From assembly GCA_023267195.1 (NCBI GenBank), contig JAHFNT010000004.1, forward strand, positions 603 through 64,602: DNA of 64,000 nucleotides. Reading direction: 5' to 3'. Below are positions 1-64,000 of the stretch, in pieces (positions within the stretch are counted from its first letter, which is position 1; each line of letters opens with the position of its first letter). Source of the DNA: Candidatus Nomurabacteria bacterium. Lineage in GTDB: Bacteria > Patescibacteriota > Minisyncoccia > Phycocordibacterales > UBA9973. The notes under the pieces are model-generated. The model saw nothing but the letters and a program-made list of their open reading frames with translations. It did not search any database and had not been told where the DNA came from. Both the position numbers and the translations under genes were made by a program.

Positions 1-1125
1 TCTCCACTCCTTGGCGATTTTGAGTTTAAGAGCAACGAGAGATCCTAGAGTCAAGAACATTAAGAGGGCTTGAGCGAGCCAGCCAACAAATGGAATGAGC
101 CACAAAACTGCATATAGCACCACTCCTAAAAGAGTAGTTTTCCAAGATATCTCAATTTCTCTCTTCGAAAAATATCTGTAGACAACACTGCCAAGTACTA
201 TCGGAGTAGCTATCCAAGCAAAGAGCATCAGAATACCAAAACCAAGCAAACCGGCTATGCCGAATGGGAAGCCTACCACTGTCACGAAAAATAGCATCGA
301 GATAGCTGGCGCCGCCACGAACACAAGTACACCTCTCGCCACTTCAAACCATGGACGCTCCGTCGCTGTATTTACCAACTCTCTGCTCCATCGGCGGAAC
401 AGCCTGCCGAGAATCAAAGCACAGACGAGCAAAGCAAACATTTTCACCGCAAAGATTCCAGAAAATATAACCTTCAGAGATTTAGCTGAAATATTTTTTG
501 TAACTCTTTGTTCAAAATCAACCTTACCTTTCACTATTGCTCCCTCTTCTTTTACTAATTCAGTTTTTGCTTTGTAAGTTAAATTGCCAGAAATTACCGC
601 CTTACTCCCGAGAGTAACTTTATCTGCTTCTATTTTCACATTGCCTCCGACGGTAGAATTCAAATAAACATTTCCCCCACCAATAGTCAGATCTCCGGCG
701 ACCGGCGCATCCAAGCGGAGAACACCAGCGCCAATGACTGCATCCCCTCCGACTCCAGCACCACTGACGGTGACTTGTCCTCCACCCAAAAGCAGATCTC
801 CCCCGACTTTTCCTGAGAGTACGACCGTACCTCCACCCGCGCGCAAATCATCGCCAACGTTTGAGAGAATCGTTACATTCCCTCCGCCGACCAAAAGATC
901 AGCACCGACATCTCCACTAATTACAACGTTGCCCCCAGCCGTGATAAGGTCGCCAAGCACGCTACCGGCACTAACCACACTCCCCCCGCCCATGTATAAA
1001 TCATTGGAAATTTTTTCATTACTCCCCACCGACGGCTGTTCCCCCGCTCGAAATTCGGCCGCCCAGGCGAGGAACGGTACAGCGAACAACACAAGAATCG
1101 CCACATATTTTAAAAATTTTTTCAT
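1..1125 (-). CDS. partial CDS (C-terminus off window): bactofilin/CcmA-like beta-helix repeat protein with signal peptide and C-terminal TM region
   Basis: ATG at 1125-1123 (minus) gives MKKFLKYVAILVLFAVPFLAWA, a signal-like N-terminus. Tandem GGGxVxxSGxVGGDL-type repeats follow, then hydrophobic C-terminal segments. I translated it by hand to the window start and met no stop. It is absent from the ORF track because it runs off the edge. The plus-strand ORFs 257..577 and 734..1147 are antisense to it. Confidence 0.5.
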   Translation of the reverse strand, partial: MKKFLKYVAILVLFAVPFLAWAAEFRAGEQPSVGSNEKISNDLYMGGGSVVSAGSVLGDLITAGGNVVISGDVGADLLVGGGNVTILSNVGDDLRAGGGTVVLSGKVGGDLLLGGGQVTVSGAGVGGDAVIGAGVLRLDAPVAGDLTIGGGNVYLNSTVGGNVKIEADKVTLGSKAVISGNLTYKAKTELVKEEGAIVKGKVDFEQRVTKNISAKSLKVIFSGIFAVKMFALLVCALILGRLFRRWSRELVNTATERPWFEVARGVLVFVAAPAISMLFFVTVVGFPFGIAGLLGFGILMLFAWIATPIVLGSVVYRYFSKREIEISWKTTLLGVVLYAVLWLIPFVGWLAQALLMFLTLGSLVALKLKIAKEWR

Positions 1126-1183
1126 AAAAATATTAAAAATTAATTGATAATAAACGCGACCAAGAGTTTACTTTCTCTATATT

Positions 1184-1624
1184 CTACTCCCGTCCATACA
1201 AACCTACAAGTGTGCTACTTTCAATAATATGCTCGTTTAAAGCACTTACAAGATCAGACTTGTTTGAATAATTTGGAATAGAAAGTTCGATATCAAGAGC
1301 ATAAAGTTTAAAATTATAATGATGAACGCCAAAAGGAGGACAAGGCGCAACCCAGCCGGGTTTGTTTAAGCTGGTGTTGCCTTCTACTGCCCCCATGGGC
1401 ATATTATTTTTATCAATAACTTTTGCCCCAGGGTCAATATTCCAAAGCACGAAGTGCACGAAATCCCCGTTCGGGGCATCCGGATCATCCACAATCAAGG
1501 CTAAACTTTTTGCGCTCTCTGGCACTTCTGAAATTTTGAGTGCGGGCAGACTGCCATGCCCATCGCAAGTGTACTCCACTGGAATTTTGCCTTCATTTGT
1601 AAAAATTTCACTCTCTAGTTTCAT
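1184..1624 (-). CDS. YbhB/YbcL family PEBP (Raf-kinase-inhibitor-like) protein
   Basis: 146 aa. Segments such as DDPDAP...HYNFKLYALD are typical of bacterial PEBP/YbhB proteins. Confidence 0.75.
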   Translation of the reverse strand: MKLESEIFTNEGKIPVEYTCDGHGSLPALKISEVPESAKSLALIVDDPDAPNGDFVHFVLWNIDPGAKVIDKNNMPMGAVEGNTSLNKPGWVAPCPPFGVHHYNFKLYALDIELSIPNYSNKSDLVSALNEHIIESSTLVGLYGRE

Positions 1625-1739
1625 AATTTAAGTATAGCATCCCCAGAACTAAAATCAGGAAATACTTTATTTGTTTTTTCCATAATTTCTGTTAAGATGA
1701 TAAAAGTTCTTTTCATAAATTAAAATGGTAAAAAACATC

Positions 1740-1815
1740 GCTCCGGGGTAGCTCAGCGGTAGAGCGGTCGCCTGTTAAGCGATTGGTCGTAGGTTCGATC
1801 CCTACCCCCGGAGCA
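1740..1815 (+). tRNA. tRNA-Asn (GTT)
   Basis: Cloverleaf readable. Acceptor gctccgg/ccggagc, D-arm gctcagcggtagagc, anticodon stem-loop gtcgc-cTGTTaa-gcgat, T-arm ggttcgatcc. CCA is not encoded. Confidence 0.85.
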
Positions 1816-1842
1816 ATGTTTTGTACTCGGTATTTATTATTT

Positions 1843-2169
1843 TTATTCTCCCTGCTGAAAGCCCCCCAAGGATAATAAATAATTCAGATGCTCACTACCC
1901 AACGGGTCTCCAGCCCGACGACAATCAAACTCATAACCAACCATAGAATTGTCGTAAATAATTTTATCCAAGCTATTGAGGACGTGAATACGCGCCTCAC
2001 CATTGTCCCCCCTATAAGGTCTTTCTTTGTATTCTCCATTTTCAATTCCACAAATAAGCTCAATCACAGCATCCTGATTTATCAAGTGTTCCTCGGTTGT
2101 GGAGCTTGTACGCCCCTCTCTTTTTCTAGCCTCATCATCAAAAAATTCACTTATATCAAAATGTTCCAT
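1843..2169 (-). CDS. hypothetical protein
   Basis: 108 aa ORF. No recognisable motif. Confidence 0.4.
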   Translation of the reverse strand: MEHFDISEFFDDEARKREGRTSSTTEEHLINQDAVIELICGIENGEYKERPYRGDNGEARIHVLNSLDKIIYDNSMVGYEFDCRRAGDPLGSEHLNYLLSLGGFQQGE

Positions 2170-2234
2170 ATTTAGATTATATTGCTGTTTTGAAAAATTG
2201 CAAAAAGAAAATAAATAAAAAATCTATAATATTT

Positions 2235-3305
2235 TTAGAAAAACTCAATGGCTTTGGATAAAACTCGGAAAAAGACGCTGATTATGGGCGACAGAATATA
2301 ATCAAGCAATTTCGGCCGATAATGTTTAATGTCAAAAATAGAGGCATCTTTTTTCCATTCATTCACTATTTCTGATAGCTTGTTGACCGCATTAGCATCT
2401 TTTAGAAAAACTCCTATTTCATTATTTAAATCAAAAGATAAAAAATCTAAATTTTGCGAGCCGACCAAGCCCTCTTTCCCGTCTATGATCATTATTTTGG
2501 CATGATTCACTTCCTTATCAATAAAAAAGTGAATCCCCAACTTGGAAAGTTTGGAGATATAAAAATAATTAACACGATCAACGATAAATATCCCGGTGTG
2601 TTTCGGCACCAATATATCCACCTGCACTCCTCGCGCGACTGCCCTTTCCAGCACTCCAATGAGCCAGTGCTTCGGCATGAAATACGGCGCCACAAGGGTG
2701 ATGTTTTTTTTCGCCCTGCCTAAATTTTCTTTATATATTCTTTTCAATCCAAAATTTTTCCTAACCGGGAAATGTTCCACCAACCAAGTACGCGTTTTGT
2801 CTCGAATAATCGGTTTATTTTGAGCGAGAATTAGCGGGTCTATCCCCCCACATTCCACATAGACCCTGGCAAAAGAACGAGTAACATGGCGAACCAGCTT
2901 TTGGCTTTTTATCTCTAAAGCCATGTCTTTCCAAAACCGAAACTCTTGGCTCAGATTTACTCCCCCGATAAATGCCCTCTCTTCATCCACGATTAAAATC
3001 TTTCGGTGGGTATGATGGATAAAACCATTTAGGAAAATCAGCTCCGCTCCACTCTCTCGCAATTTATTGATAGCGCTTTCACCCAAATCTTGGCTGCCAA
3101 AAGAATCTAAAATTATCCTAACCCGAAGCCCTTTTTCGGCTTTTTCTTTCAGGAGCATTAGAAAATCATACTGAACCATGTCATTCGTAAAAATGTACAT
3201 CTCCAAATACACGGATTCTTTGGCTTCCTGAATGGCCTCAAACATCGCCCGCCAAGCCCGCTCTGAGTTAGTGAAAAATCTATAGCGCATCCCGGTATTA
3301 TACAC
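2235..3305 (-). CDS. phospholipase D family protein (cardiolipin synthase-like, two HKD motifs)
   Basis: Two HxKxxxxD motifs: HRKILIVDEE...GGVN and HAKIMIIDGKEGLVGSQNLD. Confidence 0.8.
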   Translation of the reverse strand: MYNTGMRYRFFTNSERAWRAMFEAIQEAKESVYLEMYIFTNDMVQYDFLMLLKEKAEKGLRVRIILDSFGSQDLGESAINKLRESGAELIFLNGFIHHTHRKILIVDEERAFIGGVNLSQEFRFWKDMALEIKSQKLVRHVTRSFARVYVECGGIDPLILAQNKPIIRDKTRTWLVEHFPVRKNFGLKRIYKENLGRAKKNITLVAPYFMPKHWLIGVLERAVARGVQVDILVPKHTGIFIVDRVNYFYISKLSKLGIHFFIDKEVNHAKIMIIDGKEGLVGSQNLDFLSFDLNNEIGVFLKDANAVNKLSEIVNEWKKDASIFDIKHYRPKLLDYILSPIISVFFRVLSKAIEFF

Positions 3306-3387
3306 GATAGTTTCGGATTAAAAAATTTGCATTCTTGGCAAAATAAGATAGAATATCAGTTGTAAGTTTGGAATGTAATTAAAGTTT

Positions 3388-3463
3388 GGGCCGTTAGCTC
3401 ATCTGGTAGAGCACCTCATTTGCAATGAGGGGGTGGCAGGTTCGAGTCCTGTACGGTCCACCA
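3388..3463 (+). tRNA. tRNA-Cys (GCA)
   Basis: Acceptor gggccgt/acggtcc with a G-U pair, anticodon loop tTGCAa, T-arm ggttcgagtcc. CCA is encoded. Confidence 0.85.
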
Positions 3464-3503
3464 CAAAGTTAGTGTTTTTTTATAAACATAATTAAATAAA
3501 TTT

Positions 3504-3857
3504 ATGGGAAAAATGGATCAACCACCAAAATATGTTACTGACAAAATAGATCTAGCTAAAAAATCTGCGGAAAAAACCGCCAGTTTTGATTTAGAAAAAG
3601 AAAAAAATCTAGGTCTCGCTATTGAAGAACTCGCATTAAAATTTGCACTTGAAGATTTTGATAACAATCCTGTTTATGAATATGCGCGACAAAAAAGGCG
3701 CGCTGAACTGAAAAAGGAAATTCGAGATTTTGTGGAAAATGGAGGCTATAGGGCAATGTTACTTGAACTTCCTAAGGACAAAATAGTTTCTACTTTGAAA
3801 AAGCTGTGGGAACAAAAACTCGAAAGAGAAACCTCTAGAAAAGATCAAGCGGCCTAA
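3504..3857 (+). CDS. hypothetical Lys/Glu-rich protein
   Basis: 117 aa ORF in AT-rich background. No motif. Confidence 0.45.
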   Translation: MGKMDQPPKYVTDKIDLAKKSAEKTASFDLEKEKNLGLAIEELALKFALEDFDNNPVYEYARQKRRAELKKEIRDFVENGGYRAMLLELPKDKIVSTLKKLWEQKLERETSRKDQAA

Positions 3858-3886
3858 TATAGGGAACCCCAGGGGGCGACGAGCGC

Positions 3887-4303
3887 CTACCTGGGGCGAA
3901 ACACGAGGATCTTAGCGCCTTCCTTTTTTATGTGCGGAGTGACCCGCACCCACGCGATATCTGGGTCCTCCATTACCCAGTCGCGATCGATTTCTTGCCA
4001 GCCTATGGGCTCATCGACGCACACGAACGGCACGAAGAGCCGGCCGTCTGACGCGCGCCGTATGGAGCCATAGAGAAACACTTTGAATCTACCGAAGAGC
4101 TCTCGGAGAGCCTCGGGGTTTCGAAGCATTCCTCTACCGTCGGCCAGATTGAGTATCCGGTTCACCTTTGAAAGGTCAAAAATGGTGGGACCGGAGTTCT
4201 CTAGCTCGGGGTGAAGAGGGATCGCTCCCTCGATCGGGCAGACCGTGCTGGAAGCATAGTCTGCGTGAACGACGTATTGGTTTGGCACCAGATGCAGAGC
4301 CAT
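3887..4303 (-). CDS. hypothetical protein encoded in a GC-rich islet
   Basis: 138 aa with G/C-dominated codons, unlike the neighbours. Strong SD (AAAGGAGAGGAGC) then ATG. Upstream TTGACA -35-like box about 40 nt 5' of the start. A CCCCAGG/CCTGGGG hairpin overlaps the stop. Confidence 0.55.
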   Translation of the reverse strand: MALHLVPNQYVVHADYASSTVCPIEGAIPLHPELENSGPTIFDLSKVNRILNLADGRGMLRNPEALRELFGRFKVFLYGSIRRASDGRLFVPFVCVDEPIGWQEIDRDWVMEDPDIAWVRVTPHIKKEGAKILVFRPR

Positions 4304-4372
4304 GCTCCTCTCCTTTCTTGGAACTTTGATTAAAAGACTATTCCTTTAAAAGAGTTTGTCAAATACCACGTA

Positions 4373-4795
4373 TTAATTTATTTTTGTCGGATTTAGCCCA
4401 TTCTTCATTTCTTCTTTTCTCTCTTCCAATTCCCCTTTTATTTCTCCGGCAACCACGATTATACCATCAAGCGTTTCAATAGCTTTTTCAATTTTTTCTT
4501 CGGTAATTTCTCCGCTTTCCATCTTACCAATTTCTTCTTTTGCTTTTTCCAAACCCTCTTCTATCTGACTCATCTGTCCAAGCGCTCTCGCATAAAAAAC
4601 CTGATCGTTTTCATGAGCTAAATCTAAATAACGTTCTGTTTTTAAAAATTTTAATTTTCTATCTACCACTTCGTCTACTTTCCCAAGTAGCTTCGAATTA
4701 CTCACAACAATTTCGTCCGATTTGGCACGTAAATCTTCTAAATCGGAGTTAATTTCTCTTTTACCACTCAATTTTTTTCCGAGGCTTTCAAACAT
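4373..4795 (-). CDS. hypothetical coiled-coil protein
   Basis: 140 aa, Glu/Lys-rich heptad-like sequence. Confidence 0.45.
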   Translation of the reverse strand: MFESLGKKLSGKREINSDLEDLRAKSDEIVVSNSKLLGKVDEVVDRKLKFLKTERYLDLAHENDQVFYARALGQMSQIEEGLEKAKEEIGKMESGEITEEKIEKAIETLDGIIVVAGEIKGELEERKEEMKNGLNPTKIN

Positions 4796-4842
4796 AATTA
4801 TTTTAAATAATTAATTCTTATAATTTTGACCTCTTGTTAATT

Positions 4843-5163
4843 TCAATTCTTTTTCCCGCCATTATTTTCTCTTTGCGCACGATAAATTTGGACTAAGGCT
4901 TCTACTGGATTTCTGCCTTTAGCTGAAATTTCATCAAAATTACTATCTTCAATAGCAAGATCGGTCAAAGCTCTTTGAAGATTTTCTCCTGCCACAGGCA
5001 AACCCAACTCAGGTGCCAAGACACCAGCAGCTTCTGTGACGTGACGCGCCACAGCTTTTCTACGCAACTCCATCACCCTTTTCAGCCTTGCTGCTTCATC
5101 TACGGAAATATTGGATCTCGTTTGTTCTTTTTTACGAAAATCCATTAAATTATCTGGGATCAT
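4843..5163 (-). CDS. hypothetical protein
   Basis: 106 aa ORF directly downstream of glnA on the same strand. Confidence 0.4.
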   Translation of the reverse strand: MIPDNLMDFRKKEQTRSNISVDEAARLKRVMELRRKAVARHVTEAAGVLAPELGLPVAGENLQRALTDLAIEDSNFDEISAKGRNPVEALVQIYRAQRENNGGKKN

Positions 5164-5205
5164 GAGTTTAATTATATCTTTTTGCCAATCCCAGTCAAGG
5201 GTTCC

Positions 5206-6642
5206 CTAGAACTTATGCCACAGGACTTGATTGGTCACCTCGTGATGATAGACAACTTCAGAAGCTTTGAGGAGGGTGCCTAAGGCTTTCGGACTACGAT
5301 CAGCTGCCATTTGTTTATATTCGGCATATTTTTCCTGGTTGACTGGGTGTAAAATTTTACCGACAAAATCACTTGCCTTGAAGAGTTTGATTGCATCATT
5401 CACATTGTCCGGCAAAACACGTACTCGATCGCGTTTATCTTTGTCTTTTATAAGTGGCCTACCTTCCATTCCGGTCTTAGTAATAGTATAAAAAGCCAAA
5501 TACGGATTTGCGTCGGGGGCGACAGAACGAACTTCGATGCGAGTTGATTTCTCGTTGCCAATAGGTATGCGGATCATAGAACCACGATCAATAGGAGAAA
5601 CCTTAATCTGGTTCGGCGCCTCAAAATGCGGATCGAGGCGGCGATAAGCATTCACACTGGAATTCAAAACTAGGCAGATTTCGGAGGCATGATTTAAAAT
5701 ACGAGAAATAAAATTCCAAGCAATATCCGATAAACCATCCCTCCCCTGCTTGTTGTAGAAAATATTTTTTCCATTTTTTGAGAGAGAAAGATTGGTATGC
5801 ATGCCTGAACCATTGACCCCGATAAAAGGTTTCGGCAAGAAAGTAGCTGTCATCCCCAGATTGTTTGCCACTTGCCGGCAGACAAGTTTGTAGAGCTGGA
5901 CGTTGTCTGCGGCCCGCACCACATCCGTATAAGAAAAGTTCATTTCAAACTGCGAGGGCGCAACTTCTGGATGATCTTTTTCATTTTTGAATCCCATGGC
6001 CCTTTGAGCTTCTGCGGCCCGATCAATAAATTGGCGCAAGCGATCTAGTGGAAGCGAGTGATAATATCCGCCGGTTGAAATAAACTGGAAAGAACCAGTC
6101 TCTCCATATTTTTGTTCAGAATTTATTCCATCTACCAAAAATCCTTCCACCTCAGCTGAGGTGTGCACCGTGAGCCCGCTTTTTTTTCTGAGTTCTTCGG
6201 TGTAAAGCTTCAGCTGACTGCGAAAATCTGAAATATAAGGTTTATGCTCTCGATCGAGCACATCCACAAACATTATTACTTTCCCAGGGCCGAATATATC
6301 CGATGGCAAAAAGCGAACACTCCCCCAATCAATAGCCAAGCGCAGATCTGATTCGTGCTGTTGGCTGAACCCGCGAATAGAAGATCCATCAAAAGTTAAA
6401 TTATTAGCTGAATCAAGCAAGAACTTTTTGTCATAATCAAGCATATGGAAACGCCCTTCCAGATCTGTAAAACAAAGCGTCACCGCTTTTATTCTTTTTT
6501 CTTTTTGCAAATAGGCGCGATATTCTTTCTCAAGCATTGCTGGGCTGGTATTTTTCGCCTTTTCTTCCGCCTTTAAATTCATTACCTCAAGATCATCGTA
6601 AGGAATTTCTAAAAAGTTCTTTAGCGCTTTTTCTTTTTCCAT
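5206..6642 (-). CDS. glnA: glutamine synthetase (type I-like)
   Basis: 478 aa. FDGSSIRGF and KPFIGVNGSGMHTNLSL match GS metal/ATP-binding signatures. Confidence 0.85.
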   Translation of the reverse strand: MEKEKALKNFLEIPYDDLEVMNLKAEEKAKNTSPAMLEKEYRAYLQKEKRIKAVTLCFTDLEGRFHMLDYDKKFLLDSANNLTFDGSSIRGFSQQHESDLRLAIDWGSVRFLPSDIFGPGKVIMFVDVLDREHKPYISDFRSQLKLYTEELRKKSGLTVHTSAEVEGFLVDGINSEQKYGETGSFQFISTGGYYHSLPLDRLRQFIDRAAEAQRAMGFKNEKDHPEVAPSQFEMNFSYTDVVRAADNVQLYKLVCRQVANNLGMTATFLPKPFIGVNGSGMHTNLSLSKNGKNIFYNKQGRDGLSDIAWNFISRILNHASEICLVLNSSVNAYRRLDPHFEAPNQIKVSPIDRGSMIRIPIGNEKSTRIEVRSVAPDANPYLAFYTITKTGMEGRPLIKDKDKRDRVRVLPDNVNDAIKLFKASDFVGKILHPVNQEKYAEYKQMAADRSPKALGTLLKASEVVYHHEVTNQVLWHKF

Positions 6643-6773
6643 TATTTTTTAAATTAATCTAATAAATATTTAATATAAAAATATACTAAATTAAATTAAT
6701 TATATAATATTTAAATATAAAAATAACTGTGGATAACTTAAGAAAGACTTTTTGCTCCCCGAAATAAACAAAA

Positions 6774-6801
6774 CCCCTCCGACCTGGGTCGGAGGGGTTT
6801 T
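6774..6801. terminator. bidirectional intrinsic-terminator-like hairpin
   Basis: CCCCTCCGACC-tg-GGTCGGAGGGG, an 11 bp stem flanked by A-run and T-run. Its core 18-mer ctccgacctgggtcggag is identical to the rnpB P3 hairpin at 7241-7258. Confidence 0.55.
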
Positions 6802-6902
6802 GCGGCACATACATTGTTATTAGAAATGTGAGATCACCTCACACTCACAGGCCAAGTATAGCATACTTCAAATAAAAATGCAAGGAAACTGACTGAGGAT
6901 AG

Positions 6903-6931
6903 AAAAATCCTCTCTTGCGAGAGGATTTTTC
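6903..6931 (-). terminator. intrinsic terminator of rnpB
   Basis: Minus-strand AAAAAUCCUCUCGCAAGAGAGGAUUUUUCU, immediately 3' of the RNase P RNA P1 3' strand. Confidence 0.6.
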
Positions 6932-6937
6932 ATGTTT

Positions 6938-7280
6938 CAAGCCCTGTATCCTATAAGCCGAATTCTGTAGTTCCGACCAAGGTCGGACGATAGCAATTTG
7001 TCTAGGTCCTCAATTACTTTCGGACTCAAGCGATTCTTCCCTCGACTACGCTCGGGACTAGTCCTGAGCTTGTCGAAGGACACGATCTTGCACAGGAGTA
7101 AGTATTTAGCCGTTTCACCCCTTCGGCCGAAGCCTCAGGACTCGTCTCTGTTCGCAACTCCACATTGCTGTGGGAGGGCGTTACCCTCTACTTATTTTCG
7201 CCCTGCATAAATACAGGGTGAACTGTGTTCGGACTTTCCTCTCCGACCTGGGTCGGAGTAGCTATCAAGATACAGGACCA
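6938..7280 (-). ncRNA. rnpB: RNase P RNA, bacterial type A
   Basis: Minus-strand read shows P1 GGUCCUGUAUC paired with GAUACAGGGCU. It has the P3 hairpin CUCCGACC-CAG-GUCGGAG, the P4 5' strand AGGAAAGUCCGAAC, GGGUAACGCC, UGCGAACAGAGACGAG, GGGGUGAAACGGC and CCUAGACAAAUUGC. The P4 3' strand ACAGAAUUCGGCUUAUAGG is compensatory to GUCCGAA. These match the universally conserved M1 RNA blocks, and at about 343 nt the length is right. Confidence 0.85.
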
Positions 7281-7286
7281 ATTGCA

Positions 7287-7314
7287 ATTATACTACGAAT
7301 TTTTAATATGTAAA
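7287..7314 (-). promoter_or_regulatory. sigma70-like promoter of rnpB (TTTACA-16-TATAAT)
   Basis: Minus-strand TTTACAtattaaaaattcgtagTATAATtgcaaU followed by GGUCC, the P1 start. It overlaps the stop codon (7303-7305) of the upstream DUF192 gene. Confidence 0.6.
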
Positions 7315-7746
7315 TAGAACGCTATCCCCTAACTGTAAATTATTTTTATCCGCAAAGCCGGCCACAACCTCTAATACGTATTTTGCATTTTCATTCGGTC
7401 CGTAAGTTTCCGGATATGATTCCGGCATTGCATTTTTTTGTATATAAATAACTTTCAGGTTCTCATCAAACCAAATAATATCAATCGGAAAATTCATATC
7501 CTTCATCCAAAAAGAATACTTGCCGGGCTTTTCAAAAATAAACAGCATGCCGGTATCTTCCCCGAGTTCGCTTCTGCCACCCAAGCCCTTTTCTTTTTGT
7601 TCACTCGTTAAAGCCAACTCAACTTTTATTTCCTGATTCGCAATTTTTATATATTTGATGTTATCAAAACTTACGGCCGTCCAGAAATGATAACCGATAA
7701 AGAAAAGAATCACGAGCGCGGCAAAACCAGTTAAATAATTTTTCAT
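7303..7746 (-). CDS. DUF192 domain protein
   Basis: 147 aa. N-terminal TM, FWMKDMNFPIDIIWFD motif typical of DUF192/COG1430. Confidence 0.65.
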   Translation of the reverse strand: MKNYLTGFAALVILFFIGYHFWTAVSFDNIKYIKIANQEIKVELALTSEQKEKGLGGRSELGEDTGMLFIFEKPGKYSFWMKDMNFPIDIIWFDENLKVIYIQKNAMPESYPETYGPNENAKYVLEVVAGFADKNNLQLGDSVLFTY

Positions 7747-9134
7747 TAGTGATCTCCGTTAGTCCAGCCAAAAAGTTTCCCGATAGAATCTGGGCTTTCG
7801 CGCTTGCGAGCGACTGTGATCGTACCATCTTTGACTACAATTTTCATTGGAGCGGAGAGTAGGCAGTGGTGGGAAGAAAGTGAGTCTTGATATGCCCCAT
7901 TATCTAAAAGAGCAATCAGCTGATCTTGTCCTTCATGAAGTTTTGGTAGCAAAATATAATTTCCCCCCGCCGTGTATTTGTCATCAGAATCGCAAGTACT
8001 GCCCGCGAGCCAAACCGTCTTGAGCGAACCTTGCATATTGTTTACTGGGATGGTGTGCCATTTTTGGTGTATCGTCCAAGTATCTTTCAGATCATTGATA
8101 AAACTGCCGTCTATAATGTACCAGGCTTTGGCGTTGGCTTTGGGTATGGATTTTTCAGAAATTACTTTATAGATGGTTATTTGCGCCGGATCAACGATGT
8201 ACCACCCCCATTCTACTATCAAATTAGGATGTTTAATCCCCGCCTTGTCGGATAGATTTTTTAATAATTTTATTATGTTACTGGAAACAACTTTAGCGGT
8301 ATAAAACTTCTTCTTTTCATGCAGAATGCCGAATCCCCCGCCGATGTCTAGCGTGTCCAAGTTGGGATGGATCTTTTGCAACTGAGTATAAATACCAAAC
8401 CCATGCTTCACTGCTTCCAAGATGCTTTTCTGTGTTTTGATCTGAGAGCCCATGTGATAATGCATGACTTTAAGATTTTTCATTTTGGGCAAATCAAAGA
8501 CGTCTTTCTCGGGTATGCCAAAACGATCAAACTTTTTATCCCAATGGGTGTCAGCCTTGATGGATAAATCTACACGTATCCCTATATCTCCTTTATATTT
8601 AGATAATCTCTCTATCTCGTCTAAACTTTCTATAATAGGAACAATGGTCATGCCTTTGGCGCGCAATTCTTCTATCAAATCCAAGTATTGATCTGTTTTC
8701 GGTCCATTGCAAAGCACGCGGATTTTGCTGTTGAATTTTTCTCCTTCCCAGAGCTTTTTCACAATCCAAAGCTCGTTCCCAGAAGTTACTTCCAAATTTG
8801 CTCCTTCGGATAAAAGTGGCAAAATAAATTCCTTATTTTGGTTTACCTTCATCGGATAGTGATAAAAGAATTTGCCTTTATAATTGTAAATTTTAATATA
8901 TGCCTGAAAATAGCCCAGCAAGTCCTTCAGCCTGTCTTCTAGCACAAAAGGGAAAATAATCTGGAGTGGTGTGCCGTACTTATGCGCGAGATCATTGATA
9001 TTATAAATGTGGTTGCCTTCTATGGCTGTAAGTTCGCCGTCCTTGCTGACGCCGAAAAACTGAGTATTAAATTCATCTGCTCCTAGCTTCCAAAACTTTT
9101 TCCAATTCTTTCCAGATTTTTTTGTTTTTTTCAC
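7746..9134 (-). CDS. PLP-dependent Orn/Arg/DAP decarboxylase family protein (biosynthetic arginine decarboxylase-like)
   Basis: 462 aa. HYHMGSQ, DIGGGFG and CDSDD motifs of fold-type III decarboxylases. The N-terminus resembles SpeA. Confidence 0.65.
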   Translation of the reverse strand: MKKTKKSGKNWKKFWKLGADEFNTQFFGVSKDGELTAIEGNHIYNINDLAHKYGTPLQIIFPFVLEDRLKDLLGYFQAYIKIYNYKGKFFYHYPMKVNQNKEFILPLLSEGANLEVTSGNELWIVKKLWEGEKFNSKIRVLCNGPKTDQYLDLIEELRAKGMTIVPIIESLDEIERLSKYKGDIGIRVDLSIKADTHWDKKFDRFGIPEKDVFDLPKMKNLKVMHYHMGSQIKTQKSILEAVKHGFGIYTQLQKIHPNLDTLDIGGGFGILHEKKKFYTAKVVSSNIIKLLKNLSDKAGIKHPNLIVEWGWYIVDPAQITIYKVISEKSIPKANAKAWYIIDGSFINDLKDTWTIHQKWHTIPVNNMQGSLKTVWLAGSTCDSDDKYTAGGNYILLPKLHEGQDQLIALLDNGAYQDSLSSHHCLLSAPMKIVVKDGTITVARKRESPDSIGKLFGWTNGDH

Positions 9135-9204
9135 TTCCTTAATTTTAAGTTAAATTAAAAATTATTATAGCAACTAGTCAAAAAATTGCAATAGATTTTC
9201 CTCC

Positions 9205-9262
9205 ATAAACAGAGAAGCCCACCCGAGACGGAGAGGGTGAGCCTCTCGCGCCCCGGGTGGGC
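9205..9262 (-). terminator. intrinsic terminator after small ORF A
   Basis: GCCCACCCG...CGGGTGGGC stem enclosing a GAGAGG/CCTCTC sub-hairpin, followed on the minus strand by UUCUCUGUUUAU. Confidence 0.5.
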
Positions 9263-9266
9263 GATG

Positions 9267-9482
9267 CTACCACCTCAGATAGTTGTGTCTCTGCGCCGAT
9301 AGCTCGAAGCGCTTGAGGGCCTCCATATCCTCAAGCGTGAGGATGGCCACCCGAAACCCCCTATAGAACGAAGTCTCGGGCACAACGACCTCCATACTCT
9401 CCTCGTGGCTCGCGCGGAGAGTAGCCAGTCGAGGTATGGGAACAGTTTTGTCGCCCAGGGTCTCTTCCGGATCATTGGACAT
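9267..9482 (-). CDS. small GC-rich hypothetical protein (module A, about 71 aa from the ATG)
   Basis: SD AGGAG then ATG. Strongly GC-biased codons. Sits between promoter A and terminator A. No recognisable domain. Confidence 0.4.
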   Translation of the reverse strand: MSNDPEETLGDKTVPIPRLATLRASHEESMEVVVPETSFYRGFRVAILTLEDMEALKRFELSAQRHNYLRW

Positions 9483-9537
9483 TTTCACTCCTTCTGGGCC
9501 TTGTGGCCCAACTCAACGAACTTTTGAAACTACCGAC

Positions 9538-9566
9538 ATTGTACACCTCTTTGGCTTTTTTGTCAA
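9538..9566 (-). promoter_or_regulatory. near-consensus sigma70 promoter A (TTGACA-17-TACAAT)
   Basis: Minus strand TTGACAaaaaagccaaagaggtgTACAAT, followed by the conserved leader GUAGUUUCAAAAGUUCGUUGAGUUGGGCC-acaa-GGCCC hairpin and the SD. Confidence 0.6.
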
Positions 9567-9582
9567 GTTTGGCGGGTAATAT

Positions 9583-9612
9583 AAAGAAAAAAGGCCGCCG
9601 GTGAAGGCGACC
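9583..9612 (-). terminator. intrinsic terminator after small ORF B
   Basis: Minus strand GGUCGCC-uucacc-GGCGGCC followed by UUUUUUCUUU. Confidence 0.5.
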
Positions 9613-9644
9613 TGTTGCCGAGGACCGACGCGGTCTTTGGCGGA

Positions 9645-9791
9645 TTACTGCCCCCGTCCGAGGGCAGAGAGGAGACGCTCCGGGTAGAACACCCAGGGCA
9701 CTTCCTCGGGGGGCGGGGGCGAAGGAGGAAGGGGGCGGTGCCGGAGTTCCGGCACCCCGTTGTGAATTAGGATGTACCAGTGGACGTACAT
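9645..9791 (-). CDS. small GC-rich hypothetical protein (module B, about 48 aa from the internal ATG)
   Basis: ORF-track ORF 9645..9875 begins inside the -35 box of promoter B. The only start downstream of the predicted TSS is the ATG at 9791, with SD AAGGA 6 nt upstream. The product is Pro-rich. Confidence 0.3.
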   Translation of the reverse strand: MYVHWYILIHNGVPELRHRPLPPSPPPPEEVPWVFYPERLLSALGRGQ

Positions 9792-9846
9792 GCCATATCC
9801 TTTCCGGGCCAATAGGCCCAATTCGACGAACTTTGAAACTAACGGT

Positions 9847-9875
9847 ATTATACACCCTCCTGTATTTTTTGTCAA
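9847..9875 (-). promoter_or_regulatory. near-consensus sigma70 promoter B (TTGACA-17-TATAAT)
   Basis: Minus strand TTGACAaaaaatacaggagggtgTATAAT plus the same conserved leader with hairpin GGGCC-uauu-GGCCC. It is a paralogous copy of module A, about 75-80 percent identical over about 105 nt. Confidence 0.6.
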
Positions 9876-9898
9876 GCCCTTTGTGGGTAAAAGAAAAA

Positions 9899-9926
9899 CC
9901 GGGCTCCGCGATCGCGCGGGGCCCGG
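9899..9926 (-). terminator. intrinsic terminator after ORF C
   Basis: CCGGGCCCCGCG-cgat-CGCGGAGCCCGG hairpin followed on the minus strand by UUUUUCUUUU. Confidence 0.45.
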
Positions 9927-9953
9927 GGCGGGAGACGGACGAATCCGCTTTCC

Positions 9954-10163
9954 CTAGTACGAACGGCGTCCGAGATGGGAGAGATCGGGTACTTCCCCCA
10001 CCCCTTTCCGACGCCTGCGTTCGAACGTCGTCGGATGGAGTGTCGGTTCTGCCGAATCGGAAGAACCGAACCGGGAGAGGTCTGGAAAGCTTTCGTCGAT
10101 GTGTAGATCGTCCGCTAGGGACGATGAACACGATTCGGTCGGGATTTTGTTATCGTCTGGCAA
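9954..10163 (-). CDS. small GC-rich hypothetical protein (module C, TTG start)
   Basis: SD AAAGGAG 9 nt upstream of TTG. Lies directly downstream of tgt. Could be a spurious ORF in high-GC DNA. Confidence 0.25.
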   Translation of the reverse strand: MPDDNKIPTESCSSSLADDLHIDESFPDLSRFGSSDSAEPTLHPTTFERRRRKGVGEVPDLSHLGRRSY

Positions 10164-10212
10164 GATTTGGAACTCCTTTCTTTATTCAGGATAACACGAT
10201 TTAGAAATAAAA

Positions 10213-11430
10213 TCAACTATTTTTTATATATTGATCCAAAAATTCTTTTTTAAACTCAAAAAATTTATCATCCAATATGCTTTGTCTGATTTTTTTCACA
10301 AGGTTCACGATGAAATATAAATTGTGGATTGAAGCGAGAGTCCCCGCGAGCATTTCCTTCCCATGGAAAAGATGCGCGATGTAACTCTTCGTATAATGCT
10401 GACAAGTGTAACAGCCACAATCTTTTTCAATCGGCTCAAAGTCATTTCTAAATTTTGTATTCATAATTATTATTTTCCCAGACTTGGTGTAAATAGTTCC
10501 ATTCCGGCCAAGACGGGTCGGGGCGACACAATCAAAAAGATCCACGCCATTTTCTATCCCCATAAATAAATCTTCTGGTTCCCCTATCCCGAGCAAGTGT
10601 CTAGGCTTTTCTTCAGGCAAAATTTCATTGACCCATTTCACAGCGGTAGACATGTCTTCTTTCGCAAAACTTCCGCCGATACCAAAACCATCAAAGTCTA
10701 GATTTCCGATAAACTTGGCAGATTTTTTTCGCAAATTTTCATCTCGTCCGCCTTGAACAATGCCGAAAAGCGCAGAATCACCGCCTAATTTTCTATGTTC
10801 AATCAAACTCCTCTCCGCCCAGCGGTGCGTTCTTTCCAATGCTTCTTCTTGATACTGCAAATCTTCTGCTGGGCTCGTGCACTCATCAAAAGCAAAAATT
10901 ATATCCGCGCCTAAATTGTGCTGAATCTCAATTGATTTCTCTGGAGTAATGTAATGAATAGAGCCATCAAGATGCGACTTAAAGGAAACTCCATCTTGTC
11001 CTATCTTTGCCAGTCTGGGAGCATCACTATCATCAAAACGTTCTGGTATTAAAAGAGAAGGATCAGTGATTTTTGTAATTTTGGAAATATCTTTTCCGTA
11101 CGCAGCGCCTAAAGAAAAAACTTGAAAACCTCCGGAGTCAGTCATCGTCGGACCTGGCCAATTCATAAATTTCCCAATTCCGCCGGCGTCGCGCACGATC
11201 TCATCGCCCGGTTGTAAATATAAATGATAAGTATTGCCGAGGACTACTTGTGTGCCCGCCTCTCTTACTTGTTCTGGATTTAAAGATTTGACCGTCGCCT
11301 TCGTACCCACGGCGACGAAGGCTGGGGTTAAAATATCTCCATGCGGAGTTTTTAAAACACCCGCCCGCCCTAGACTATTTTTCAGTTTTTTCTCTATTTG
11401 AAAATTCATAAATTCACCCTCTCTGGTCAT
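10213..11430 (-). CDS. tgt: queuine tRNA-ribosyltransferase
   Basis: 405 aa, TIM-barrel Tgt motifs, C-terminal zinc site CGCYTCQH. Confidence 0.9.
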   Translation of the reverse strand: MTREGEFMNFQIEKKLKNSLGRAGVLKTPHGDILTPAFVAVGTKATVKSLNPEQVREAGTQVVLGNTYHLYLQPGDEIVRDAGGIGKFMNWPGPTMTDSGGFQVFSLGAAYGKDISKITKITDPSLLIPERFDDSDAPRLAKIGQDGVSFKSHLDGSIHYITPEKSIEIQHNLGADIIFAFDECTSPAEDLQYQEEALERTHRWAERSLIEHRKLGGDSALFGIVQGGRDENLRKKSAKFIGNLDFDGFGIGGSFAKEDMSTAVKWVNEILPEEKPRHLLGIGEPEDLFMGIENGVDLFDCVAPTRLGRNGTIYTKSGKIIIMNTKFRNDFEPIEKDCGCYTCQHYTKSYIAHLFHGKEMLAGTLASIHNLYFIVNLVKKIRQSILDDKFFEFKKEFLDQYIKNS

Positions 11431-12218
11431 TCGGCCACCTCCACAAATTTTATTTCTTGGATATTTACCGGGCTCACCAAAAGCGCTTTTGTGAAAGGAT
11501 CGCGCGGATCGGAAATGACAGTTTCCACCACTGCCAACAGGTAAGGATGAATCCCGGGCATGATAGCTTGCTCTCCACTTTTTAAAACAAAATCCCTCGG
11601 CATTATTATTTCAAAATTCCCTCCACCTCGTCCGACCAACTCCATAAAAACAGACTTTTCTCCGATAACTGCCTGTGTTCTCTCGCCCGCGGTTGAAAAC
11701 AAAATTACTTTAGAAGAATTGGCATAGGTTTCTGCGATACGGCCAATCGGAATATTTCCGCCCGCAAAAACAGTATTGCCCATTTTTATTCCCTGCGATT
11801 CTCCAGCATCAATAATCAATGTATCATACGGGCTTTGGTTGGGTTTGGACAAAATAGCGGACAAAATCATATTTTTCTTTAAATCTTTTCTGCCTAAAAT
11901 TTCTTTCAGATTTGTATTTTCTGCTAATAAAGAACCATAATTAGCCATCCGCGCCTCCTCTCGCATTATTTGATTTTTTAAAATTTCATTTTCTGAATAG
12001 AGAGAATTTTTAGAGGCAAAATAAGAATTTAAATTTGTAAATTTCTCGCCCACATTGTTCCCGGCGATTAAGACTGGCCGGGAAAGCCCACTCGCCAGAC
12101 TAGAAAGCGCATTTCCGATACCAGATCTAAAATAAATTAAAATAATAAAAACAAGAACAAGAAATGCAATTCTAAAGAGTTTCTTTTTCTTTATTTTTTT
12201 ATCGAGGAGGTAATTCAT
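11427..12218 (-). CDS. mreC: rod shape-determining protein MreC
   Basis: 263 aa. N-terminal TM and coiled coil. Lies immediately downstream of mreB. Confidence 0.7.
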   Translation of the reverse strand: MNYLLDKKIKKKKLFRIAFLVLVFIILIYFRSGIGNALSSLASGLSRPVLIAGNNVGEKFTNLNSYFASKNSLYSENEILKNQIMREEARMANYGSLLAENTNLKEILGRKDLKKNMILSAILSKPNQSPYDTLIIDAGESQGIKMGNTVFAGGNIPIGRIAETYANSSKVILFSTAGERTQAVIGEKSVFMELVGRGGGNFEIIMPRDFVLKSGEQAIMPGIHPYLLAVVETVISDPRDPFTKALLVSPVNIQEIKFVEVAE

Positions 12219-13245
12219 CTTGATTGCCGATCAGAACTTCCTGATAAAATGGCATGTCATCCAAAATCACACCTGTCCCGCGAGCCACCGCCGAAAGCGG
12301 ATCTTCTACCACATAAACAGGAATTTTAAGAACCCGCCCCAAAAGCTGATCAAGACCCGGGATGAGAGCTCCGCCGCCCGAGAGAGTAATCCCTCGATGC
12401 ATAATGTCGGATAAAATTTCTGGCGGAGTCGTTTCCAACATATCTTTTACTCCTTCCACCAGACCTTTGATCGAAGCGGCCATAGCCTCTCGGACATCAG
12501 AATCTGTAACCACCACTTCTCTCGGCAATCCGGTGAGTAAATCCCTTCCGTGAACTTCGGTCTCCATATATTCCCCAGGAAGGACAGAACCAATGGCTAT
12601 CTTGACGGTCTCCGCGGTACGCTCACCGATAAGTATTTTAAATTCATCGCGCATATAAGTGATGATGTCGTTGTTTAATTGATCACCGGCGAGTTTCATA
12701 TTTTTTGATTTCACGATTCCTCCAAGAGAAATGACTGCAATGTCTGTGGTTCCTCCGCCAATATCAATGATCATAGAACCGACTGGGTCTTTGATCGGCA
12801 AGCGTATGCCGATAGCAGCAGCCATAGGCTCTTCTACTAGAAAAACTTCTCTAGCTCCAGCCGAACGAGCTGCGTCATACACTGCTCTCGTCTCGACATT
12901 GGTGGTACCCGATGGTACACCCACTAGCACTCTGGGACGGGCTAATTTGGGAGCTATCTTATCTGCCTTGTTTATTAAGTAAGAAAGCATTTCTTCAGTC
13001 ACTTCAAAATCAGAAATAACTCCATCCACGAGAGGCCGCACAGCTTTGATGTGGCCCGGGGTACGCCCAAGCATTTCCTTAGCTTGCGCTCCTACTGCCA
13101 ACACTTGATTGGTCTTGATGTTTACGGCCACCACTGATGGTTCGTTGATCACGATCCCGTGCCCCTTCAAATATACCAAGGTATTCGAGGTACCTAGATC
13201 TATACCAATGTCGTTAGAAATTAATTTGTAGAATTTTTCGAGCAT
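12199..13245 (-). CDS. mreB: rod shape-determining protein MreB (actin-like)
   Basis: 348 aa. IGIDLGTSNTLVY actin-fold phosphate-1 motif and full MreB-like sequence. Confidence 0.9.
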   Translation of the reverse strand: MLEKFYKLISNDIGIDLGTSNTLVYLKGHGIVINEPSVVAVNIKTNQVLAVGAQAKEMLGRTPGHIKAVRPLVDGVISDFEVTEEMLSYLINKADKIAPKLARPRVLVGVPSGTTNVETRAVYDAARSAGAREVFLVEEPMAAAIGIRLPIKDPVGSMIIDIGGGTTDIAVISLGGIVKSKNMKLAGDQLNNDIITYMRDEFKILIGERTAETVKIAIGSVLPGEYMETEVHGRDLLTGLPREVVVTDSDVREAMAASIKGLVEGVKDMLETTPPEILSDIMHRGITLSGGGALIPGLDQLLGRVLKIPVYVVEDPLSAVARGTGVILDDMPFYQEVLIGNQDELPPR

Positions 13246-13264
13246 ATCAAATAGCTTATAGAAA

Positions 13265-14533
13265 TTAGCTTTTAGCTTTTAGTAAATTCATTAATTCGGT
13301 TTCTGAGACAATTTTTCCTTTTTCTTCGGTGCGTTTCTTTAATTCTATACCGTTTTCTTTTAAGCTACGCGCAGAAACCACGGCTCGGTATGGCATGCCT
13401 AGTAAATCCGCATCAGAAAACTTTTCGCCAGCCGAAACGTCCGAACGATCATCAAATAAAACTTCCACCCCATCCTTTATCATACTTTCGTATATCTTAT
13501 TGGCTTCCCTTAGAACTTCTTCGTCTGCACCAAGCACAAGCAAGTGAACAGAAAATGGCGCGACTGACTCTGGCCAAACCATTCCCTTGTCGTCCGAAAG
13601 TGCTTCCACAATAGTACCCATCAATCTACCGAGCCCAATACCGTAGGAACCCATAAAAACATAGTTTTTTTCTCCATCTTTATCTGCATAAGAGAGCCCC
13701 AGCGCTTCTGGCTTGCTGACACCTAAGGTAAAAATATTCCCTACTTCAATCGCTCTGTGTTCCACCAATTTATCTTTCTCTAAACCCAAACTTGTGAGTA
13801 CTTCTTCCTCTAGCACTTCTTTATTTATTGCCATAGCCTTATCCTCGCTTACATATATAGTATCTTCACCCGCAGAGGTAAGGGTTTGAAATTCGTGAGA
13901 GTATTTTGAAAAGGCGCCACCTGAGGCAAAAGTCAGATAAGTCACATGCCCTATGCCAACCCTTTTAAAAATATCCTGATACGCTACCTTCATCCTCTCG
14001 TAAAAATTATTATGCTCTGCCTCGTTTCTGGAAAAAGAATAAAGCGCCTTCCAGTAAAATTCCCTACCCCTTAAAATTCCTGACTTGCTTCTAGTTTCGT
14101 TTCGTAAAATATCCTTAAAATCATAAAGATAAAGAGGTAAATCTTTATAAGAACTAACATATTGTTTTAAAATATTGGCGAAATTTTCTTCGTTGCTCCA
14201 AGATAAACCAACTTCTCCGCCATTTTTTAATTTAGTTTTAAACCAAATATCTACCTCATCATCACTCCATCGATTAGTTTTTTCCCAAATCTCTTTATCT
14301 TGAAGTATGGATGTTTTCATTTCTATGCCACCCACCCTATTCATTTCATCTCTAATTATTCCCTCTATCTTCTTTAAGACTCGCAAACCCAAAGGTAAAT
14401 AACTATAAACCCCAGCCATCTCTTTATGGATAAAACCGCCACGAATCAAAAGTTCTGCGTTTTTGGAAGTTTCATCGGCTGGAACTTCTTTTCTTGTTTT
14501 AGTAAAAAGTTTAGATTGTCTCATAGAAGTCAT
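13265..14533 (-). CDS. proS: prolyl-tRNA synthetase (short bacterial form without editing domain)
   Basis: Class II core plus C-terminal anticodon-binding domain. N-terminus MTSMRQSKLFTKTRKEVPADE... resembles ProRS. Start chosen at the internal Met; ORF-track start is 14587. Confidence 0.75.
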   Translation of the reverse strand: MTSMRQSKLFTKTRKEVPADETSKNAELLIRGGFIHKEMAGVYSYLPLGLRVLKKIEGIIRDEMNRVGGIEMKTSILQDKEIWEKTNRWSDDEVDIWFKTKLKNGGEVGLSWSNEENFANILKQYVSSYKDLPLYLYDFKDILRNETRSKSGILRGREFYWKALYSFSRNEAEHNNFYERMKVAYQDIFKRVGIGHVTYLTFASGGAFSKYSHEFQTLTSAGEDTIYVSEDKAMAINKEVLEEEVLTSLGLEKDKLVEHRAIEVGNIFTLGVSKPEALGLSYADKDGEKNYVFMGSYGIGLGRLMGTIVEALSDDKGMVWPESVAPFSVHLLVLGADEEVLREANKIYESMIKDGVEVLFDDRSDVSAGEKFSDADLLGMPYRAVVSARSLKENGIELKKRTEEKGKIVSETELMNLLKAKS

Positions 14534-14603
14534 CTTACCCGAAAAAAGTCTTTTGGTCAAAGAAGAAAAATTTATAAGCCAACACAAAAAGACTTAAATT
14601 TAT

Positions 14604-15359
14604 TTGCAAAAGGTAAAGTTTTCTGCTATTATCGATGGTATGCAAAAAGAAAAAAACGCAGCAGATGACACGATTATAGAGAAAATGTTCAAGGCTGGAG
14701 CGCATTTTGGCTACAGCAAGACCAGGAGGCATCCTTCCGTTTCTTCTTATATTTATGCCACCAAAAATAAGGGAGACATTATAAACCTTGAAAAGACAAA
14801 TGCCCTTCTAGAAAAGGCATCAGAATTTGTGAAAACACTAGGAGCCCAAGGAAAAACCGTCTTATTTGTGGGCACAAAACCCGAAGCAAAAGTAGCTGTT
14901 AAAGATGTCGCGGAGTCGCTTAATATGCCCTACGTTACAGAGAGATGGATAGGCGGAATACTTTCCAATTTTACCGAAATAAAAAAGAGAATATTTGAAC
15001 TTGAGAATTATCACAAAGAAAGCAGTACCGGCGGACTAGAAAAATACACAAAAAAAGAACGCGTAGTCATGGCTAAGAAAATGGAAAAGCTGGCTCGATA
15101 TTACACTGGTTTGCTTGGCTTAAAAAAGGCTCCGGATGCATTGTTTATAGTAGACGCGAGAAGTGAACACATCGCAGCAACGGAAGCGAGAAAGTCAGAT
15201 ATTCCCGTAGTTGCTCTAGTCAATTCAGATTCCAACATCAAAGGCATTGACTACCCTATCGTGGCAAACGATTCCGGCATACCATCAATAAAATTCTTTG
15301 CTTCCGCTATTTTGAGCGCTTACAAAGACGGCCAAATGTCTGTAGCAGAAAAGAAATAA
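14604..15359 (+). CDS. rpsB: 30S ribosomal protein S2
   Basis: KAGAHFGYSKTRRHP...INLEKT S2 signature. An alternative start is the ATG at 14634. Confidence 0.9.
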   Translation: MQKVKFSAIIDGMQKEKNAADDTIIEKMFKAGAHFGYSKTRRHPSVSSYIYATKNKGDIINLEKTNALLEKASEFVKTLGAQGKTVLFVGTKPEAKVAVKDVAESLNMPYVTERWIGGILSNFTEIKKRIFELENYHKESSTGGLEKYTKKERVVMAKKMEKLARYYTGLLGLKKAPDALFIVDARSEHIAATEARKSDIPVVALVNSDSNIKGIDYPIVANDSGIPSIKFFASAILSAYKDGQMSVAEKK

Positions 15360-15363
15360 TAAT

Positions 15364-16143
15364 ATGTCTGTTCAAATCACCACCGAATTAGTAAAAGAGT
15401 TAAGAGATAGTACCGGCATCTCGGTAATGCAGTGCAGGCGCGCCCTTGAAGAAGCCGAGGGCAATATGGAAAAAGCGCTTGCGATATTAAAAAAAACCAG
15501 CTCGGATATTGCGCTTAAAAAAGTAAATCGCGAGGTTAAGGATGGCAGGGTCGCAATTAAAACATCAAGCAACAAAGCTGTTCTGGTCTCTCTCCTTTGT
15601 GAAACTGATTTTGTTGCCCGCAATGAAGACTTCACCACCCTTCTTGAAAAGTTAACTGAAAAAGCATTAAGCGAAGGTATTGAAAAGATGAAAGCTGGCG
15701 CAAAGGAAATGATAGATGGAGTAATTCAGAAAACTGGAGAAAATATACAGCTGGGTATATCTTATGAAGTAAACGGGAACACCCTGGGAAATTATGTGCA
15801 CAATAATAAAATAGGAGTTATCGTCTCCCTAGAAGGAGGCAATAGTGAACTCGCAAAAGATGTAGCCATGCACATAGCGGCCATGAAACCGGAATATATT
15901 TCGCCAGAAGAAATTAGCGGAGAAGCGAAGAAAACAATTACTGAGGTCTTCGAAAAGGAGATTGCAAGTATCGACAAACCGACAGAAATCAAGAAAAAAA
16001 TGCTAGAGGGCAAACTAGCGACGTATTTTAAAGAGAAAACTTTGCTTGATCAGGCATTCATAAAAGACGGAGAAACAACAGTTGGCCAGCTACTTCTCAA
16101 GAACAAAGCGAAAATAAAAGAGGTGAAAAGTTATTCAGTATAA
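15364..16143 (+). CDS. tsf: elongation factor Ts (short form)
   Basis: N-terminal UBA-like ITTELVKELRDSTGISVMQCRRALEEAEGNMEKALAILKK. Confidence 0.9.
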   Translation: MSVQITTELVKELRDSTGISVMQCRRALEEAEGNMEKALAILKKTSSDIALKKVNREVKDGRVAIKTSSNKAVLVSLLCETDFVARNEDFTTLLEKLTEKALSEGIEKMKAGAKEMIDGVIQKTGENIQLGISYEVNGNTLGNYVHNNKIGVIVSLEGGNSELAKDVAMHIAAMKPEYISPEEISGEAKKTITEVFEKEIASIDKPTEIKKKMLEGKLATYFKEKTLLDQAFIKDGETTVGQLLLKNKAKIKEVKSYSV

Positions 16144-16147
16144 AAAA

Positions 16148-16558
16148 ATGTATTTTCTTTTAACTTTATTTTTTGTGTCTCTCTTCTCTATCACCTTCAT
16201 GATAGCCAGAAAGCTTGTCTTGATACAGAGTGGGCAATTGCTTCACCTTCATAAAGCGGAGGTGAGACTAGAAAGTTCACACATTGAAGAGTGGAGGAAC
16301 GTCGCTGTAAAAAATATAAAAAGATATGGTTACATAGTACTTGTAGCAATAATTAGAGCGTATGTACAACTTTCTAATTTCTTGAAAGATATTTACCAAG
16401 AATTAAAAAATAAAATAAAGAATATCATACGTGACAATGAAAATGGTTCTGAGGGGGTACGCGAAGTTAATGGATTCCTAAAAATGATTTCAGAGTATAA
16501 ATATAAAATCAGAGCGATAAAACAGAAAGTGCGAGAAGAAGAAAATTTGCCGGAATAA
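16148..16558 (+). CDS. hypothetical membrane-anchored coiled-coil protein
   Basis: 136 aa, N-terminal TM. Confidence 0.45.
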   Translation: MYFLLTLFFVSLFSITFMIARKLVLIQSGQLLHLHKAEVRLESSHIEEWRNVAVKNIKRYGYIVLVAIIRAYVQLSNFLKDIYQELKNKIKNIIRDNENGSEGVREVNGFLKMISEYKYKIRAIKQKVREEENLPE

Positions 16559-16572
16559 CACGCTAAATATTC

Positions 16573-16648
16573 GCCGCCTTAGCTCAGTTGGTAGAGCAAC
16601 GCTTTTGTAAAGCGAAGGTCCTCGGTTCGAGTCCGAGAGGCGGCTCCA
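16573..16648 (+). tRNA. tRNA-Thr (TGT)
   Basis: Acceptor gccgcct/aggcggc, anticodon loop ttTGTaa, T-arm ggttcgagtcc, discriminator U, CCA encoded. Confidence 0.85.
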
Positions 16649-16665
16649 GTTTCGAACAAAAAGAG

Positions 16666-17349
16666 TTATTTCTTATTAGCCTCAGAAGGTTTAGCTTCTT
16701 GGAGTTTAAATGATTCTTTAATTCGAGCTTCTAGGTCTTCCAAACTATGGAACCCAGAGAGAACTTCGTCGTCAATAACCAAGGCTGGCAAAACCGTGTC
16801 TTTTATTTTATATATTTGAAGCATAGAAGTGACCGCTGAAAGATCAGTGCTGTAATCAAAAGAATAAACTCGAAGCTCTGGGTATTTGCTACGCAAAGTT
16901 GAAAGTATTAGACTCTCATCCTCACACAGAGTGCAATTCTCGGCTGTTGTATAAAAATAAAGAATAAATGCTGATTTTGTACCGCAACGAGCCGATATTT
17001 TTTTGGTTAACAAATAATCTTTAATCTGGAGCAGTGAATAATATTTCTTTAGATAAGAAACCTCTTCTGTTGCACCTAAATTCTCCTGACTCCATTCCAG
17101 TTTATTGCCAAGTTCCCCAAGCTCACTTGAAAACACAGAATCAGAAATATTCTTGCAAGAAAGCTCAGACAGCAAAGAGAATTGAGTTTCTGAAGAAAGA
17201 ATATCAATAGCTATTTTGTCTTGGATAGTTTTCAGTTGATCTATTTTTTTATCGCCAAAATAATTGCTTAAATATACAGCAGTAAGAAAAAGTCCGGTAG
17301 TAATCAAAAACACAATTAAATATTTTTTCCAATCAAGATTGTTGTTCAT
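16666..17349 (-). CDS. membrane-anchored thioredoxin/glutaredoxin-like protein (CxxC)
   Basis: N-terminal TM. CTLCE motif. Thioredoxin-like C-terminal region. Confidence 0.45.
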   Translation of the reverse strand: MNNNLDWKKYLIVFLITTGLFLTAVYLSNYFGDKKIDQLKTIQDKIAIDILSSETQFSLLSELSCKNISDSVFSSELGELGNKLEWSQENLGATEEVSYLKKYYSLLQIKDYLLTKKISARCGTKSAFILYFYTTAENCTLCEDESLILSTLRSKYPELRVYSFDYSTDLSAVTSMLQIYKIKDTVLPALVIDDEVLSGFHSLEDLEARIKESFKLQEAKPSEANKK

Positions 17350-17355
17350 ATATTG

Positions 17356-18600
17356 TTATCTCCAGGCGGGTTTCCTCCGCACAATTGTATTGTAAATAGC
17401 CTTAAGAAGCCAAAATGGGGCGAGGAGACTGAAAACGGGAAAGAAATAAAGTATATTAAGAGAAAATATATTTTTTTCCTTAGTCATTTTTCGTCCGAAA
17501 ATTATAGCGAAAATTATTAAAAGATATATTAAAACGATAAGGAAAATGAAGGAGCGAGTATTGATAAAAAATGGATCCAATATCAATTTTTCTGTTTGGA
17601 AATCAAGACCAATAAGCTGAAATTCCATAATTTTTGAATACAAGAAGTCACCCAGGTTGTAAACTATTCGTCCAAACAAATAACCCACCGACAATATAGA
17701 AATAATTCCCATCGGCAAAGTAAATAGGGCAAAATTTCCATATTTTTTCCTAAAAACTACATCTCGATAATCAATAGTGTTGTTTATAAAGCCGTAAACC
17801 CAACGCAGTCTTTGTTTGTAAAGTTTTCTGGTTGTTGCTGGGGTATTGGTATACACATATGCATCATTGCAGTGCTCTATTTTATAGTTATTTTTCTGCA
17901 TTCTATATGCAATTTCCATATCCTCCGTATTGTGCCCATGACGATAGGGTCCTAAATCATCAAATACTTTTCTCCGGAAGATTGTTAGTGGACCAGGCGT
18001 GACGTTTATCGCACCCAAAAATCCAAGCATTTTCTTAAAGTAAACACCCATGCTATACTCGGCCTTTTGGGCATTTTGAATTATATTTTTAGGATTATTC
18101 ACTGTTACCGATGGGGCAACAGCCATCGTCAGAGAATCCTTTTCAAAATAACTCATAATCCGAACAAGTGATTCTGAATCTACAAAAGAGTCGGCATCCA
18201 AGCATCCAAAGAAATCTGTTTTTAGATTTTCCAGCGCCAAATTGAGCGCAGTAAATTTTCCCCCATTTTCTTTATGGAAAATATTTATATTGGAGTGACT
18301 AGCAAACTTGCTGATAATTTTCCAGGTGTTATCTGTAGATCCATCATCAATAAGAAAAATCTTAAGCTTATCTTTGGGGTAATTTAGGCGCAGCAGTGAC
18401 CACACTGTTTTCTCGATTGTATTTTCTTCGTTGAAGCTTGGTACGGCTATGGTAACTTCTGGGTATGAAGCAAGTTTCACTTTCTCATTTCTGGTAATTA
18501 TTTTTTTTCTATTTTCCAAAAAAGTCACGAAAAAAAACACCTGGACGTAAACAGACAAAAAGACAAGAATATAAAATATAACATCTGGAATTGAAGGCAT
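17356..18600 (-). CDS. processive family-2 glycosyltransferase (membrane, QxxRW motif)
   Basis: GT2 domain with DDGSTD (DxD) and QRLRW. TM segments at both ends. Confidence 0.75.
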   Translation of the reverse strand: MPSIPDVIFYILVFLSVYVQVFFFVTFLENRKKIITRNEKVKLASYPEVTIAVPSFNEENTIEKTVWSLLRLNYPKDKLKIFLIDDGSTDNTWKIISKFASHSNINIFHKENGGKFTALNLALENLKTDFFGCLDADSFVDSESLVRIMSYFEKDSLTMAVAPSVTVNNPKNIIQNAQKAEYSMGVYFKKMLGFLGAINVTPGPLTIFRRKVFDDLGPYRHGHNTEDMEIAYRMQKNNYKIEHCNDAYVYTNTPATTRKLYKQRLRWVYGFINNTIDYRDVVFRKKYGNFALFTLPMGIISILSVGYLFGRIVYNLGDFLYSKIMEFQLIGLDFQTEKLILDPFFINTRSFIFLIVLIYLLIIFAIIFGRKMTKEKNIFSLNILYFFPVFSLLAPFWLLKAIYNTIVRRKPAWR

Positions 18601-18635
18601 AAGCTTGGATATAATATAACATTTTTGAACCCAAA

Positions 18636-18674
18636 AGCAAACCCTGCTTCGGTTTTATCGAAGCAGGGTTTGCT
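18636..18674. terminator. perfect 16 bp inverted repeat hairpin (terminator-like)
   Basis: AGCAAACCCTGCTTCG-gttttat-CGAAGCAGGGTTTGCT downstream of ORF 18696..18989. Confidence 0.55.
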
Positions 18675-18695
18675 TAAAAACACTTAATAAATATA

Positions 18696-18989
18696 TTACA
18701 TATTACTATTACCTTCCATCTTGCCGTCAACTTTGCAAGACTCACAAGCCGCTTGGCACTTACTGCATTTACAGCCGAAAACACCAAGCACAGCCGAAAC
18801 ACCCACCAGCACGTAAACTACGGCTTCCACTGCCGGCCAAGAACCCAAAAGCAGGTTCACAACATTCCAATTACTGCCGTCGGTAAACAGCATGGCCAGA
18901 CCAACCAAACCCCAATTCAAACCTCCCACCACAAGCAAAAGACTAACCAATTTATGCACCCAGCAACCTCCCCATCCTTTACAACACAT
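18696..18989 (-). CDS. DUF378 family small membrane protein with Cys-rich termini
   Basis: GGLNWGLVGLAMLF core typical of DUF378. Extra MCCKGWGGCW N-terminus and CKCSKCQAACESCK C-terminal tail. Confidence 0.6.
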   Translation of the reverse strand: MCCKGWGGCWVHKLVSLLLVVGGLNWGLVGLAMLFTDGSNWNVVNLLLGSWPAVEAVVYVLVGVSAVLGVFGCKCSKCQAACESCKVDGKMEGNSNM

Positions 18990-19121
18990 ATATATTTTAT
19001 TTCCGTCCCGACTTACATCGGAACAAATTAATTTTTATAAACGACCCCCGTCAGATCGACTCAATCGGACAGGTTTGATATTAATAAAATTAATTATAAC
19101 ATAATTAAAAAATATGCTACA

Positions 19122-19919
19122 ATGAGCAAATTAACAATTAACCTAAAAAACATGGAGGAAAGTAATATTGAAAGCAAGAATGTAAATACCAATAGTAATA
19201 ACAATTATAAACAAATAGCGGGAGCAATAATTATAGCCGGTTTTCTTATTGCCGGAGCAATTTTATTAAAAGATAGCAAGTCTGTTTCTTTAAACAACGT
19301 AACTCCTGTTATAAATTTGGCACCCGTCGACAAGGAAGATAGAATATTAGGAAACCCGGAAGCTAAAGTTGCCCTTGTAATGTATGAGGATTTTCAATGT
19401 CCTTTTTGCGAGGTGATTTCAGGTTTACAAGAGAATACGCCTTTACTTAAAGCACTTAAGCAACGGGACTCATCTTGGACTCCATTCATCCCTGGGGTTA
19501 TCAATGATTATGTAAAAAATGGAAAAGTGCTTTTTGTCTATCGCGATTGGGCATTTTTGGGTCCAGAGTCAACAAGGGCTGCTGAAGCAGCTAGGTGTGC
19601 CGGTGATCAAGGGAAATTCTGGGAATATCATGATTACCTTTACTCTCACCAAAAAGGCGAAAATGAGGGCACGTTTTCCGATTCAAATCTAAAATCTTTC
19701 GCTAAAGAGCTTAAACTGGAAACATCCAGCTTTAATAAATGCCTAGATGACAGCAAATACGCCGAAGCTGTGGCAGATTCTAGAAACAAAGGAGCAGAAG
19801 CGGGAGTAAGCGGAACTCCGAAAGGATTTATTGTGAAAAAAGGAAAAGTTGTCTCCACAATCGATGGCGCCGAATCTTATGCGACAGTAAAACAAAAGAT
19901 TGAAAGTGCGTTAAAATAA
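19122..19919 (+). CDS. DsbA-like thiol:disulfide oxidoreductase (membrane-anchored)
   Basis: CPFC active site (YEDFQCPFCEV) and thioredoxin fold. Confidence 0.7.
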   Translation: MSKLTINLKNMEESNIESKNVNTNSNNNYKQIAGAIIIAGFLIAGAILLKDSKSVSLNNVTPVINLAPVDKEDRILGNPEAKVALVMYEDFQCPFCEVISGLQENTPLLKALKQRDSSWTPFIPGVINDYVKNGKVLFVYRDWAFLGPESTRAAEAARCAGDQGKFWEYHDYLYSHQKGENEGTFSDSNLKSFAKELKLETSSFNKCLDDSKYAEAVADSRNKGAEAGVSGTPKGFIVKKGKVVSTIDGAESYATVKQKIESALK

Positions 19920-19924
19920 AAGAC

Positions 19925-20143
19925 ATGAATAATAAAAACCTATTGAATAAAATTGGTTACGGATTACTTGGAGCTTTTCTTATGTTCCTTTTTGCTTCTG
20001 TGTTAGTAAATTTTTTGGGTAATCTAAACACTGACACCAGCGAGGGACTCTCGTTTGTAGTGATGATGGCTACTCCAATATTAACAATACTTGGTGCAAT
20101 TCTAGGAATAATATACACCAGAAGATATCAAAAAAATACATAA
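19925..20143 (+). CDS. small hypothetical membrane protein
   Basis: 72 aa with two hydrophobic segments. Confidence 0.4.
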   Translation: MNNKNLLNKIGYGLLGAFLMFLFASVLVNFLGNLNTDTSEGLSFVVMMATPILTILGAILGIIYTRRYQKNT

Positions 20144-20199
20144 GATATCTACCCACCCCTGCACAAGCGCCACCTATCAAGAGGTAAATTTTTTATTTG

Positions 20200-20227
20200 C
20201 GTAATAGACACGGCCGTGGTTATTATG
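20200..20227. repeat. 28 bp palindromic element, copy 1 (candidate operator, overlaps the promoter of 20241..20798)
   Basis: CGTAATAgacACGGCCGTggTTATTATG. Confidence 0.5.
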
Positions 20228-20240
20228 TTAATATATAAAA

Positions 20241-20798
20241 ATGAAAATTATTGACCAAGAGTCAAATTCCGGAAAAATAATCCGAGCACTGGGTATGGGG
20301 ATTGGTATATTTGCTGCTTTAGCAAACAAGAGAACTAGCTATAAAATGACCGAAACTTTGGTAAGGGAAATTTTTGGTCTCAATAAACCTAAAAACTATT
20401 CTGTTTATTTCTCTAAATTAAGGAAGCAGAAGCTGATATATGTTAAAAAAGTTGGTAAAGATCACGCAATTTCTCTTACTGAGAAGGGAAACGAAGTTTT
20501 TCTTAGATTTAATTATGAAAATATAAAAATAAAAGAGAGAAAAATATGGGACAGAAACTTCCGTATGGTTATTTTTGACATTCCAGAAAAGAAGAGGGCG
20601 GCCAGGGATTCGCTTCGGGAAAAACTTAAAGAATTGGGTTTGGTAAAATTTAACGATAGCGTCTGGGTACACCCCTACCCTTGTCAGGGAGAAATAGATT
20701 TTATTGCTAATTACTGGAATATTGGGAAATACGTTCATTTTGCTTTGGTAAAAGACCTCACCAACAGAGAAAACTTGGAAGGATATTTCAATCTATAA
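20241..20798 (+). CDS. PaaX-like transcriptional regulator (winged helix N-terminus, Cas2-fold-like C-terminus)
   Basis: WDRNFRMVIFDIPEKKRAARDSLREKLKELGLVKFNDSVWVHPYP resembles the PaaX C-terminal domain. Confidence 0.4.
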   Translation: MKIIDQESNSGKIIRALGMGIGIFAALANKRTSYKMTETLVREIFGLNKPKNYSVYFSKLRKQKLIYVKKVGKDHAISLTEKGNEVFLRFNYENIKIKERKIWDRNFRMVIFDIPEKKRAARDSLREKLKELGLVKFNDSVWVHPYPCQGEIDFIANYWNIGKYVHFALVKDLTNRENLEGYFNL

Positions 20799-20828
20799 AA
20801 ACATTTTATGTGCAAATTTTATTTATTA

Positions 20829-20856
20829 CGTAATAGCAACGGCCGTTCTTATTACG
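20829..20856. repeat. 28 bp palindromic element, copy 2
   Basis: CGTAATAgcaACGGCCGTtcTTATTACG, between the convergent stops of 20241..20798 and rpoD. Confidence 0.5.
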
Positions 20857-20891
20857 TTAATACAATATAAATATACTCTTATTGTGTTAAT

Positions 20892-22115
20892 TTAATCAAA
20901 ATAATTTTTCAATCTGGAAATTTTTTCGTGTTGGCGGAGTTTTTCGTGAACTTTCGCTTCAATCTGGCGAATACGCTCTCTGGTTACTCCAAATTCTTCC
21001 CCTACCCGTTCAAGTGTATGCTGAATACCATCGAGTAAACCGTAACGCATCTCCAAAATTTTGCGCTCTTTGGGGTTGAGTTCGTCTAAGACTTCGCGAA
21101 TTTGATCAGAGAGAATACGGCGAGAAGATTCTTGGTCAGGGCGTAAAATTTTATCGTCTGGAATAAAATTTTCTAATGTTGATTTGTCATCATCATCACC
21201 CACAGGTTGCTCTAAAGAAACAGTTTCTTGGCTTATATTTTCAATCACGTGAATTTTATCAACTGGTATGCCCATCTCCGTGGCAATCTCTTCTGCGAGC
21301 GGCTCCCTGCCAAGATCCTGAGATAGCCTGCGATAAGTTTGCTTATATTTGGAAATTGTTTCCACCATGTGGACTGGAATACGAATCGTACGAGATTGAT
21401 CAGCAAGCGCACGAGTAATAGACTGGCGAATCCACCAAGTGGCGTAAGTAGAAAATTTATACCCTTTAGTCCAGTCAAATTTTTCCACTGCTTTAAACAA
21501 GCCCAGATTCCCTTCCTGAATGAGATCAAGTAGAGTAAGATTGGCAGATCTCCCTACGTATTTTTTTGCGATAGAAACCACCAGACGCAAGTTCGCGCGC
21601 GCCAGCAAATTCTTTGCTTCTAGATCCCCATGTTCAATACGTTTAGCTAGATCCTTCTCGTCGCTAGCATGGATGAGCGGATACTGCCCGATCTCTTTTA
21701 AATACATTTGGATAGAATCGTGCATTGTTCCCTTGTTCAGATCTTTGTCTGTTAAATCCGAATCTAGATTAAGCAAGTTTCCTCCTTCAAGTACATCAAT
21801 ACCTGCAACTGCGAACTTTTCATAAAGTTCATCTAAAAACAAAATATTATTTTCTATATCAGGAAAAGTTTTTAAAATTTCGTCATAAGTAATGAAACCA
21901 CGCTTTCTCCCTTTTTCAATCAGAATATTGGCAAGCTCGGAGAGCATTTCCGCCTTCTTTTCAATTGAGGACAATTTTTTTATTTGGTCCTTTTTAACAA
22001 CTTTTCTAACTGCCTTTTTCGACTTTTTGGACAATTTCTTTGTTTTCTTAGCCACTTTCTTTGCTTTTTTCACAATTTTACTTTTCTTCTTTACTTTTTT
22101 ATTTTTATTTTTCAT
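20892..22115 (-). CDS. rpoD: RNA polymerase sigma factor RpoD
   Basis: Regions 2-4, with [13 protein letters not shown]. Lys-rich N-terminus. Confidence 0.9.
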
Positions 22116-22122
22116 ACATTTT

Positions 22123-23853
22123 CTATTTATTATTCACTCGACCATTTTTAATATCTTCTTTTTTCTTATTTAAATCATTTATTTCTTTTAAAATTTTGAC
22201 GGATTCTTCGCTGCTTGCTTTTCTTAATTCCATCATTTTTTTGCTTAATTCTTCATTGATATTTTCTTCTTCTAGATTTAAGAACATTTCAGCGACACTT
22301 TTTTCAAGATTTTCATCATTTGTATAAAATACTTCCGCCTCAAATATTAAATCTTGCTGGATGTCTTCATATTTTTTACAAACTTCCCATAATTTACTCA
22401 AAATCGTTTCAAAATCTACCGCCGGCGACGAGAGAGTTTGTTGCCACAGGGCAATGCCGAGAAGTTTGCGTTCTATGTAATCCCTTCGGTAGATTTTAGT
22501 CAGTGTTTCTCCCGCTTCTTTTATCTCTTCCTTTTCATATTTTAATTCTTGCTCAACTTTTTTTAAATCATCTTGCAAGGCATCTTGCGAAATTCCAGAC
22601 AAATCGCTGATCTGTTTTATAAAATGCATTTTTTCAATAGCACTCTCTAAAGCATTTACAAATGGCAATATTTTTTCTTTTGTTTCTCTACCGACCTTGC
22701 GCGCATCGCTAGAATTTTTCAAAGCTTTATTTAAAAGAAATTCGATAATATGTTTAGAGTTTTTAATAGCTTCCTTCCAAGCCAGAGGGCCCGTTTTAGA
22801 GACACAATCTGCTGGATCAACACCATCAGGTAAATCCACCACTTTTACATCCATACCCAAGGAAAGGGCTATTTTGCCCGCCCTGATGGTCGCATTGGCT
22901 CCTGCCTTGTCTGCATCAAAAGCAAGCACAATGTTGGGGGAAAGGCGTCTTATAAGCCCTAAATTAGAAACTACATTCTCTTTGGAAATGGTAGAATCAG
23001 ATAGAGCCGTTCCGGAAGTCGCCACGGTATTATGATATCCAGCTTGGTGCGACAAAATTAAATCCATCTGACCTTCAACCAGAATAGAAAAATTATTTTT
23101 ACGAATAGAATCTTTCGCTTTATCTATGCCGTAAAGCACCGCGTTCTTGCTAAAAATTGGTGTTTCCGGACTATTTAAATATTTAGCCGACTTACCGTCA
23201 TCAACAAAAATTCTTCCAGAAAAAGCAACCACACGTCCACTCGAATCCGCAATTGGAAACATAATTCGTCCACGGAATCTATCATACATTGCCTTATTGG
23301 TATCCTCTGGCTTTTTAGTCAGCCCCGCGCGCTCTATTTCTTTATCAGAGAAATTTTTCGATTTTAAATAATCATACAACTTCCGCCAGTCTAAGATTGC
23401 ATAGCCAATTCTAAAATCTTTAATACTTTTTTCATTCAGTCCGCGGGATTTTAAATATTCTAAAACTTCTGAATTATTCTTTAAATTATTTTCAAAATAA
23501 AGCGTAGCTTCTTCCATCGCCCTGTATAATTTTTCTTTTTCACTTTCCGCTTCTTTCATTTCCTTCGTGTAGACAGTGAGCGGCACACCAGCACGATCGG
23601 CGAGAAGTTTTAACGCGCCTTTAAAATCAAGACCTTCAAATTCTTCCACGAAAGTAAAAATATCCCCCGAAGCTCCGCAGCCGAAACAATAATATGTTCC
23701 ACGATCTGGTGAAATAAAAAACGATGGCGTCTTCTCGTTGTGAAAAGGGCATTTCGCCTTTAAGTTATTGCCTGCGCGATCGAGTTTTATATAAGAAGAG
23801 ACCACCTCCTCAATTCCTAGCCTCTCTTTAATTTTATCAACGGGTGAATTCAT
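22123..23853 (-). CDS. dnaG: DNA primase
   Basis: Zinc-binding [11 protein letters not shown]...CFGCGASGD and a TOPRIM domain. Classic dnaG-rpoD adjacency. Confidence 0.9.
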
Positions 23854-23855
23854 GA

Positions 23856-25169
23856 TTATGGTGTGTATACTGGAAGACCTAACACTAAAAAATTATTCCC
23901 GGATTTCTTAACTGTATACTCAAAACTTGTTTGAGTTGGTTCGTCTTTTTCACTCGCACCACAACAAGGACCCTTCTTAAAGAGTGTACCGTCATTATTC
24001 ATAAACTGTACTAAAAATTTAAATTCGGTTGGAGAAATTTGTTCTTCTTTTAAGATATTCTTTACTTTTAAACACCTAAAACCATTCTGTTCACAGCCAC
24101 TTTTAATTAAAGCAACATAGTCCTTTGGATTTATCGTTGGGTTATTATCTCGGAGCACTTCATAGTCGCCACCATAGTATTTTATAGCATGAGAATATTG
24201 TTCGTCATTGAGAAAGATAAAAAATACATTTAAGGTATTATGAGCTTTTTCGATATCGTTTTCTTCATAAATTACATTACCGAGATCAATGGTTTTACCT
24301 TTCTTTCCAGACACATCTACAGTTTCTGCCCAAAAATTTGTTGACATAATAGATGCAGGTAATTTTAGTTCCCACCTATTTGTAGACACCTTTGACATCT
24401 TTCCCGCCAATGTACTTTGAGTGATACCTGTTCCAGTTGGGTGGTATCGCACTTCTGCTGATTTTAAATTATCGGCAACTAGTATAACTTTGGCTCCATT
24501 TTGATATGTAAGCCAGCCATCTTTTTCTACTGATGGTTGTATGGAGAAAGGTTCGGACTGCTCCTGATTTTGTTGAGTGAATTTAAAACTCGAAAGAATT
24601 TGATCAAAATTCTGCCATAGAGATTCAGTGTTGTTATCTGCTCCAACACCCAACACAAAAAGGGTTTTACCATTTTCAATAATTACTGTTTTACCATAAC
24701 CCGACAACTCCCCTCTCCACAAATAACTAACTGCTTTATGACCAGCCAAGGTTTCATTTTTAAAATCACTGATGTTATCTAAATTGTAATTAGAATTACC
24801 TTGATTTAACTTAGCCCAATCCAGTAGCGTAAGTTGTTTAGAATTATCCCACACTGATATACCTACACTCGAGGAAAATTCCCCTACATCTCCCTCTTTG
24901 AACACAGGTTCAGATATTGACCAATAAAAAAGCTGTCCAGAAGAATCTAAATTCTCCAATATTTTTGGTTGGTGGTTGGATGGATATTTTAATTCAAATC
25001 CATACTTACTGTTGGTATAAGTTTTCCAGCTTGAAGTATCAGTGTCTGAAGTTACGGGTTGTGAAGATTTCACGTTTTCTTTTTTCTGCGACATAAAATA
25101 CCCCCCTACCCCAAGCAAGATGACGATTATTCCAATCAAAACGAGATTTGCGAAACCTTTTTGATCCAT
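23856..25169 (-). CDS. hypothetical exported/membrane-anchored protein
   Basis: 437 aa. N-terminal TM. No known motif. Confidence 0.5.
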   Translation of the reverse strand: MDQKGFANLVLIGIIVILLGVGGYFMSQKKENVKSSQPVTSDTDTSSWKTYTNSKYGFELKYPSNHQPKILENLDSSGQLFYWSISEPVFKEGDVGEFSSSVGISVWDNSKQLTLLDWAKLNQGNSNYNLDNISDFKNETLAGHKAVSYLWRGELSGYGKTVIIENGKTLFVLGVGADNNTESLWQNFDQILSSFKFTQQNQEQSEPFSIQPSVEKDGWLTYQNGAKVILVADNLKSAEVRYHPTGTGITQSTLAGKMSKVSTNRWELKLPASIMSTNFWAETVDVSGKKGKTIDLGNVIYEENDIEKAHNTLNVFFIFLNDEQYSHAIKYYGGDYEVLRDNNPTINPKDYVALIKSGCEQNGFRCLKVKNILKEEQISPTEFKFLVQFMNNDGTLFKKGPCCGASEKDEPTQTSFEYTVKKSGNNFLVLGLPVYTP

Positions 25170-25196
25170 ATTATTTTTATTAAATTGTTAATAACC

Positions 25197-28100
25197 CTAT
25201 TCTTCTTTAGTTTCCGCAAACTTATTACCAAATCCAGTTCCAGCTGGAATGAGTCGGCCAATGATGACGTTTTCTTTGAGACCTCGGAGTGAATCTACTC
25301 CGCCCTTAATAGCATTTTCGATCAGCACGCGATTAGTATTTTGGAACGAAGCGGCAGAGAGCCAGCTCTTGGTGCGAAGCGAAACTTCCGTAATACCGAG
25401 CACTACCGTTTCGGCAGTTGCTTTTTTACCGCCTAGTTCTTCAACTCGGGCATTTTCTTCTATAAAAGCGGTGTTTTCCACAATATCGCCAATGGAGAAA
25501 TTCGTCTCGCCCGCATCTTTGATCTTGCGACGAGAGAACATCTGGCGAATAATTATTTCGGTGTGTTTGCGAGAAATGGAAGCACTCTGAAGCTCATAAA
25601 CTTTATTGATTTCAGCAATAATATATTCTTCGACGAGCTCCTTACCACCTAGTCTGAACATTTCTGCAATATCCGCCGATCCGTCAGTAAGGAGTTGGCC
25701 TTTCTTTACTTTGTCACCAACTTTGACCATCGGAGTTCGGCGAAAAGCTACTATGTATTCCATCTCATTCTTTTTCCCATCTTCTTTAGAATCAGACAAA
25801 ACTTTAATTATTTTCTCTTTGCCATCTTTTGCTTTTATTTCAAAAACTTCCCCATCAGTTTCAGAGATGATTGCTGGATTCTTCGGAATTCGGCGTTCAA
25901 AAATTTCCTCCACGCGCGGCAAACCAGTGGTAATATCCGTCCCGGCAACACCTCCAGCATGAAACGTGCGAAGCGTAAGCTGAGTACCCGGTTCACCGAT
26001 AGCTTGCGCCGCAATAATACCAACAGCTTCGCCTTTTTCCACCAAGTTGTTCCTTCCCAGATCTAATCCATAACACTGCACGCATAGACCATGAACTGTC
26101 TTGCAGGTAAGCGGAGATCGGACGAATACTTCTGAAAATCCAGCCCCTTCTATGTTGCGAGCCTCCTCTTTGGTGATCAAGAAACCTTTTTTGTAAACAA
26201 CCTTGCCATTTTCATCTTTCAAATCTTCAGCCAATACTCGCCCGCGAATATTTTTCGAAAGAGGAATTTCAATTCCGGAAATATTTTCCCTGGTAACCAT
26301 CTTGCCTTCTTTTGTCCCACAATCCTCTTCTGTAATAACCACGTCTTGCGCCACATCCACCAATCTTCGAGTCAAATATCCAGCCTTAGCGGTATTGAGA
26401 GCCGTGTCGGATGCGCCTTTTCGAGCACCGTGCGTAATGACGAAATATTCAATAGGAGAAAGTCCTTCTAGATAGCAAGGAATAATTGGAAATTCTAGAA
26501 TCTTACCCTGGTTGTTTTGAATAAGTCCGATCATTCCCGTCATTTGACCGAGCGACGTCATATTACCTCTTGCTTTGGAAGTAAACAGATCATAGGTTGA
26601 ACCTTTTTTATCAAGTACGTTCGGTAAAACTTTTTCCAAATTTTTCTTTGTCTGGGTCCAAGTTTCAATAATCTTTTGATATTTTTCCTCCTCAGAAAGT
26701 AAACCTTCCTTCCACTGAGAAACAATTTCTTCTTCTAATTTTTTACCTTCCGCAATAATCTTCGGTTTCTCTGGAGAAAGAGAAACGTTGTCGAGCCCCC
26801 ATGTAGTGCCTGAAATTGTTGAGTACTTGAATCCAAATTCCTTAATCTTGTCGAGGAAAGCCGGTGTATGGTCCACTCCAGAATGCACAATGAGCTCGTC
26901 CAGAAGGGAGGAGAGCCTGTCTTGAGTCATTTCATCATTCACATACGCAAAATCACTCGGCAATATGCTATTGAAAAGAAGTTTGCCCACGGAAGTCTCG
27001 AAAATTCCCCCGTCAAATTTCTTGTACTTATAGGAGTCTGTGGCCAGAACTTTTATCTTGGCGCGCAAACTTATAATTCCATAGTCGGAAGCAGTAATGG
27101 CGGTATTGGGACTTGAAAAATATTTACCCTCGCCCGTTTCACCGTCCACATTTTTGGTCATCCAATAACTTCCAAGCACCATGTCCATTTTTGGGTTTAC
27201 GATGGGATCTCCATTTTGCGGTTTAAGTAAATTTTTATTTGACGCCATTAACTCTTTTGCTTCCCACTGCGCTTCTTCCAAGAGTGGCACATACACAGCC
27301 ATTTGGTCTCCGTCGAAGTCTGCGTTGAAAGCCTGACAAACAAGCGGATGCACTTGGATAGCATTTCCTTCGATCAAAATCGGGTTAAAAGCTTGAATAC
27401 CGAGGCGGTGCAAAGTAGGCGCACGATTTAAAAGCACATATTTTCCTTGGATTACTTCTTCTAGCATCGCCCACACTTCCCCAGTTCTTTCTTCGATAAG
27501 TTTATTGGCTCCGCGAATATTGAATGCAAGTTCAGCCTGTAAAATTTTTGAAATCACAAATGGGCGGAAAAGCTCCAGCGCCATATGCTTCGGCAAGCCG
27601 CACTGGTTTAGCTTCAGCTCTGGACCAACCACAATAACTGAACGACCTGAGTAATCAACACGTTTACCCAACAAATTTTGACGGAAAAGACCTTGTTTTG
27701 ATTTTAGATTGTCGGAAAGAGATTTGAGTGGGCGTTTCTGGGATTGGCTCATCGCCGCAGAATCATTTTGCTTGGCGATAGAGTTATCGATCAAGGCATC
27801 GACAGCTTCCTGAATAATGCGTTTTTCGTTTCGCAAAATCACATCTGGGGCATTGATTTCTTTCAATTTCTTTAAACGATTATTTCGATTTATCACTCGT
27901 CGATAAAGATCATTTAAGTCAGAGGTAGCATGTCTTCCGCCATCCAGCGCCACCATCGGACGCAAGACTGGAGGAATAACTGGAATAACGGTCAAAAACA
28001 TCCATTCTGGGCGAATTCCCGCATAAGTCATTGCGCGAATGAGTGAAAGCCTCTTTTGCAATTTCTCTTTTTCTGCTACGCTTGCTTTTTCCAGCATCTT

Positions 28101-28805
28101 TTCTGTCAAATGTTTTAGTTTATTCAAATCAAGATTTTTGAAAATTGAATAGATAGCCTCAGCTCCGATATTAGCCTCAAAGCAAGTACCGTATTTTAAA
28201 GAATAGTGGTGAAACGATATCTCATTGAGAACTTTTCCTTCATATATTTCGGCAATCTCTTTTTTAGTTACAGAAAGTAAGTTCTTCAATTTTTCGCGTG
28301 TCTCATCATCAGCTGAATTTTTCAACTTTGTTTTGTATTCTTTATCTAGACCAGTCAAGATGGACTCTTTTTCTGCTTCATGAACTTTAGTAATGATGTA
28401 TCCAGCAAAATAAATAACTTTTTCAAGATCAGTTACAGATATATTTAGCAGTATGCTCATCCTAGAAGGCACCCCGCGCAAAAACCAAATGTGTGATACT
28501 GGGGTGGAAAGTTCTATATGCCCCATACGCTCCCTACGCACGATAGAACGAGTAACTTCTACTCCACATTTCTCACAAATTATATCCTTGTAACGAATTC
28601 GGCGATATTTTCCGCAATAACATTCATAATCCTTTTCCGGACCAAAAATTTTCTCATCAAACAAACCTCCGCGCTCCGATCTCCCAGTGCGATAATTTAT
28701 CGTCTCTGGCTTAGTAACTTCTCCGAAGGACCATTCTTTTATTTGCTCTGGAGATGCAAGCCTTAATCCAATTTGGTCAAATTCTGTTGTATTTAATGTT
28801 TTCAT
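25197..28805 (-). CDS. rpoC: DNA-directed RNA polymerase subunit beta'
   Basis: 1202 aa. NADFDGD catalytic motif and zinc-binding Cys motifs. Confidence 0.95.
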
Positions 28806-28810
28806 ATTTT

Positions 28811-31800
28811 TTATTCTTTATCTCCAGATTTCTTTAACTCGACATCAAGAGCAAGACCTCGCAAATAATTCAGAAGCACATTGAAAGAGGCGGGAGAATT
28901 TGGTGGTCTGATTATTTCATTTTTAATAATAGAATCAAAGGTCTGAGATCGGCCGAGTATATCATCAGATTTAATCGTGAGCATTTCCCGCAGAGTGTAA
29001 GCGGCACCGTAACCCTCGAGAGCCCAGACTTCCATTTCTCCAAATCTCTGCCCTCCGCCTTGCGCCTTTCCACCGAGCGGCTGCTGAGTAATAAGAGAAT
29101 AAGGACCAATTGAACGCATGTGAATTTTGTCTTCCACCATGTGATGAAGTTTGAGCATATACATGTAGCCCACTGCTACATCCTGTTCAAATGGTTCGCC
29201 GGTTCGTCCGTCAAAAAGTTGCAATCGTCCATTTGGTGGAAGTCCTGCCTTTACCAGTTCTTCCTTTATTTCTTCGTGTTTAGCTCCCAAAAATGGTGGA
29301 ACAATGGCCTGATATCCTAGACTATTGGCGGCCATTCCTAAATGCATTTCTAAAATTTGCCCCAAATTCATACGAGAAGGAACACCAAGCGGAGAAAGAA
29401 TTATATCAACAGGGGTACCATCCGCGGTGTAAGGCATATCTTCTTCCGGAAGAATCGTTGAAATAACTCCCTTGTTGCCGTGCCGGCCAGAAAGTTTATC
29501 TCCAACGGAAATATTTCTTATCTGCGCAATTTCAATCACTATTTTCTTAATAATTCCAGCTTCAAGGGTATGGCCCAAATCTCGCGAGAAAATCTTCACG
29601 CCAATTATGCGTCCGCGCTTGCCGTGTTCCATACGAAGTGAAGTGTCTTTTACATCGCGGGCTTTTTCGGCAAAGATTGAGCGGAGGAGCCGTTCTTCAG
29701 GAGTAAGTTCGGTCTCCCCTTTTGGAGTAATCTTACCTACTAAGATATCATTCTCTCTAACTTCAGCCCCGATGCGCACAACACCATCTTCATCTAAATC
29801 CTTTAATTTAAGTTCTCCGACGTTTGGTATATCGCGGGTGGTGATTTCTGGACCAAGTTTGGTATCGCGAACCACGCAAGTAAATTCTTCAACGTAAACT
29901 GAAGTGAATTTGCTCTTTTTTACCAAACGTTCAGAAACTATGATTGCGTCCTCATAAGTTGACCCAGACCAAGACAAGAAGGCTACAAAAATATTTTGCC
30001 CAAGAGAAATTTGCCCACCTACGGTACTAGAGGTATCAGCCAGTACATCTCCCTTTTTAATTTTGTCGCCGACATTCACCAACGGACGCTGATGAAAAAC
30101 AGCAAAATTATTATTTCTTAGAAAATTAACTAAATTATAAGTTATTTCTTTTTTACCTTTTACAACTATTTTCTTAGCATCCAAATAAGAAACGACACCA
30201 TCTTCTGTAGCAATAACTAGTCTACCTGAATCTCGTGACGCTAATTCTTCAACACCAGTTGCTACAAGCGGAGCTTCGGGCAACACACAAGGCACTGCTT
30301 GTTTCTGCATGTTACTACCCATGAGTGCCCGATTCGCATTATTGTGTTCCAAAAATGGAATCATGGAGGTGGCAATGGAGAAAGCTTGATTTGGAGCCAC
30401 GTCAATATAATCAACTTCGTCCTTGGAAACCATGCCTGGCTCTGTCTTTACTCTCGCCTCCACTTTATCCTTTGTTATTTTTCCCTCAGAATCATAAGGA
30501 ATTCCCGCGTGAGCAATGTTATATTTTTCTTCTTCCAGAGCATTCAGGTAGACAATTTCTCCGGTGATCTTGCCATTTTTTACTTTGGCATAAGGAGTTT
30601 CGATAATTCCAAAATCATTTATCTTCGCATAGGTGGAAAGGTGTAAAATGAGACCAATGTTTGGACCTTCAGGGGTATGAATAGGACAAACTCTGCCGTA
30701 GTGTGAAGGATGTACGTCACGAACCTCAAGTCCTGCCCTTTCACGAGTAAGACCTCCTGGACCGAGGGCAGACAAGGTGCGCAAATGCTCCATTTCGTAA
30801 AGCACATTTTCTTGCGCCATGAATTGTGAAAGCTGGTTAGTAGTGAAAAATTCTTTAATACGAGCCTGGAGCGGACGCTGGTTGATGATGGCTATCGGCA
30901 TCGCGGTATCCACATCAATAATAGACATTCTATCTTGAATGTTTCTCTTGATCTGCATCATACCAGTACGAATCTTTTGCTGCAGAATCTCTCCAACAAA
31001 ACGCACTCGTCTCTGCCCTAAGTGATCTATATCATCAGCTTTTGCAAGCGGGGTATTGTTTAAAGTTACAATATGAGCAATTACTGAAATCAAATCTTCT
31101 TTGGAAATAGTCCGGCGTTCCATTTCTTTTTCATCCATTGGTTTGCCAAAACGCTGATTAAATCTGAAACGCCCAACCGGAGAAAGATCATAGCGTTCCG
31201 CAGTAAATAAAGAATTAATAAATTCTTTAGCGTTCTCAGCTGTCGCCATATCTCCATCTCGTAAGCGCTTGTAAATTTCAATATATGCCTCATTCAAACT
31301 CTTAACTCCATCTTTTTCCAAGCAATTTTTGATAGTTTCTTTGACAGTAGGGTCTTTCTCAAAAGCCTTCAAGATCATTTCGTTCGTTTCATAGCCCATC
31401 GCCCGCAGGAGAGCGGTAGCTGGAAACTTTCTCTTTTTATCTATTCTTATATAAATTCCTCCATCAGCTTCTGATTCTATTTCGATCCATACTCCGCGCG
31501 CTGGAATAACTTTCGCCCCGAAATATCTGGTGCCTTTTGTTTCAGATTCTGTAAAGAAAACTCCGAAGCTTCTGGCAAGCTGGGGCACAATGACACGCTC
31601 TACTCCATTGATGATGAAAGTTCCATGTGGAGTCATTAAAGGGAGTTCAGACATGAAAATTTCCTGCTCTTTGATAGTGCCTAAAACTTTATTAGTTAAT
31701 TTTACCCGCGCCTTGAGCAAACCCTGGTAGGAGAGCTTGTTGACCTTGGAATTGTTTTCATCACTCTTGGATTCTTCTAGAGAAAAAGATGTGAACTCAA

Positions 31801-31981
31801 GCTGAAACTTTTTTCCGGAGTAATCGATGATTGGAGAAAATTCCTTAAATACTTCTCCAATGCCGGTTTCTACCAGCCATTTAAAGCTTTTGACCTGCGC
31901 TTCTATTAAATTTGGAAATTCGACGAGGGGTTTTTTGTATCTTGAAAAATACTTCTTAGGGCGCTTTGTATCGATTTGCAT
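28811..31981 (-). CDS. rpoB: DNA-directed RNA polymerase subunit beta
   Basis: 1056 aa with conserved beta-subunit blocks. Confidence 0.95.
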   Translation of the reverse strand: MQIDTKRPKKYFSRYKKPLVEFPNLIEAQVKSFKWLVETGIGEVFKEFSPIIDYSGKKFQLEFTSFSLEESKSDENNSKVNKLSYQGLLKARVKLTNKVLGTIKEQEIFMSELPLMTPHGTFIINGVERVIVPQLARSFGVFFTESETKGTRYFGAKVIPARGVWIEIESEADGGIYIRIDKKRKFPATALLRAMGYETNEMILKAFEKDPTVKETIKNCLEKDGVKSLNEAYIEIYKRLRDGDMATAENAKEFINSLFTAERYDLSPVGRFRFNQRFGKPMDEKEMERRTISKEDLISVIAHIVTLNNTPLAKADDIDHLGQRRVRFVGEILQQKIRTGMMQIKRNIQDRMSIIDVDTAMPIAIINQRPLQARIKEFFTTNQLSQFMAQENVLYEMEHLRTLSALGPGGLTRERAGLEVRDVHPSHYGRVCPIHTPEGPNIGLILHLSTYAKINDFGIIETPYAKVKNGKITGEIVYLNALEEEKYNIAHAGIPYDSEGKITKDKVEARVKTEPGMVSKDEVDYIDVAPNQAFSIATSMIPFLEHNNANRALMGSNMQKQAVPCVLPEAPLVATGVEELASRDSGRLVIATEDGVVSYLDAKKIVVKGKKEITYNLVNFLRNNNFAVFHQRPLVNVGDKIKKGDVLADTSSTVGGQISLGQNIFVAFLSWSGSTYEDAIIVSERLVKKSKFTSVYVEEFTCVVRDTKLGPEITTRDIPNVGELKLKDLDEDGVVRIGAEVRENDILVGKITPKGETELTPEERLLRSIFAEKARDVKDTSLRMEHGKRGRIIGVKIFSRDLGHTLEAGIIKKIVIEIAQIRNISVGDKLSGRHGNKGVISTILPEEDMPYTADGTPVDIILSPLGVPSRMNLGQILEMHLGMAANSLGYQAIVPPFLGAKHEEIKEELVKAGLPPNGRLQLFDGRTGEPFEQDVAVGYMYMLKLHHMVEDKIHMRSIGPYSLITQQPLGGKAQGGGQRFGEMEVWALEGYGAAYTLREMLTIKSDDILGRSQTFDSIIKNEIIRPPNSPASFNVLLNYLRGLALDVELKKSGDKE

Positions 31982-32107
31982 AAATTAAAAAAGGCTCAAT
32001 TAATAATAGCGAGCTTATAATTAATAAGGAGATTGCATCCGATACTCAATCAATGAATCCCAAACAGCCTATACTATTTTCACTTTTTTGTCAAATAAAG
32101 TTGGGGA

Positions 32108-32851
32108 TTATTTTCTTTGTTTCCATTCTTCAATTTTTTTATGATTTCCCGAAAGCAAAACTTTGGGCACTTTATAAGTTTTTATATTCTTGCCCTGAGC
32201 TTTACCGAAGGGGTATTTCAAAATTTCTGGACGAGTATAAACTTCACTGCTAGACACTCGCTCTTCCTCGAGAGATTCATATTTACCTAGTACACCCGGA
32301 ACTTGGCGAGAAATTGAATCGATCAAAACCATCGCAGGAAGTTCGCCGCCAGTTAAAACATAATCCCCGATTGAAATTTCTTCTGCCCTGAAGATCTTTT
32401 GCACTCGAGCGTCTATCCCCTCATATCGTCCGGCAATCAAAATAATATCCGTGTACTTTTTCTTAATCAATTTTTTTGCATAACTTGTATCAAACTTTTT
32501 GCCAGAGGGAGAAAAGAGAATTATTTTAATTCCCTCACCCCGTCTGCTTTGCATCCACCCCTCTCCATTTTTTTTTGAAATGGAGAGGGGGCGGGGGTGA
32601 GGCTTTAAAGCTACCTTCAAAGCTGCTTCAACTGCTTTAAGTATCGGCTCCGCACGCATGACCATGCCCGGCCCTCCGCCGTAGGGCTTGTCGTCAACTG
32701 GTCGATAATTATTTTTAGGTGCTTTTATAAAATCTCTGGGATTGTAAAATTTGAAATCTATCAATTTATTTTTAACCGCGCGCCCAAGAATAGACTCTTG
32801 TAAATAAGAATCAAACATTTCCGGAAAAATTGTGATTATATGAAAACGCAT
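32108..32851 (-). CDS. trmD: tRNA (guanine37-N1)-methyltransferase
   Basis: MRFHIITIFPEMF N-terminus and SPOUT fold motifs. Confidence 0.85.
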   Translation of the reverse strand: MRFHIITIFPEMFDSYLQESILGRAVKNKLIDFKFYNPRDFIKAPKNNYRPVDDKPYGGGPGMVMRAEPILKAVEAALKVALKPHPRPLSISKKNGEGWMQSRRGEGIKIILFSPSGKKFDTSYAKKLIKKKYTDIILIAGRYEGIDARVQKIFRAEEISIGDYVLTGGELPAMVLIDSISRQVPGVLGKYESLEEERVSSSEVYTRPEILKYPFGKAQGKNIKTYKVPKVLLSGNHKKIEEWKQRK

Positions 32852-32911
32852 ATCTTATACCTTATAGCTTATGTAAATAAAAAACAAGAAATATCACTAC
32901 TACAATTGCGA

Positions 32912-32949
32912 AGGCCCCGACGCTGTTCTCCTTTCGGAAGCGTCGGGGC
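32912..32949 (-). terminator. terminator of the GC-rich three-gene insert
   Basis: GGCCCCGACGCT...AGCGTCGGGGCC, a 12 bp stem followed on the minus strand by a T-rich tract. Confidence 0.5.
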
Positions 32950-32983
32950 CCGCGTGAGCGATATGCTCGATTGTGTGAACTAA

Positions 32984-33640
32984 CTACTGGGACGGCGAGA
33001 TCCCGGGGTGGGCATCTTCGCCGGTCGCCCCGCAGTTGAGGCACTTGTAGCGCACCCCACTGCGGACCATCAGGCTCCCGCACTCGTGGCAGTTGGGTGC
33101 GTCGGTGCTGTTCTGAAAGGGCTCGTTGTGTCCGCCAGAAACGATTGGACCAACACACGGATGCGGCTCCATACCGTCCACGGGCTGGAAATCGACCACC
33201 GGCTTGTGAGTCGGAGCCGCCACCGGCCTGACCGACAGGAACCGCGACGCAAGCCAGCGGACGATGTAGTCCACAAGACTCTCGGCGATGGGGATCTCCG
33301 GGTTCTTCGTGTAGCCCGACGGCTCGAACCGCATGTGGCTGAACTTCTCGACCAGGGCGTCGAGCGGCACGCCGTACTGGAGCGTGAGGGAGATGGCCGT
33401 CGCGAAAGCGTTCATGAGACCCGAGATCGTGGAGCCTTCCTTGGCCATCGTCAGGAAGATCTCCCCCGGGGTGCCGTCCTCGTAGAGGCCGACGGTGATG
33501 TAGCCCTCGTGCCCCGCGACCGAGAACTTGTGCGTGAGCGCGCGCCGCTCGTCGGGCAGCTTGCGGCGTCGTGGGGCGGCGTTGGCTCGCGCGAACGCGA
33601 GCACGACGCCCGGCGGGAAGAGAAATTCACCACTTTTCAT
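32984..33640 (-). CDS. TSCPD-domain protein with C-terminal zinc ribbon (stand-alone homolog of the class II RNR C-terminal domain)
   Basis: FSVAGHEGYITVGLYEDGTPGEIFLTMAKEGSTISGLMNAFATAISLTLQYGVPLDALVEKF matches the TSCPD domain. C-terminal CHECG...CLNCG. SD GAAGGAGGG. Strong GC3 bias. Confidence 0.65.
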   Translation of the reverse strand: MKSGEFLFPPGVVLAFARANAAPRRRKLPDERRALTHKFSVAGHEGYITVGLYEDGTPGEIFLTMAKEGSTISGLMNAFATAISLTLQYGVPLDALVEKFSHMRFEPSGYTKNPEIPIAESLVDYIVRWLASRFLSVRPVAAPTHKPVVDFQPVDGMEPHPCVGPIVSGGHNEPFQNSTDAPNCHECGSLMVRSGVRYKCLNCGATGEDAHPGISPSQ

Positions 33641-33664
33641 ATTAGGGCCCTCCTTCGGCCCCTT

Positions 33665-33892
33665 TTACCATTTTGCCCGGAGACGCCGGGCGGCGTTTCT
33701 GCGATCTCTCGCGCATGAATTTCGGTTTTTGCACCTAGGGCACTTGTAACATTCGTGCCCACCGTGCTTAACCAGCTCAGTGTAACTTCCACACAAGGTA
33801 CACCGAGCCTGTAGTGGATTGAGTGGATTGGTGGGCGACCAAAGGTAGTCGTAGCGGGACGTTGGGCTTAACCCAATTTCATCTCTTGGCAT
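33665..33892 (-). CDS. small zinc-ribbon protein (CxxC...CxxC)
   Basis: 75 aa. CTLCG...CPRC. SD GGGAGG. GC-rich. Confidence 0.5.
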   Translation of the reverse strand: MPRDEIGLSPTSRYDYLWSPTNPLNPLQARCTLCGSYTELVKHGGHECYKCPRCKNRNSCARDRRNAARRLRAKW

Positions 33893-34059
33893 GCCAACCT
33901 CCCGTTAATACTATTATTCGTAGTGACACAGCAGTCACTACAAAGCCCACAGACGCTGGGGCGGGTGAGAACCCCGCACTTCTCACACCTTACCAACGAA
34001 GGCGGCTTCATTCCCCATCCCGGAAACAGAAACTGCATAAGGAAGGATTTTAATGTCAT
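33868..34059 (-). CDS. small zinc-ribbon protein (CxxC...CxxC)
   Basis: CEKCG...CGLCSDCC. The internal ATG at 34059 is preceded by SD GAGGGGAGCGAGG. The ORF-track start at 34101 would be leaderless from the promoter. Confidence 0.45.
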   Translation of the reverse strand: MTLKSFLMQFLFPGWGMKPPSLVRCEKCGVLTRPSVCGLCSDCCVTTNNSINGRLACQEMKLG

Positions 34060-34105
34060 CCTCGCTCCCCTCGCTTTCTTTTTTTGTTTTAGGAACTTCA
34101 TCTAA

Positions 34106-34134
34106 AAATTACAATTTTACAGAGATTATGTCAA
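34106..34134 (-). promoter_or_regulatory. promoter of the GC-rich insert (TTGACA-17-TAATTT)
   Basis: Minus strand TTGACAtaatctctgtaaaattgTAATTTttagATG. Confidence 0.45.
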
Positions 34135-34144
34135 CACAAACAAA

Positions 34145-34166
34145 AACACCCCCTCATGGGGGTGTT
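34145..34166. terminator. bidirectional terminator after the KH-domain gene
   Basis: AACACCCCC-tcat-GGGGGTGTT flanked by T runs on both strands. Confidence 0.55.
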
Positions 34167-34191
34167 TTTGTTGTTAAAGCCTAGTGCCTAT

Positions 34192-34551
34192 TTATATTCC
34201 TTTCAACTCTTCCATTGCCTCGTCCACAGTCTTAAGGACTGAAGGCGCTGCGCCCATTCCGCTTCCTGTAGATCCCATGGGTCTCTCTGGTCTCATACTT
34301 CCTGCCGGTTCATTGATTTTCAGATTAACACGAGCGTTGTTCTTCATCCCAATGATGCGAAGCAAGGTGCGAATAGCTTTCGCGGTATTGCCCATTCTGC
34401 CGATAATCTTGCCCATATCGGCAGGATTTACGGTTAGAGTGATGAGCACGCCCATTTCGTCCACCGTCCTTTCGATTTTCACATCGTTTGGATTGTCGAC
34501 TAGAGCCTTCACTACATACTCCAGGAATATCTTATCAGCTTCTTCTTGCAT
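34192..34551 (-). CDS. KH-domain RNA-binding protein (YlqC/UPF0109 family)
   Basis: GKIIGRMGNTAKAIRTLLR KH motif. Conserved position after rpsP. Confidence 0.75.
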   Translation of the reverse strand: MQEEADKIFLEYVVKALVDNPNDVKIERTVDEMGVLITLTVNPADMGKIIGRMGNTAKAIRTLLRIIGMKNNARVNLKINEPAGSMRPERPMGSTGSGMGAAPSVLKTVDEAMEELKGI

Positions 34552-34647
34552 ATGTGTTTCAGAATTTATATTTTTAAATTAATTTTGCAGTTTACGACCG
34601 ATACTGCCTTGCTGTAATTATACTTCACCCCGCCATGGCTGGGCAAG

Positions 34648-34956
34648 TTATTTCTTCGCTTTCAACTCCTTCCTCTTTACTGTCGGTTTTTTCTTAGGAA
34701 GCACATTCACTTTCTTGCCTTCAATTACTTTGTCCTGTACCAAAAAATTGTGCATCGTATCAGAAGTCTTAGCGCCTTGGGAAATCCAATATTTTATTCT
34801 ATCTGTATTCAGGTTCTTTTCTCCAGCTTTCGGATTGTAAGTACCCAATATTTCTAAAAACTTTCCGCTTTTAGTGCTATTTTTTGAATCAGTCAAAACA
34901 GCCCGAAATGATGGGTCGTTCTTCCTGCCTATCCTCTGTAATCTTATTTTTAACAT
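34648..34956 (-). CDS. rpsP: 30S ribosomal protein S16
   Basis: MLKIRLQRIGRKNDPSFRAV... S16 N-terminus. Confidence 0.9.
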   Translation of the reverse strand: MLKIRLQRIGRKNDPSFRAVLTDSKNSTKSGKFLEILGTYNPKAGEKNLNTDRIKYWISQGAKTSDTMHNFLVQDKVIEGKKVNVLPKKKPTVKRKELKAKK

Positions 34957-35030
34957 ATCCGGAGTTTACCATAAAAAAATTTAAAAGCAATAAATTCACC
35001 CTGTCTGTTATATATGTTATATTTAAACCA

Positions 35031-36974
35031 ATGAAACAAATACCAAATAAACTAAAAGGCGTTATCTCTATCTCCTCCAAGGGTACCGGGTATGTAGCAA
35101 TTGGAGTTGAAAAAAATAAAGGGCAAGACCCAGAAATTGATTTTAAGCATTTAAACACTGCCCTACATGGAGACCTGGTAGAAATTTTATTGCACCCCAA
35201 AGGCAAAGGCAGACAAACCGCTGAGGTGACAAAAGTAATTTCTCGCGCCAAAATTCGTTTCGTGGGAATTTTAGAAGAAGAAAATAAATTATTTTTCTTA
35301 AAACCCGACGATACGAAAATGTACACGGATATTTTAATACCGATAAAAATGCTAAGTGGCGCAAAGGTGGGGCAAAAAGTTTTTGTAGAAATTATTTATT
35401 GGCATGATCCACGCAAAGCGCCGGAAGGAAAAGTGATAAAAATTTTAGGACGGCCAGGTGACAATGAGACGGAAATGCACGCAATCGCCCTAGAAAAAGG
35501 TTTTGCCGCTGAATTGCCAAATAAAGTAGAACTCGAAGCCAAGAAAATAAAAGAAGCTGGGATAAAGGAAGTAGATTATGCCGGTCGTAGAGATTTTAGA
35601 AAAACTTTAACTTTCACGATTGACCCCTCTGACGCCAAAGATTTCGATGATGCGATTTCGTTTAAAGAACTAGGTAAAGAAGAGTATGAAATAGGCATAC
35701 ATATTGCGGATGTGTCGTACTATGTAAAAACCGGTAGTGCTTTAGATGAGGAAGCGCGCAGCAGAGGAACTTCTGTGTATTTGGTAGATCGCACGATTCC
35801 AATGCTGCCAGAAGTGCTTTCTAATGATTTATGTTCACTTGTGCCAAACAAAGACAGACTCACTATGAGCGCCGTTTTTGTGCTAGATAAAAATGCGCAC
35901 GTCAAAAGTGAATGGTTCGGACGCACAGTCATACATTCGCAAAAAAGATTTACTTATGAAGAAGCGGAAACTTCAATCCATAAAACAGATGCCCCCCTAC
36001 ACAAGGGACTTGCAATTTTAAATAATTTGGCCAAAAAATTAACCAAGGAAAGATTTGCCAGTGGCGCAATTTCGCTTGAGCAAGAAGAAGTGAAATTTGT
36101 GTTAGATGAAAAGGGCGTACCAATCAAAGTCATTAAAAAAGAACGTGGGGATTCCAATAGATTGATTGAGGAATTTATGTTGCTCGCCAACAAAAAAGTA
36201 GCCCAAGTTTTGTCCCCCAAGAAAGGGAAAAATCAAAGAAATACAAACACCGATGACAGTGTGTCCATTTATCGCGTGCATGATTTGCCCAGTAAAGAAA
36301 AAATGGCAGATCTAGCGTTTTTCTTAAAGAGTCTAGGACATAAAGTGTCTCTACAAAATGGGATTATTCCATCACACCAAATAAATAAATTATTAGAAAG
36401 CTTGGCAGGCAAAAATGAAGCAGACACGGTACACAAAGCTGTCATTCGTTCCATGGCCAAGGCAATTTATTCGACAAAAAACATCGGGCACTACGGACTT
36501 GCCTTTGAATATTACACTCACTTCACTTCCCCGATCAGACGTTATCCAGATGTGATGATCCACAGATTACTTTCCGATTATCTGGCTGGTAAAAAAATGA
36601 AGCAAGACAAATTAGTCGAATATGAAAAAATGGCTCTCGTCGCTTCCGAACAAGAAAAACGCGCTTCGGATGCAGAACGCGCTTCCATTAAATATAAACA
36701 AGTTGAATATATGAGTAAGCGTTTGGGAAAAATTTTCGACGGCGTCATCAGCGGTATTACTGAATGGGGTATGTATGTGGAAGAATTAGAAACAAAATGC
36801 GAAGGCCTCGTGCGGGTGCGAGATATGGAAGACGATTTTTATGTTTTTAATGAAAAAAAATTGGAGCTTGTCGGGCAGAAGAAAAAGAAAAAATACACTC
36901 TCGGAGATCGCGTAAAAATAAAAGTAAAAGCAGTTGACCTAGAGAAAAAAACGATAGACTACGTTTTGATATGA
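35031..36974 (+). CDS. rnr: ribonuclease R / RNase II family exoribonuclease
   Basis: OB/CSD N-terminus, RNB domain and C-terminal S1 domain. Start moved to the Met at 35031 to avoid overlap with rpsP. Confidence 0.75.
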   Translation: MKQIPNKLKGVISISSKGTGYVAIGVEKNKGQDPEIDFKHLNTALHGDLVEILLHPKGKGRQTAEVTKVISRAKIRFVGILEEENKLFFLKPDDTKMYTDILIPIKMLSGAKVGQKVFVEIIYWHDPRKAPEGKVIKILGRPGDNETEMHAIALEKGFAAELPNKVELEAKKIKEAGIKEVDYAGRRDFRKTLTFTIDPSDAKDFDDAISFKELGKEEYEIGIHIADVSYYVKTGSALDEEARSRGTSVYLVDRTIPMLPEVLSNDLCSLVPNKDRLTMSAVFVLDKNAHVKSEWFGRTVIHSQKRFTYEEAETSIHKTDAPLHKGLAILNNLAKKLTKERFASGAISLEQEEVKFVLDEKGVPIKVIKKERGDSNRLIEEFMLLANKKVAQVLSPKKGKNQRNTNTDDSVSIYRVHDLPSKEKMADLAFFLKSLGHKVSLQNGIIPSHQINKLLESLAGKNEADTVHKAVIRSMAKAIYSTKNIGHYGLAFEYYTHFTSPIRRYPDVMIHRLLSDYLAGKKMKQDKLVEYEKMALVASEQEKRASDAERASIKYKQVEYMSKRLGKIFDGVISGITEWGMYVEELETKCEGLVRVRDMEDDFYVFNEKKLELVGQKKKKKYTLGDRVKIKVKAVDLEKKTIDYVLI

Positions 36975-37047
36975 CCCATTCGATAAAAACTCAGGCCTTC
37001 GCTCTGAGGCTCAGTCTCGAAGAGGTCATGGTGAGTAAAACCGAACC

Positions 37048-38064
37048 ATGAGAAATATTCTCTACACGCTTATAATTATCGTCATACTTTTCCCTGCTTC
37101 TTTTTTAGTGGAGGAGAAAGTCGTGCCCACAGAAATCAAAGAATCGGAATTTGTAACACTTGTATTTGCTGGAGACATCATGCTTGATCGCGGGGTTAGA
37201 AAATCGGTCGTAAAAAATTTCAGCAATGACTATTCTGCCCTTTTTGCGCAAGAAGAAGTATCAAGTATCTTTAAAAAATCAGATATCGTTTTTGCCAATT
37301 TAGAAGGTCCAGTATCTGATAAAGGAGTTGACCGAAAAAATTTATATTCATTCAGGATGGATCCGGCTATTTTGCCCGCATTAAAAAACGCAGGTATAGA
37401 TATTGTATCAGTAGCCAACAACCACGCCGGAGACTGGGGTCAGGCTGCCTACATTGATACACTCGCACGCCTGAAAGAAAATGGCATACTTTATACCGGC
37501 GGAGGATTGGATAAAACAGAAACAGAAATTCCAGTCACTATTGAAAAAAATGGCCTCAAAATTGGCTTTCTTGGATTTAGCGACAAAGGACCGGATTATC
37601 TGACAACTAATGGGGGAAAAGCTGGTGTACTACTCGCCAATGACCCGAATTTTGATGTAATAATAAGTAGTGCGGCGCAGCAGGTAGATTATTTAATTGT
37701 TTCCTTCCACTTTGGTGAAGAATACGTGAAAGAGCATAACGCTAGACAGGAATATTTAGCGCATAGAGCCATAGACAATGGAGCAAAAATAGTAATCGGT
37801 CACCATCCGCACGTTATCGAAGACACAGAAATGTATAGCAGAAAATCTTGCACTCAAAGTTCGTGCATGAGTTACATCGCCTACTCGCTCGGTAATTTTC
37901 TTTTTGACCAGTCTTGGAGCGCACCGACCATGGAAGGAATGATTCTCCAGTTAAAATTATTCAGGGACGGTTCTATATCAGCCACGAAAAATAATGTATA
38001 TTTAAATTCTTTTTTCCAATTGGAAAGAATGGAGAAAGTCCAAGAAGAAGTACTGAGGTTTTAG
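37048..38064 (+). CDS. CapA/PgsA-family metallophosphatase-like protein
   Basis: FAGDIMLDRG, FANLEGPV and ANNHAGDWG motifs. N-terminal TM. Confidence 0.7.
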   Translation: MRNILYTLIIIVILFPASFLVEEKVVPTEIKESEFVTLVFAGDIMLDRGVRKSVVKNFSNDYSALFAQEEVSSIFKKSDIVFANLEGPVSDKGVDRKNLYSFRMDPAILPALKNAGIDIVSVANNHAGDWGQAAYIDTLARLKENGILYTGGGLDKTETEIPVTIEKNGLKIGFLGFSDKGPDYLTTNGGKAGVLLANDPNFDVIISSAAQQVDYLIVSFHFGEEYVKEHNARQEYLAHRAIDNGAKIVIGHHPHVIEDTEMYSRKSCTQSSCMSYIAYSLGNFLFDQSWSAPTMEGMILQLKLFRDGSISATKNNVYLNSFFQLERMEKVQEEVLRF

Positions 38065-38072
38065 AAATAAAA

Positions 38073-40235
38073 TTATTTTGCAATTGCCGTCGCTTCGTCA
38101 AATTTGATCGAAAGCAGTTTCGAAGCTTCATCGCTACCGATAGTTACTCCATAAAGCACTCCAGCGCGAGACATCGTCTCGCGGTTGTGAGTGACAACTA
38201 TAAGTTGAGAATGATGCGAGAGTTTTTCGAGCATATCTCCATATTTGCGCGAATTTGCTTCATCGAGAGCGGCGTCCGTCTCATCAAGCACGAGAAATGG
38301 CGGTGGATTCACTTGCGACATTGCAAAGAGAAGTGCAATAGAAGTGAGAGATCTTTCGCCTCCAGAGAACGCATGAAGTTCTTTTACTTTTTTGTGCGGC
38401 AAAGAAACATTGATCTCAATTCCCTTTTCGAAAACAATATTTTTTTCTTCTCCAGGTTCTTCGGCATCATCTAACTCTTCATCATCTTCTCTACCATTTA
38501 CCCTTCTTTTTCTGGACTCCACTACTATAGAAAGAGAGCCATGCCCACCGCCAAACATGAGGGAGAAAAATTCTTGAAATTCAACGTTAATCTTTTTGAC
38601 TCCTTCTTTGAACTCAAAATCAATCTTTTCTTTCAATTCCGCAATGAGTTTTTGCAGTGATAAAATACTTTTTTCTAAATCTTCCAATTCCTTGGCTAAG
38701 AAATTATCTCTTTCTTCCATTTCTTTATATTCTTTCATCAATTCTGCGCCATTCCCGAGACCTGTATCTTCCAGTTTTATTTTGATGCGTTCAATTTTTT
38801 TCTTGCGTTCTTCCTGGAAATCATTCTCTTCCATTCCACTGACCTCAAAATTATGGTACGACAAAATTTCTGCCCCAAGGAGAGCATTACCTTCTTTAAT
38901 TTCATTCTCAAAAGACTCTCTTCTGTTTTTCAAGCTACTTTCTTTGATTATTATAAGATCTAAAGATCCCGATAATTCTTGATGTTTTACCTTGAAAGTA
39001 AATTTTTCTCGCTCTAGGTCACGCATCATTTCCATCTCTTTGTTGATTTCTTGTTTTAATTTCTCTACTGCCTGGCCAACCTCTTTTTCTTCATGTTCTA
39101 TCTGTGTCTTTTCTAGAAGAGCGGAATTCTGAGAATCTTTTAGTTCGGCTATTTCTTTTTCGTCATGCGCTCTTTTTTCAATCTGATCTTTATTGATTTC
39201 CTTGATTTCACTTCCGCATAATGGGCAACGGCCAGAAATAGTTGCTCTGTTTTGCTTTGATTCGAGCATGCCTTCAATCCGGCCAAGTTTGCGTTCAATT
39301 TCACTTTTCGCAGATCGCAAAGCATTTAATTTCTGCTCAATGGCTCTAAGTTCATCTATTTTTTTATTGCCTTGCTCAGAATCACCATATTCGATTTTGG
39401 AAATTTTCTCTGTAGTTTCTTTCAGTTCTTTTTCAAGTTTATTGCGTTCAAGAGCTAAGCTGACCTTTTCTCGCTCTAGATAAATACTTTCCCTTTTTAA
39501 ATATTCCAAATAAAGGCCGAGAAGTTCTGCCTGCAACTCTTTAGTTTTTTCAAATTTTTCTACTTGCTTTCTTAAAAAATTCAAATGCGGAGCATTTTCC
39601 CGGCGAAGCATTAACACTTCCTTCATGTTTTCATTTGTTCGTAGGAGTTTTTTCTCAGATTCCTTGATTCTATATTGGTAAACCTTGAGCCCAAGCGCGT
39701 CTTCTACCATTTCTTTTCTTTCCTTCGCGTTGGCGTTTAAAATTCTGTCAGCCTCACCTTGCGAAATTATGTGGTGGCCACTTGAGCCAATATTCACCGA
39801 GGCAAGCAGATTGTGAATATCTCGGAGCCTCACTTCAGTGCCATTTAAAATATATTTATTGAGCCCATCTGAATAGACTTCTCGAGAAATTGAGATAGTG
39901 TCATAGTTCAAATTCACCTCTTCTCCAGCGTCATTAGTAAGTTTGAAAATTTTATCAGCATTGTTTAAATGCATAGTCACACTAGCGCGCGTTCCTTGAG
40001 ATAATTTTTTTGACCCCTTGAAAATGAGATCAGCGCCCCCCTTGCCACGCATTGATTTCATGGATTGTTCACCTAAAACAAAGCGGATTGATTCTACAAT
40101 ATTAGATTTACCAGAGCCGTTCGGCCCTACAATTGAAACAATCGGGCTCTTGAATTCCAAAATAGTTTTTTGGGCAAAAGATTTGAAACCATTTAGCGAA
40201 AGTGTCTCCAGGCGCATAATCTTTATATTAATCAA
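38073..40235 (-). CDS. SMC/Rad50-family ATPase (short, 720 aa) with central CPLCG zinc-hook-like motif
   Basis: N-terminal Walker A GPNGSGKSN. C-terminal LSGGERSLTSIALLFA...LDETDAALD. Long coiled coil with RCPLCGSE at its centre. Lies downstream of rnc, as smc often does. Confidence 0.7.
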   Translation of the reverse strand: MINIKIMRLETLSLNGFKSFAQKTILEFKSPIVSIVGPNGSGKSNIVESIRFVLGEQSMKSMRGKGGADLIFKGSKKLSQGTRASVTMHLNNADKIFKLTNDAGEEVNLNYDTISISREVYSDGLNKYILNGTEVRLRDIHNLLASVNIGSSGHHIISQGEADRILNANAKERKEMVEDALGLKVYQYRIKESEKKLLRTNENMKEVLMLRRENAPHLNFLRKQVEKFEKTKELQAELLGLYLEYLKRESIYLEREKVSLALERNKLEKELKETTEKISKIEYGDSEQGNKKIDELRAIEQKLNALRSAKSEIERKLGRIEGMLESKQNRATISGRCPLCGSEIKEINKDQIEKRAHDEKEIAELKDSQNSALLEKTQIEHEEKEVGQAVEKLKQEINKEMEMMRDLEREKFTFKVKHQELSGSLDLIIIKESSLKNRRESFENEIKEGNALLGAEILSYHNFEVSGMEENDFQEERKKKIERIKIKLEDTGLGNGAELMKEYKEMEERDNFLAKELEDLEKSILSLQKLIAELKEKIDFEFKEGVKKINVEFQEFFSLMFGGGHGSLSIVVESRKRRVNGREDDEELDDAEEPGEEKNIVFEKGIEINVSLPHKKVKELHAFSGGERSLTSIALLFAMSQVNPPPFLVLDETDAALDEANSRKYGDMLEKLSHHSQLIVVTHNRETMSRAGVLYGVTIGSDEASKLLSIKFDEATAIAK

Positions 40236-40926
40236 GCCAATTTTTTGCTTTTAATGCATTCATCGCGGCGCTTTGTTCTGCTTCCTGTTTTGACTTGCCC
40301 TTGCCCTCAGCGATTAAATTAGTCCCAAAATAAATGCCAACGGTAAAATGCTTATCGTGATCAGGACCAGACTGCTGAAGCACTTTATATGAAGGAGTCA
40401 CCGACACGAACTCCTGCGCTTTTTCCTGCACTAGGGATTTTGCATCGCGCCAAAGTTTTTTATTCACTATTTCTTCCGTCTTGGGCAATAAAGTTTTCGT
40501 TATGAATTTATCAACCACTTCGTAACCCTGATCTAAATAAATTGCCCCCACGAGCGCTTCATAGGTATTAGCTAAAATATATTGCCTAGCCTTACCAAAA
40601 TCTTTCGCTTCCCCTTTAGATAAAAGCAAATAATCATTCATACCGATTGCGCCCGCAATTTCAGAAATAATGATCGCGTTGACTAAAGCTGAACGCATCG
40701 CTGTCAATTCTCCTTCTGTGTAAGCTGGATATTTTTTGTAAAGAAAATCGGTCACAATGAGCTCGAGCACTGCATCACCCAGGAACTCTAAACGTTCGTT
40801 GTGTGATATTTTTAATCCAACATTCTCGTTGATATAAGAACGATGCGTAAATGCTTGTTTTAACAAATCCTTATCTTTAAAAGATATTTTTATTTTTTTT
40901 TCAAAATCGGCAAATTTTATTGTCAT
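40228..40926 (-). CDS. rnc: ribonuclease III
   Basis: ERLEFLGDAV signature and a C-terminal dsRBD. Confidence 0.9.
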   Translation of the reverse strand: MTIKFADFEKKIKISFKDKDLLKQAFTHRSYINENVGLKISHNERLEFLGDAVLELIVTDFLYKKYPAYTEGELTAMRSALVNAIIISEIAGAIGMNDYLLLSKGEAKDFGKARQYILANTYEALVGAIYLDQGYEVVDKFITKTLLPKTEEIVNKKLWRDAKSLVQEKAQEFVSVTPSYKVLQQSGPDHDKHFTVGIYFGTNLIAEGKGKSKQEAEQSAAMNALKAKNWLD

Positions 40927-40928
40927 AT

Positions 40929-41846
40929 TTATTTTTTACTTATTATTTCTATTGCCTTGCTGATAAGCGGAATTATATCATTGTAAATTCTTAGCTCGGG
41001 AATAGCGGAAAGTGAAAACCACCTTGCGCCATCAAGCCCGCCAGACTTTTCGAGCTCAAGCTCTTTATATTCGCTTTTACCCAAAAAATAGATAACTTTC
41101 TTTAAACTTTTCCCTGTTGATGGGTGCGTAGCCACATATTCATTTTCCCCCAACTTTTCTTCTATACTTATATCAAGACCTATTTCTTTTTTAATGGACT
41201 TAACCGTACTCTCCAGCACATCTTCCCCCTCTCCTACTTTGCCTTTGGATAAAGTCCAGTACCCGAAAACATCATGCACAAAAGCAAATAATGTTTCTCC
41301 TTCATTTTTTGCATAAACCAAAGCGCCACCCAGCATTTCAACTGGTAATTTTGCGACATCCACAACTTCTTCCTGTTTCTTTTTCTTACTTATCTGTTCT
41401 TTGCCGGGCTCACCTATTTCTTTATAAACTGCCCCGAGCACGCCATTTACAAATTTGCCGGAATTTTCTCCGCCAAAAGTTTTGGCCAGTTCTATCGCTT
41501 CATTAATCGCTACTTTCGGAGGCACTTCAGTACGATCACCAAAAAGAAGCTCCGCTAAGCCAATTCTTAAGATATTCCTATCAATAATAGAAATCTTATC
41601 AATCGGCCAATCAGGCGCGGCCTTTTCGATAATTTCATCAATTACCGCTCGCTTTTTTAGTACTTGATCCATGAGTGAAAAAACAAAAGAATCATCCTCA
41701 AAACCAGGGGCAAATTCTTTTAAATTTCTTTTCAAAACATCTTCAATTTTCTCTTTGGAATTTTTCTCTTTATTTTCCTCCGAAGTAAAATCCCACTCAA
41801 AAAGCGTCTGGAGCACTATTGATCTTGAAAGGTGCCTATTTGCCAT
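40929..41846 (-). CDS. nusB: NusB antitermination factor fused to a degenerate Nudix-like domain
   Basis: Residues 1-150 are NusB (INEAIELAKTFGGENSGKFVNGVLG). Residues 165-305 show Nudix-fold features: GGALVY...WTLSKGKVGEGEDVLESTVKSIKKEIGL. The Nudix box is degenerate, with REUxEE changed to KSIKKE. Confidence 0.6.
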   Translation of the reverse strand: MANRHLSRSIVLQTLFEWDFTSEENKEKNSKEKIEDVLKRNLKEFAPGFEDDSFVFSLMDQVLKKRAVIDEIIEKAAPDWPIDKISIIDRNILRIGLAELLFGDRTEVPPKVAINEAIELAKTFGGENSGKFVNGVLGAVYKEIGEPGKEQISKKKKQEEVVDVAKLPVEMLGGALVYAKNEGETLFAFVHDVFGYWTLSKGKVGEGEDVLESTVKSIKKEIGLDISIEEKLGENEYVATHPSTGKSLKKVIYFLGKSEYKELELEKSGGLDGARWFSLSAIPELRIYNDIIPLISKAIEIISKK

Positions 41847-41862
41847 ATTTAAAAAACAAAAA

Positions 41863-42093
41863 TTATTTAGCGGCTTCGGCCTTCTTTGCTTTTGCTTTCT
41901 TTTGTTTCTTTTCTGTCTTTTTAATCAAATCCAGAACCTTCTTGCCACGGTAAAAACCGCAACTTACACAGACAGTGTGACGTCGCTTTAAAGCTTTACA
42001 ATTTTCGCATTTAGCAAAACTCGTACTCTCCAAAGCGTGGTGAGAACGCCTGTTTGCTGTATGCGATTTTGTGTGTCTCATTCGTACTACCAT
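41863..42093 (-). CDS. rpmF: 50S ribosomal protein L32 (zinc-ribbon form)
   Basis: 76 aa with CENC...CVSCG. L32-like N-terminus. Confidence 0.7.
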   Translation of the reverse strand: MVVRMRHTKSHTANRRSHHALESTSFAKCENCKALKRRHTVCVSCGFYRGKKVLDLIKKTEKKQKKAKAKKAEAAK

Positions 42094-42175
42094 AATGCGT
42101 CTATACTAGCATATTGAATACGAAAAGCAAAATCCGTCCAAGCCATTGAGCCAATACGACCCCTAATACGACCCT

Positions 42176-42203
42176 TTGACAAACAAGTTATCTTTGATAT
42201 GAT
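42176..42203 (+). promoter_or_regulatory. promoter of the thrS leader (TTGACA-16-TATGAT)
   Basis: TTGACAaacaagttatctttgaTATGAT immediately upstream of Stem I. Confidence 0.5.
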
Positions 42204-42204
42204 T

Positions 42205-42360
42205 GGTCCTATAGAGATTGTTGTGTTTACCAAGCACAATCCTGTCTTGACAGGACCCGAAAAGGCTAATCTATAAGCATAAAAAGAGCAAAGTTGGGTG
42301 GAACCGCGAAGTAGACTCGCCCCGACAAAAAATGAGAACTTTTCATTTTTTGTCGGGGCG
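42205..42360 (+). promoter_or_regulatory. T-box riboswitch leader (Thr), compact Stem I plus antiterminator/terminator
   Basis: T-box sequence AGUUGGGUGGAACCGCG at 42292-42308 with the UGGAACC bulge. The overlapping terminator CGCCCCGACAAAAAAUGA-gaac-UCAUUUUUUGUCGGGGCG plus U-run lies at 42318-42365. Stem I carries AGAGA and a loop UUUACCAAG, i.e. Thr codon ACC followed by A. The discriminator-pairing position (A) fits the U73 of the local tRNA-Thr. Confidence 0.6.
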
Positions 42361-42392
42361 ATTTTAATTTTATTAATAATTTTTTAAAAAAT

Positions 42393-44141
42393 ATGGAAAA
42401 AGAAAAACTAGAACACTTAAGACACACTTTGGCTCACCTCTTGGCAGCAGCCGTCGGGGAAATTTATAAATTTGATAAAGTGAAACTCACCCTCGGTCCA
42501 GCGATCGACAATGGTTTTTATTATGATATTGATTTTGGAGAGGAAAAAGTAGCTGACAAAGATTTGCAAAAAATCGAGGACAAAATGCGTAAGATTTTGC
42601 CCAAATGGACAGAATTCACCCATAAAGAAATTTCTAAAGACGAAGCGCTCGCATTTTTCAAAAATGAATATAAACAAGAACTGATAAACGAAATCGCGGA
42701 ACGTGGAGAAAAAATCACCACGTATACTTGCGGAGGATTCACAGATTTGTGTCGTGGCGGACACTTGGAAAATCCTGCGACAGAAATAGATCCTGCGTCT
42801 TTTAAATTAGATCGAGTCGCAGGAGCTTACTGGCGCGGAGATGAGAAAAATAAGATGTTGACTCGTATTTATGGACTCGCTTTCCCTACCAAAGCAGAAC
42901 TGGATGCCTATTTGACCCAACGCGAAGAAGCCGAAAAAAGAGACCATAAAAAATTAGGAAAAGAATTGGATTTATTTACTTTTTCTGACTTGGTAGGAGC
43001 TGGCCTTCCTTTGTTTACCCCTAAGGGCACGGTGATTAGAAACTTACTTGATGGTTTTGTATGGGAACTTCGCAAAGCAGTCGGATATGAACAAGTAGAT
43101 ATTCCGCACATTACCAAAAAGGAACTTTACGAAACCTCCGGGCACTGGGAAAAATTTAAAGACGATTTATTTAGAGTAAATACTCGTGAGGGACATATAT
43201 TTGCTATGAAGCCGATGAATTGTCCGCATCACACTCAGATATACAACAGGAGACAGTGGAGTTATCGAGAATTACCTCAGAGGTATGCGAATACCACCAA
43301 AGTTTACCGAGACGAGCAGACGGGCGAACTAGGAGGACTGACTCGTGTCAGATCTATCACCCAAGATGATGCGCATGTCTTCTGTCGATTGAGCCAATCA
43401 GGCGATGAAATTCGTAAAATTTACAACATTGTAAAAACGTTTTATGGCGCTTTTGGTTTTACTTTACAACCACGTCTTTCGATGCATGATCCGAAAAATA
43501 TGAATGCTTATTTGGGCACGGAAGAAGTTTGGTTGAATTCTGAAAAAACACTCCGTGAAATAATTTTAGGTAATAATGAAACACCGATAGAGGCTCTAGG
43601 TGAAGCTGCTTTTTATGGGCCCAAGATTGACTTCCTCGCCAAAGATGCCATCGGACGGGACCATCAAGTGGCTACCATTCAACTCGATATGAATATGCCA
43701 GAGCGATTTGATTTGTATTGCATCAACGAAAAAGGCGCACAAGAACGCATCGTCATGGTGCATGCTGCTATCATGGGTTCGATTGAAAGATTTATGTCTA
43801 TTCTTATTGAACACACAGCTGGCGCTTTCCCTCTCTGGCTCTCGCCAGTGCAAGTCAAAATAATTCCTGTACGCGAAAACCATAATGCCTATGCCAAAGA
43901 AGTTTATGAAATGCTCAAAGAAAAAGGTATTCGCGCGGAACTCGATGATAATGATGGCAACCTCGGCGGCAAAGTCCGCGATGCAAAAAACAACAAGATC
44001 CCCTACTGGATAGTTGTTGGCGACAAAGAAGTTGAAGCTGGCAAAGTCACTCTCGAGTCTCGCGACGCAGGTCAACTAGGACAAATCTCAAAAGAAGAAT
44101 TAGTTTCAAAACTCTTGGAAGAAATTAAAAATAAGAAATAA
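42393..44141 (+). CDS. thrS: threonyl-tRNA synthetase (no TGS domain)
   Basis: HxxxH...CxxxH editing-domain motif, class II core and anticodon-binding domain. Confidence 0.9.
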   Translation: MEKEKLEHLRHTLAHLLAAAVGEIYKFDKVKLTLGPAIDNGFYYDIDFGEEKVADKDLQKIEDKMRKILPKWTEFTHKEISKDEALAFFKNEYKQELINEIAERGEKITTYTCGGFTDLCRGGHLENPATEIDPASFKLDRVAGAYWRGDEKNKMLTRIYGLAFPTKAELDAYLTQREEAEKRDHKKLGKELDLFTFSDLVGAGLPLFTPKGTVIRNLLDGFVWELRKAVGYEQVDIPHITKKELYETSGHWEKFKDDLFRVNTREGHIFAMKPMNCPHHTQIYNRRQWSYRELPQRYANTTKVYRDEQTGELGGLTRVRSITQDDAHVFCRLSQSGDEIRKIYNIVKTFYGAFGFTLQPRLSMHDPKNMNAYLGTEEVWLNSEKTLREIILGNNETPIEALGEAAFYGPKIDFLAKDAIGRDHQVATIQLDMNMPERFDLYCINEKGAQERIVMVHAAIMGSIERFMSILIEHTAGAFPLWLSPVQVKIIPVRENHNAYAKEVYEMLKEKGIRAELDDNDGNLGGKVRDAKNNKIPYWIVVGDKEVEAGKVTLESRDAGQLGQISKEELVSKLLEEIKNKK

Positions 44142-44147
44142 AACATA

Positions 44148-44747
44148 ATGCGAGAAAAAAGTGAAAAAAGGGGAGTTGAAGCGTCCTTATTGTTGAGTTT
44201 TGTCGTTGATTATATTGTCTCAGCTAGTGAATTATTAGGCCTCGGCAAATCTAGAGTATCAGTTTCCGCAATCTTTTGCTTAAGACACTCAATTGAATTA
44301 CTACAAAAATCTTTAACAAGTGCATCAAGAAAAAAATTCAATCGTAATCACGAGCTAAATAAAGAGAATCTTGAAATGGCAAAAACCGCGCTCAATAAAA
44401 TAAAATTAAATGATCAAAATCCTGCGATTAAAAAAAGAATTATTCCCTTTTTGGAAGAAATTTCAAAGAACGAAAACCCTGAAAAAATTTTTAAAGTAAT
44501 AATGAAAGGTTTTTCACAAAAATTGGGCTTGATCTCTAAAAAATACCAAACTCACTCATATCTAAATTTAAGAGAAAAAATCAATGACAGAAAAAATATA
44601 TACTTAAGATATCCCAAAAATCAGGAGTTTTTAGATAATCTCGAAATAGCCAATTTAGAAAGGATTCGCTCGGATGTGACAGAAGTTTTAAACATGGTAG
44701 CTATATTAGTTTTTTTCTTTTCTCTTACCACAACGCCTCTAGATTAA
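44148..44747 (+). CDS. hypothetical protein
   Basis: 199 aa. Probably co-transcribed with thrS. Confidence 0.4.
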   Translation: MREKSEKRGVEASLLLSFVVDYIVSASELLGLGKSRVSVSAIFCLRHSIELLQKSLTSASRKKFNRNHELNKENLEMAKTALNKIKLNDQNPAIKKRIIPFLEEISKNENPEKIFKVIMKGFSQKLGLISKKYQTHSYLNLREKINDRKNIYLRYPKNQEFLDNLEIANLERIRSDVTEVLNMVAILVFFFSLTTTPLD

Positions 44748-44758
44748 TAGTACTTTAT

Positions 44759-46117
<1,359 letters not shown>

Positions 46118-46120
<3 letters not shown>

Positions 46121-46831
46121 TTCTCTAAAATAAAATACGTCATCCCCATTTAAGCCCTTTTTGTCATCAAAATCGCGGGCGTCAATAATTGAAATTCTTA
46201 ATTTTTTTACTAAGTAAGCCTGTTGTCGAATATGATTGACTATGGTGTGCCAATCAAATTTTATATCGCCGAAAATTTCTTTGTCTGGTTCAAAAGTTAT
46301 GACCGTACCGTGCAGTTTTGAGGCACCGATCTTTTTTACCGCCGACTTTTTCTTGCCCTGTGAATATTCTTGCAAATATTTTCCACCATCTCGGCATACT
46401 TCTGCCCTGCAATAAATAGAAAGGGCATTCACCACCGAGGCCCCAACACCGTGCAAGCCTCCAGAAACTTTATACCCTTCACCTCCGAATTTTCCCCCCG
46501 CATGTAAAGTTGTCATGACTGTCTCGAGCGCAGAAACTTTTGTTTTCTTGTGCATGTCAACAGGAATACCTCGGCCATTATCTGCAACACGAATGCGATT
46601 ATCCGGAAGTAAAACAATTTCTATGTCATTACAAAAACCACCCATGGCTTCGTCGCGGGAATTGTCAAAAATCTCCCAGACGAGGTGGTGCAATCCATCC
46701 GGTCCAGTTGTCCCAATATACATACCTGGACGTTTCCTGACGGGCTCTAGGCCTTCTAAAACGGAAATGTCAGAGGCATCATAATGATGGCCTTTATCGC
46801 CATCCTTTTTAACCGTCTCGTCTTTTGCCAT
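46118..46831 (-). CDS. gyrB: DNA gyrase subunit B, N-terminal GHKL ATPase fragment
   Basis: HHLVWEIFDNSRDEAMGG, NGRGIP and GLHGVGASVVNALS ATP-lid motifs. Extended -10 TGCTATAAT about 10 nt upstream of the start. Confidence 0.8.
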
Positions 46832-46984
46832 ACAAGGATATTATAGCATTAAATGAGGAGCATAAACAAGCCGTATTTTGCTTGTTTAATGTCCGAATGC
46901 CAATGCTATATGGTAATCCATATAGCAGAAATTTAATGCTTTTGCTAGTAAAAATTTAAAGAAATTTGTGCATAAAAATAGGGT

Positions 46985-47365
46985 GGAGGTCGCCCGCGTG
47001 AAGCGAACGACCTCCGATACGACTACCAGATTTCCTCCCCCCTTGCCGCCACGGAAGCAGGGTCAGCGTCCTCTGGGGGATAAGAACGCTCACCCTCCTC
47101 GGCCCGTTTCTCGTCCGACCGAACGACAGCACTCGATTCCCCATCTCGGGGAAGACGACGCAGTCGAGGCTTCGATCGAACAAGGCAGTCGCTACTGAAC
47201 GGGTCAAGCTCCAGGTGTCCCATGACTTCTCCTTCTGCTCACAGACGCATACTTCGCATGCAGGTGAGCATGCTGGGTACAAACACTTTATGCCCAAGAT
47301 GCTCACCTCATGGAAAAACCTAAAAGAACAAAATACCAGTCTTCGTTAGAAGGCTGGTATTTAGG
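46985..47365. other. GC-rich hairpin-rich intergenic element (candidate structured RNA), strand unresolved
   Basis: Stable hairpins: GGAGGTCG...CGACCTCC (46988-47030) with T-run on the minus strand, GGTGAGCAT-27nt-ATGCTCACC (about 47265-47315), and AAATACCAGtCTTCgttaGAAGgCTGGTATTT (47333-47364). ORFs here are Arg-rich and one reads through a terminator hairpin. Confidence 0.35.
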
Positions 47366-47558
47366 TTGTAAGTTTTTGTTTAGGAATTTTACAGCGCAAA
47401 TATCAGCCCTCTAAGTGAGGATTGAATGAGAAAGAGGACCTTAATTGCGTGTAATTTATTCACGCTTAAAGTGTAGCAATTATTTTTTAGATGTAAATAC
47501 ATACCTGTGGAAAAGTGCGCGGGTTTACTTTTTAGCTATTTTTCTTTATATTAGAGGA

Positions 47559-48695
47559 ATGAATTATGAAATTTCTTCCAGCGAGGAAAAGTCGCTCCGT
47601 GAAAGCCTAGAAACGCGTACCGACACCGAAGCGCTTCGCATGAGGCGATATCTCTCGATGCCGGACCTCTCCCGGACATCCGGAAGCCCGATTAAAGAAA
47701 TCGTGGATCGAATCTTGGGTAGTTCGTACTTTCAAGAATTAGACGTTATTAAGATTCCAGAAATTGTCCCGGCTGATATAAGTTTTGACCTCTTTGATTT
47801 CCCCAAAGACCACCCAGCGAGAAGCAAGTCTGACACCTACTATGTAGATGAGAAAAATATTTTAAGAACTCACACCACCGTGATGTGGTATTACTACCTA
47901 CATCATGACGAGGTTAAAAAAAGAATTCAAGCAAATAAAGCAGTGGGCGCTTTTTGTTTTGGTAAGGTATACCGAAAAGATGAGATCGACAGAAAACACA
48001 TGAACGTGTTTCATCAAATTGACGGCTGGTATCTCGCACCGAAATCTATCAAAACAATAACTCAAAAGGATTTAGAGGAAGCACTCAGCAATATCGCTAA
48101 AGCGGTGTTCGGTCCAGAGGTGAAATATCGTCTGAACAAAGATACCTTTCCTTACACTGATCCATCACTGGAAATGGAAGTGGATATAAACAGCAATTGG
48201 GTAGAAGTCGTAGGCTGCGGAGTGGTAAAAGGAAGCGTACTTGAAACATTAGGAGTGGACTCTTCTAAATATACTGGTTGGGCTTTCGGTTTTGGTCTTG
48301 AAAGACTGGCAATAGTAAGTATGGAATTGCCAGATATCCGTCTCCTCTGGTCAGAGGATCCACGTGTAGTTAAACAATTAAAATTGGGTCAGAAATTTGT
48401 GGAAGTAAGCAAATACCCTCCGATTGTGCGTGATATTTCTTTTGTAGTAGAAAATGATTTTATTCCAAATGATTATTTTGATTTCGTACGAGAATTGGCG
48501 CCTGGACTGGTAGAACAAGTAGAACTTTTAGATAAATATGAAAATGCTGAGAAATTTGGCGCAGGAAAAATAAGTTACGCCTACAGGGTAACTTATCGCT
48601 CGCTCGATCGAACACTTACAGGAGAAGAAATAGATACAATTCATAAAAAACTTGAGTCTGAAACAGCAAAAGTTTTCTCCGCAACCATACGCTAG
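47559..48695 (+). CDS. pheS: phenylalanyl-tRNA synthetase alpha subunit
   Basis: Class II motifs, FPYTDPSLEME... Start moved to Met-39 of the track ORF (SD AGAGGAA). Upstream promoter TTTACT-17-TATATT. Confidence 0.85.
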   Translation: MNYEISSSEEKSLRESLETRTDTEALRMRRYLSMPDLSRTSGSPIKEIVDRILGSSYFQELDVIKIPEIVPADISFDLFDFPKDHPARSKSDTYYVDEKNILRTHTTVMWYYYLHHDEVKKRIQANKAVGAFCFGKVYRKDEIDRKHMNVFHQIDGWYLAPKSIKTITQKDLEEALSNIAKAVFGPEVKYRLNKDTFPYTDPSLEMEVDINSNWVEVVGCGVVKGSVLETLGVDSSKYTGWAFGFGLERLAIVSMELPDIRLLWSEDPRVVKQLKLGQKFVEVSKYPPIVRDISFVVENDFIPNDYFDFVRELAPGLVEQVELLDKYENAEKFGAGKISYAYRVTYRSLDRTLTGEEIDTIHKKLESETAKVFSATIR

Positions 48696-48698
48696 TAT

Positions 48699-49955
48699 TT
48701 ATTTTCTAAAGGCATATTTTCCCTGCACCACCCATTTATAAGTGGTCATTTCTTTGGGACCCATCGGTCCTCTCGCGTGAAGCTTGGAGGTGGAAATTCC
48801 TATTTCTGACCCAAGCCCAAACATCGCGCCATCAGAAAAACGAGTAGAGGCATTGACATAAACTGCTGCTGCATCAACTTCGCTCAAAAACTTCTCACAA
48901 TTATTTTTATCCTCTGAAAGAATTGCCTCGGAATGCTTGGATGAATATTTAGCAATATGGCTCAAAGCTCCACTTAGATCAGAAACAATTTTTACTGACA
49001 TCTTCTGGCTTAAAAACTCGCGCCCAAAATCAGTTAGCTTAGCCTTTTGGATAAACTCGGCCGGATAGTGATTTTTTAAAATTGCAAAACTTTTCTGGTC
49101 AGCAAAAATTTCTACTCGTTTTTGGAGTAGCATTTTGGCAACTACTGGGAGAAACTTAGCCGCGATATCTTTATGTACTAGCAACGTATCAAGCGAATTA
49201 CAGACACTCGGACGCTGTGTTTTGGCGTTAAAAACAACCAACGCGGAGGGGTTAATTTTCGCAGACGCATCCACAAAAGTATGACAAACCCCTGCGCCTG
49301 TCTCAATCACTGGAACAGTCGCGTTTTTCCTGACGAAATTTATCAATCCCGAACTTCCACGCGGAACAATCACATCGATTAAACCATCGGCTCTGATAAT
49401 CTCCGAAACGGCATTTTTTGTTTTAGGATCCACAAATAAAACAGCCGCGGAGTCTACCCCAGATGCAATCAGGGCTTTTTTTATGATTTTATGGAGAATA
49501 ATATAACTTTCTCTTCCCTCTTTTCCCCCTTTGAGTACAACTGCATTACCTGATTTAATGCAGATAGCAGCTATGTCCGTTGTCGCATTTGGGCGCGACT
49601 CGTAAATAACACCAATCACTCCAATAGGCACTCGCTTCTTGCAAAGTTTTAAACCAAACCTTTTTCGGCAATCAAAAACCTCACCAATTGGATCTGGCAT
49701 TTTTATGAGACTTTCAATTTCTTTAGCCATATTTCGAATACGCTCACTATTTAAAGTAAGGCGGTCGCGCATTGGATTATTTTCGGGAAAATTTTTTAAA
49801 TCTTTTAGATTTGCCTGGATAATTAGTGTTTTATTTTTACGTAATTCCAGAGCTAAATTTTTTAAAATTGAATTTCTTTTTGCAAGAGATAAAAGGCCGA
49901 GTTTCCGGGAAGCATTTTTTGCTTTATTTAATTGCCCTAAAAGTTTTTTATTCAT
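48699..49955 (-). CDS. proA: gamma-glutamyl phosphate reductase
   Basis: 418 aa, aldehyde-dehydrogenase fold, C-terminal GPMGPKEMTTYKWVVQG. Confidence 0.85.
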   Translation of the reverse strand: MNKKLLGQLNKAKNASRKLGLLSLAKRNSILKNLALELRKNKTLIIQANLKDLKNFPENNPMRDRLTLNSERIRNMAKEIESLIKMPDPIGEVFDCRKRFGLKLCKKRVPIGVIGVIYESRPNATTDIAAICIKSGNAVVLKGGKEGRESYIILHKIIKKALIASGVDSAAVLFVDPKTKNAVSEIIRADGLIDVIVPRGSSGLINFVRKNATVPVIETGAGVCHTFVDASAKINPSALVVFNAKTQRPSVCNSLDTLLVHKDIAAKFLPVVAKMLLQKRVEIFADQKSFAILKNHYPAEFIQKAKLTDFGREFLSQKMSVKIVSDLSGALSHIAKYSSKHSEAILSEDKNNCEKFLSEVDAAAVYVNASTRFSDGAMFGLGSEIGISTSKLHARGPMGPKEMTTYKWVVQGKYAFRK

Positions 49956-50714
49956 TTATGCATTATTCAACTCTTGCGCTCTCCTATACGCAGAGAAGAC
50001 TGCTTCTTCGACAAGCCGAGCTATGTTCTTCTTTCGAAAGACTTTAAGTGCGGCTTCGGTTGTCCCCCCTTTTGAAGCAATTTTTTTTATCAGTTCTGAA
50101 TAATCAGCCTCTTTACTGAGCAGGGCGGAAGCCTTAAGGGTCTTCCCAACTAATTTTCTACTTTCGTCCTGTGTAAATCCTAAACTTTGAGAAGTTTTGA
50201 TCAAACAATCAGCTAAAAGAAAAAAGTAAGCAGGGCCGCTCCCAGAGATAGCTGTAACCTTATTAATCGCATCTTCATTTTTGGTTTCAAAATTTTCCGT
50301 AATCTTGTTTATAAGATTTTTTGCTTTTTTAACTTCCGGAAGAGATAAGCCCGATGCCTTCCAAAAAGCGATGCCTTCTCCAACCGAAAGACCTAAATTC
50401 GGCATCATTCTGATGATTCTTTTCTGCCCAGAAAGGGCCACCAATTTTTTTATTGAGACTCCAGCCATAATTGAAATCAAGATTGTTTTTTTATTTAAAG
50501 AAATCTTGACTTGTTTCAGAGCTTCTTTGGCATCTTGTGGCTTAATCGCTAATATCAAAAAATCAGATTTTTGAATATTTTTTGCGCTCACATTGTCATG
50601 CAAATTGTGTTTATCAATTCCAAAAACTTTCACCGCGCCAGCATAATCTGACAAGGCTTTTGCTATTGCCTGTCCCATCGTGCCAAAACCAATAATTGTA
50701 ACTTGCATTTTCAT
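49956..50714 (-). CDS. proC: pyrroline-5-carboxylate reductase
   Basis: N-terminal Rossmann VTIIGFGTMGQAIAKAL and ProC C-terminal domain. Confidence 0.8.
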   Translation of the reverse strand: MKMQVTIIGFGTMGQAIAKALSDYAGAVKVFGIDKHNLHDNVSAKNIQKSDFLILAIKPQDAKEALKQVKISLNKKTILISIMAGVSIKKLVALSGQKRIIRMMPNLGLSVGEGIAFWKASGLSLPEVKKAKNLINKITENFETKNEDAINKVTAISGSGPAYFFLLADCLIKTSQSLGFTQDESRKLVGKTLKASALLSKEADYSELIKKIASKGGTTEAALKVFRKKNIARLVEEAVFSAYRRAQELNNA

Positions 50715-50715
50715 A

Positions 50716-51477
50716 TTATTTCTTTCTATTTTTAGCCATAAATCTCGTACCAGAAAAATTATCTCCTAATGCCACGGTTATTGTTCCCCTTTTTTCTCCA
50801 TTACCAATCAAGGTTTCCACCCCTCTTTTTGTCGCGTACTCCGCAGCCTCAACTTTAGCAAGCATTCCTCCCACCCCGAGCAAGGACTTACCAACAGCGC
50901 AAAGAGATTTGATATTGGCGTTGATAACAGGAACATTTTTTATTAATCTAGCATCTTTATCATAATCAGGATTGCCAGTATATAATCCGTTTTTATTTGT
51001 AAGAATAATAAGCTTATCCGCCTTCAGTCCAACCGCGACCATTGCCCCCAACATATCGTTGTCGTTTACCCTTAAATCCTCTCTCTTCATTACATCATTC
51101 TCGTTGATAATTGGTAGAACTTTGTTTGAAAGCATAGCTTGAATGTTTGAAACAAAATTTTTGAAATGCTTGCGGTTGGTAAAATCATCACTGAGAATAA
51201 GAACTTGACCAACAATAATTTTATGCTTTTTTGCCTGGCGGATATAGCTATGCATTAACATCGGCTGTCCCACGGCAGCGGCAATTTTTTTCCGCAAAGG
51301 ACTTGAAAAATCAACCAGGGATAACCCCGCCCCGATAGCACCCGAACTCACCAGCACAACCTCATGCCCAAGTTTCAAAAGCCCGACAATTTCACCCACA
51401 ATTCTCGCCATTCGCGATCGGCTAAGTCCAGCTTTGTCAGAGATTACTTGTGTGCCTATCTTGATTACTAAACGCAT
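50716..51477 (-). CDS. proB: glutamate 5-kinase (no PUA domain)
   Basis: Amino-acid-kinase fold, MRLVIKIGTQVISD N-terminus. Confidence 0.8.
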   Translation of the reverse strand: MRLVIKIGTQVISDKAGLSRSRMARIVGEIVGLLKLGHEVVLVSSGAIGAGLSLVDFSSPLRKKIAAAVGQPMLMHSYIRQAKKHKIIVGQVLILSDDFTNRKHFKNFVSNIQAMLSNKVLPIINENDVMKREDLRVNDNDMLGAMVAVGLKADKLIILTNKNGLYTGNPDYDKDARLIKNVPVINANIKSLCAVGKSLLGVGGMLAKVEAAEYATKRGVETLIGNGEKRGTITVALGDNFSGTRFMAKNRKK

Positions 51478-51531
51478 ACGGCTATCTTAGCTTAACTGGC
51501 ACACATCCGCAAATTATTTTTATTAGTTTAC

Positions 51532-54531
51532 TCACTTGTAAATTTCCGCCATTTTGCAATATTCACATGAGGCATTTTTACCTGCCCGTCCTCCGGCGTG
51601 GCCATAAGAATTATATTTGCAGGGTCTATTAACCCATTCGCCAGATTTTAGTAAATTATTATAATCGGCTATATCTTTCAACAATAAATTTATCTGCTCA
51701 CTACTTATATGCGTAGAATACAGAGCATTTTTGTCATCTTTCTTCGCTTCAAGGAAAAGCAATTTAGAAATATGCACTTCCCTACCTTTTTCAGCTCCCG
51801 CAACCAAATACGAATACATTGCAAGCTGCCGCATGGATGAAGAGAGTCTGCCTTCTTCATCTATTTTTTCTATAACTCCTTTTGTTTTTGTGCTACCAGT
51901 TTTAAAATCAGTCACAACCACGTCTCCATTTGAGAGAGTTTCTGTTAAATCTAATTTTCCATACATCAGCAATTGTGGAAATTTAGGATCACGAAACTGC
52001 AGGGATCTTTCAGAGGTAAAATCTTTTGCCAAATTTGCGTAATAATTTTCTATAAAATACAACACGGCTTTTTCCCCATCTTTTGTAAGCTTCTTTAATT
52101 CTGACTCATTCTCTATTCCCTCTTTTTCCAATTCTGTTTTTATTTTTTCTTTTATTTCAGCCGTTTGTGGTAAAGTTTTATTTTTCAAAATAAATTCTAT
52201 CGTGCTATGCACCGCAGAACCCAAACCAAGCGAAATACTTTTAACTTCTGGCAATTTCAAAAAATTTCTAAAATACCATTTCCATGGACATTCAAAAAAG
52301 TTATTGAGCAAGGATACAGATATCCTGCTTTCTTCATAATTCTCCTTCACAAATTTTTTAATATCTTCTAGAATATTGCTTTCTTTTGTTTTTGCGATAG
52401 CAGTATATATTTGAGGTCCTTGTGATAAAATTTCTTTTTCTGTTTCATTTTTATCTTTTTTAATAAAATGCAGATCCGGCAATTCGCGAATAATTTTAGA
52501 AAGCTCCATCTCGTCACCAGTATAATTTTCTCCAGCATAAGAAATATTGCAGAATTCTTTCGCACGAGTTATCGCCACATATAATTCTCTTTTAGTAGAT
52601 TCGATATCACGCTCGGCAATATGCATTTTTACTTTCTCTGGTAGAGAAAAACCATTTCTCTTTTCCGACATCACGACTTCTTCATTCATGTGCGCTATCC
52701 ACACAGCTCTGTATTCTAAACCTTTTGATTTGTGTAAAGTCATCACCTGTACCCCAGACTCAGACCCGAAACTAGCTAAGCTGATATGATTACCATAGCT
52801 CTCTAGCCTTCTAAAATATTCTACAAATTCTACCACCTTCTTCTTTTTATTTTTTTGCTCAAAAAGCAAAGCTAGGTGAATGAAACTTCGCACAACTTCC
52901 ACGTTGCGTATTAACTCTTCATGGGTTTTTGATTCATTAATCAAAAATTCATTACCGACAACGCTGACTAGGACAGAAAGTCTCTCATTTGAAAGTGTAT
53001 CTATCCAATTTTTCAAAAGACTGCCCCATTTGGAAATAGAACTTTCTTCATTAAAAAGCCCCCCGTCTTTGTTGTTCGATATTAATTCCTCAATATTTAA
53101 TTTCTCGGGTTTAATAGATTTTAAAAATTTATGAGCTAAGAAAGTCGGGATATTGGTATATTTGTCGAGCAAGGATTCGGATAAATTTATAGCATCGAAT
53201 GGATTTGCGATAATACTTAAGACCCTAAAAAGACTTTGCGTTTCTGATAAATCAAAAAGCGATATATTCTTTCCAGCTGAAACTGGCACGCCCATATTAT
53301 TTAAGATCTCAATGGCATTTCGAACATGGTAGTTTTTGGGCACCAACAATGCGCAATCCTCTGGTCTCATCCCCCCCTTGATTTTATCTCTAAAATACAG
53401 CCCCGCGCCTAGTATTTCGTCCCGCGGATAAGCATATTCACTCAAAGTAGTTTGATAATTTAAATCTGTATTGGTGTGTAATTTTTTATCTGTTATTTTA
53501 CTTTTCAATAGATCATCCGCTAGGGCAAGTATCTTCTCTGTTGAACGATAATTTTCTGTTAGAATTACAAGTTTTGCTTTTCCAAAAAAATGTGAGAATT
53601 CTTCAAAATAAGAAAGTTTCGCGCCAGAAAAACCATAAATGAGTTGTCTGTCATCCCCCACTACGAAAATATTTGGATTTTCTGTGTCCTTCCATACAAC
53701 CTTTAAAAAATTATTTTGCACATTGCTTGAATCCTGATGTTCATCCACCAAAATATACTGATAATTTTCTTTTATTTCCGCGCGAATATCTGGAAATTCC
53801 TCCACGAGCTTCACAGTGTACTCTAAAATATCATCGTAATCCATAAAACCCAGTTCGCGCTTTTTATCCTCATAAATTCTGTAAAATTCAACAACTTCAC
53901 GTGTGCGCTCTAAAGATTCTATTTTTGTTTTAATCTCTTTTTTCAATTGTCCTTTACTATCCCCGCGTGTTGAAATACTTTCCCGATCATTTTTCAAAAA
54001 TTCTATTTCGGCTTCTACGTAAGACAAAAACTCCTCAGGCGTCAACCTCTCTCTTTTTAAAATAGAAATAAGTTGTTTCAGGTCAGAAAAATACATTTCT
54101 GGGTTTGCGCGCGGACGCAAGTACTCCCAAGTATTTCCTTGTAAAATATCATCAACTAAAAAAACTGCCTCGTCGTCAGAAAGCATTTTAGGCATCACTG
54201 TAAAACTAAGCAATTCGTAATTTTTCTCAATAAGTTCTATCCCAAAACTATGAAAAGTAGAGATATTAACCTTTTCTGAATCAGAACCGATGTATTCATT
54301 CAGGCGATTTTTCATCGCTTTCACCCCAGAATTCGTAAAAGTTAGGCATAAAATACTATCTGCCTTGGTATCCGTTTCCAAGAGTATTTTTCCAATTCTA
54401 AGCGCCAAAATCTGCGTTTTGCCAGTTCCCGGGCCCGCAACGACCATCACAGGGCCCTCTAAAGCATCCACAGCCTCTTTTTGAGCCTTATTCAGCTTTT
54501 TATACTCATTATTAAAAATTACTTCAGACAT
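51532..54531 (-). CDS. UvrD/PcrA-family helicase fused to a C-terminal RecB/Cas4-like PD-(D/E)xK nuclease with Cys cluster
   Basis: Walker A GPGTGKT, DEHQD and VAITRAK helicase motifs. C-terminal GKLDL...VVTDFKTG nuclease motif. Terminal cysteines: C...C(x8)C(x2)C. Confidence 0.75.
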   Translation of the reverse strand: MSEVIFNNEYKKLNKAQKEAVDALEGPVMVVAGPGTGKTQILALRIGKILLETDTKADSILCLTFTNSGVKAMKNRLNEYIGSDSEKVNISTFHSFGIELIEKNYELLSFTVMPKMLSDDEAVFLVDDILQGNTWEYLRPRANPEMYFSDLKQLISILKRERLTPEEFLSYVEAEIEFLKNDRESISTRGDSKGQLKKEIKTKIESLERTREVVEFYRIYEDKKRELGFMDYDDILEYTVKLVEEFPDIRAEIKENYQYILVDEHQDSSNVQNNFLKVVWKDTENPNIFVVGDDRQLIYGFSGAKLSYFEEFSHFFGKAKLVILTENYRSTEKILALADDLLKSKITDKKLHTNTDLNYQTTLSEYAYPRDEILGAGLYFRDKIKGGMRPEDCALLVPKNYHVRNAIEILNNMGVPVSAGKNISLFDLSETQSLFRVLSIIANPFDAINLSESLLDKYTNIPTFLAHKFLKSIKPEKLNIEELISNNKDGGLFNEESSISKWGSLLKNWIDTLSNERLSVLVSVVGNEFLINESKTHEELIRNVEVVRSFIHLALLFEQKNKKKKVVEFVEYFRRLESYGNHISLASFGSESGVQVMTLHKSKGLEYRAVWIAHMNEEVVMSEKRNGFSLPEKVKMHIAERDIESTKRELYVAITRAKEFCNISYAGENYTGDEMELSKIIRELPDLHFIKKDKNETEKEILSQGPQIYTAIAKTKESNILEDIKKFVKENYEESRISVSLLNNFFECPWKWYFRNFLKLPEVKSISLGLGSAVHSTIEFILKNKTLPQTAEIKEKIKTELEKEGIENESELKKLTKDGEKAVLYFIENYYANLAKDFTSERSLQFRDPKFPQLLMYGKLDLTETLSNGDVVVTDFKTGSTKTKGVIEKIDEEGRLSSSMRQLAMYSYLVAGAEKGREVHISKLLFLEAKKDDKNALYSTHISSEQINLLLKDIADYNNLLKSGEWVNRPCKYNSYGHAGGRAGKNASCEYCKMAEIYK

Positions 54532-54561
54532 ATCTGTGTATTATACTTCTTTTTTAAAAAT

Positions 54562-55716
54562 TTAATTTAAACTTGAGATCGCCCCTAATTCATCATCAGA
54601 AAGAGTGGTATTTTTTTCAAACATTTTTTCAAATTCTAATGGATTGATTTCTCTAAATAAAAGATCGTTATGGCTAGTGCTTCCAACTAAGAATTCTAAA
54701 TTGTAATTCCCCAATTCAGGAACTTTTTCAGACAAAACTTTTTTCGCAATTTTATACAAAGAATGCGCTTTGGTAGTTTCCCTCATTCTATTCATCCCTT
54801 CTTCAAGGAACAAACTTGAGCACATGACTGTCACGCCATCCTTCTCACTGACTCTCCCTTCTTTGATATTTTTCAAGACAATGTTCCCCGCTGTTTCAAT
54901 TGCTTTTTCAATGCTAAAAATTGGATTGTTGTAGGGACCGATAATCAGGGCTTTATTGTGTTCATGCAGCCAACTAAAACCGCGACCTATGCATATCACT
55001 GATTCTCTGTGCACTAAATCAACTGAGTCTTTGCCTATTTTTTTATAATGTCTTACTTGTTCATAATTGCCTAACACAAGCACTATTAAGTCATCTCTTA
55101 TATCTGTAGGCATTTGGGGATAAAGACTTGCTATACAAGCTTTGATTTCTTTGGCATCCAGATCAAGATTGTCAAAAACAGAAAACGTCTTTCCCAAATC
55201 TCCATGAAGAACTAAACCGTCTGAGTCTGTTTCAATGCCAACAACGATAGGATAAACAATCGAACTCTCACTCAACTCACCAAAAACAACACGATGCTGA
55301 TTTACTAATTGTTTTGCCCATCTTAAAGCTTCTTTAGTGTTTTTATCATGACCAGCACACCCTCTCTTGTGATCACCTTTTGAAAAATGATAAGTAGAAA
55401 GGACTAAACACTTTCTTTTTTTTAAAACAGCATATTTTACCCAACCTTCAATCAAACTTCCGAGATATGGATCTCCTAAATCAAAGATACCTCCCATTTG
55501 TCTGTAAGGCTGGATTATTCCTTGGGGAACCCCAGTGATAGCCGGCAAATCCAATCTACCATCCATACACTTATATGCGCATACCTCTGTCGGATGTTTC
55601 TCCCGATAATACTCTCTAAGTAATTTATTTTCAGGTTTAATAAACTTGATACTTTGTTCTTTGTTTCGCTCTAAAAGAAATTGAGTTGTAACACTTCTGT
55701 TGGTCATATCAATCAC
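54562..55716 (-). CDS. hypothetical protein with beta-carbonic-anhydrase-like zinc motifs
   Basis: CMDGR (CxDxR) and HKRGCAG (HxxCG) spaced as in beta-CA. 384 aa is long for that family. Confidence 0.3.
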   Translation of the reverse strand: MIDMTNRSVTTQFLLERNKEQSIKFIKPENKLLREYYREKHPTEVCAYKCMDGRLDLPAITGVPQGIIQPYRQMGGIFDLGDPYLGSLIEGWVKYAVLKKRKCLVLSTYHFSKGDHKRGCAGHDKNTKEALRWAKQLVNQHRVVFGELSESSIVYPIVVGIETDSDGLVLHGDLGKTFSVFDNLDLDAKEIKACIASLYPQMPTDIRDDLIVLVLGNYEQVRHYKKIGKDSVDLVHRESVICIGRGFSWLHEHNKALIIGPYNNPIFSIEKAIETAGNIVLKNIKEGRVSEKDGVTVMCSSLFLEEGMNRMRETTKAHSLYKIAKKVLSEKVPELGNYNLEFLVGSTSHNDLLFREINPLEFEKMFEKNTTLSDDELGAISSLN

Positions 55717-55732
55717 TAAAAATATAAATAAA

Positions 55733-56653
55733 CTATGTTAATTTATTTTTCAAATGGATTCGTGACTTCCAAAAGAAAAATCCGATAATGATGAGGGTGG
55801 CAAGTGGAGAAAGATATTCAGGAATATGAAAATCGAAACTATGCAAGATCATAATGATTCCAAGAACCAGGATAGAATACATTGCGCCGTTTTTCAAGTA
55901 AACATATTTTTTTATATTTTCAATATTGCGAATCGTTAATTCCCGTACAATCAAAGCCCCCAAGCCATTACCAAGCAAAATGAGAGGCACAGAAAGAGTG
56001 AAAGCGAAAGCACCCAGCACACCATCGATAGAAAAAGTAGTATCTATTATTTCCAAGAAAAAAAGTTTACTTAAGTCAGACTGCGTACTGCCCAACAACT
56101 TTTTTTCTTGTTCTTCGGCGTTTTGTTTAAAACCGTGAGTGATGAAAAACAAAGTGGAACCGACCACGGCGCCAAAACCCATCAAATTACTCTCTTTGAG
56201 CGCAAACCATGCAATAATAGAAAGCAAAACAGAAACTGTGGCATAAAACCAAACCCCTTTCGACATGAAAAATTTCTCGGTGCGAGGCAAACCCAGATGC
56301 TTATCTTCCAGAAACAGCCAATGTAAAAATAAAAACAAAAGAAACACCCCACCAGCCACCAGTAGTATCGGCGCAGACTTTTCAATAGATTCTAAAACTA
56401 GAGGATCGTTAGACCAGGCCGCAGATAAAATTTGCAGAACAGAGAGAGTTGGATTAAAAGCCCAAATAATAACAAAAGGAAGAACCCCCCGCACAATAAA
56501 TACCGCAAACAACATCCCCCAAACTAGAAACCATCTTTTCGCCCGCTCGCTCATGGTAGATAAGACTTCTGCGTTGATGATCGCATTGTCCACCGATGAA
56601 ATCGCCTCAAAAAGCGACAGCCCAACAATCGTAAAAATAGCCGAAAATATCAT
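55733..56653 (-). CDS. TerC/DUF475-family integral membrane protein
   Basis: Multi-TM, SSVDNAIINAEVL motif. Confidence 0.6.
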   Translation of the reverse strand: MIFSAIFTIVGLSLFEAISSVDNAIINAEVLSTMSERAKRWFLVWGMLFAVFIVRGVLPFVIIWAFNPTLSVLQILSAAWSNDPLVLESIEKSAPILLVAGGVFLLFLFLHWLFLEDKHLGLPRTEKFFMSKGVWFYATVSVLLSIIAWFALKESNLMGFGAVVGSTLFFITHGFKQNAEEQEKKLLGSTQSDLSKLFFLEIIDTTFSIDGVLGAFAFTLSVPLILLGNGLGALIVRELTIRNIENIKKYVYLKNGAMYSILVLGIIMILHSFDFHIPEYLSPLATLIIIGFFFWKSRIHLKNKLT

Positions 56654-56673
56654 TCCTATATCTTACCCCAAAT

Positions 56674-57612
56674 TTAGAAAAAGATAAATTTGTTGATAGC
56701 ACTCCGGTAGACTCGGTAAGGCTTTGGGCCAACGAAGGCTTTATCATTAATGAAGATCGTCGGGGTGCCGTACAGATTAGTTTTATTTAATTCTTTCACT
56801 TGGTTTTCTACAACCTTTTTTGTTTCGGTACTATTCGCGCAAGCATTTACCTTTTTCACATCAAAATTAAATTTTGTGAGTATTTTATCGGCATTTGATT
56901 TATTAAGCACAAAATCTTTCTCCGTCGTAAATAAATAATTATTAAAATCCCAATACTTGTCTGGATAATCCTTATAAACACAGTAGCCGATATTCGCCAA
57001 GAAAGTCGTATCCCCCTTGGCTGGATAGTGAGCAAAGGTAAAGTTAGCATTTTTGTTTTCTATTAATTTCTCTATATCTGGATAGGCTTTGCGGCTATAA
57101 TCACAAGCATAACAACCAATAAACACGACTTCATCTTTAGAGTTGTTGTTGATTTTGGGAAAAGTAGACAAGTCAACACCGAGCAAATCTAGGCTCTCTT
57201 CTGTTTTTGGTGTAATGCCACAACTAGAATCATCTCCGATGCCCGTCACTTTATTATTTTCTCCGCTTGGATCAAAAGCGCAAAAACCACTCGCATTCAG
57301 GCCGTTGCAACTGCCATAGACATAAAAATTATAAATACCTCTTCCAACCCAGACAGTGCTGCCCACCATCAAGATAAAAAATATCCAAGACAAAATTTCA
57401 TAATGTTTATTAACCATTTTGGCTAAGAAAATTGAACGCGCGAGCAGTTTAGACAAAATTTTACCTTTTATTTTCTCTTGAAACCCAGTATTACAAGGGC
57501 GCAAGGTTACTCTCCGAAAAATACAGCTGAATGCTTCTTTTGCCAAAGCTCGGTGCGAGGCGCTGAAGATTCCCATTATTCCAAAAACAATCAAGGCTAA
57601 GAGGCAAGGCAT
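56674..57612 (-). CDS. membrane-anchored DsbA-like thiol:disulfide oxidoreductase
   Basis: N-terminal TM region, CYAC active site, cis-Pro GTPT. Confidence 0.6.
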   Translation of the reverse strand: MPCLLALIVFGIMGIFSASHRALAKEAFSCIFRRVTLRPCNTGFQEKIKGKILSKLLARSIFLAKMVNKHYEILSWIFFILMVGSTVWVGRGIYNFYVYGSCNGLNASGFCAFDPSGENNKVTGIGDDSSCGITPKTEESLDLLGVDLSTFPKINNNSKDEVVFIGCYACDYSRKAYPDIEKLIENKNANFTFAHYPAKGDTTFLANIGYCVYKDYPDKYWDFNNYLFTTEKDFVLNKSNADKILTKFNFDVKKVNACANSTETKKVVENQVKELNKTNLYGTPTIFINDKAFVGPKPYRVYRSAINKFIFF

Positions 57613-57616
57613 AAAT

Positions 57617-58825
57617 TTAAAATACTTTCAGAACTTTGTTTAAATTATTGATAAAGGCTTCGGCGTCTGCCATTGTATTGTATAAATACAGAGAAACCCT
57701 AGCTGAATTATGAATTCCCTTCCCTTTGAACCAAGAGTGGACGCAATGCTGCCCGGAACGAATAGAGATATTTGCCACTTCATCGAGCATAATCGCAAAT
57801 TTATGCATGTCTGTGCCGTCTATATAAAAATTGACTATCCCTGACCTCAGCTTCGGATCTTCCGGACCGATAATTTTTATATTTTTTATTTTTTTAAGTT
57901 CTGTGGTGATGTAAGCATTTAATTTTAATTCGTGCTCTCTGATATCACTCCAATCAAACTGGCTTAAATATTTCACCGCCTCGCCCAGTCCAATAATCCC
58001 AGCATAATCTTGCAGCCCAGCTTCAAACTTCTCCGGAACGGGAAGCATTTTGTAACTATCATAGGTGGAGAATTCCACCGTATCTCCACCCACCAAAAAT
58101 GGCGCTAGTTTTTCTAATAATTCTTTTTTGCCGTAGAAAACTCCGGTACCTGTAGGACCGAGCATTTTGTGGCCGGAAAAAGAAAGAAAATCAACATCCA
58201 AATCCTGCACATCGATCTTTCGATGCGGAATACTCTGTGCGGCGTCCAAACAAACCAAGGCACCATTTTTGTGCGCAATTTCTATTATTTCTTTGGCTGG
58301 ATTTGTATAACCATCTAAATTCGAGGTATGCACTATGGAAACCAATTTGACGCCAGAAATTAATTTTGAAAAATTTTCCAGATTAAAAGTGCCATCCTCA
58401 TTGGCTGAAATTATTTTTACCTCAACACCTATTTTGTCTCGGAGTACAAGCCAAGGCACCAAATTTGAGTTATGTTCTTTGTCAGAAATTAAAACTATGT
58501 CCCCCTTTTTAAAATCTAAAGAGTTTACAAGTAAATTTAAGCCCTCAGTTGTATTCCGCGTAAAGATTATTTCATTTTCACTTTTCGCATTGATGAATTT
58601 TTGTACAAGCTCCCGTGCTTCTTTTACTTTATTAGTAACTTTGTCGCCTAATTTATGAGAGCTCCGACCAGCGCAAGCAGGAAAATTAAAATAATAATCA
58701 TTCATCGCTTTAATGACATTGTTTGGTTTCAAACTCATACAAGCACTATCCAAATACACCGGCGCGGACACGCCTTTCTGATTCAGAACATTAAAATCAG
58801 CTCTTATTTTTTCGGTATTTAACAT
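57617..58825 (-). CDS. cysteine desulfurase (class V aminotransferase, SufS/Csd-like)
   Basis: SGHKMLGPTGTGVFY PLP-lysine motif. Confidence 0.8.
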   Translation of the reverse strand: MLNTEKIRADFNVLNQKGVSAPVYLDSACMSLKPNNVIKAMNDYYFNFPACAGRSSHKLGDKVTNKVKEARELVQKFINAKSENEIIFTRNTTEGLNLLVNSLDFKKGDIVLISDKEHNSNLVPWLVLRDKIGVEVKIISANEDGTFNLENFSKLISGVKLVSIVHTSNLDGYTNPAKEIIEIAHKNGALVCLDAAQSIPHRKIDVQDLDVDFLSFSGHKMLGPTGTGVFYGKKELLEKLAPFLVGGDTVEFSTYDSYKMLPVPEKFEAGLQDYAGIIGLGEAVKYLSQFDWSDIREHELKLNAYITTELKKIKNIKIIGPEDPKLRSGIVNFYIDGTDMHKFAIMLDEVANISIRSGQHCVHSWFKGKGIHNSARVSLYLYNTMADAEAFINNLNKVLKVF

Positions 58826-58837
58826 AAATTCAGAAAT

Positions 58838-59236
58838 TTACATTTTTCGGGCAAGTCGTTCTCTAACCTTTTCAACCAAATCGCTTATCGTGTAATCCGC
58901 TTTCACCAGATAGTAGGCCGGTTCATTTTCTGCGATAGCCCAATTAATTTTTTCATCATCGGCACCCAAATTAGTAAGCATGATAATCGGGACATTCTTC
59001 CCCCATTCATTTGTTTCGCGTAATTTCTTCATTAATGTTAAACCATCCATTTTAGGCATTACAATGTCAAGCAAAATTATATCTGGATGTTCATGTAAGG
59101 CAATTTCAAGCCCGTCGACACCGTTTGCTGATTCAAGAACTTTAAATCCCTCCAGAGTAAACTTGTCGTCAAGCACTTTCCTAAGTGCTGCATCATCCTC
59201 AATAATCAATATTTTTTTATTTTCAAATTCGTTCAT
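58838..59236 (-). CDS. stand-alone response regulator receiver (CheY-like)
   Basis: KILIIEDD...DIILLDIVMPKMDG. Confidence 0.85.
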   Translation of the reverse strand: MNEFENKKILIIEDDAALRKVLDDKFTLEGFKVLESANGVDGLEIALHEHPDIILLDIVMPKMDGLTLMKKLRETNEWGKNVPIIMLTNLGADDEKINWAIAENEPAYYLVKADYTISDLVEKVRERLARKM

Positions 59237-59294
59237 AGTATTATTAACACGTTATTAATTATAATATAGCTTAAGCTAATAGCAAAATGATAAT

Positions 59295-60920
59295 TTATGG
59301 AGCTTGTTCATCCCCAAGACCTTCTACTGGGAATGTCACATAAAAAGTGGTACCCTCTTCGCCAGACTCAAACCAAACTTTTCCCCCAGAATTTTCAACA
59401 ATTGATTTTACAATATACAGACCAAGACCATTACCATCCGGTTCTCTCTCTTTCGCTAGATCGTCTCTAAAAAGCTTGGTAAATATTTTCGGTTGAGCTT
59501 CTCTGGGGATTGGCAAACCGTTATTCCAAATGGCAACCAGGGCATCTGATTTTTGGAGAGAAATATTTAAACGAACTTTCCCCTCAACCCCAACATATTT
59601 AATCGCATTGCCAAACAAATTTTGGAAAATTATCCTGACTAATTTTGGATCAGCAATAATTGTAGGCAAGAATGAATATTTTTTTTCAAAACTAATTTTT
59701 TTAGATAAAATTTGTGGCTTTAATTCAGTCAGAACACTTTCGGCTATATTTTTTAGCCCTATCGCCTCTCTCTCCACCTTAAGTGTACCTAATTCAAGAC
59801 GTGACACATTCAAAAGGGTATTAACCAACTCAATCATTATTTTATTTCCTTTGTAAATTTCTTCAAAATATTTCTTTTTGTTTGGCGCATCCACCTCTCC
59901 ATTTAAAATCATTTCAGTATACCAACTGATAGCGGTAAGCGGAGCTCTTAATTGATGCGCGGCAATAGAAACGAATTCTGATTTTGCTTTATCAATTTCT
60001 TTTTCTTTGGTAACATCGCGAATTATTTCTATTAATCCTATAGTTTTCCCGTTTAATTTTATCGGCGTCGCGGTAATGGCTATGGGGAATTTAGTTTTGT
60101 CTTCTTTGGCAAAAAAATAAACAACTCTGGTAACTTCTCCTGTTTTTAAAGCTATGGCGGTCGGTCTTTTCTCGGGCGGTACGATATTCCCTTTTTCGTC
60201 TTCCAAGCGAAGCTCAGTAATCACTTTACCAACTAAATCTTTCGTTTTCCAGCCAATTAAATCACTGGCAACTTTATTTATAAGCATTATTTTTTTGTCG
60301 TTACCGACCGCAATTAATCCTTCACCTATGCTTTCCAAGATAGCTTCGTCTTTTACTTTTGATTCTTCTATTTTCTTATAGTTCTTCTTTAATTCCTCCT
60401 GCAATCGTTTCTCTTCGTCTAACGCCAAACTCAGATTGCGCGAATTGACTTCAAGTTCTGCCCAAATAGCCAGATTTTTAAGAATTTCCTTGTCGGATTT
60501 AAGAAATTTTCTTGGTTTGACATCTTTTATGCAGAAAACACCAACTCGTTCACTATCCGCATTCACAATAGGTACACCAGCATAAAATCTTATATGGGGT
60601 TTACCAATCACCATCGGATTATCGAAAAATCTTTTATCTTTTTTGGTGTCTGGTATCACAAACACATCCTTAGTAAAAAGAGCATGTCCACAAAAAGAAA
60701 TCGCTCGATCCCCTTCTTTTGCTGGTAGACCAACACAAGACTTAAACCATTCCCTTTTGGAATCCACCAGAGTTAGAGTAGATATAGGAACATTAAAAAT
60801 TTTGGTGGCCGTTTTTGTAATGCGGTCAAATCGCTTTTCTGGTTTAGTATCAAGCAATCCTAATTTATGTAAGGAAAGTAGGCGCTTTTTTTCGTTTTTT
60901 GGTATGGGTGCTTTTTTCAT
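59295..60920 (-). CDS. sensor histidine kinase with GAF and PAS domains
   Basis: H-box HQLRAPLTAI, N-box GNAIKY, G2 GLGLYIVKSIVE. Confidence 0.85.
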   Translation of the reverse strand: MKKAPIPKNEKKRLLSLHKLGLLDTKPEKRFDRITKTATKIFNVPISTLTLVDSKREWFKSCVGLPAKEGDRAISFCGHALFTKDVFVIPDTKKDKRFFDNPMVIGKPHIRFYAGVPIVNADSERVGVFCIKDVKPRKFLKSDKEILKNLAIWAELEVNSRNLSLALDEEKRLQEELKKNYKKIEESKVKDEAILESIGEGLIAVGNDKKIMLINKVASDLIGWKTKDLVGKVITELRLEDEKGNIVPPEKRPTAIALKTGEVTRVVYFFAKEDKTKFPIAITATPIKLNGKTIGLIEIIRDVTKEKEIDKAKSEFVSIAAHQLRAPLTAISWYTEMILNGEVDAPNKKKYFEEIYKGNKIMIELVNTLLNVSRLELGTLKVEREAIGLKNIAESVLTELKPQILSKKISFEKKYSFLPTIIADPKLVRIIFQNLFGNAIKYVGVEGKVRLNISLQKSDALVAIWNNGLPIPREAQPKIFTKLFRDDLAKEREPDGNGLGLYIVKSIVENSGGKVWFESGEEGTTFYVTFPVEGLGDEQAP

Positions 60921-60934
60921 GAAACTTTATATTA

Positions 60935-61705
60935 CTAAAAAATAAATAAGGACAATAATTTTTGCCAAAAATTTAAAGAATGAAATTTTATAGTGTTAAA
61001 AACTTTAGAAAAACTAGAAAAAATGGCGTGTGAAAATTTGCGTACAGCAGAAATAGAAGTTGTTGGTTTAACGGAAGTATTTACCTTAGAGCTTGACGAT
61101 TTAGCGGGTAATAAAAAACCAGTGGAAGCTGGCTGAATACGCACGCTGGTTATTCTCGGGGCAGAAGTTTGGTTTAAGGCTGGAAAAACTGGAAACAAAA
61201 TTAGGTTATTGGCAATTGGCAGGGTCTTTAATACAGATGAAACAAAACCTAAACCTACACTACCTGGAGCTTCAATGGGAGCAGTGGGACGCCAATCCGT
61301 TCGCACATCGCAATAATTGGGACAATCAAAGGTGAGTGTACCAACTAGGTCTCCAGTGGCTGTACCAGAAAATCTGCCCGTGGAAGTATTTATCGAAACA
61401 TTATCAAAATCAATGTAACCAAGCCCTTCCCCCCAAGCCGAACCCGAAAGATTACCGTTGCCATCATTTAAGACTCCTCCCTGGTTTGGGGCAAAATTAA
61501 TGTAGCCAGTATTTTCTGACCAAGCATATCCCGACAAAGCACTATCGGTTACCGTAATGCCACCATTAGTTGGAGCAAAATTAATGTAGCCAACTTGATC
61601 ACTCCAGGCATATTTATATGAACCAGTAATGTTATCTGCGCTAGCAAAAGCTAATGGAGTAAATAAACTTACAATAAATACATATATAAATTTTTTATGT
61701 TTCAT
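60935..61705 (-). CDS. secreted protein with three tandem 27-aa repeats (GYAWS...GYINFAP)
   Basis: Signal peptide. Repeats SYKYAWSDQVGYINFAPTNGG, SGYAWSENTGYINFAPNQGG and SGSAWGEGLGYIDFDN. Confidence 0.55.
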   Translation of the reverse strand: MKHKKFIYVFIVSLFTPLAFASADNITGSYKYAWSDQVGYINFAPTNGGITVTDSALSGYAWSENTGYINFAPNQGGVLNDGNGNLSGSAWGEGLGYIDFDNVSINTSTGRFSGTATGDLVGTLTFDCPNYCDVRTDWRPTAPIEAPGSVGLGFVSSVLKTLPIANNLILFPVFPALNQTSAPRITSVRIQPASTGFLLPAKSSSSKVNTSVKPTTSISAVRKFSHAIFSSFSKVFNTIKFHSLNFWQKLLSLFIF

Positions 61706-61708
61706 AAA

Positions 61709-62194
61709 TCACTTCTTTGTACCCTGTTTCAAGTCTTGCGACGTATTAATAGAAATTGGTGCCACATTTATTATTTTATTAGATGATGGACGATACAAGA
61801 TTGCTTTCATCGAAGTGGTATACGCAAATAAAATATCTCCGTTTTGGGCTTCCGCAAAAAATGCTTGATCTTTTAATTTTTCCCTGTCAGAGATTGTGGC
61901 TACTGTAGGCGTCTCTCCTTTTGGTAATTCTATAATCTTTCCCAGCAATTCAACCAATCTCTCGGTTTCTTTTTGCGCTTCAACGTTTGCATCTACGACT
62001 AAAGACTTAGATTTGTTATAAAAATACACCGAGCCGTAAATACCAGCAATTGCCACTAGCACCAAAACAATGAGCGCTAACCTCTTAGAATCAAGACCCT
62101 TGATAATTATTTTTTCTTTTTTCACTTCGGGCATTTCCATTTTCACTTCCCTACTTTCTGTATCTAAATTTTCTATAATTGTTTTTCTTGGCAT
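61709..62194 (-). CDS. hypothetical membrane-anchored protein
   Basis: 161 aa with a single TM. Confidence 0.45.
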   Translation of the reverse strand: MPRKTIIENLDTESREVKMEMPEVKKEKIIIKGLDSKRLALIVLVLVAIAGIYGSVYFYNKSKSLVVDANVEAQKETERLVELLGKIIELPKGETPTVATISDREKLKDQAFFAEAQNGDILFAYTTSMKAILYRPSSNKIINVAPISINTSQDLKQGTKK

Positions 62195-62211
62195 ACTTTT
62201 ATTAATTAATT

Positions 62212-64000
62212 TTATAAAGCTGACTCTGGTGCGGAGTCAGGAGTGGAAGCAGGTTCAGGATTTGGAATTGGAGTTGCTTCTGGTTCTGAAATTACTTCAG
62301 GAGCTGGGTCTGATACAGGTTCTATAACAGGAACAGGATCTAGTTCTGGTACAGGCGCTGATTCTGGAATAATTTCTTCAGCCGAAGGCTCCACGCCAGA
62401 GGACGGGCTAGGACCAGCCTCTAGTTGAGTCTCTGGAACAGGGATAGACTCTGGAGTGGTTTCGGGTGTAGATTCTGGCACAGGCACCGATTCTGAAATC
62501 GGAGCTATATTGGCATTATTCAAAAACGCATTTATCTGATCGCCATTCACACATACTTCATTGCCATCAGTTTTCTTCACACAAAGCTGTTCAGTATGAA
62601 TTTTATTCGCAAAAACTTCGTCAAAATATCCACGAATTGCAGTTATTCGAGCAGAAACAAAGTCTGTTAAGAATTGTTTGCCATCTGAAATTTTCTGTCC
62701 GATAATTACAATTGGATCACGAGCATCCTCAGCTTGAATAGTTGAAATTAAAGTATCTAAACCATCTGTCTTTGACATATCTCCCAGTAGCATTTCTGTT
62801 TGCTCAAAATTTCCTAAATCAAAATTCTTTATAAAAGCTAACACTATACCAATTTCACTTCCATCAAATGACGACATCGCCTGACCAATAACTACCCCAG
62901 CACCATTTGATTTCATTGCAACACCTGGAACTGAAGAAGTTGTAAGATAATCCCCCACCGAGATAGATCCATTTTCTGTATTTACTTTCACTGGCACACG
63001 ACCAGACAAGGCTATAGGCAAGGCTGTAACGCCTTCAGTTGTTATTTCGCCGATAACTAGAGCAGGCGTTGTAGATACTATGCCTATTGCCCCCTTGTCA
63101 TTAATACCGACAGATTTTTTAATTCCTGATTGTAAGGTTGAATCTAAGCTGACAACATCACCTGCTTCAATATTTTCATCATTTGTCGAATATGTTTCAG
63201 CTAAGTCTGCACCATCCGCAGTAGAAGGAGTTCCTAAAATTCTCCAAGCACCATTTACATAAGCTACTACATAATTTTCTGTGACAGTACCATTCGTATT
63301 TGCATTTGCCACTGTACTGATAGTTGTACTATTTATACTAACAGTAACAGTCATTGTACCAGAGTTACAGCCTCCGTCGATTGCTTTACTGACTATATAA
63401 GCATAAGCACCTTCAGTAGCAGACAAGCCGGTTATATTGAAAGTTTTTGTTCCAGTACTGCAGTTACCTGTAGTATCCGTAGAAGAAATGTAGTAAATGA
63501 GCGCTTTTGTAGAAATAGTTGAAGTTGTAGTTGAATCAGTTGTAGCTGTAGTAGACACATTTCCCGTCCAACTTCCAGTAACACTTATATCTGACGATCC
63601 AGTAAGAATTCCGGCTGAAGTAATCGTTCCCGTACCAGTCGTTGATATGTTGGCAGAAGTAGAGATATTCCCACTTGCCGTTATTGAGGTAATACCTGAC
63701 AAAGCTCCAGCACTCGATACATTCAACCCTCCACCCGACGCCAAAATAAAGGTTCCTGTTGCATTACCAATAGAAACATTCCCCGTCCCCGTTGTAGCAA
63801 TCGTCACGTTCGATGCCCCAGAAGTTCCCAAATTTGTTGCTCCTGTTGAGGACAGTGTAGTAAACGCACCAGTTGAAGTTGTCGTCGCGCCAATAGCTGT
63901 ATTGTTAATACCCGTCGCTGTTGTATTAAAGTTGCCTGAAGTAAATGTAACATTATTTACCCCTGTATTTACCGATGAAGAACTAAGACCTGAGAGAATT
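62212..64000 (-). CDS. partial CDS (N-terminus off window): large Gly/Thr/Ser/Asn-rich fiber-like surface protein with peptidase-S74-like (intramolecular chaperone) region and Pro/Glu-rich tail
   Basis: The reading frame stays open upstream of the track start (a TTG at 63831) to the window end. Low-complexity beta-helix-like NVSIGNATGT repeats. ISDGKQFLTDFVSARITAIRGYFDEVFANKIHTEQLCVKKTDGNEVCV resembles tail-fibre S74 chaperone domains. C-terminal PEPxPxP tract. Confidence 0.5.
   Translation of the reverse strand, partial: ILSGLSSSSVNTGVNNVTFTSGNFNTTATGINNTAIGATTTSTGAFTTLSSTGATNLGTSGASNVTIATTGTGNVSIGNATGTFILASGGGLNVSSAGALSGITSITASGNISTSANISTTGTGTITSAGILTGSSDISVTGSWTGNVSTTATTDSTTTSTISTKALIYYISSTDTTGNCSTGTKTFNITGLSATEGAYAYIVSKAIDGGCNSGTMTVTVSINSTTISTVANANTNGTVTENYVVAYVNGAWRILGTPSTADGADLAETYSTNDENIEAGDVVSLDSTLQSGIKKSVGINDKGAIGIVSTTPALVIGEITTEGVTALPIALSGRVPVKVNTENGSISVGDYLTTSSVPGVAMKSNGAGVVIGQAMSSFDGSEIGIVLAFIKNFDLGNFEQTEMLLGDMSKTDGLDTLISTIQAEDARDPIVIIGQKISDGKQFLTDFVSARITAIRGYFDEVFANKIHTEQLCVKKTDGNEVCVNGDQINAFLNNANIAPISESVPVPESTPETTPESIPVPETQLEAGPSPSSGVEPSAEEIIPESAPVPELDPVPVIEPVSDPAPEVISEPEATPIPNPEPASTPDSAPESAL

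Follow-up and report, generated by a model that had tools for sequence, protein, structure and literature searches.

The locus described here is most readily compared with phage morons. In the concept of Hendrix and Juhala (summarised in PMC2920897), morons are recognised as extra DNA with an own promoter and terminator and a deviant GC content. They lie between genes that are adjacent in relatives, vary in cargo at one hotspot and mostly encode products of no assigned function. A second related system is found in Cluster K mycobacteriophages, where the SAS, a 13-bp sequence (GGGATAGGAGCCC), is located 3-7 bp upstream of start codons and occurs 13-20 times per phage genome (PMC3203893). In the ESAS the Shine-Dalgarno (SD) motif is directly preceded by an inverted repeat; the authors argue against an RNA hairpin, and SAS and ESAS are presumed to concern translation initiation (PMC3203893). 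Integron cassettes and CALIN arrays consist of tandem small ORFs of no assigned function with an inverted repeat after each. Stand-alone or split NrdJ C-terminal proteins (TSCPD, PF12637) are a further known class, which bears on a second islet described below.

The window analysed here is a 64-kb stretch of a Candidatus Nomurabacteria genome. It contains a GC-rich islet on the minus strand (9205-10216), reaching from the tgt stop codon (10213-10215) to the speA promoter, in which three tandem transcription units are predicted, called C, A and B in their order of transcription. The islet shares with morons the insertion between genes adjacent in relatives, the own predicted promoters and terminators, the deviant GC content, the varied cargo at one hotspot and the products mostly of no assigned function. 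It differs from them in residing in the core chromosome of a CPR organism and not in a phage or prophage, in that two of its units share a duplicated promoter-leader, and in that its expression signals were found by scanning the sequence. We interpret the block, with moderate confidence, as three autonomous, moron-like small-gene units that are stacked in a tgt-speA hotspot and specific to this lineage.

The first-pass annotation of this DNA had described a GC-rich islet in an AT-rich genome, and sliding-window analysis bears this out: GC is 0.556 in 9185-10210 (56% in 9205-10216, reaching 0.65 in 200-nt windows), compared to a mean of 0.391 outside islets (sd 0.030, maximum 0.473, 1-kb windows). 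Codon usage is atypical for the genome in all islet ORFs (z = -3.5 to -5.5), similar to that of the foreign NrdJ fragment of the second islet (z = -6). The flanks consist of the core genes tgt, mreBC, speA, DUF192, RNase P RNA and glnA. Downstream of the islet the native speA promoter is kept (9164-9191, minus strand; TTGCAA-16-TATAAT with extended -10), which is homologous to ATTGCAT..TTGTTATACT in four related loci (L012, L063, L077 and L057). Likewise upheld is the earlier description of the block as self-contained units, each with promoter, leader, ORF and terminator, that are stacked one after another and atypical in their GC-rich composition.

Comparison with 80 related Candidatus Nomurabacteria loci showed that the tgt-speA gap is 42-155 bp in most of them and 1.05 kb here; the close relatives L001-L004 have a spacer of 42 bp. 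Since tgt and speA are nearly adjacent in relatives, the block, which the first-pass annotation had placed between these two genes, is an insertion. Varied cargo is present at the same junction: L012, L063 and L077 each have one homologue of unit C, L057 has two GC-rich units that differ from each other, and L033, L036 and L041 have a small ORF of normal AT content. Judged from these loci, this conserved intergenic junction is a permissive hotspot that has repeatedly taken up self-contained small-gene units with a foreign-like composition.

The unit nearest to tgt is C. Its predicted promoter (10188-10216, minus strand; TTGATT-17-TATCCT) overlaps the tgt stop codon with its -35 element and is homologous to TTGAYTTTATTTTAA..GGTATAGTT in L012, L063 and L077; it is present only in unit-C-bearing genomes. 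The ORF of 69 amino acids with a TTG start (9954-10163, SD AAAGGAG at 10173-10179) precedes the other two, as had been noted, and is followed by an intrinsic terminator (9889-9926) with a 12-bp GC stem (9926-9899), a 4-nt loop and TTTTTCTTTT. The deduced protein is acidic and predicted to be disordered, carries two PDLSxxG motifs, and was modelled by AlphaFold2 without secondary structure (pTM 0.15). Family members are P0012-P0014 and the proteins of L012, L063 and L077, and the window and these three loci have in common that the gene lies directly downstream of tgt, that its promoter matches TTGAYTTTATTT..T(A/G)T and that the protein carries PD(L/M)SxFG near its C-terminus. Pairwise BLASTP gave E = 3e-5 for the window protein against that of L063 and E = 2e-5 for L063 against L077. 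Among the homologues, the motif RRAVP..PDLSxFG(RxxY*) survives synonymous third-position and CGC to AGG (Arg) changes; a conserved RNA fold was not found in the family. Because the homologues share the promoter and a motif that is held through synonymous changes, unit C is a real gene for a small, acidic, apparently disordered protein with a repeated PDLSxFG-type motif. Within the loci compared it belongs to a tiny, new, patchily distributed family that is restricted to Nomurabacteria and located at the tgt-speA site. Its GC-richness persists across species, so that a high GC content does not have to stem from a recent import. The third unit is not to be counted as a recent foreign addition: it is a patchily occurring gene of Nomurabacteria that has a promoter of native type and recurs at this site in three other species.

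Units A and B are preceded by two copies of a promoter-leader module. Copy A (9792-9912, minus strand) starts with a T-run and TTACCCAC and has a -35 element at 9875-9870, a -10 element at 9852-9847, a predicted transcription start near 9840, the leader UAGUUUCAAAGUUCGUCGAAUU, a hairpin at 9819-9806 and an SD sequence at 9805-9798. The respective positions in copy B (9483-9600, minus strand) are 9566-9561, 9543-9538, near 9531, 9509-9496 and 9495-9488. Both promoters had been described as near-consensus sigma70 promoters on the minus strand, and they match the consensus at 12/12 (TTGACA-17-TATAAT, 9875-9847) and 11/12 positions (TTGACA-17-TACAAT, 9566-9538); in the whole window these are the only two TTGACA-N16-18-TAnAnT sites. 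From the consensus matches we infer that the two units may be highly expressed. The copies are located 309-310 nt apart and are 78-79% identical in ungapped blocks of 45 and 33 nt; over 124 aligned columns, in which the stem of the terminator ahead of each copy and the spacer between SD and ATG are counted as well, identity is 68%. Their alignment score is far above that of shuffled sequences (z = 12) and stays so without both hexamers (z = 9.9), which agrees with the earlier claim that the similarity extends beyond the -35 and -10 elements. On this alignment the two promoter-leader copies are true paralogues.

The 5-bp hairpin that the first-pass annotation had placed directly 5' of the SD in both leaders was confirmed as GGGCC-N4-GGCCC, followed by the SD sequences GGAAAGGA (copy A) and AGAAGGAG (copy B) with an SD-ATG spacing of 5-6 nt. 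All 10 stem bases are identical in the two copies and all four loop bases differ. Altogether, three GGGCC/GGCCC hairpins are found in the 64 kb, where 0.1 are expected, and each is located at the SD of a GC-islet gene; none is present in the loci fetched from other Nomurabacteria. The leader was also sought outside the window, and searches with four patterns found no copies of leader or promoter in viral, genome and metagenome collections. An nhmmer search of the window and 87 loci for further copies yielded only a marginal match in the L057 promoter region (E = 0.0017) and promoter resemblance of a generic kind, as in L040. The hairpin resembles SAS and ESAS in its GGG...CCC symmetry at or just upstream of the SD and in its position before the starts of unrelated small genes, which are non-structural genes in the case of SAS and ESAS. 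It differs from them in sequence (GGGCC-N4-GGCCC followed by the SD, or GGGCC-GAAGGAG-GGCCC), in copy number, with three copies in 64 kb, and in its context, which is not that of a phage; the similarity is thus one of architecture only and the motif does not belong to SAS/ESAS. Readings of the leader as CRISPR repeat, T-box, RNA thermometer or attC site were dropped after inspection by eye, given two copies 309 nt apart, an SD outside the hairpin and the absence of the associated genes.

Downstream of the two leaders lie different small ORFs, in agreement with what had been described. The ORF of unit A (9645-9791, minus strand) would encode a proline-rich orphan protein of 48 amino acids, and its body is dense in perfect hairpins, with the inverted repeats I8, I10 and I11 inside the ORF. 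GC at the three codon positions is 0.73/0.45/0.78, a signature that does not separate the ORF from the antisense frame. Unit B would encode an orphan of 71 amino acids (9267-9482, minus strand), whose gene was also called on three contigs of other assemblies; here the values of 0.60/0.40/0.71 follow the coding-frame pattern GC3 > GC1 > GC2. Among 5.8e9 clusters the unit B protein found only itself, and among 1.84e9 representatives it found no homologue, the two non-query matches being repeat-protein artefacts. Its AlphaFold2 model, computed from the single sequence, is of low confidence (pLDDT 58.8) and shows a beta-hairpin followed by a helix. The claim that each unit is closed by its own intrinsic terminator holds for C and for A, where a stem at 9613-9592 with eight pairs (six of them G-C) is followed by the T-run TTTTTTCTTT (terminator 9582-9613, minus strand). 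For B, the predicted terminator (9205-9262, minus strand) consists of a long hairpin (I1, 9262-9217) with the poor T tract TTCTCTGTTTAT. Neither the three ORFs nor eight ORFs in alternative frames had a match in Pfam, PHROGs, NCBIfam, PADLOC or PDB sequences. The first-pass annotation had likewise not recognised the small proteins.

Units A and B, for which no protein homologue was found, might instead give rise to structured non-coding RNAs that belong to a family not yet described, with the small ORFs and SD-like sequences being incidental or the RNAs having a dual function. Strong promoters, GC-rich hairpin-dense bodies and terminators would suit stable RNAs, 14 local inverted repeats were found in the 1 kb of the islet, and RNase P RNA, a known structured RNA of this AT-rich genome, is likewise GC-enriched. 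The full A and B transcripts have fold z-scores of -3.7 and -4.8 (-3.1 for both without the terminators, -2.7 for the A ORF by itself) and thus fold more stably than coding controls (+1.3 to -0.7), as a structured RNA would; RNase P RNA has -5.1. These unusually stable folds make a structured-RNA reading of the A and B products possible beside the protein reading. However, A yields a fold of equal stability on its antisense strand (z = -3.4), a sign of palindrome content more than of an RNA specific to one strand, and the bodies of A and B share neither sequence nor structure. In both copies a canonical SD is placed 5-6 nt before the ATG that opens the longest GC3-biased frame, and the neighbouring unit C, which has the same layout, is demonstrably protein-coding and lacks a conserved fold. 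Rfam 15 gave nothing in the islet at gathering score; even with a limit of E <= 10 the best matches had E = 0.27-6.8 and lay far below the gathering scores. A match to a known housekeeping RNA family, which would have spoken against the first reading, was thus not found. On balance we consider the non-coding RNA explanation unlikely, although it is the one to be taken most seriously among the alternatives.

Two further GC-rich regions are located in the window. The second islet (32900-34110, minus strand) lies between the KH-protein gene and trmD in the rpsP-KH-trmD operon, at a site where relatives have 83-392 bp, and contains two small Zn-ribbon ORFs and an ORF of 218 amino acids (32984-33640). 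The latter corresponds, with an intact frame, to the TSCPD/C-terminal domain of NrdJ, the B12-dependent ribonucleotide reductase (RNR). It matches PF12637 above the gathering score (E = 3e-13, 50.1 bits, cut-off 22.8) and NF005122 (B12-dependent RNR) with E = 2.6e-61 over the domain region, which is below the whole-protein cut-off. The ORF is 70% identical to P0018 and to acidobacterial NrdJ C-termini, terminal zinc ribbon included, and the matches with a named source come from Thermoanaerobaculia, Vicinamibacteria and Acidobacteriota. It resembles stand-alone or split NrdJ C-terminal proteins in its PF12637 and NF005122 matches and the zinc ribbon; it differs from them in having no adjoining catalytic RNR barrel and in lying within GC-rich DNA inserted into the AT-rich genome of a CPR organism. 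Upstream of it, the hairpin GGGCC-GAAGGAG-GGCCC (33645-33661) carries the SD in its loop. A third small GC-rich unit (46985-47300, minus strand) is arranged in the same way: an upstream hairpin and the SD AAGGAG precede an ORF for an acidic orphan of 66 amino acids (47023-47223), and a terminator follows it (47015-46985).

The acidobacterial affinity of the NrdJ fragment together with the same hairpin supports a foreign high-GC origin, which the first-pass annotation had proposed for the cassette. For islet 1 such an origin is plausible from composition and by analogy with islet 2. GC-richness is confined to the ORF bodies, while promoters and leaders are rich in AT, resemble those of the host and are not foreign. 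The bodies were most likely acquired horizontally from high-GC DNA, as has been shown for the NrdJ fragment. A donor for the ORFs or the DNA of islet 1 was not found in protein collections or by blastn against phage and plasmid collections.

If the bodies were acquired in this way, they could also be functionless, decaying scraps of foreign DNA, brought in for example by natural competence and illegitimate recombination, with the ORFs being chance frames. GC-rich DNA is poor in stop codons, and a spurious open frame of 219 amino acids indeed spans two units of the islet; A and B are orphans, islet 2 holds only a fragment of a large gene, and HGT and competence genes have been reported for Patescibacteria (PMC12455944). 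Junk would not be expected to show promoter, leader, hairpin and SD twice, precisely placed before ORFs, with a terminator after each unit, nor a hairpin whose stem is conserved while its loop has diverged. In addition, the NrdJ piece is exactly a complete TSCPD domain in an intact frame, and the genomes of this group are streamlined, their intergenic spacers measuring 50-150 bp. We therefore regard the scrap explanation as improbable. Still less probable is that the block belongs to a mobile element of a recognised type (integron cassette array, IS, MITE or prophage remnant). This would account for an array of unrelated small ORFs with an inverted repeat after each and for the patchy presence among relatives, and the hairpin beside the SD recalls the SAS and ESAS of Cluster K mycobacteriophages (PMC3203893). 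Yet the neighbourhood lacks integrase, transposase and phage genes, and the islet showed neither a mobility gene nor flanking direct repeats or a target-site duplication. PHROG, phage and viral-contig searches gave no match, and blastn of the islet DNA against plasmid and phage collections showed no similarity; the leader is absent from the collections searched and the module has only two copies. Like integron cassettes and CALIN arrays, the islet has tandem small ORFs of no assigned function with an inverted repeat after each, but integron cassettes are normally promoterless and here every unit carries a promoter, T-runs follow the inverted repeats in the manner of terminators, no integrase-like ORF lies in the neighbourhood, and inspection by eye recognised no attC-like conserved R/L boxes. 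Viral matches to the hairpin-SD motifs occurred in about the number expected by chance and did not align beyond the search pattern. The sharp compositional jump could, finally, be an artefact of high-GC reads joined to a low-GC contig. The same islet with 0-1 base differences and the same flanks is present in contigs of four other, independent assemblies (ERZ27279977, ERZ27279942, SRR14366796 and SRR14366791), so the islet is not an assembly chimera; host-type promoters and terminators are interleaved with the GC-rich parts, and other species have homologous single-unit versions. A chimera or contamination is thus hardly credible.

Under the preferred reading, a stack of moron-like units, A and B would have been added downstream of C, each as a module copy of about 110 nt joined to an unrelated GC-rich body with its own terminator. 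The module comprises a terminator tail, a consensus sigma70 promoter, the 5' UTR, the GGGCC-N4-GGCCC hairpin and the SD. Host RNA polymerase would start at the consensus promoters, and the conserved hairpin might keep the ribosome binding site exposed and insulated from the hairpin-prone GC-rich body, or stabilise the mRNA. The terminators would stop read-through, by which speA would keep its own promoter. The GC-rich bodies would have entered by horizontal transfer from high-GC DNA, as for the NrdJ fragment of islet 2, and would have been put under host-type signals. The products are probably accessory, for example in host or phage interaction.

Among CPR bacteria, Nomurabacteria included, genomes are tiny and streamlined, hosts are not known and many genes lack an assigned function. 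In this setting, one strong promoter-leader has been copied and is placed to drive two unrelated orphan ORFs. If expressed, the units would be candidate lineage-specific accessory factors, for instance in interactions with host or phage, the promoter-leader could serve as it stands as a strong expression signal in these uncultivated organisms, and the acidobacterial affinity of the captured NrdJ domain would give a testable lead to ecological partners. More speculatively, the bacterium might re-use the promoter, 5' UTR and GGGCC/GGCCC hairpin at the ribosome binding site as a native expression adaptor that domesticates high-GC scraps from neighbour or host bacteria; the NrdJ fragment points to Acidobacteriota. 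We hold this to be a long shot. If true, the GC-rich islets would be a record of the host of Nomurabacteria and a route for new small genes in ultra-small genomes. The locus does not overturn current understanding and represents a well-defined case of gene gain by small cassettes.

The bodies of the three units were also compared with each other. Neither BLAST nor local alignment against dinucleotide shuffles nor a C-family profile supported paralogy of A, B and C. The sole hint of kinship is a 13/17-nt match between the ORFs of C and A at their 3' ends, which is in register with the repeat period (LSxLGR).

The GC-rich block between tgt and speA (islet 1, 9205-10216, minus strand) has a G+C content of 55.6%, with 200-nt windows reaching 0.65, against a mean of 0.391 (sd 0.030, maximum 0.473) for 1-kb windows in the rest of the 64 kb. 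The sliding-window check thus bears out the first-pass annotation, which described a GC-rich block in an AT-rich genome. The block contains three units in the transcription order C, A, B, each with promoter, Shine-Dalgarno (SD) sequence, ORF and terminator. The ORFs of 69 aa (unit C, TTG start, 9954-10163), 48 aa (A48, 9645-9791) and 71 aa (B71, 9267-9482) were found as described earlier, as was a terminator for each unit, that of unit B having a poor T tract. The same sequence is present in four other assemblies, with no more than one difference over the length of the islet, which rules out an assembly chimera.

The genes flanking islet 1 encode Tgt (PF01702) and a PLP-dependent Orn/Arg decarboxylase (speA); MreB/MreC, DUF192, RNase P RNA and GlnA are encoded farther out. 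Relatives were represented by 80 loci from a decarboxylase scan of species-representative genomes, nearly all labelled Candidatus Nomurabacteria, Paceibacterota or Patescibacteria. The tgt-speA spacer is 42 bp long in the closest relatives, whose decarboxylase falls in the same 90% cluster, and 48-155 bp in most of the 80 loci, compared with about 1.05 kb in the window. Islet 1 is therefore an insertion at an otherwise tight junction. This junction is an insertion hotspot, with one GC-rich unit each in L012, L063 and L077, two different GC-rich units in L057, and an AT-normal small ORF in L033, L036 and L041. The class A RNase P RNA (RF00010; 6938-7277, minus strand) scores 98.7 bits (E = 3.8e-30), just below the gathering score of 100, and is therefore missed at the default Rfam threshold; its orthologues in related loci reach 102-147 bits.

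What is unusual in islet 1 is the duplicated promoter-leader-hairpin module preceding A and B. The two near-perfect sigma70 promoters proposed for the minus strand were both recovered in a promoter scan, TTGACA-17-TATAAT for copy A (9875-9847) and TTGACA-17-TACAAT for copy B (9566-9538), and a regular-expression search for TTGACA-N16-18-TAnAnT found only these two sites in the whole window. The copies are spaced 309-310 nt apart and are 78-79% identical in two ungapped blocks, or 68% over 124 aligned columns if the stem of the terminator before them and the spacer between SD and ATG are counted. Their similarity begins in the tail of that terminator, at the T-run and TTACCCRC, and runs to the SD sequence. 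The alignment scores 12 sd over shuffles and 9.9 sd with both hexamers deleted, which confirms that the copies are paralogous beyond the -35 and -10 hexamers. Each leader also carries the expected hairpin, GGGCC-N4-GGCCC (9819-9806 in A, 9509-9496 in B), with the SD directly 3′ of it (GGAAAGGA in A, AGAAGGAG in B). The copies agree at all 10 bases of the stem and differ at all four of the loop. In centroid folds of the A and B transcripts most of the SD is unpaired. In the fetched locus L040 the speA promoter, CTTGACAAAAATGGTATTTAGGTGTATAAT, is very similar to the A/B promoter; searches of viral, genome and metagenome collections with the leader and promoter patterns gave no match.

A second islet (islet 2, 32900-34110, minus strand, GC 0.60) is inserted between the KH-protein gene and trmD of the rpsP-KH-trmD operon, a site at which relatives have 83 bp, or 392 bp with one small Zn-ribbon ORF unit. 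It contains two short ORFs for Zn-ribbon proteins, of 77 and 75 aa, and a 218-aa stand-alone NrdJ C-terminal/TSCPD ORF. The latter, the largest (32984-33640, minus strand), corresponds to the TSCPD/C-terminal domain of a B12-dependent ribonucleotide reductase (50 bits against PF12637, E = 2.6e-61 against NF005122), with no reductase barrel upstream. It is 70% identical over 190 aa to the protein match P0018, and its source-named matches are from Thermoanaerobaculia, Vicinamibacteria and Acidobacteriota. Foreign DNA is present in this sister islet, and, judged by its sequence relationships, the NrdJ ORF is direct evidence of high-GC bacterial DNA entering this genome. Its SD is located within the loop of GGGCC-GAAGGAG-GGCCC (33645-33661). 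Altogether, the window has three occurrences of GGGCC-N3-8-GGCCC (0.1 expected), each at the ribosome-binding site of a gene in a GC islet, and the pattern is absent from the loci fetched from other Nomurabacteria. A translation-start hairpin specific to this genome thus connects islets 1 and 2.

The single unit of L012, L063 and L077 is in each case homologous to unit C. All three begin right after the tgt stop and have the same promoter, TTGAYTTTATTTTAA...GGTATAGTT (TTGATT-17-TATCCT in the window), which is seen only in genomes with unit C. The products share the patches SLxDDxHI and RRAVP...(V/T)PD(L/M)SxFG, and the C-termini of the window and L063 proteins read ...PD(L/M)SH(L/F)GR(R/H)(S/T)Y-stop. 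Unit C is conserved at the protein level; codon differences in the C-terminal block include GAT/GAC, CAT/CAC, GGA/GGG and CGC/AGG (Arg to Arg), which is the mark of selection on the protein. The consensus RNA fold of four sequences is negligible (-8.8 kcal/mol, terminator apart), and AlphaFold2 with the four-sequence alignment gave no secondary structure (pTM 0.15). The family is very small, with three other clusters among 5.8 billion, and is scattered patchily over the relatives, being missing from closer ones. Unit C is a genuine, lineage-restricted gene. The shared promoter, the motif, the fold results and the patchy distribution indicate that it encodes a small acidic protein, predicted to be disordered and with a repeated short motif, and that it was not recently imported from a high-GC organism, despite a body that is GC-rich in every species carrying it.

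The bodies of A, B and C show no relationship by BLAST, local alignment against dinucleotide shuffles or the C-family profile. The only hint of common ancestry comes from the C and A ORFs, whose 3′ ends (…LSHLGR… and …LSALGR…) match at 13 of 17 nt, in phase with the 310-nt period. We lean slightly towards A and B being coding cassettes. The codon-position profile of B71 is of coding type (GC1/2/3 = 0.60/0.40/0.71), and its gene is called on contigs of three other assemblies. Among 5.8e9 clusters only the query itself was found, and an exhaustive phmmer search of 1.84e9 representatives returned, besides the query, two repeat-protein artefacts. AlphaFold2, run on B71 as a single sequence, gave a weak model (pLDDT 58.8) in which a beta-hairpin precedes a C-terminal helix. 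A48 is proline-rich, and composition does not separate its frame from the antisense frame. The islet-1 ORFs and the alternative frames gave no Pfam, PHROG, NCBIfam, PADLOC or PDB match.

That A and B are instead structured non-coding RNAs is a genuine rival, since their full transcripts fold unusually well against dinucleotide shuffles (z = -3.7 and -4.8) and the 1 kb of islet 1 contains 14 local inverted repeats. Without the terminator both score -3.1, and the ORFs alone -2.7 (A) and -1.8 (B); three segments of the GC-rich NrdJ-derived gene give -0.1 to -0.7, five segments of native genes +1.3 to -0.7, and the RNase P RNA -5.1. However, A folds just as well on its antisense strand (z = -3.4), which suggests palindrome content and not a strand-specific RNA. 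Both copies keep a canonical SD 5-6 nt ahead of the ATG, their bodies lack mutual similarity, and unit C, with the same layout, is coding. We therefore regard the structured RNAs as unlikely. No Rfam family matches in islet 1, known housekeeping ncRNA families included.

Codon usage, compared with the rest of the genome, is atypical in all islet ORFs (z = -3.5 to -6), as atypical as in the NrdJ fragment. For islet 1 the foreign, high-GC origin suggested in the first-pass annotation is plausible, foreign DNA having entered the genome in islet 2. No donor was found for islet 1 (blastn against plasmid and phage collections gave no match). The promoters and leaders of its units, by contrast, are AT-rich and of host type, and unit C is no recent import. 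The observation is confirmed and its interpretation partly supported. Islet 1 is best read as a set of autonomous small-gene cassettes with a horizontal flavour, located in a CPR bacterium's core chromosome. A third GC-rich unit (46985-47300, minus strand), in the divergent gyrB/pheS intergenic region, follows the plan of the islet-1 units, with a long hairpin upstream, the SD AAGGAG, an ORF for an acidic orphan protein of 66 aa (47023-47223) and a terminator with a 13-bp stem. Rfam and Pfam gave no match to this unit. The neighbouring gyrB (44759-46831, minus strand) reads as a 237-aa ORF for the N-terminal part (46118-46831) and a 438-aa ORF for the C-terminal part (44759-46075), 42 nt apart. 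Possible reasons are a sequencing error, a natural split, and a frameshift or stop.

Transcription by the host sigma70-type polymerase would start near 9840 and 9531. The hairpin next to the SD might keep the ribosome-binding site accessible or stabilise the message before the GC-rich, hairpin-prone bodies; it is possible that the palindrome is a DNA-level operator, a role with which the 7-nt spacing in islet 2 is harder to reconcile. The terminators may insulate the units from one another and from speA, which probably retains its own promoter (9191-9164). The module could have spread through local duplication and then been joined to new bodies, the products being putative accessory small proteins. 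We consider it very unlikely that it is a re-usable expression adaptor domesticating DNA from a high-GC partner.

The closest known concept is the phage moron, extra DNA between genes adjacent in relatives, with its own promoter and terminator, deviant GC and insertion hotspots (PMC2920897). Islet 1 agrees in three of four criteria but lacks the phage context; it works like a moron, yet is none by definition. In Cluster K mycobacteriophages the SAS/ESAS elements place GGGATAGGAGCCC ahead of the start codons of unrelated small genes, in some cases with an inverted repeat in front (PMC3203893). The hairpin-SD arrangement of the islets is alike, whereas sequence and copy number differ, and viral contigs match the hairpin-SD motifs at chance frequency. 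There is no support for integron cassettes, IS/MITEs or prophage remnants: integrase, transposase and phage genes and flanking repeats are absent, and each unit has its own promoter. Horizontal transfer into Patescibacteria and their competence genes are documented in general terms (PMC12455944).

A group of IMG/VR viral contigs (L100, 3070-3150; L113, 6772-6850; L124, 5729-5806) has in common a conserved leader of about 80 nt upstream of small ORFs, which ends in TTGGGCC-N4-GGCCC-GGAAAGGAA followed by the start codon. It has no Rfam match and no convincing alignment to the window leader beyond the search pattern.

A 138-aa ORF (3887-4303, minus strand; GC about 0.55, codon usage z = -4.4) is located between two coiled-coil protein genes of the window. 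A 141-aa ORF between coiled-coil protein genes in L012 (7222-7647) shares, by eye, HLVP... and HPELE.SGP..FDL.K with it. If the two are homologous, GC-richness alone is no mark of recent import. Small ORFs with raised or strongly GC3-biased composition were also seen in L044 (7006-7323, minus strand), L025 (8410-9342, minus strand), L057 (100-870, plus strand) and L094 (1540-1800, plus strand), at sites after a tRNA gene, between tgt and speA and between KH and trmD. Those in L044, L057 and L094 are surrounded by an AT-rich host-type promoter/SD and a terminator; L025 is recorded as an ORF only. This suggests a general habit of small-cassette gain at intergenic junctions in Nomurabacteria. A related Paceibacterota locus, L028, carries a group I intron (RF00028, 75.9 bits) at 7128-7375 on the minus strand.

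Follow-up and report, generated by a model that had tools for sequence, protein, structure and literature searches.

Probable remnant of a captured nrdJ tail at the KH-trmD junction of a Candidatus Nomurabacteria genome

Introduction

The C-terminal cysteine-rich domain (CRD) of class II ribonucleotide reductases (RNRs), and its separately encoded equivalent NrdJb, measure 150-220 aa (Loderer et al. 2017, PMC5704485). NrdJ of Stackebrandtia nassauensis, the model of the dimeric enzymes (NrdJd), carries six fully conserved C-terminal cysteines in the arrangement C-x2-C-x9-C-x2-C-x2-C-x5-C, all of which are required for reductant-driven turnover; four of them are proposed to be Zn ligands, while Cys3 and Cys6 are the proposed redox-shuttle pair (PMC5704485). 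The CRD also mediates the oligomerisation of NrdJd, and when expressed separately it failed to reconstitute the activity of NrdJ-deltaCRD in vitro (PMC5704485). In the split NrdJa+NrdJb enzymes of the Pseudomonas aeruginosa type the CRD stands alone in an ORF of its own (PMC5704485), and the TSCPD family of Pfam (PF12637) includes stand-alone proteins.

Here we analyse a window of 64,000 nucleotides (64 kb) from a Candidatus Nomurabacteria/Paceibacterota (CPR) genome, in which the gene order rpsP-KH-trmD-rpoB-rpoC is conserved (the KH gene is khpA-like) and an insert of three minus-strand ORFs separates KH from trmD (Table 1). A preliminary description of this DNA had read the insert as a horizontally acquired operon of TSCPD and zinc-ribbon genes occupying the place of rimM. 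On the comparisons reported below, we consider it probable that the insert is a young, neutral or near-neutral remnant of a captured Acidobacteriota-like nrdJ tail, which is possibly expressed.

Table 1. Features of the insert, with positions in the 64-kb window
Feature	Position	Strand	Remarks
Whole insert, KH-gene stop to trmD start	32852..34191	-	1,340 bp
GC-rich hairpin 3' of the chimeric ORF	32913..32950	-	12-bp stem; fold z = -4.5
Chimeric 218-aa ORF	32984..33640	-	novel ends around NrdJ CRD
Antisense 'shadow' ORF, 236 aa	33008..33718	+	annotated in public assemblies
nrdJ-derived DNA fragment	33024..33585	-	562 bp; blastn and tblastn
zr75, small Cys-rich ORF, 75 aa	33665..33892	-	SD GGGAGG; basic C-terminal tail
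zr77, small Cys-rich ORF, 77 aa from ATG 34101	33868..34101	-	Cys array CEKCG-x7-CGLCSDCC
Promoter-like site TTGACA-17-TAATTT	34106..34134	-	-35 perfect, -10 weak
Intrinsic terminator of the rpsP-KH unit	34139..34172	-	perfect 15-nt arms, 4-nt loop, U-run

Results and Discussion

Composition and assembly support of the insert

The GC content of positions 32900-33700 is 0.56-0.78 in 50-nt windows, against a mean of 0.398 for the 64 kb. The 218-aa ORF has a GC of 0.653 and a GC3 of 0.858, compared with about 0.40 and about 0.36 in host genes (GC3 of 0.36-0.38 for trmD, rpoB and rpoC), so that the strong GC3 bias attributed to the insert is borne out; the two small ORFs are intermediate in composition (GC 0.53 and 0.47). 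All three ORFs that had been listed are present, the two small ones overlapping by 25 nt as claimed. The flanks of the nrdJ-derived fragment, 33586-33700 and 32905-33023, are likewise GC-rich.

Over 3 kb around the insert the sequence recurs with 100% identity in contigs of ERZ27279942 and Logan SRR14366791 and with 99.97% identity in ERZ27279977; the Logan contig runs from KH through the nrdJ fragment. An abrupt shift in GC and the presence of long ORFs on both strands could betray an artefact, either an assembly chimera of CPR and Acidobacteria reads or a set of ORFs that merely shadow a structured RNA. A chimera is ruled out because independent assemblies agree, the same junctions being found in contigs of three separate runs and assemblers. 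As to a structured RNA, a possibility that the preliminary description had itself raised, Rfam covariance models give no gathering-level match on the insert, and at E<=1 yield solely sub-threshold, terminator-driven matches at 34074-34209; furthermore, the homology to NrdJ is strong and strand-specific, with a synonymous excess of 3:1. We assign an artefact of either kind a negligible probability.

No integrase or transposase genes and no target-site duplications were recognized in the 1.34 kb, repeats are short and at chance level, and there is no tRNA nearby. When the island was compared by blastn with plasmids and phages, the nrdJ core alone was matched, at no more than 75% identity, and the remainder had no matches. 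The idea that the cassette hairpins might be integron attC sites was set aside, as there is neither an integrase nor core-site evidence.

Homology of the 218-aa ORF to the C-terminus of NrdJ

Judged by homology, the 218-aa ORF is almost all of a class II RNR CRD, the equivalent of NrdJb. With 50.1 bits (E=3.4e-13, residues 44-131) it exceeds the PF12637 cut-off of 22.8, in keeping with the TSCPD assignment made earlier; the NCBIfam B12-RNR model NF005122 is matched with E=2.6e-61 at model positions 737-856 of 960, far under its full-length cut-off, and a local CRD HMM gives 296 bits over positions 1-188 of 192. The best of 7,564 protein homologues are NrdJ C-termini with 60-70% identity, and their clusters contain full-length proteins of 930-990 aa. 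By tblastn the NrdJ homology is confined to 33562-33023 and aligns with residues 747-929 of a 933-aa NrdJ. Motifs shared with the NrdJ CRD include RRKLPDER..THKF..GHEGY..PGEIF..KEGST..LQYGVPL..RFEP in the core and CHECGS..YKCLNCG in the ribbon.

The ORF comprises about 20 novel N-terminal residues (MKSGEFLFPPG...), the CRD and 12 novel C-terminal residues (GEDAHPGISPSQ). Within the CRD, a TSCPD-like core (residues 27-138) is followed by a variable linker and a putative Zn ribbon (C184/C187/C200/C203); in the AlphaFold model the core and ribbon have a pLDDT of about 85 and the linker is disordered. What had been taken for a stand-alone TSCPD domain fused to a ribbon is thus the native architecture of the NrdJ C-terminal CRD (PMC5704485). 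A sequence search of the PDB returned no solved CRD structure, and Foldseek against the PDB found only a weak IscU-like resemblance of the predicted core (E about 0.1), with no match at E<=0.001.

A look-up for exact matches to the 218-aa product found no record, because gene callers took the opposite strand. The 236-aa antisense ORF that they annotated is of a type common in GC-rich DNA and is probably not a gene, the NrdJ homology lying on the strand opposite to it; the present assignment would correct a likely mis-annotation in public assemblies.

Truncation, cysteine losses and RNR context

Homology to NrdJ ends after ...CLNCGAT. In all donors SGCS-stop follows, and the fragment is therefore four codons short. 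Cys6 lies past this 3' breakpoint and is missing, while the position of Cys3 is occupied by R197 (TGC to CGC); the proposed Zn ligands C184, C187, C200 and C203 are kept, leaving the six-cysteine array incomplete. At columns with at least 90% conservation there are 7 mismatches in 98 positions, where the median of 108 homologues is 1, and the conserved GV(I/V)SRE motif that follows the core is absent. The two lost cysteines form the proposed redox pair, and none of the six is dispensable; the product would therefore be unable to serve as an RNR electron shuttle, and it probably cannot perform its original RNR role.

Some features of the ORF sit uneasily with a remnant: it is intact and preceded by a well-placed SD, and 91 of the 98 conserved positions are retained together with all four proposed Zn ligands. 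The losses hit precisely the proposed redox pair, a coincidence of 1 in 15 if two of the six cysteines had been removed at random. Selection for a Zn-bound, redox-dead CRD, rather than decay, could have produced this pattern.

The relationship of the ORF to the described systems can be summarized as follows. It is homologous to the NrdJd CRD of S. nassauensis (PMC5704485) over essentially the whole 150-220-aa domain, but lacks the catalytic barrel, Cys3, Cys6 and GV(I/V)SRE, ends four codons early and has acquired new N- and C-terminal extensions. Like the NrdJb of P. aeruginosa-type enzymes (PMC5704485) it is a CRD alone in a separate ORF; unlike it, it is an internal piece of a fused-type gene, without its redox cysteines and without an nrdJa in the 64 kb. 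Like stand-alone PF12637 proteins it passes the gathering threshold, yet it belongs to the NrdJ-attached branch, as its identity to NrdJ C-termini indicates.

One might suppose that a complete nrdJb of a split nrdJa+b system had been transferred and acts in trans as the shuttle subunit of a host NrdJa. A length of 218 aa fits the size of a CRD or NrdJb, and in some contigs, L084 among them, stand-alone TSCPD ORFs of about 190 aa that start at the same motif adjoin RNR-barrel ORFs. However, most of the stand-alone database matches occur in frameshift-ridden long-read contigs and were rejected as proof of a natural nrdJb, the nearest relatives are fused NrdJs of 930-990 aa, and the last four codons and both redox cysteines are gone. 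Moreover, searching the 64 kb by tblastn with full-length NrdJ and class I alpha subunit queries brought up no RNR barrel, so that within this window the CRD is neither fused to nor adjoins an NrdJ catalytic subunit. We regard a transferred nrdJb as very unlikely. No publication on NrdJ in CPR turned up in a literature search, and the RNR of the distantly related L082 is class I-like; a CRD-less host NrdJ may lie outside the window.

Donor and mode of acquisition

By blastn the nucleotide identity to the nrdJ genes of L087, L090 and L088, which have a GC of 0.68-0.72, is 88.8% (over the core), 86.3% and 85.7%, respectively; over the Zn-finger tail it is 78-84%. The named close homologues come from Thermoanaerobaculia, Vicinamibacteria and other Acidobacteriota, which speaks against the actinobacterial source suggested earlier. 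Horizontal origin from a high-GC donor, on the other hand, is upheld both by the 86-89% identity and by the absence of the island from 80 related genomes. With its deviant composition and its absence from close relatives the insert has the properties of a horizontally acquired islet, limited to a single strain or species. In the core, 21 synonymous and 7 non-synonymous changes are specific to the island branch; the divergence therefore accumulated mostly under purifying selection, presumably before transfer. The unameliorated codon usage suggests that the acquisition was recent.

Short pieces of foreign genes are captured by naturally transformable bacteria through recombination, either illegitimate or facilitated by homology. 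The insert resembles such captures in being a sub-genic foreign piece of 0.56 kb at an intergenic hot spot, free of integrase, transposase and target-site duplication; it departs from them in that the fragment flanks are GC-rich as well, and at the KH-trmD junction the mechanism is inferred. The GC-rich core of the cassette is an internal stretch of 562 bp from the class II (B12-dependent) RNR gene of a high-GC Acidobacteriota-like donor, and it lies in frame behind a new ATG and a good SD, which gives the 218-aa chimeric ORF. In the scheme that we favour, this DNA, from the environment or from a host, would have been inserted recently by an illegitimate event, possibly one of transformation type, the 3' breakpoint removing Cys6 and the TGC-to-CGC change removing Cys3, with the consequent loss of electron shuttling to RNR. 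Taken modestly, as a single locus, this would be the case of a CPR bacterium with a recently captured sub-genic piece from another phylum, and the 86-89% match to Acidobacteriota-type nrdJ may offer a clue to the DNA-exchange partner or host of an uncultured episymbiont.

The KH-trmD junction in related genomes

Synteny was compared in 72 related genomes with both KH and trmD. The distance between the two genes is usually 2-130 bp; the spacer is at most 179 bp in 53 genomes and 255-2,397 bp in the other 19, and in the nearest relatives (L004 and others) it is 2-4 bp, the closest of them having 4 bp and no such insert. The larger spacers hold unrelated content, such as NYN, PD-(D/E)XK_3 and PaaX/Cas2-like proteins and orphan peptides. 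These unrelated accessory inserts in 19 relatives identify the junction as an insertion hot spot: it is a variable site of the clade, often with a small self-contained accessory cassette made of a terminator, a promoter-like site, an SD, a small ORF and a hairpin. The locus thus documents a conserved hot spot with assorted accessory mini-genes in the rpsP-KH-trmD-rpoBC cluster of Nomurabacteria, at which inserts uncouple trmD and rpoBC from the upstream promoter.

The preliminary description placed the unit where rimM is expected and proposed that it might substitute for rimM, or serve ribosome or tRNA maturation, by virtue of its position. The insert does sit within the rpsP-KH-trmD cluster, the tail of zr75 is basic, and a very weak L32-like match was obtained with zr77 (E=0.063). 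However, rimM is found between KH and trmD in none of the 72 relatives, S16-KH-trmD-rpoB being the norm of the clade, and none of the three island ORFs has a RimM/PRC match; in addition, the nearest relatives leave only 2-4 bp between the genes, in other lineages the site is occupied by accessory genes of unrelated kinds, and the island is restricted to one strain or species. Since nothing has been displaced, a link to ribosome or tRNA maturation does not follow, and we hold it to be extremely improbable.

Cassette signals

The architecture of the rpsP-KH terminator is alike in relatives with KH-trmD spacers, and TTGAC-like sites downstream of it also occur in L023, L011, L010 and L006. The promoter with which the unit had been credited exists as a sequence, but not with the strength implied: its -35 hexamer TTGACA (34134-34129) is perfect, the candidate -10 TAATTT (34111-34106) matches 3 of 6 positions, and a consensus promoter scan did not call the site. 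Because this site ends 4 nt 5' of ATG 34101, the start of zr77, if the promoter is used, is more likely to be ATG 34059 (63 aa), which has its own SD (GAGGGGAG). The SDs described earlier as strong are present, GGGAGG 5 nt upstream of ATG 33892 of zr75 and AAGGAGGG 7 nt upstream of ATG 33640 of the 218-aa ORF. From these signals the latter may be transcribed and translated as a putative Zn-binding protein.

The supposed terminator at the 3' end of the unit has the 12-bp stem attributed to it (arms 32913-32924 and 32939-32950) and folds strongly, but with a loop of 14 nt and no adjacent U-run it is not a canonical intrinsic terminator; the terminator scan did not call it. Neither the hairpin nor the flanks could be traced to DNA downstream of a donor nrdJ, as there is no similarity to five donor-like loci. 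An inverted repeat at the ribosome-binding site of the 218-aa ORF was discounted as a regulatory structure (fold z only -2.2, pairing unused in the MFE).

The small Cys-rich ORFs

Under the scheme proposed above, zr77 and zr75 would belong to the same cassette as Zn-finger coding sequences that are real or were so until recently. The five-Cys pattern of zr77 occurs in 4 of 12,616 six-frame ORFs; the six-Cys array of zr75 (C-x2-C-x13-C-x2-C-x2-C-x5-C, including CYKC) occurs in 2, zr75 itself and an ORF of L023. The CRD-tail HMM gives 7 bits on zr77, equalled by 9 of 5,000 shuffles, and a weak score on zr75, equalled by 65 of 5,000; taken singly, the E-values for the two ORFs (2.9 and 25) are not significant. 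Word-indexed searches revealed no homologues of either ORF, and an exhaustive phmmer search with zr75 returned eukaryotic tandem-repeat proteins alone, as spurious multi-stretch sums. Scans of metagenomes for zr75 and the L023 ORF were negative, and neither these two nor zr77 had a meaningful match in Pfam, NCBIfam, PHROGs or PADLOC. The two small ORFs are not recognizable as mutual paralogues (631 of 5,000 shuffles), nor is the MKSGEFLFPPG N-terminus of the 218-aa ORF as a paralogue of that of zr77 (..FLMQFLFPG; 1,077 of 2,000 shuffles for DNA, 148 of 5,000 for protein).

The L023 ORF lies at the same KH-trmD site, is NrdJ-tail-like (E=5.7e-5), has two tail-like fingers and is of foreign GC. 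This ORF, together with the tail-like arrays in both mini-ORFs, is hard to account for by purely random capture. A neofunctionalised module might be envisaged, in which a redox-dead CRD is kept to bind Zn and, through its role in oligomerisation, RNR or another partner; with the two mini zinc-finger proteins it would make up a small three-gene unit with a regulatory or redox role, and zr75, whose six-Cys array is complete, could supply the thiol pair. The intact ORFs with their SDs, the loss of precisely the proposed redox pair with retention of the four Zn ligands, and the confident modelling of ribbon and core are in its favour, as are the involvement of the CRD in NrdJd oligomerisation (PMC5704485), the six-Cys pattern exclusive to zr75 and the L023 ORF, and the two fingers at the same locus in L023. 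Against it, the mini-ORFs have no homologues in our searches and their matches to the CRD tail are individually not significant, Cys6 was lost through the capture breakpoint and not by a selected substitution, near-invariant positions show an excess of substitutions, a CRD expressed apart did not restore NrdJ-deltaCRD in vitro (PMC5704485), no NrdJ is known from this genome, and L082 uses a class I-like enzyme. On balance we find such a module unlikely and prefer the captured remnant.

It is a rather more doubtful proposition that the khpA-trmD junction of Nomurabacteria is a site of repeated uptake of nrdJ 3' ends, yielding small zinc-finger proteins of the NrdJ-tail type. This reading draws on the three tail-like Cys arrays that stand in tandem in zr77, zr75 and the CRD ORF, and on the ORF of the unrelated lineage L023. 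By one possible route, a resident tail-like finger would anchor incoming nrdJ DNA, and the position of the 3' breakpoint within a finger fits such homology-facilitated capture. If this were true, the 89%-identical fragment could mark the physical host or a neighbour of the episymbiont, and a redox-dead CRD might act on NrdJ, for instance in oligomerisation or as a decoy subunit. The presence of NrdJ-tail-like zinc fingers at one site in two lineages is the sole truly puzzling element of the locus, and their recurrence there would matter if it proved systematic.

Identity of the 218-aa ORF

One of the three ORFs in the 1,340-bp insert that separates the KH-domain gene from trmD, the 218-aa ORF, had been described as a TSCPD domain fused to a CxxC...CxxC ribbon. 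It does pass the Pfam TSCPD profile, but the arrangement is not a new fusion: the more specific assignment, as judged by sequence comparison, is to the C-terminal part of a vitamin-B12-dependent (class II) ribonucleotide reductase (RNR), NrdJ. The predicted product matches NCBIfam NF005122 at model positions 737-856 of 960 plus the tail, and aligns with residues 747-929 of a 933-aa NrdJ. Its homologues number 7,564, the best being NrdJ C-termini with 60-70% identity; those named are from Thermoanaerobaculia, Vicinamibacteria and other Acidobacteriota, and the homologue clusters include full-length enzymes of 930-990 aa. Loderer et al. 2017 (PMC5704485) defined this region of 150-220 aa as the cysteine-rich domain (CRD), identical to NrdJb of the split NrdJa+b enzymes, with six invariant cysteines (C-x2-C-x9-C-x2-C-x2-C-x5-C): Cys1, 2, 4 and 5 are proposed zinc ligands, Cys3 and Cys6 are proposed to re-reduce the active site as a redox pair, and TCEP-driven turnover requires all six. 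Since this CRD already holds both elements, "TSCPD plus ribbon" is the way in which a single known domain is natively built. In an AlphaFold model (36-sequence alignment) core and ribbon are confident (pLDDT about 85) and the linker is disordered; no solved structure matching by sequence was found, and a fold search with the model gave only a weak IscU-like resemblance. The top-scoring database match, P0001 (JGI contig, 325 aa), is a duplicated TSCPD-type module, with two tandem CRD cores (RRRLP..THKF..GHEGY..RWLAS) and no zinc-finger tail.

Layout and composition of the insert

The features discussed are collected in the table. The insert occupies 32852-34191 and lies in a run of genes with rpsP upstream and rpoB and rpoC directly downstream of trmD. 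GC content is 0.56-0.78 at about 32900-33700, against a window mean of 0.398. The preliminary description is confirmed as an observation, and its interpretation is borne out in part. The three minus-strand ORFs are present, including the 25-nt overlap between the small cysteine-rich zr77 and zr75, and the biased codon usage is evident in the 218-aa ORF, whose GC3 of 0.86 compares with 0.36-0.38 in the host genes trmD, rpoB and rpoC (GC about 0.40). Good Shine-Dalgarno (SD) sites precede ATG 33640 and ATG 33892. The promoter suggested for the unit has a perfect -35 element but matches at only 3 of 6 positions at -10, and the promoter scan did not call it; because only 4 nt separate the end of this site from ATG 34101, a zr77 start at ATG 34059 (63 aa, own SD) is more plausible. 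Likewise the 12-bp-stem terminator is a real and stable hairpin (z = -4.5), but without an adjacent U-run.

Features in the window and in related loci
Feature	Position	Strand	GC	GC3	Remarks
KH gene, KhpA-type	34192-34551	-			PF13083, E=6e-21
Terminator after KH gene	34139-34172				textbook, predicted
zr77, 77 aa	33868-34101	-	0.47	0.58
zr75, 75 aa	33665-33892	-	0.53	0.54
218-aa ORF	32984-33640	-	0.65	0.86
nrdJ homology	33024-33585				562 bp
Antisense shadow ORF	33008-33718	+			L001:6834-7391(-), L002:4432-5142(-)
trmD	32108-32851	-			PF01746, E=4e-39
GC-rich segment of trmD	32530-32705		0.56
Second islet	9170-10200	-	0.55-0.65		between ORF 7746-9134 and tgt-like gene 10213-11430
Direct repeats of islet	9492-9567, 9802-9876				about 76 nt each, 310 bp apart
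Third small ORF of islet	9954-10163
L023 spacer ORF, 106 aa	L023:4598-4918			0.69	CAZADR010000001.1
RNR pair of L082	L082:1451-4483				class I-like
trmD split in L002	L002:5299-6041				109-aa + 148-aa calls

The only hairpin ahead of trmD is the one that lacks a U-run, and the terminator after the KH gene is strong; in this strain trmD-rpoB-rpoC may therefore need read-through from the cassette promoter, unless the final ~60 nt, 32852-32912, contain a promoter that went unrecognised. The nearest relatives have trmD abutting KH directly. The locally GC-rich segment of trmD encodes a lineage-variable loop (..KPHPRPLSISKKNGEGWMQSRRGEG..), which makes TrmD, at 247 aa, longer than in most relatives.

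The KH-trmD junction in relatives

A TrmD-based scan yielded 80 loci from Candidatus Nomurabacteria, Paceibacterota and Patescibacteria MAGs, and the CRD ORF, zr75 and zr77 were found in none of the 80. KH and trmD are both held by 72 loci. The spacer is 179 bp or less in 53 of these, and often 2-4 bp, as in the closest relative, L004 (TrmD 84% identical). The other 19 (within L004-L083) carry inserts of 255-2,397 bp whose mutually unrelated cargo includes NYN-domain proteins (L025, L032), a PD-(D/E)XK_3 protein (L034), a PaaX/Cas2-like protein (L007), a 709-aa surface-type protein (L049) and orphan peptides (L006, L010, L011). The expectation of rimM at this place fails, as RimM is among none of the inserts in the 72 loci; it is thus not to be expected there in this clade and nothing was displaced, and the idea that the insert substitutes for rimM finds little support. 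The short inserts of L006, L010, L011 and L023 are arranged as in the window, where the KH stop is followed by a terminator, a TTGAC-like promoter site, an SD, a small ORF, a hairpin and then trmD; with L006 the window even has the first ~20 nt past the KH stop in common. Given this shared architecture and the variety of inserts, the junction is an insertion hot spot across Nomurabacteria/Paceibacterota, occupied by small accessory cassettes that are self-contained; in one of them the nrdJ fragment is the latest arrival. In a distant relative, L082 (TrmD 54% identical), a class I-like RNR pair lies just upstream of trmD, its alpha-like protein having 573 aa and a C-terminal CVGCEA, which hints that the clade may not use NrdJ at all.

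Small cysteine-rich ORFs

Homologue and family searches detected nothing for zr75 or zr77. Length alone says little, because ORFs of 60-77 aa occur here on both strands at 50% GC; two features, the SD before each and their very rare cysteine arrays, speak for present or recent coding. The window and the 80 related loci together give 12,616 six-frame ORFs (867 k residues); the six-Cys pattern C..C-x9-13-C..C..C-x5-C occurs in only two of them, zr75 and a spacer ORF of the related MAG locus L023, and a five-Cys version additionally in zr77 and one other. The L023 ORF, which has its own promoter-like site, SD and terminator, encodes two tandem fingers resembling the NrdJ tail (CRHC..CCFVCPACGNTDGCS and CKDC..NGLCYHSEDCGH), one ending in GCS. 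It scores 22 bits with an NrdJ-tail HMM (E=5.7e-5, 0/5,000 shuffles as good); zr77 scores 7 bits (E=2.9, 9/5,000) and zr75 4-6 bits (E=25, 65/5,000). On these scores, and with two fingers in tandem, we regard the NrdJ-tail likeness of the L023 ORF as established, and that of zr75 and zr77 as no more than suggestive. With a GC3 of 0.69 against 0.34 in the adjoining trmD, the L023 ORF is compositionally foreign, and it has no DNA similarity to the window insert, so the site must have received it independently; a metagenome scan and PHROGs yielded no homologues. The recurrence of such fingers at one hot spot is worth following: homology-facilitated capture anchored on a resident finger and selection for these fingers are both possibilities.

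Truncation, origin and fate of the nrdJ fragment

By tblastn and blastn, homology to nrdJ is confined to the 562-bp stretch, a sub-genic fragment of foreign origin, and no RNR barrel sequence exists upstream of it or elsewhere in the 64 kb. Its core is 88.8, 86.3 and 85.7% identical in nucleotides to the donor-like nrdJ loci L087, L090 (GCA_036733665.1) and L088 (locus GC 0.72, 0.68 and 0.71), and its finger region 78-84%; a possible donor or host link to Acidobacteriota deserves following. Both proposed redox cysteines are lost. Every donor gene ends in ...CGxTSGCS-stop, while the homology in the insert ends at ...CGAT and gives way to unrelated GC-rich sequence (GEDAHPGISPSQ-stop), so Cys6 went at the capture breakpoint; Cys3 is Arg197, by one TGC-to-CGC change. 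The four proposed zinc ligands (C184, C187, C200, C203) are all kept. The product would presumably be unable to serve as an RNR electron shuttle, and the reading of the ORF as a full nrdJb with a function in trans has little support.

Of the 98 columns with at least 90% conservation, the ORF departs from 7 (homologues, n=108: median 1, 90th percentile 2); D77N, K120E and F127V are among these departures, as is the missing GV(I/V)SRE motif. In the core, 21 synonymous and 7 non-synonymous changes are peculiar to the island branch, which, with the unameliorated GC3, suggests that most divergence preceded a recent transfer. The first ~20 residues and the SD/ATG are not nrdJ-derived, the start region being AT-rich and host-like, so the ORF is chimeric. 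The insert shows neither an integrase or transposase gene nor target duplications, and insertion probably proceeded by illegitimate recombination of taken-up DNA.

What this CPR accessory cassette has captured is an NrdJ CRD, truncated and orphaned, a variant of known things. The main alternative is that a redox-dead CRD which binds Zn has been retained and cooperates with the mini Zn-finger proteins. It would fit the loss of exactly the redox pair, the intact ORF and SD and the recurrence of fingers; we consider it unlikely. The CRD ORF is probably a young, roughly neutral remnant, which may well be transcribed from the promoter-like site of the cassette and translated.

Assembly and annotation

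An identical KH protein is encoded on contigs of three other assemblies. Across the insert junctions, the contigs from ERZ27279942 and Logan SRR14366791 match the window at 100% identity, and that from ERZ27279977 is 99.97% identical, differing solely by a single-base gap in trmD. The insert is no artefact, and an assembly chimera has little in its favour. The same can be said of a structured RNA: Rfam gave nothing for the insert at gathering level, and at E<=1 terminator-driven noise only. In L002, the ERZ27279977 contig, the gap splits trmD into two calls; either the assembly is in error here or the strain has a frameshift in this essential gene. Public gene calls omit the NrdJ-homologous frame and both mini-ORFs; exact-protein look-ups fail because callers annotated instead an antisense shadow ORF (185 or 236 aa, without Pfam match).

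A second GC-rich islet

In the second islet each direct repeat comprises a strong predicted TTGACA-17-TA(C/T)AAT promoter and a conserved leader containing an SD and a GGGCC-N4-GGCCC hairpin; a small orphan ORF, likewise GC-rich, comes after each. Rfam, Pfam, PADLOC and plasmid searches gave no matches for the islet, which may be another mini-gene cassette of the accessory type seen between KH and trmD.

Follow-up and report, generated by a model that had tools for sequence, protein, structure and literature searches.

We analysed a stretch of 64,000 nucleotides from a Candidatus Nomurabacteria contig, here called the window, in which the divergent neighbours gyrB (ATG at 46831, minus strand) and pheS (ATG at 47559, plus strand) lie 727 nt apart (Table 1). 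A previous sequence-only reading had drawn attention to a GC-rich block between the two genes, with AT-rich promoters as flanks and three strong hairpins, and all of these were recovered. Promoter sequences of gyrB and pheS are present on the two sides, and with a 150-nt sliding window the GC island extended from 46953 to 47297 with 55.7% GC, compared to a window mean of 39.8%; the 100-nt bins at 47000–47150 peaked at 0.61–0.63. The gyrB promoter appears from its layout to be of the leaderless type, and its −10-to-ATG geometry recurs in other genes of the window.

Table 1. Features of the gyrB–pheS spacer and the GC-rich ORFs of the window that are led by a Shine-Dalgarno (SD)-like motif.
Feature	Position	Strand	Description
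gyrB start and proximal extended −10 box TGCTATAAT	46829–46848	−	ATG 46831–46829, box 46848–46840, 8 nt between them
Degenerate second copy of the ancestral gyrB promoter region (TAGCAAAAGC...TGCTATATGG)	46904–46955	−	From alignments and hairpin scan
Left hairpin, intrinsic-terminator-like	46985–47015	−	13 bp, 9 G–C pairs; ACCCTATTTT 3′ of the stem on the minus strand; T-run, then gyrB promoter; terminator call, predicted end of the minus-strand unit
66-codon orphan ORF (MGHLELDPFSSDCLVRSKPRLRRLPRDGESS...EEIW-stop)	47023–47223	−	GC 0.62; stop TAG 47025–47023; from ORF list
Shine-Dalgarno-like AAGGAG	47229–47234	−	5-nt spacer to the ATG at 47223
Small hairpin	47247–47261	−	Predicted 5′-UTR of the GC-rich unit, beside the middle hairpin
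Middle hairpin	47262–47308	−	22-nt arms, 82% complementary; 22-bp stem in the predicted 5′-UTR of the GC-rich unit
Predicted terminator B:C (right hairpin)	47310–47362	−	Stem 47362–47331, U-rich run 47330–47310, −16.6 kcal/mol
Right hairpin	47331–47362	−	13–14 bp, A/T runs on both sides; B:C stem
Predicted antiterminator hairpin A:B	47346–47414	−	Arm A 47414–47389, arm B 47371–47346; 22 pairs
Predicted leaderless 24-codon ORF (V/M-NKLHAIKVLFLIQSSLRGLIFAL-stop)	47389–47463	−	Arm A comprises its last 8 codons and the stop
Promoter-like site TTTACA, 16-nt spacer, TACACT with TG	47470–47497	−	−10 ends 6 nt before GTG 47463
pheS promoter TTTACT-17-TATATT, 6 nt, leaderless ATG 47559	47524–47561	+	Conserved in all relatives; right boundary of the insertion
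SD-led GC-rich ORF	start 4303		138 aa
SD-led GC-rich ORF	start 9482		71 aa
SD-led GC-rich ORF	start 9791		48 aa
SD-led GC-rich ORF	start 10163		69 aa
SD-led GC-rich ORF	start 33640		218 aa
SD-led GC-rich ORF	start 33892		75 aa
SD-led GC-rich ORF	start 47223		66 aa; ORF of the GC-rich block

Based on 160 PheS-centred loci taken from genomes and metagenomes, gyrB and pheS were found as divergent neighbours in 51, with a gap that was typically 50–140 nt, and in relatives this short spacer consists of the two promoters back to back. All of the closest relatives (PheS 77–83% identical; L001, L002, L004, L082, L083 and L086–L089) have the short spacer, so the window carries approximately 550–640 extra bases, at about 46950–47500. 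By this comparison the GC-rich block is part of a lineage-specific insertion of approximately 550–640 bp. The region was base-for-base identical in three independent assemblies, including ENA ERZ27279977 and Logan SRR14366796, and the insertion is therefore not an assembly chimera. Relatives with an N-terminally extended PheS (P0012, P0046) were also checked and had no insertion. Other lineages carry unrelated inserts of 250–2350 nt in the same spacer, several of them with small HTH-type or other genes, and on these alignments the gyrB–pheS spacer is an indel hotspot. The degenerate copy of the gyrB promoter region, which includes a small hairpin at 46904–46927, has homologous counterparts beside the terminator in two of the other loci, L111 and L006. 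Two ideas on the wider context were discarded: an alternative genetic code, considered for an in-frame stop in gyrB, was rejected because the codon is TAA here and TTA in another assembly, and a replication origin was dropped because cumulative GC skew runs monotonically across the window.

RNA folding and RNA families

The region 46960–47380 folded better than its dinucleotide shuffles (z −4.67 for the plus and −6.37 for the minus strand). For the block itself (46975–47310) the minimum free energy was −155.5 kcal/mol on the minus strand (z −5.36) and −119 kcal/mol on the plus strand (z −2.11), and significant RNA structure of the block is limited to the minus strand. The earlier description of the block as hairpin-dense structured RNA is not borne out in its interior, as the three hairpins correspond to a predicted 5′-UTR stem (middle), the terminator of a predicted attenuator (right) and a predicted 3′ terminator (left), while the body of the ORF described below is unexceptional.

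In the search for known RNA families no Rfam family matched 46800–47600 at gathering scores, and at E ≤ 10 only noise-level miRNA-like hairpin matches were obtained; with gathering and permissive thresholds nothing relevant was found in the window, the region, L006 or the island at 9.1–10.3 kb. Models of the tmRNA clan and T-box models gave no match in 46800–47600 (E ≤ 10 for the former), nor did the covariance models of SRP RNA, 6S RNA and RNase P RNA in the region at E ≤ 10. ARAGORN, which also covers permuted tmRNA, detected three tRNAs in the whole window and no tmRNA, so that the hidden permuted tmRNA that had been suggested for checking was not found. Counted against a T-box leader was the leaderless start of pheS, which lies 6 nt from the −10 box. 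The block is outside all known RNA families and modestly unusual, and the absence of tmRNA, SRP RNA and T-box hallmarks noted by the sequence-only reading thus agrees with Rfam and ARAGORN. Elsewhere in the window, rnpB (RNase P RNA) was located at 6938–7277 on the minus strand with 98.7 bits, slightly below the gathering score of 100, and the sole T-box match, a weak one, lies at 42185–42327 upstream of thrS.

As an intergenic GC-rich island with strong hairpins in a genome of 40% GC, the block resembles unclassified structured non-coding RNAs of the kind that form rnpB- or tmRNA-like GC islands. It differs from them in that it is not conserved in relatives, has no Rfam match and includes an SD-led ORF, and in that the structure of its interior is not unusual. 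The suggestion of an unclassified non-coding RNA stands as far as known families are absent; a structural RNA is probably not encoded, and a non-coding role of the minus strand is kept as a serious rival explanation below.

The 66-codon ORF and other SD-led GC-rich ORFs

The two overlapping ORFs reported before do exist, one of 116 aa on the minus strand, running through the left hairpin, and one of 76 aa on the plus strand, which is the one annotated by NCBI and ENA. A third had been overlooked, and with it the statement that the block is without a credible ORF has to be revised. This is the minus-strand ORF of 66 codons, which has AAGGAG 5 nt ahead of its ATG and a TAG stop 7 nt ahead of the left hairpin terminator, and all three hairpins lie outside it. 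With this predicted translation-initiation signal and gene-like anatomy it may be coding. GC by codon position is 0.73/0.52/0.58, which is weakly periodic (p about 0.04). Folding of the ORF body gave z −2.15 (minus strand) and +0.20 (plus strand), which falls in the span of the values for other GC-rich ORFs here (z −2.0, −3.85 and −1.66), the last of which belongs to a Pfam-supported TSCPD/RNR-like protein.

The predicted product is an orphan. A word-based search of 5.8 billion clustered proteins returned only its own identical copy, and full HMMER against 1.84 billion representatives gave only a marginal match (E 7e-4) to a TPR-repeat protein (P0122), which was judged insufficient. Pfam, NCBIfam, PHROGs and PADLOC assigned no family to any of the small ORFs, the 66-aa product included. 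The sequence-only reading had named protein-like conservation among homologues as evidence against an RNA; beyond the identical copy no homologue of the 66-aa product was found in which such conservation could be seen, and the counterparts in L111 and L006 are unrelated. The product is predicted to be disordered: a single-sequence AlphaFold model had a pLDDT of 61.6, a pTM of 0.15 and almost no secondary structure, a low-confidence and uninformative result. We hold the coding reading of this ORF at a little under one half, because the product is an orphan, has almost no predicted structure and has unrelated interiors as counterparts in L111 and L006.

Those two loci nevertheless share the framework of the unit. 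L006 has a different GC-rich insert in the same place, with a promoter (TTGACA-16-TAATAT) and a terminator that are both on the same strand as in the window, and L111 has a terminator on the same strand as the left terminator of the window. Hairpins homologous to the left terminator occupy its position in both, with stem positions that have changed in both arms and are still paired. Read by eye, both loci have AAGGAG, an ATG, 54 codons and a stop 3–4 nt before the homologous terminator. The ends of the three units are homologous despite unalignable interiors: in pairwise protein and DNA alignments, the interiors and ORF products of the window, L111 and L006 scored no better than shuffles. In a protein search the 54-aa ORF of L111 was also an orphan.

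Within the window, a canonical SD ahead of a true ORF start is seen almost exclusively with GC-rich ORFs (Table 1). Any SD-like motif, even a weak one, was present upstream of the start in only 6 of the 43 long ORFs, and several native genes have a −10 box 6–8 nt before the ATG, which is the leaderless layout. One of the SD-led GC-rich ORFs encodes a bona fide TSCPD/RNR-like protein, and those that were looked up were all singletons in the protein collection. As the SD is nearly restricted to GC-rich islands, these islands look like a coherent, foreign-style gene class that includes the ORF starting at 47223. Of Parcubacteria 16S rRNAs, only about 48% are reported to have a detectable anti-SD motif (PMC9297842), and with the motif reportedly absent from about half of them AAGGAG may not act in this host.

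The GC-richness of the block looks foreign, and would mark an acquired origin rather than be evidence of a structural RNA gene. In this respect the 'foreign fragment' that had been offered as an alternative fits, the insertion being absent from the nearest relatives and sharing its GC-rich, SD-led signature with the other islands. The block resembles horizontally acquired islands of orphan small genes ('morons') in being GC-deviant, with a promoter and terminator predicted to be its own, SD-led unlike the host genes, absent from relatives and with an orphan product. It differs from them in lacking an identifiable mobility gene, attachment site or donor, and in lying inside the promoter region of an essential gene, where it is proposed to be gated by a conserved leader module.

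A conserved leader module

The sole promoter-like site facing into the block was found on the minus strand (47497..47470), and no such site was found for the block on the plus strand. Downstream of it lies a predicted leaderless ORF of 24 codons, which starts with GTG 6 nt after the −10 box, the same geometry as in gyrB and pheS. Its end falls in the first arm of the predicted antiterminator hairpin A:B (−21.4 kcal/mol, z −6.96), which is mutually exclusive with the predicted terminator hairpin B:C. The sequence 3′ of the B:C stem is UUUUGUUCUUUU.

Positions 47320–47466 are 81% identical to L111 over 81 nt and 76% identical to a third locus, L062, whereas the respective PheS proteins are only 70% and 66% identical. 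Despite indels the small ORF stays in frame (24, 26 and 24 codons in the window, L111 and L062), with homologous peptides (MNKSRFSISALVLIISTSFRRLIFAL in L111 and VQKLTAKHSVLLFWLFSRRLMLAL in L062) and a start 6–8 nt after the −10 box in all three. In the same order, the calculated energies were −21.4, −13.2 and −25.7 kcal/mol for A:B and −16.6, −16.2 and −19 kcal/mol for B:C. Covariation had been proposed as a check on structure. In an alignment of the three modules (A2), the 22 pairs of A:B align with 93.8% of cells paired; 17 of them are invariant and one is compensatory, which is indistinguishable from shuffles and thus gives no statistical covariation support.

An nhmmer profile of the module recovered only the three known copies among all loci, and two pattern scans of viral contigs for the module gave only chance matches in coding DNA. 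The nearest relatives of L111 (L016, L024) and of L062 (L068, L071) are without the module, and this distribution suggests that it may have spread by recombination at the gyrB–pheS locus rather than by simple vertical descent. The copies in the window and L111 face the GC-rich unit, not pheS, and their ORFs have no run of a single amino acid. In L062 it lies directly upstream of pheS and points at it, with the T-run of the terminator overlapping the pheS −35 box, and there an ATG-initiated frame reads MCKSLQQNIAFFFFGYFLEG, a peptide with FFFF whose stop falls in arm A. As the only such case, and one located in a T-rich tract, this candidate Phe leader is treated as a lead. When all loci were scanned for Phe-rich leader ORFs ahead of pheS, the matches were mostly artefacts antisense to the Lys-rich N terminus of gyrB. 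L062 also has a GC-rich ORF of 371 aa next to the module, and the idea that the GC-rich cargo of the window is a remnant of it was rejected as the two have no similarity.

Attenuators at aminoacyl-tRNA synthetase genes have been reviewed, including trpS and leuS in Streptomyces (PMC1262725). On the three sequences known, the module can be likened to classical attenuators (E. coli pheST/pheM, trp, his): a short, predicted translatable upstream ORF with in-frame homologues in L111 and L062 ends in the 5′ arm of the antiterminator, which competes with a terminator followed by a U-run. The differences are a small ORF that is predicted to be leaderless, three RNA segments rather than four and, in the window, a copy that lacks a run of regulatory codons, faces away from pheS and would gate an orphan GC-rich unit. 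A run of sensed codons with a matching downstream gene was found in L062 only, where the FFFF peptide is reminiscent of pheM, the Phe-rich leader of the pheST attenuator in E. coli. The combination of a highly structured transcript with a short peptide (24 aa) of hydrophobic or amphipathic character also resembles type I toxin-antitoxin loci. However, K, Q, S and R occur within the hydrophobic stretch, so that the peptide has no clean membrane helix, and there was neither an antisense RNA promoter nor a family match.

Possible explanations of the locus

The explanation that we favour, and hold tentatively at nearly an even judgement, is that the insertion is a minus-strand accessory unit in this Patescibacteria (Minisyncoccia/Nomurabacteria-like) genome, consisting of a small orphan gene behind a leader-peptide switch. 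Transcription would start at TTTACA-16-TGnTACACT and proceed directly into the leaderless 24-codon ORF, the last codons and stop of which would make up the 5′ arm A of the 22-bp hairpin A:B. Arm B could alternatively pair with C, giving the right hairpin as a terminator with its U-run. As long as no ribosome occupies A, A:B would form and RNA polymerase would read on; if a ribosome reaches the stop and covers A, B:C would form and transcription would end. The read-through transcript would carry the 22-bp hairpin in its 5′-UTR, AAGGAG-5-ATG and the 66-codon orphan ORF, possibly translated, and would end at the conserved left-hairpin terminator just before the gyrB promoter.

The GC-rich part could instead be a minus-strand non-coding RNA gated by the leader-peptide switch, with the 66-codon ORF as a by-product of GC-richness, and we consider this rather unlikely. 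In its favour, folding is highly significant and specific to the minus strand, the predicted 66-aa product is a disordered orphan, and by our own estimate a stop-free run of 66 codons would arise by chance about once in nine frames at 60% GC. The host may also lack SD-dependent initiation, and the unrelated interiors of L111 and L006 are also structured within the homologous framework (z −4.4 and −8.4). On the other hand, the UTR and terminator hairpins account for most of the significance, and the interior alone is at z −2.15. The spacing of SD and ATG and the position of the stop near the terminator recur in three unrelated interiors, which have no alignable conserved structure, and no Rfam family was matched. 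A small RNA on the plus strand, or a diverged representative of one of the known families (permuted tmRNA, SRP RNA, 6S RNA, T-box) is most improbable. The hairpin at 47331–47362 is terminator-like on the plus strand too, and the choice of the 76-aa plus-strand ORF by NCBI and ENA indicates that annotators found nothing better; against this, the plus strand folds weakly (block z −2.11, interior +0.20) and has no promoter-like site, ARAGORN found nothing, as did Rfam at E ≤ 10, and absence from close relatives does not fit a housekeeping RNA.

Another serious rival, though unlikely, is that the block is a non-functional remnant, consisting of DNA that is foreign or was scrambled locally, lies between duplicates of the gyrB promoter and is decaying, tolerated because of its own terminators; in that case it would have little significance. 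The insertion occurs in one lineage only, in a spacer that takes up unrelated inserts in others, with a gyrB-promoter-like sequence duplicated around it; the interiors of the window, L111 and L006 are unalignable and all products are orphans. However, promoter, leaderless ORF, switch, SD, ORF and terminator are intact and in the correct order, the module is 76–81% conserved while PheS is only 66–70% identical, and the sequence is identical in three assemblies. As the module occurs in the same spacer of three distant genomes, in both orientations and with nearest relatives lacking it, and as the ends are conserved around a variable cargo, a non-autonomous mobile element (MITE, IS200/605-type PATE or integron cassette) targeting the spacer was also considered; this we regard as very unlikely. 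The element is present as a single copy, and blastn against the window, 169 loci, plasmids and phages found no other, nor was one found in viral contigs. It has no convincing terminal inverted repeats and no clear target-site duplication, attC-type R′/R″ cores are not conserved (the core-site-like GTTAGAA is not conserved in L062, which is without GTTAG), and recombination between homologous flanks accounts for the distribution equally well.

The most interesting part of the insertion lies just outside the block that had been reported, namely the conserved small ORF, predicted to be leaderless, with its predicted antiterminator/terminator switch. To our knowledge, gene regulation in Patescibacteria is almost unexplored, the organisms being uncultured. 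It is possible, if doubtful, that the module is an undescribed leaderless leader-peptide attenuator of Patescibacteria, of a Phe type at the pheS gene of L062 and turned round in the window and L111, where it would gate a foreign cassette before gyrB. If so, L062 would have a classical Phe attenuator outside Proteobacteria and Actinobacteria, and the expression of the accessory element in the window and L111 would be coupled to the translation status of the cell. The module would be a testable candidate for ribosome-mediated attenuation in Patescibacteria. If the accessory-unit explanation holds, the locus also warns against the common assumption that GC-rich islands between the genes of AT-rich genomes are structural RNAs, as this one would be an acquired SD-led orphan gene in a host with mostly SD-less or leaderless genes. 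As a recombination hotspot, the gyrB–pheS spacer could be used to trace the flow of accessory DNA among Paceibacteria-type genomes.

Leader module upstream of pheS and probable leaderless starts

A homologue of the leader module, which pairs a leaderless small ORF with an antiterminator/terminator switch, was observed in Zambryskibacteria (locus L062, MHWY01000001.1, 3778-3912), where it lies directly upstream of pheS and in the same orientation as this gene. One leaderless frame of this module encodes MCKSLQQNIAFFFFGYFLEG, with its stop codon located within the antiterminator arm. In this CPR genome, the homologue is a candidate for a Phe attenuator acting on pheS. Throughout the window, many operon-first genes lack a Shine-Dalgarno motif and carry their -10 box 6-8 nt upstream of the ATG (e.g. 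at 46840-46831, 47547-47561, 54531, 3290 and 1624), which suggests that leaderless mRNAs are widespread in this genome.

RNA-family matches and GC-rich islands

Further RNA-family matches and GC-rich islands of the window are collected in the table. The score of the RNase P RNA is slightly below the Rfam gathering score of 100 for this class, and the RNA was therefore missed by a gathering-threshold scan. The T-box match ends in a 20-bp terminator-like hairpin (42315-42363) just before thrS (42393), and may represent a short or divergent T-box leader.

Features found elsewhere in the window
Feature	Position	Strand	Details
GC-rich island	634-1107		~55% GC
137-aa ORF in this island	734-1147	plus	
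GC-rich island	3818-4334		~55% GC
138-aa orphan ORF in this island	3887-4303	minus	AAGGAG-6-ATG
RNase P RNA class A	6938-7277	minus	98.7 bits
GC-rich island	9170-10163	minus	1 kb, 56% GC
GC-rich island	32878-33827		61-67% GC
TSCPD / ribonucleotide-reductase C-terminal-like protein	32984-33640	minus	218 aa
Two small Cys-rich ORFs after the TSCPD gene	33668-34101		75 + 77 aa
Weak T-box match upstream of thrS	42185-42363	plus	24.5 bits, E 0.21

The 1-kb island contains three small orphan ORFs (69, 48 and 71 aa), all led by a Shine-Dalgarno motif and each accompanied by a terminator-like hairpin. Two of the three are preceded by near-identical tandem promoters (CTTGACAAAAAA…TAYAAT) and also by 5'-UTR hairpins (TTGGGCC…GGCCC), and no match to the island was found in Rfam, Pfam, PHROGs or PADLOC. 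The mRNA fold of the 138-aa ORF gave a z of -3.85, and the 137-aa ORF had no family match. The TSCPD island is clearly foreign in composition relative to the 40% GC genome, and its 218-aa protein gene has a GC3 of 0.86 and the Shine-Dalgarno motif AAGGAGG.

In-frame stop in gyrB and variants in relatives

A single in-frame TAA at 46118-46120 interrupts the window gyrB (minus strand; context …FYFRE*EQELPS…). At this codon, another assembly of this organism (Logan, SRR14366796) reads TTA (Leu), which is the sole mismatch to the window across 3.3 kb. The comparison favours polymorphism between strains or an assembly error over recoding. In gyrB of another PheS-centred locus (L003, 3140-3200), a GC-rich palindrome (CCTCCGACTTGGAGG…CCTCCAAGTGGAGG) is inserted near the corresponding position. 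Additionally, a 36-nt hairpin is inserted at the pheS -35 box of locus L002 (3925-3975), between the direct repeats CCTTTAC/GGTTTAC.
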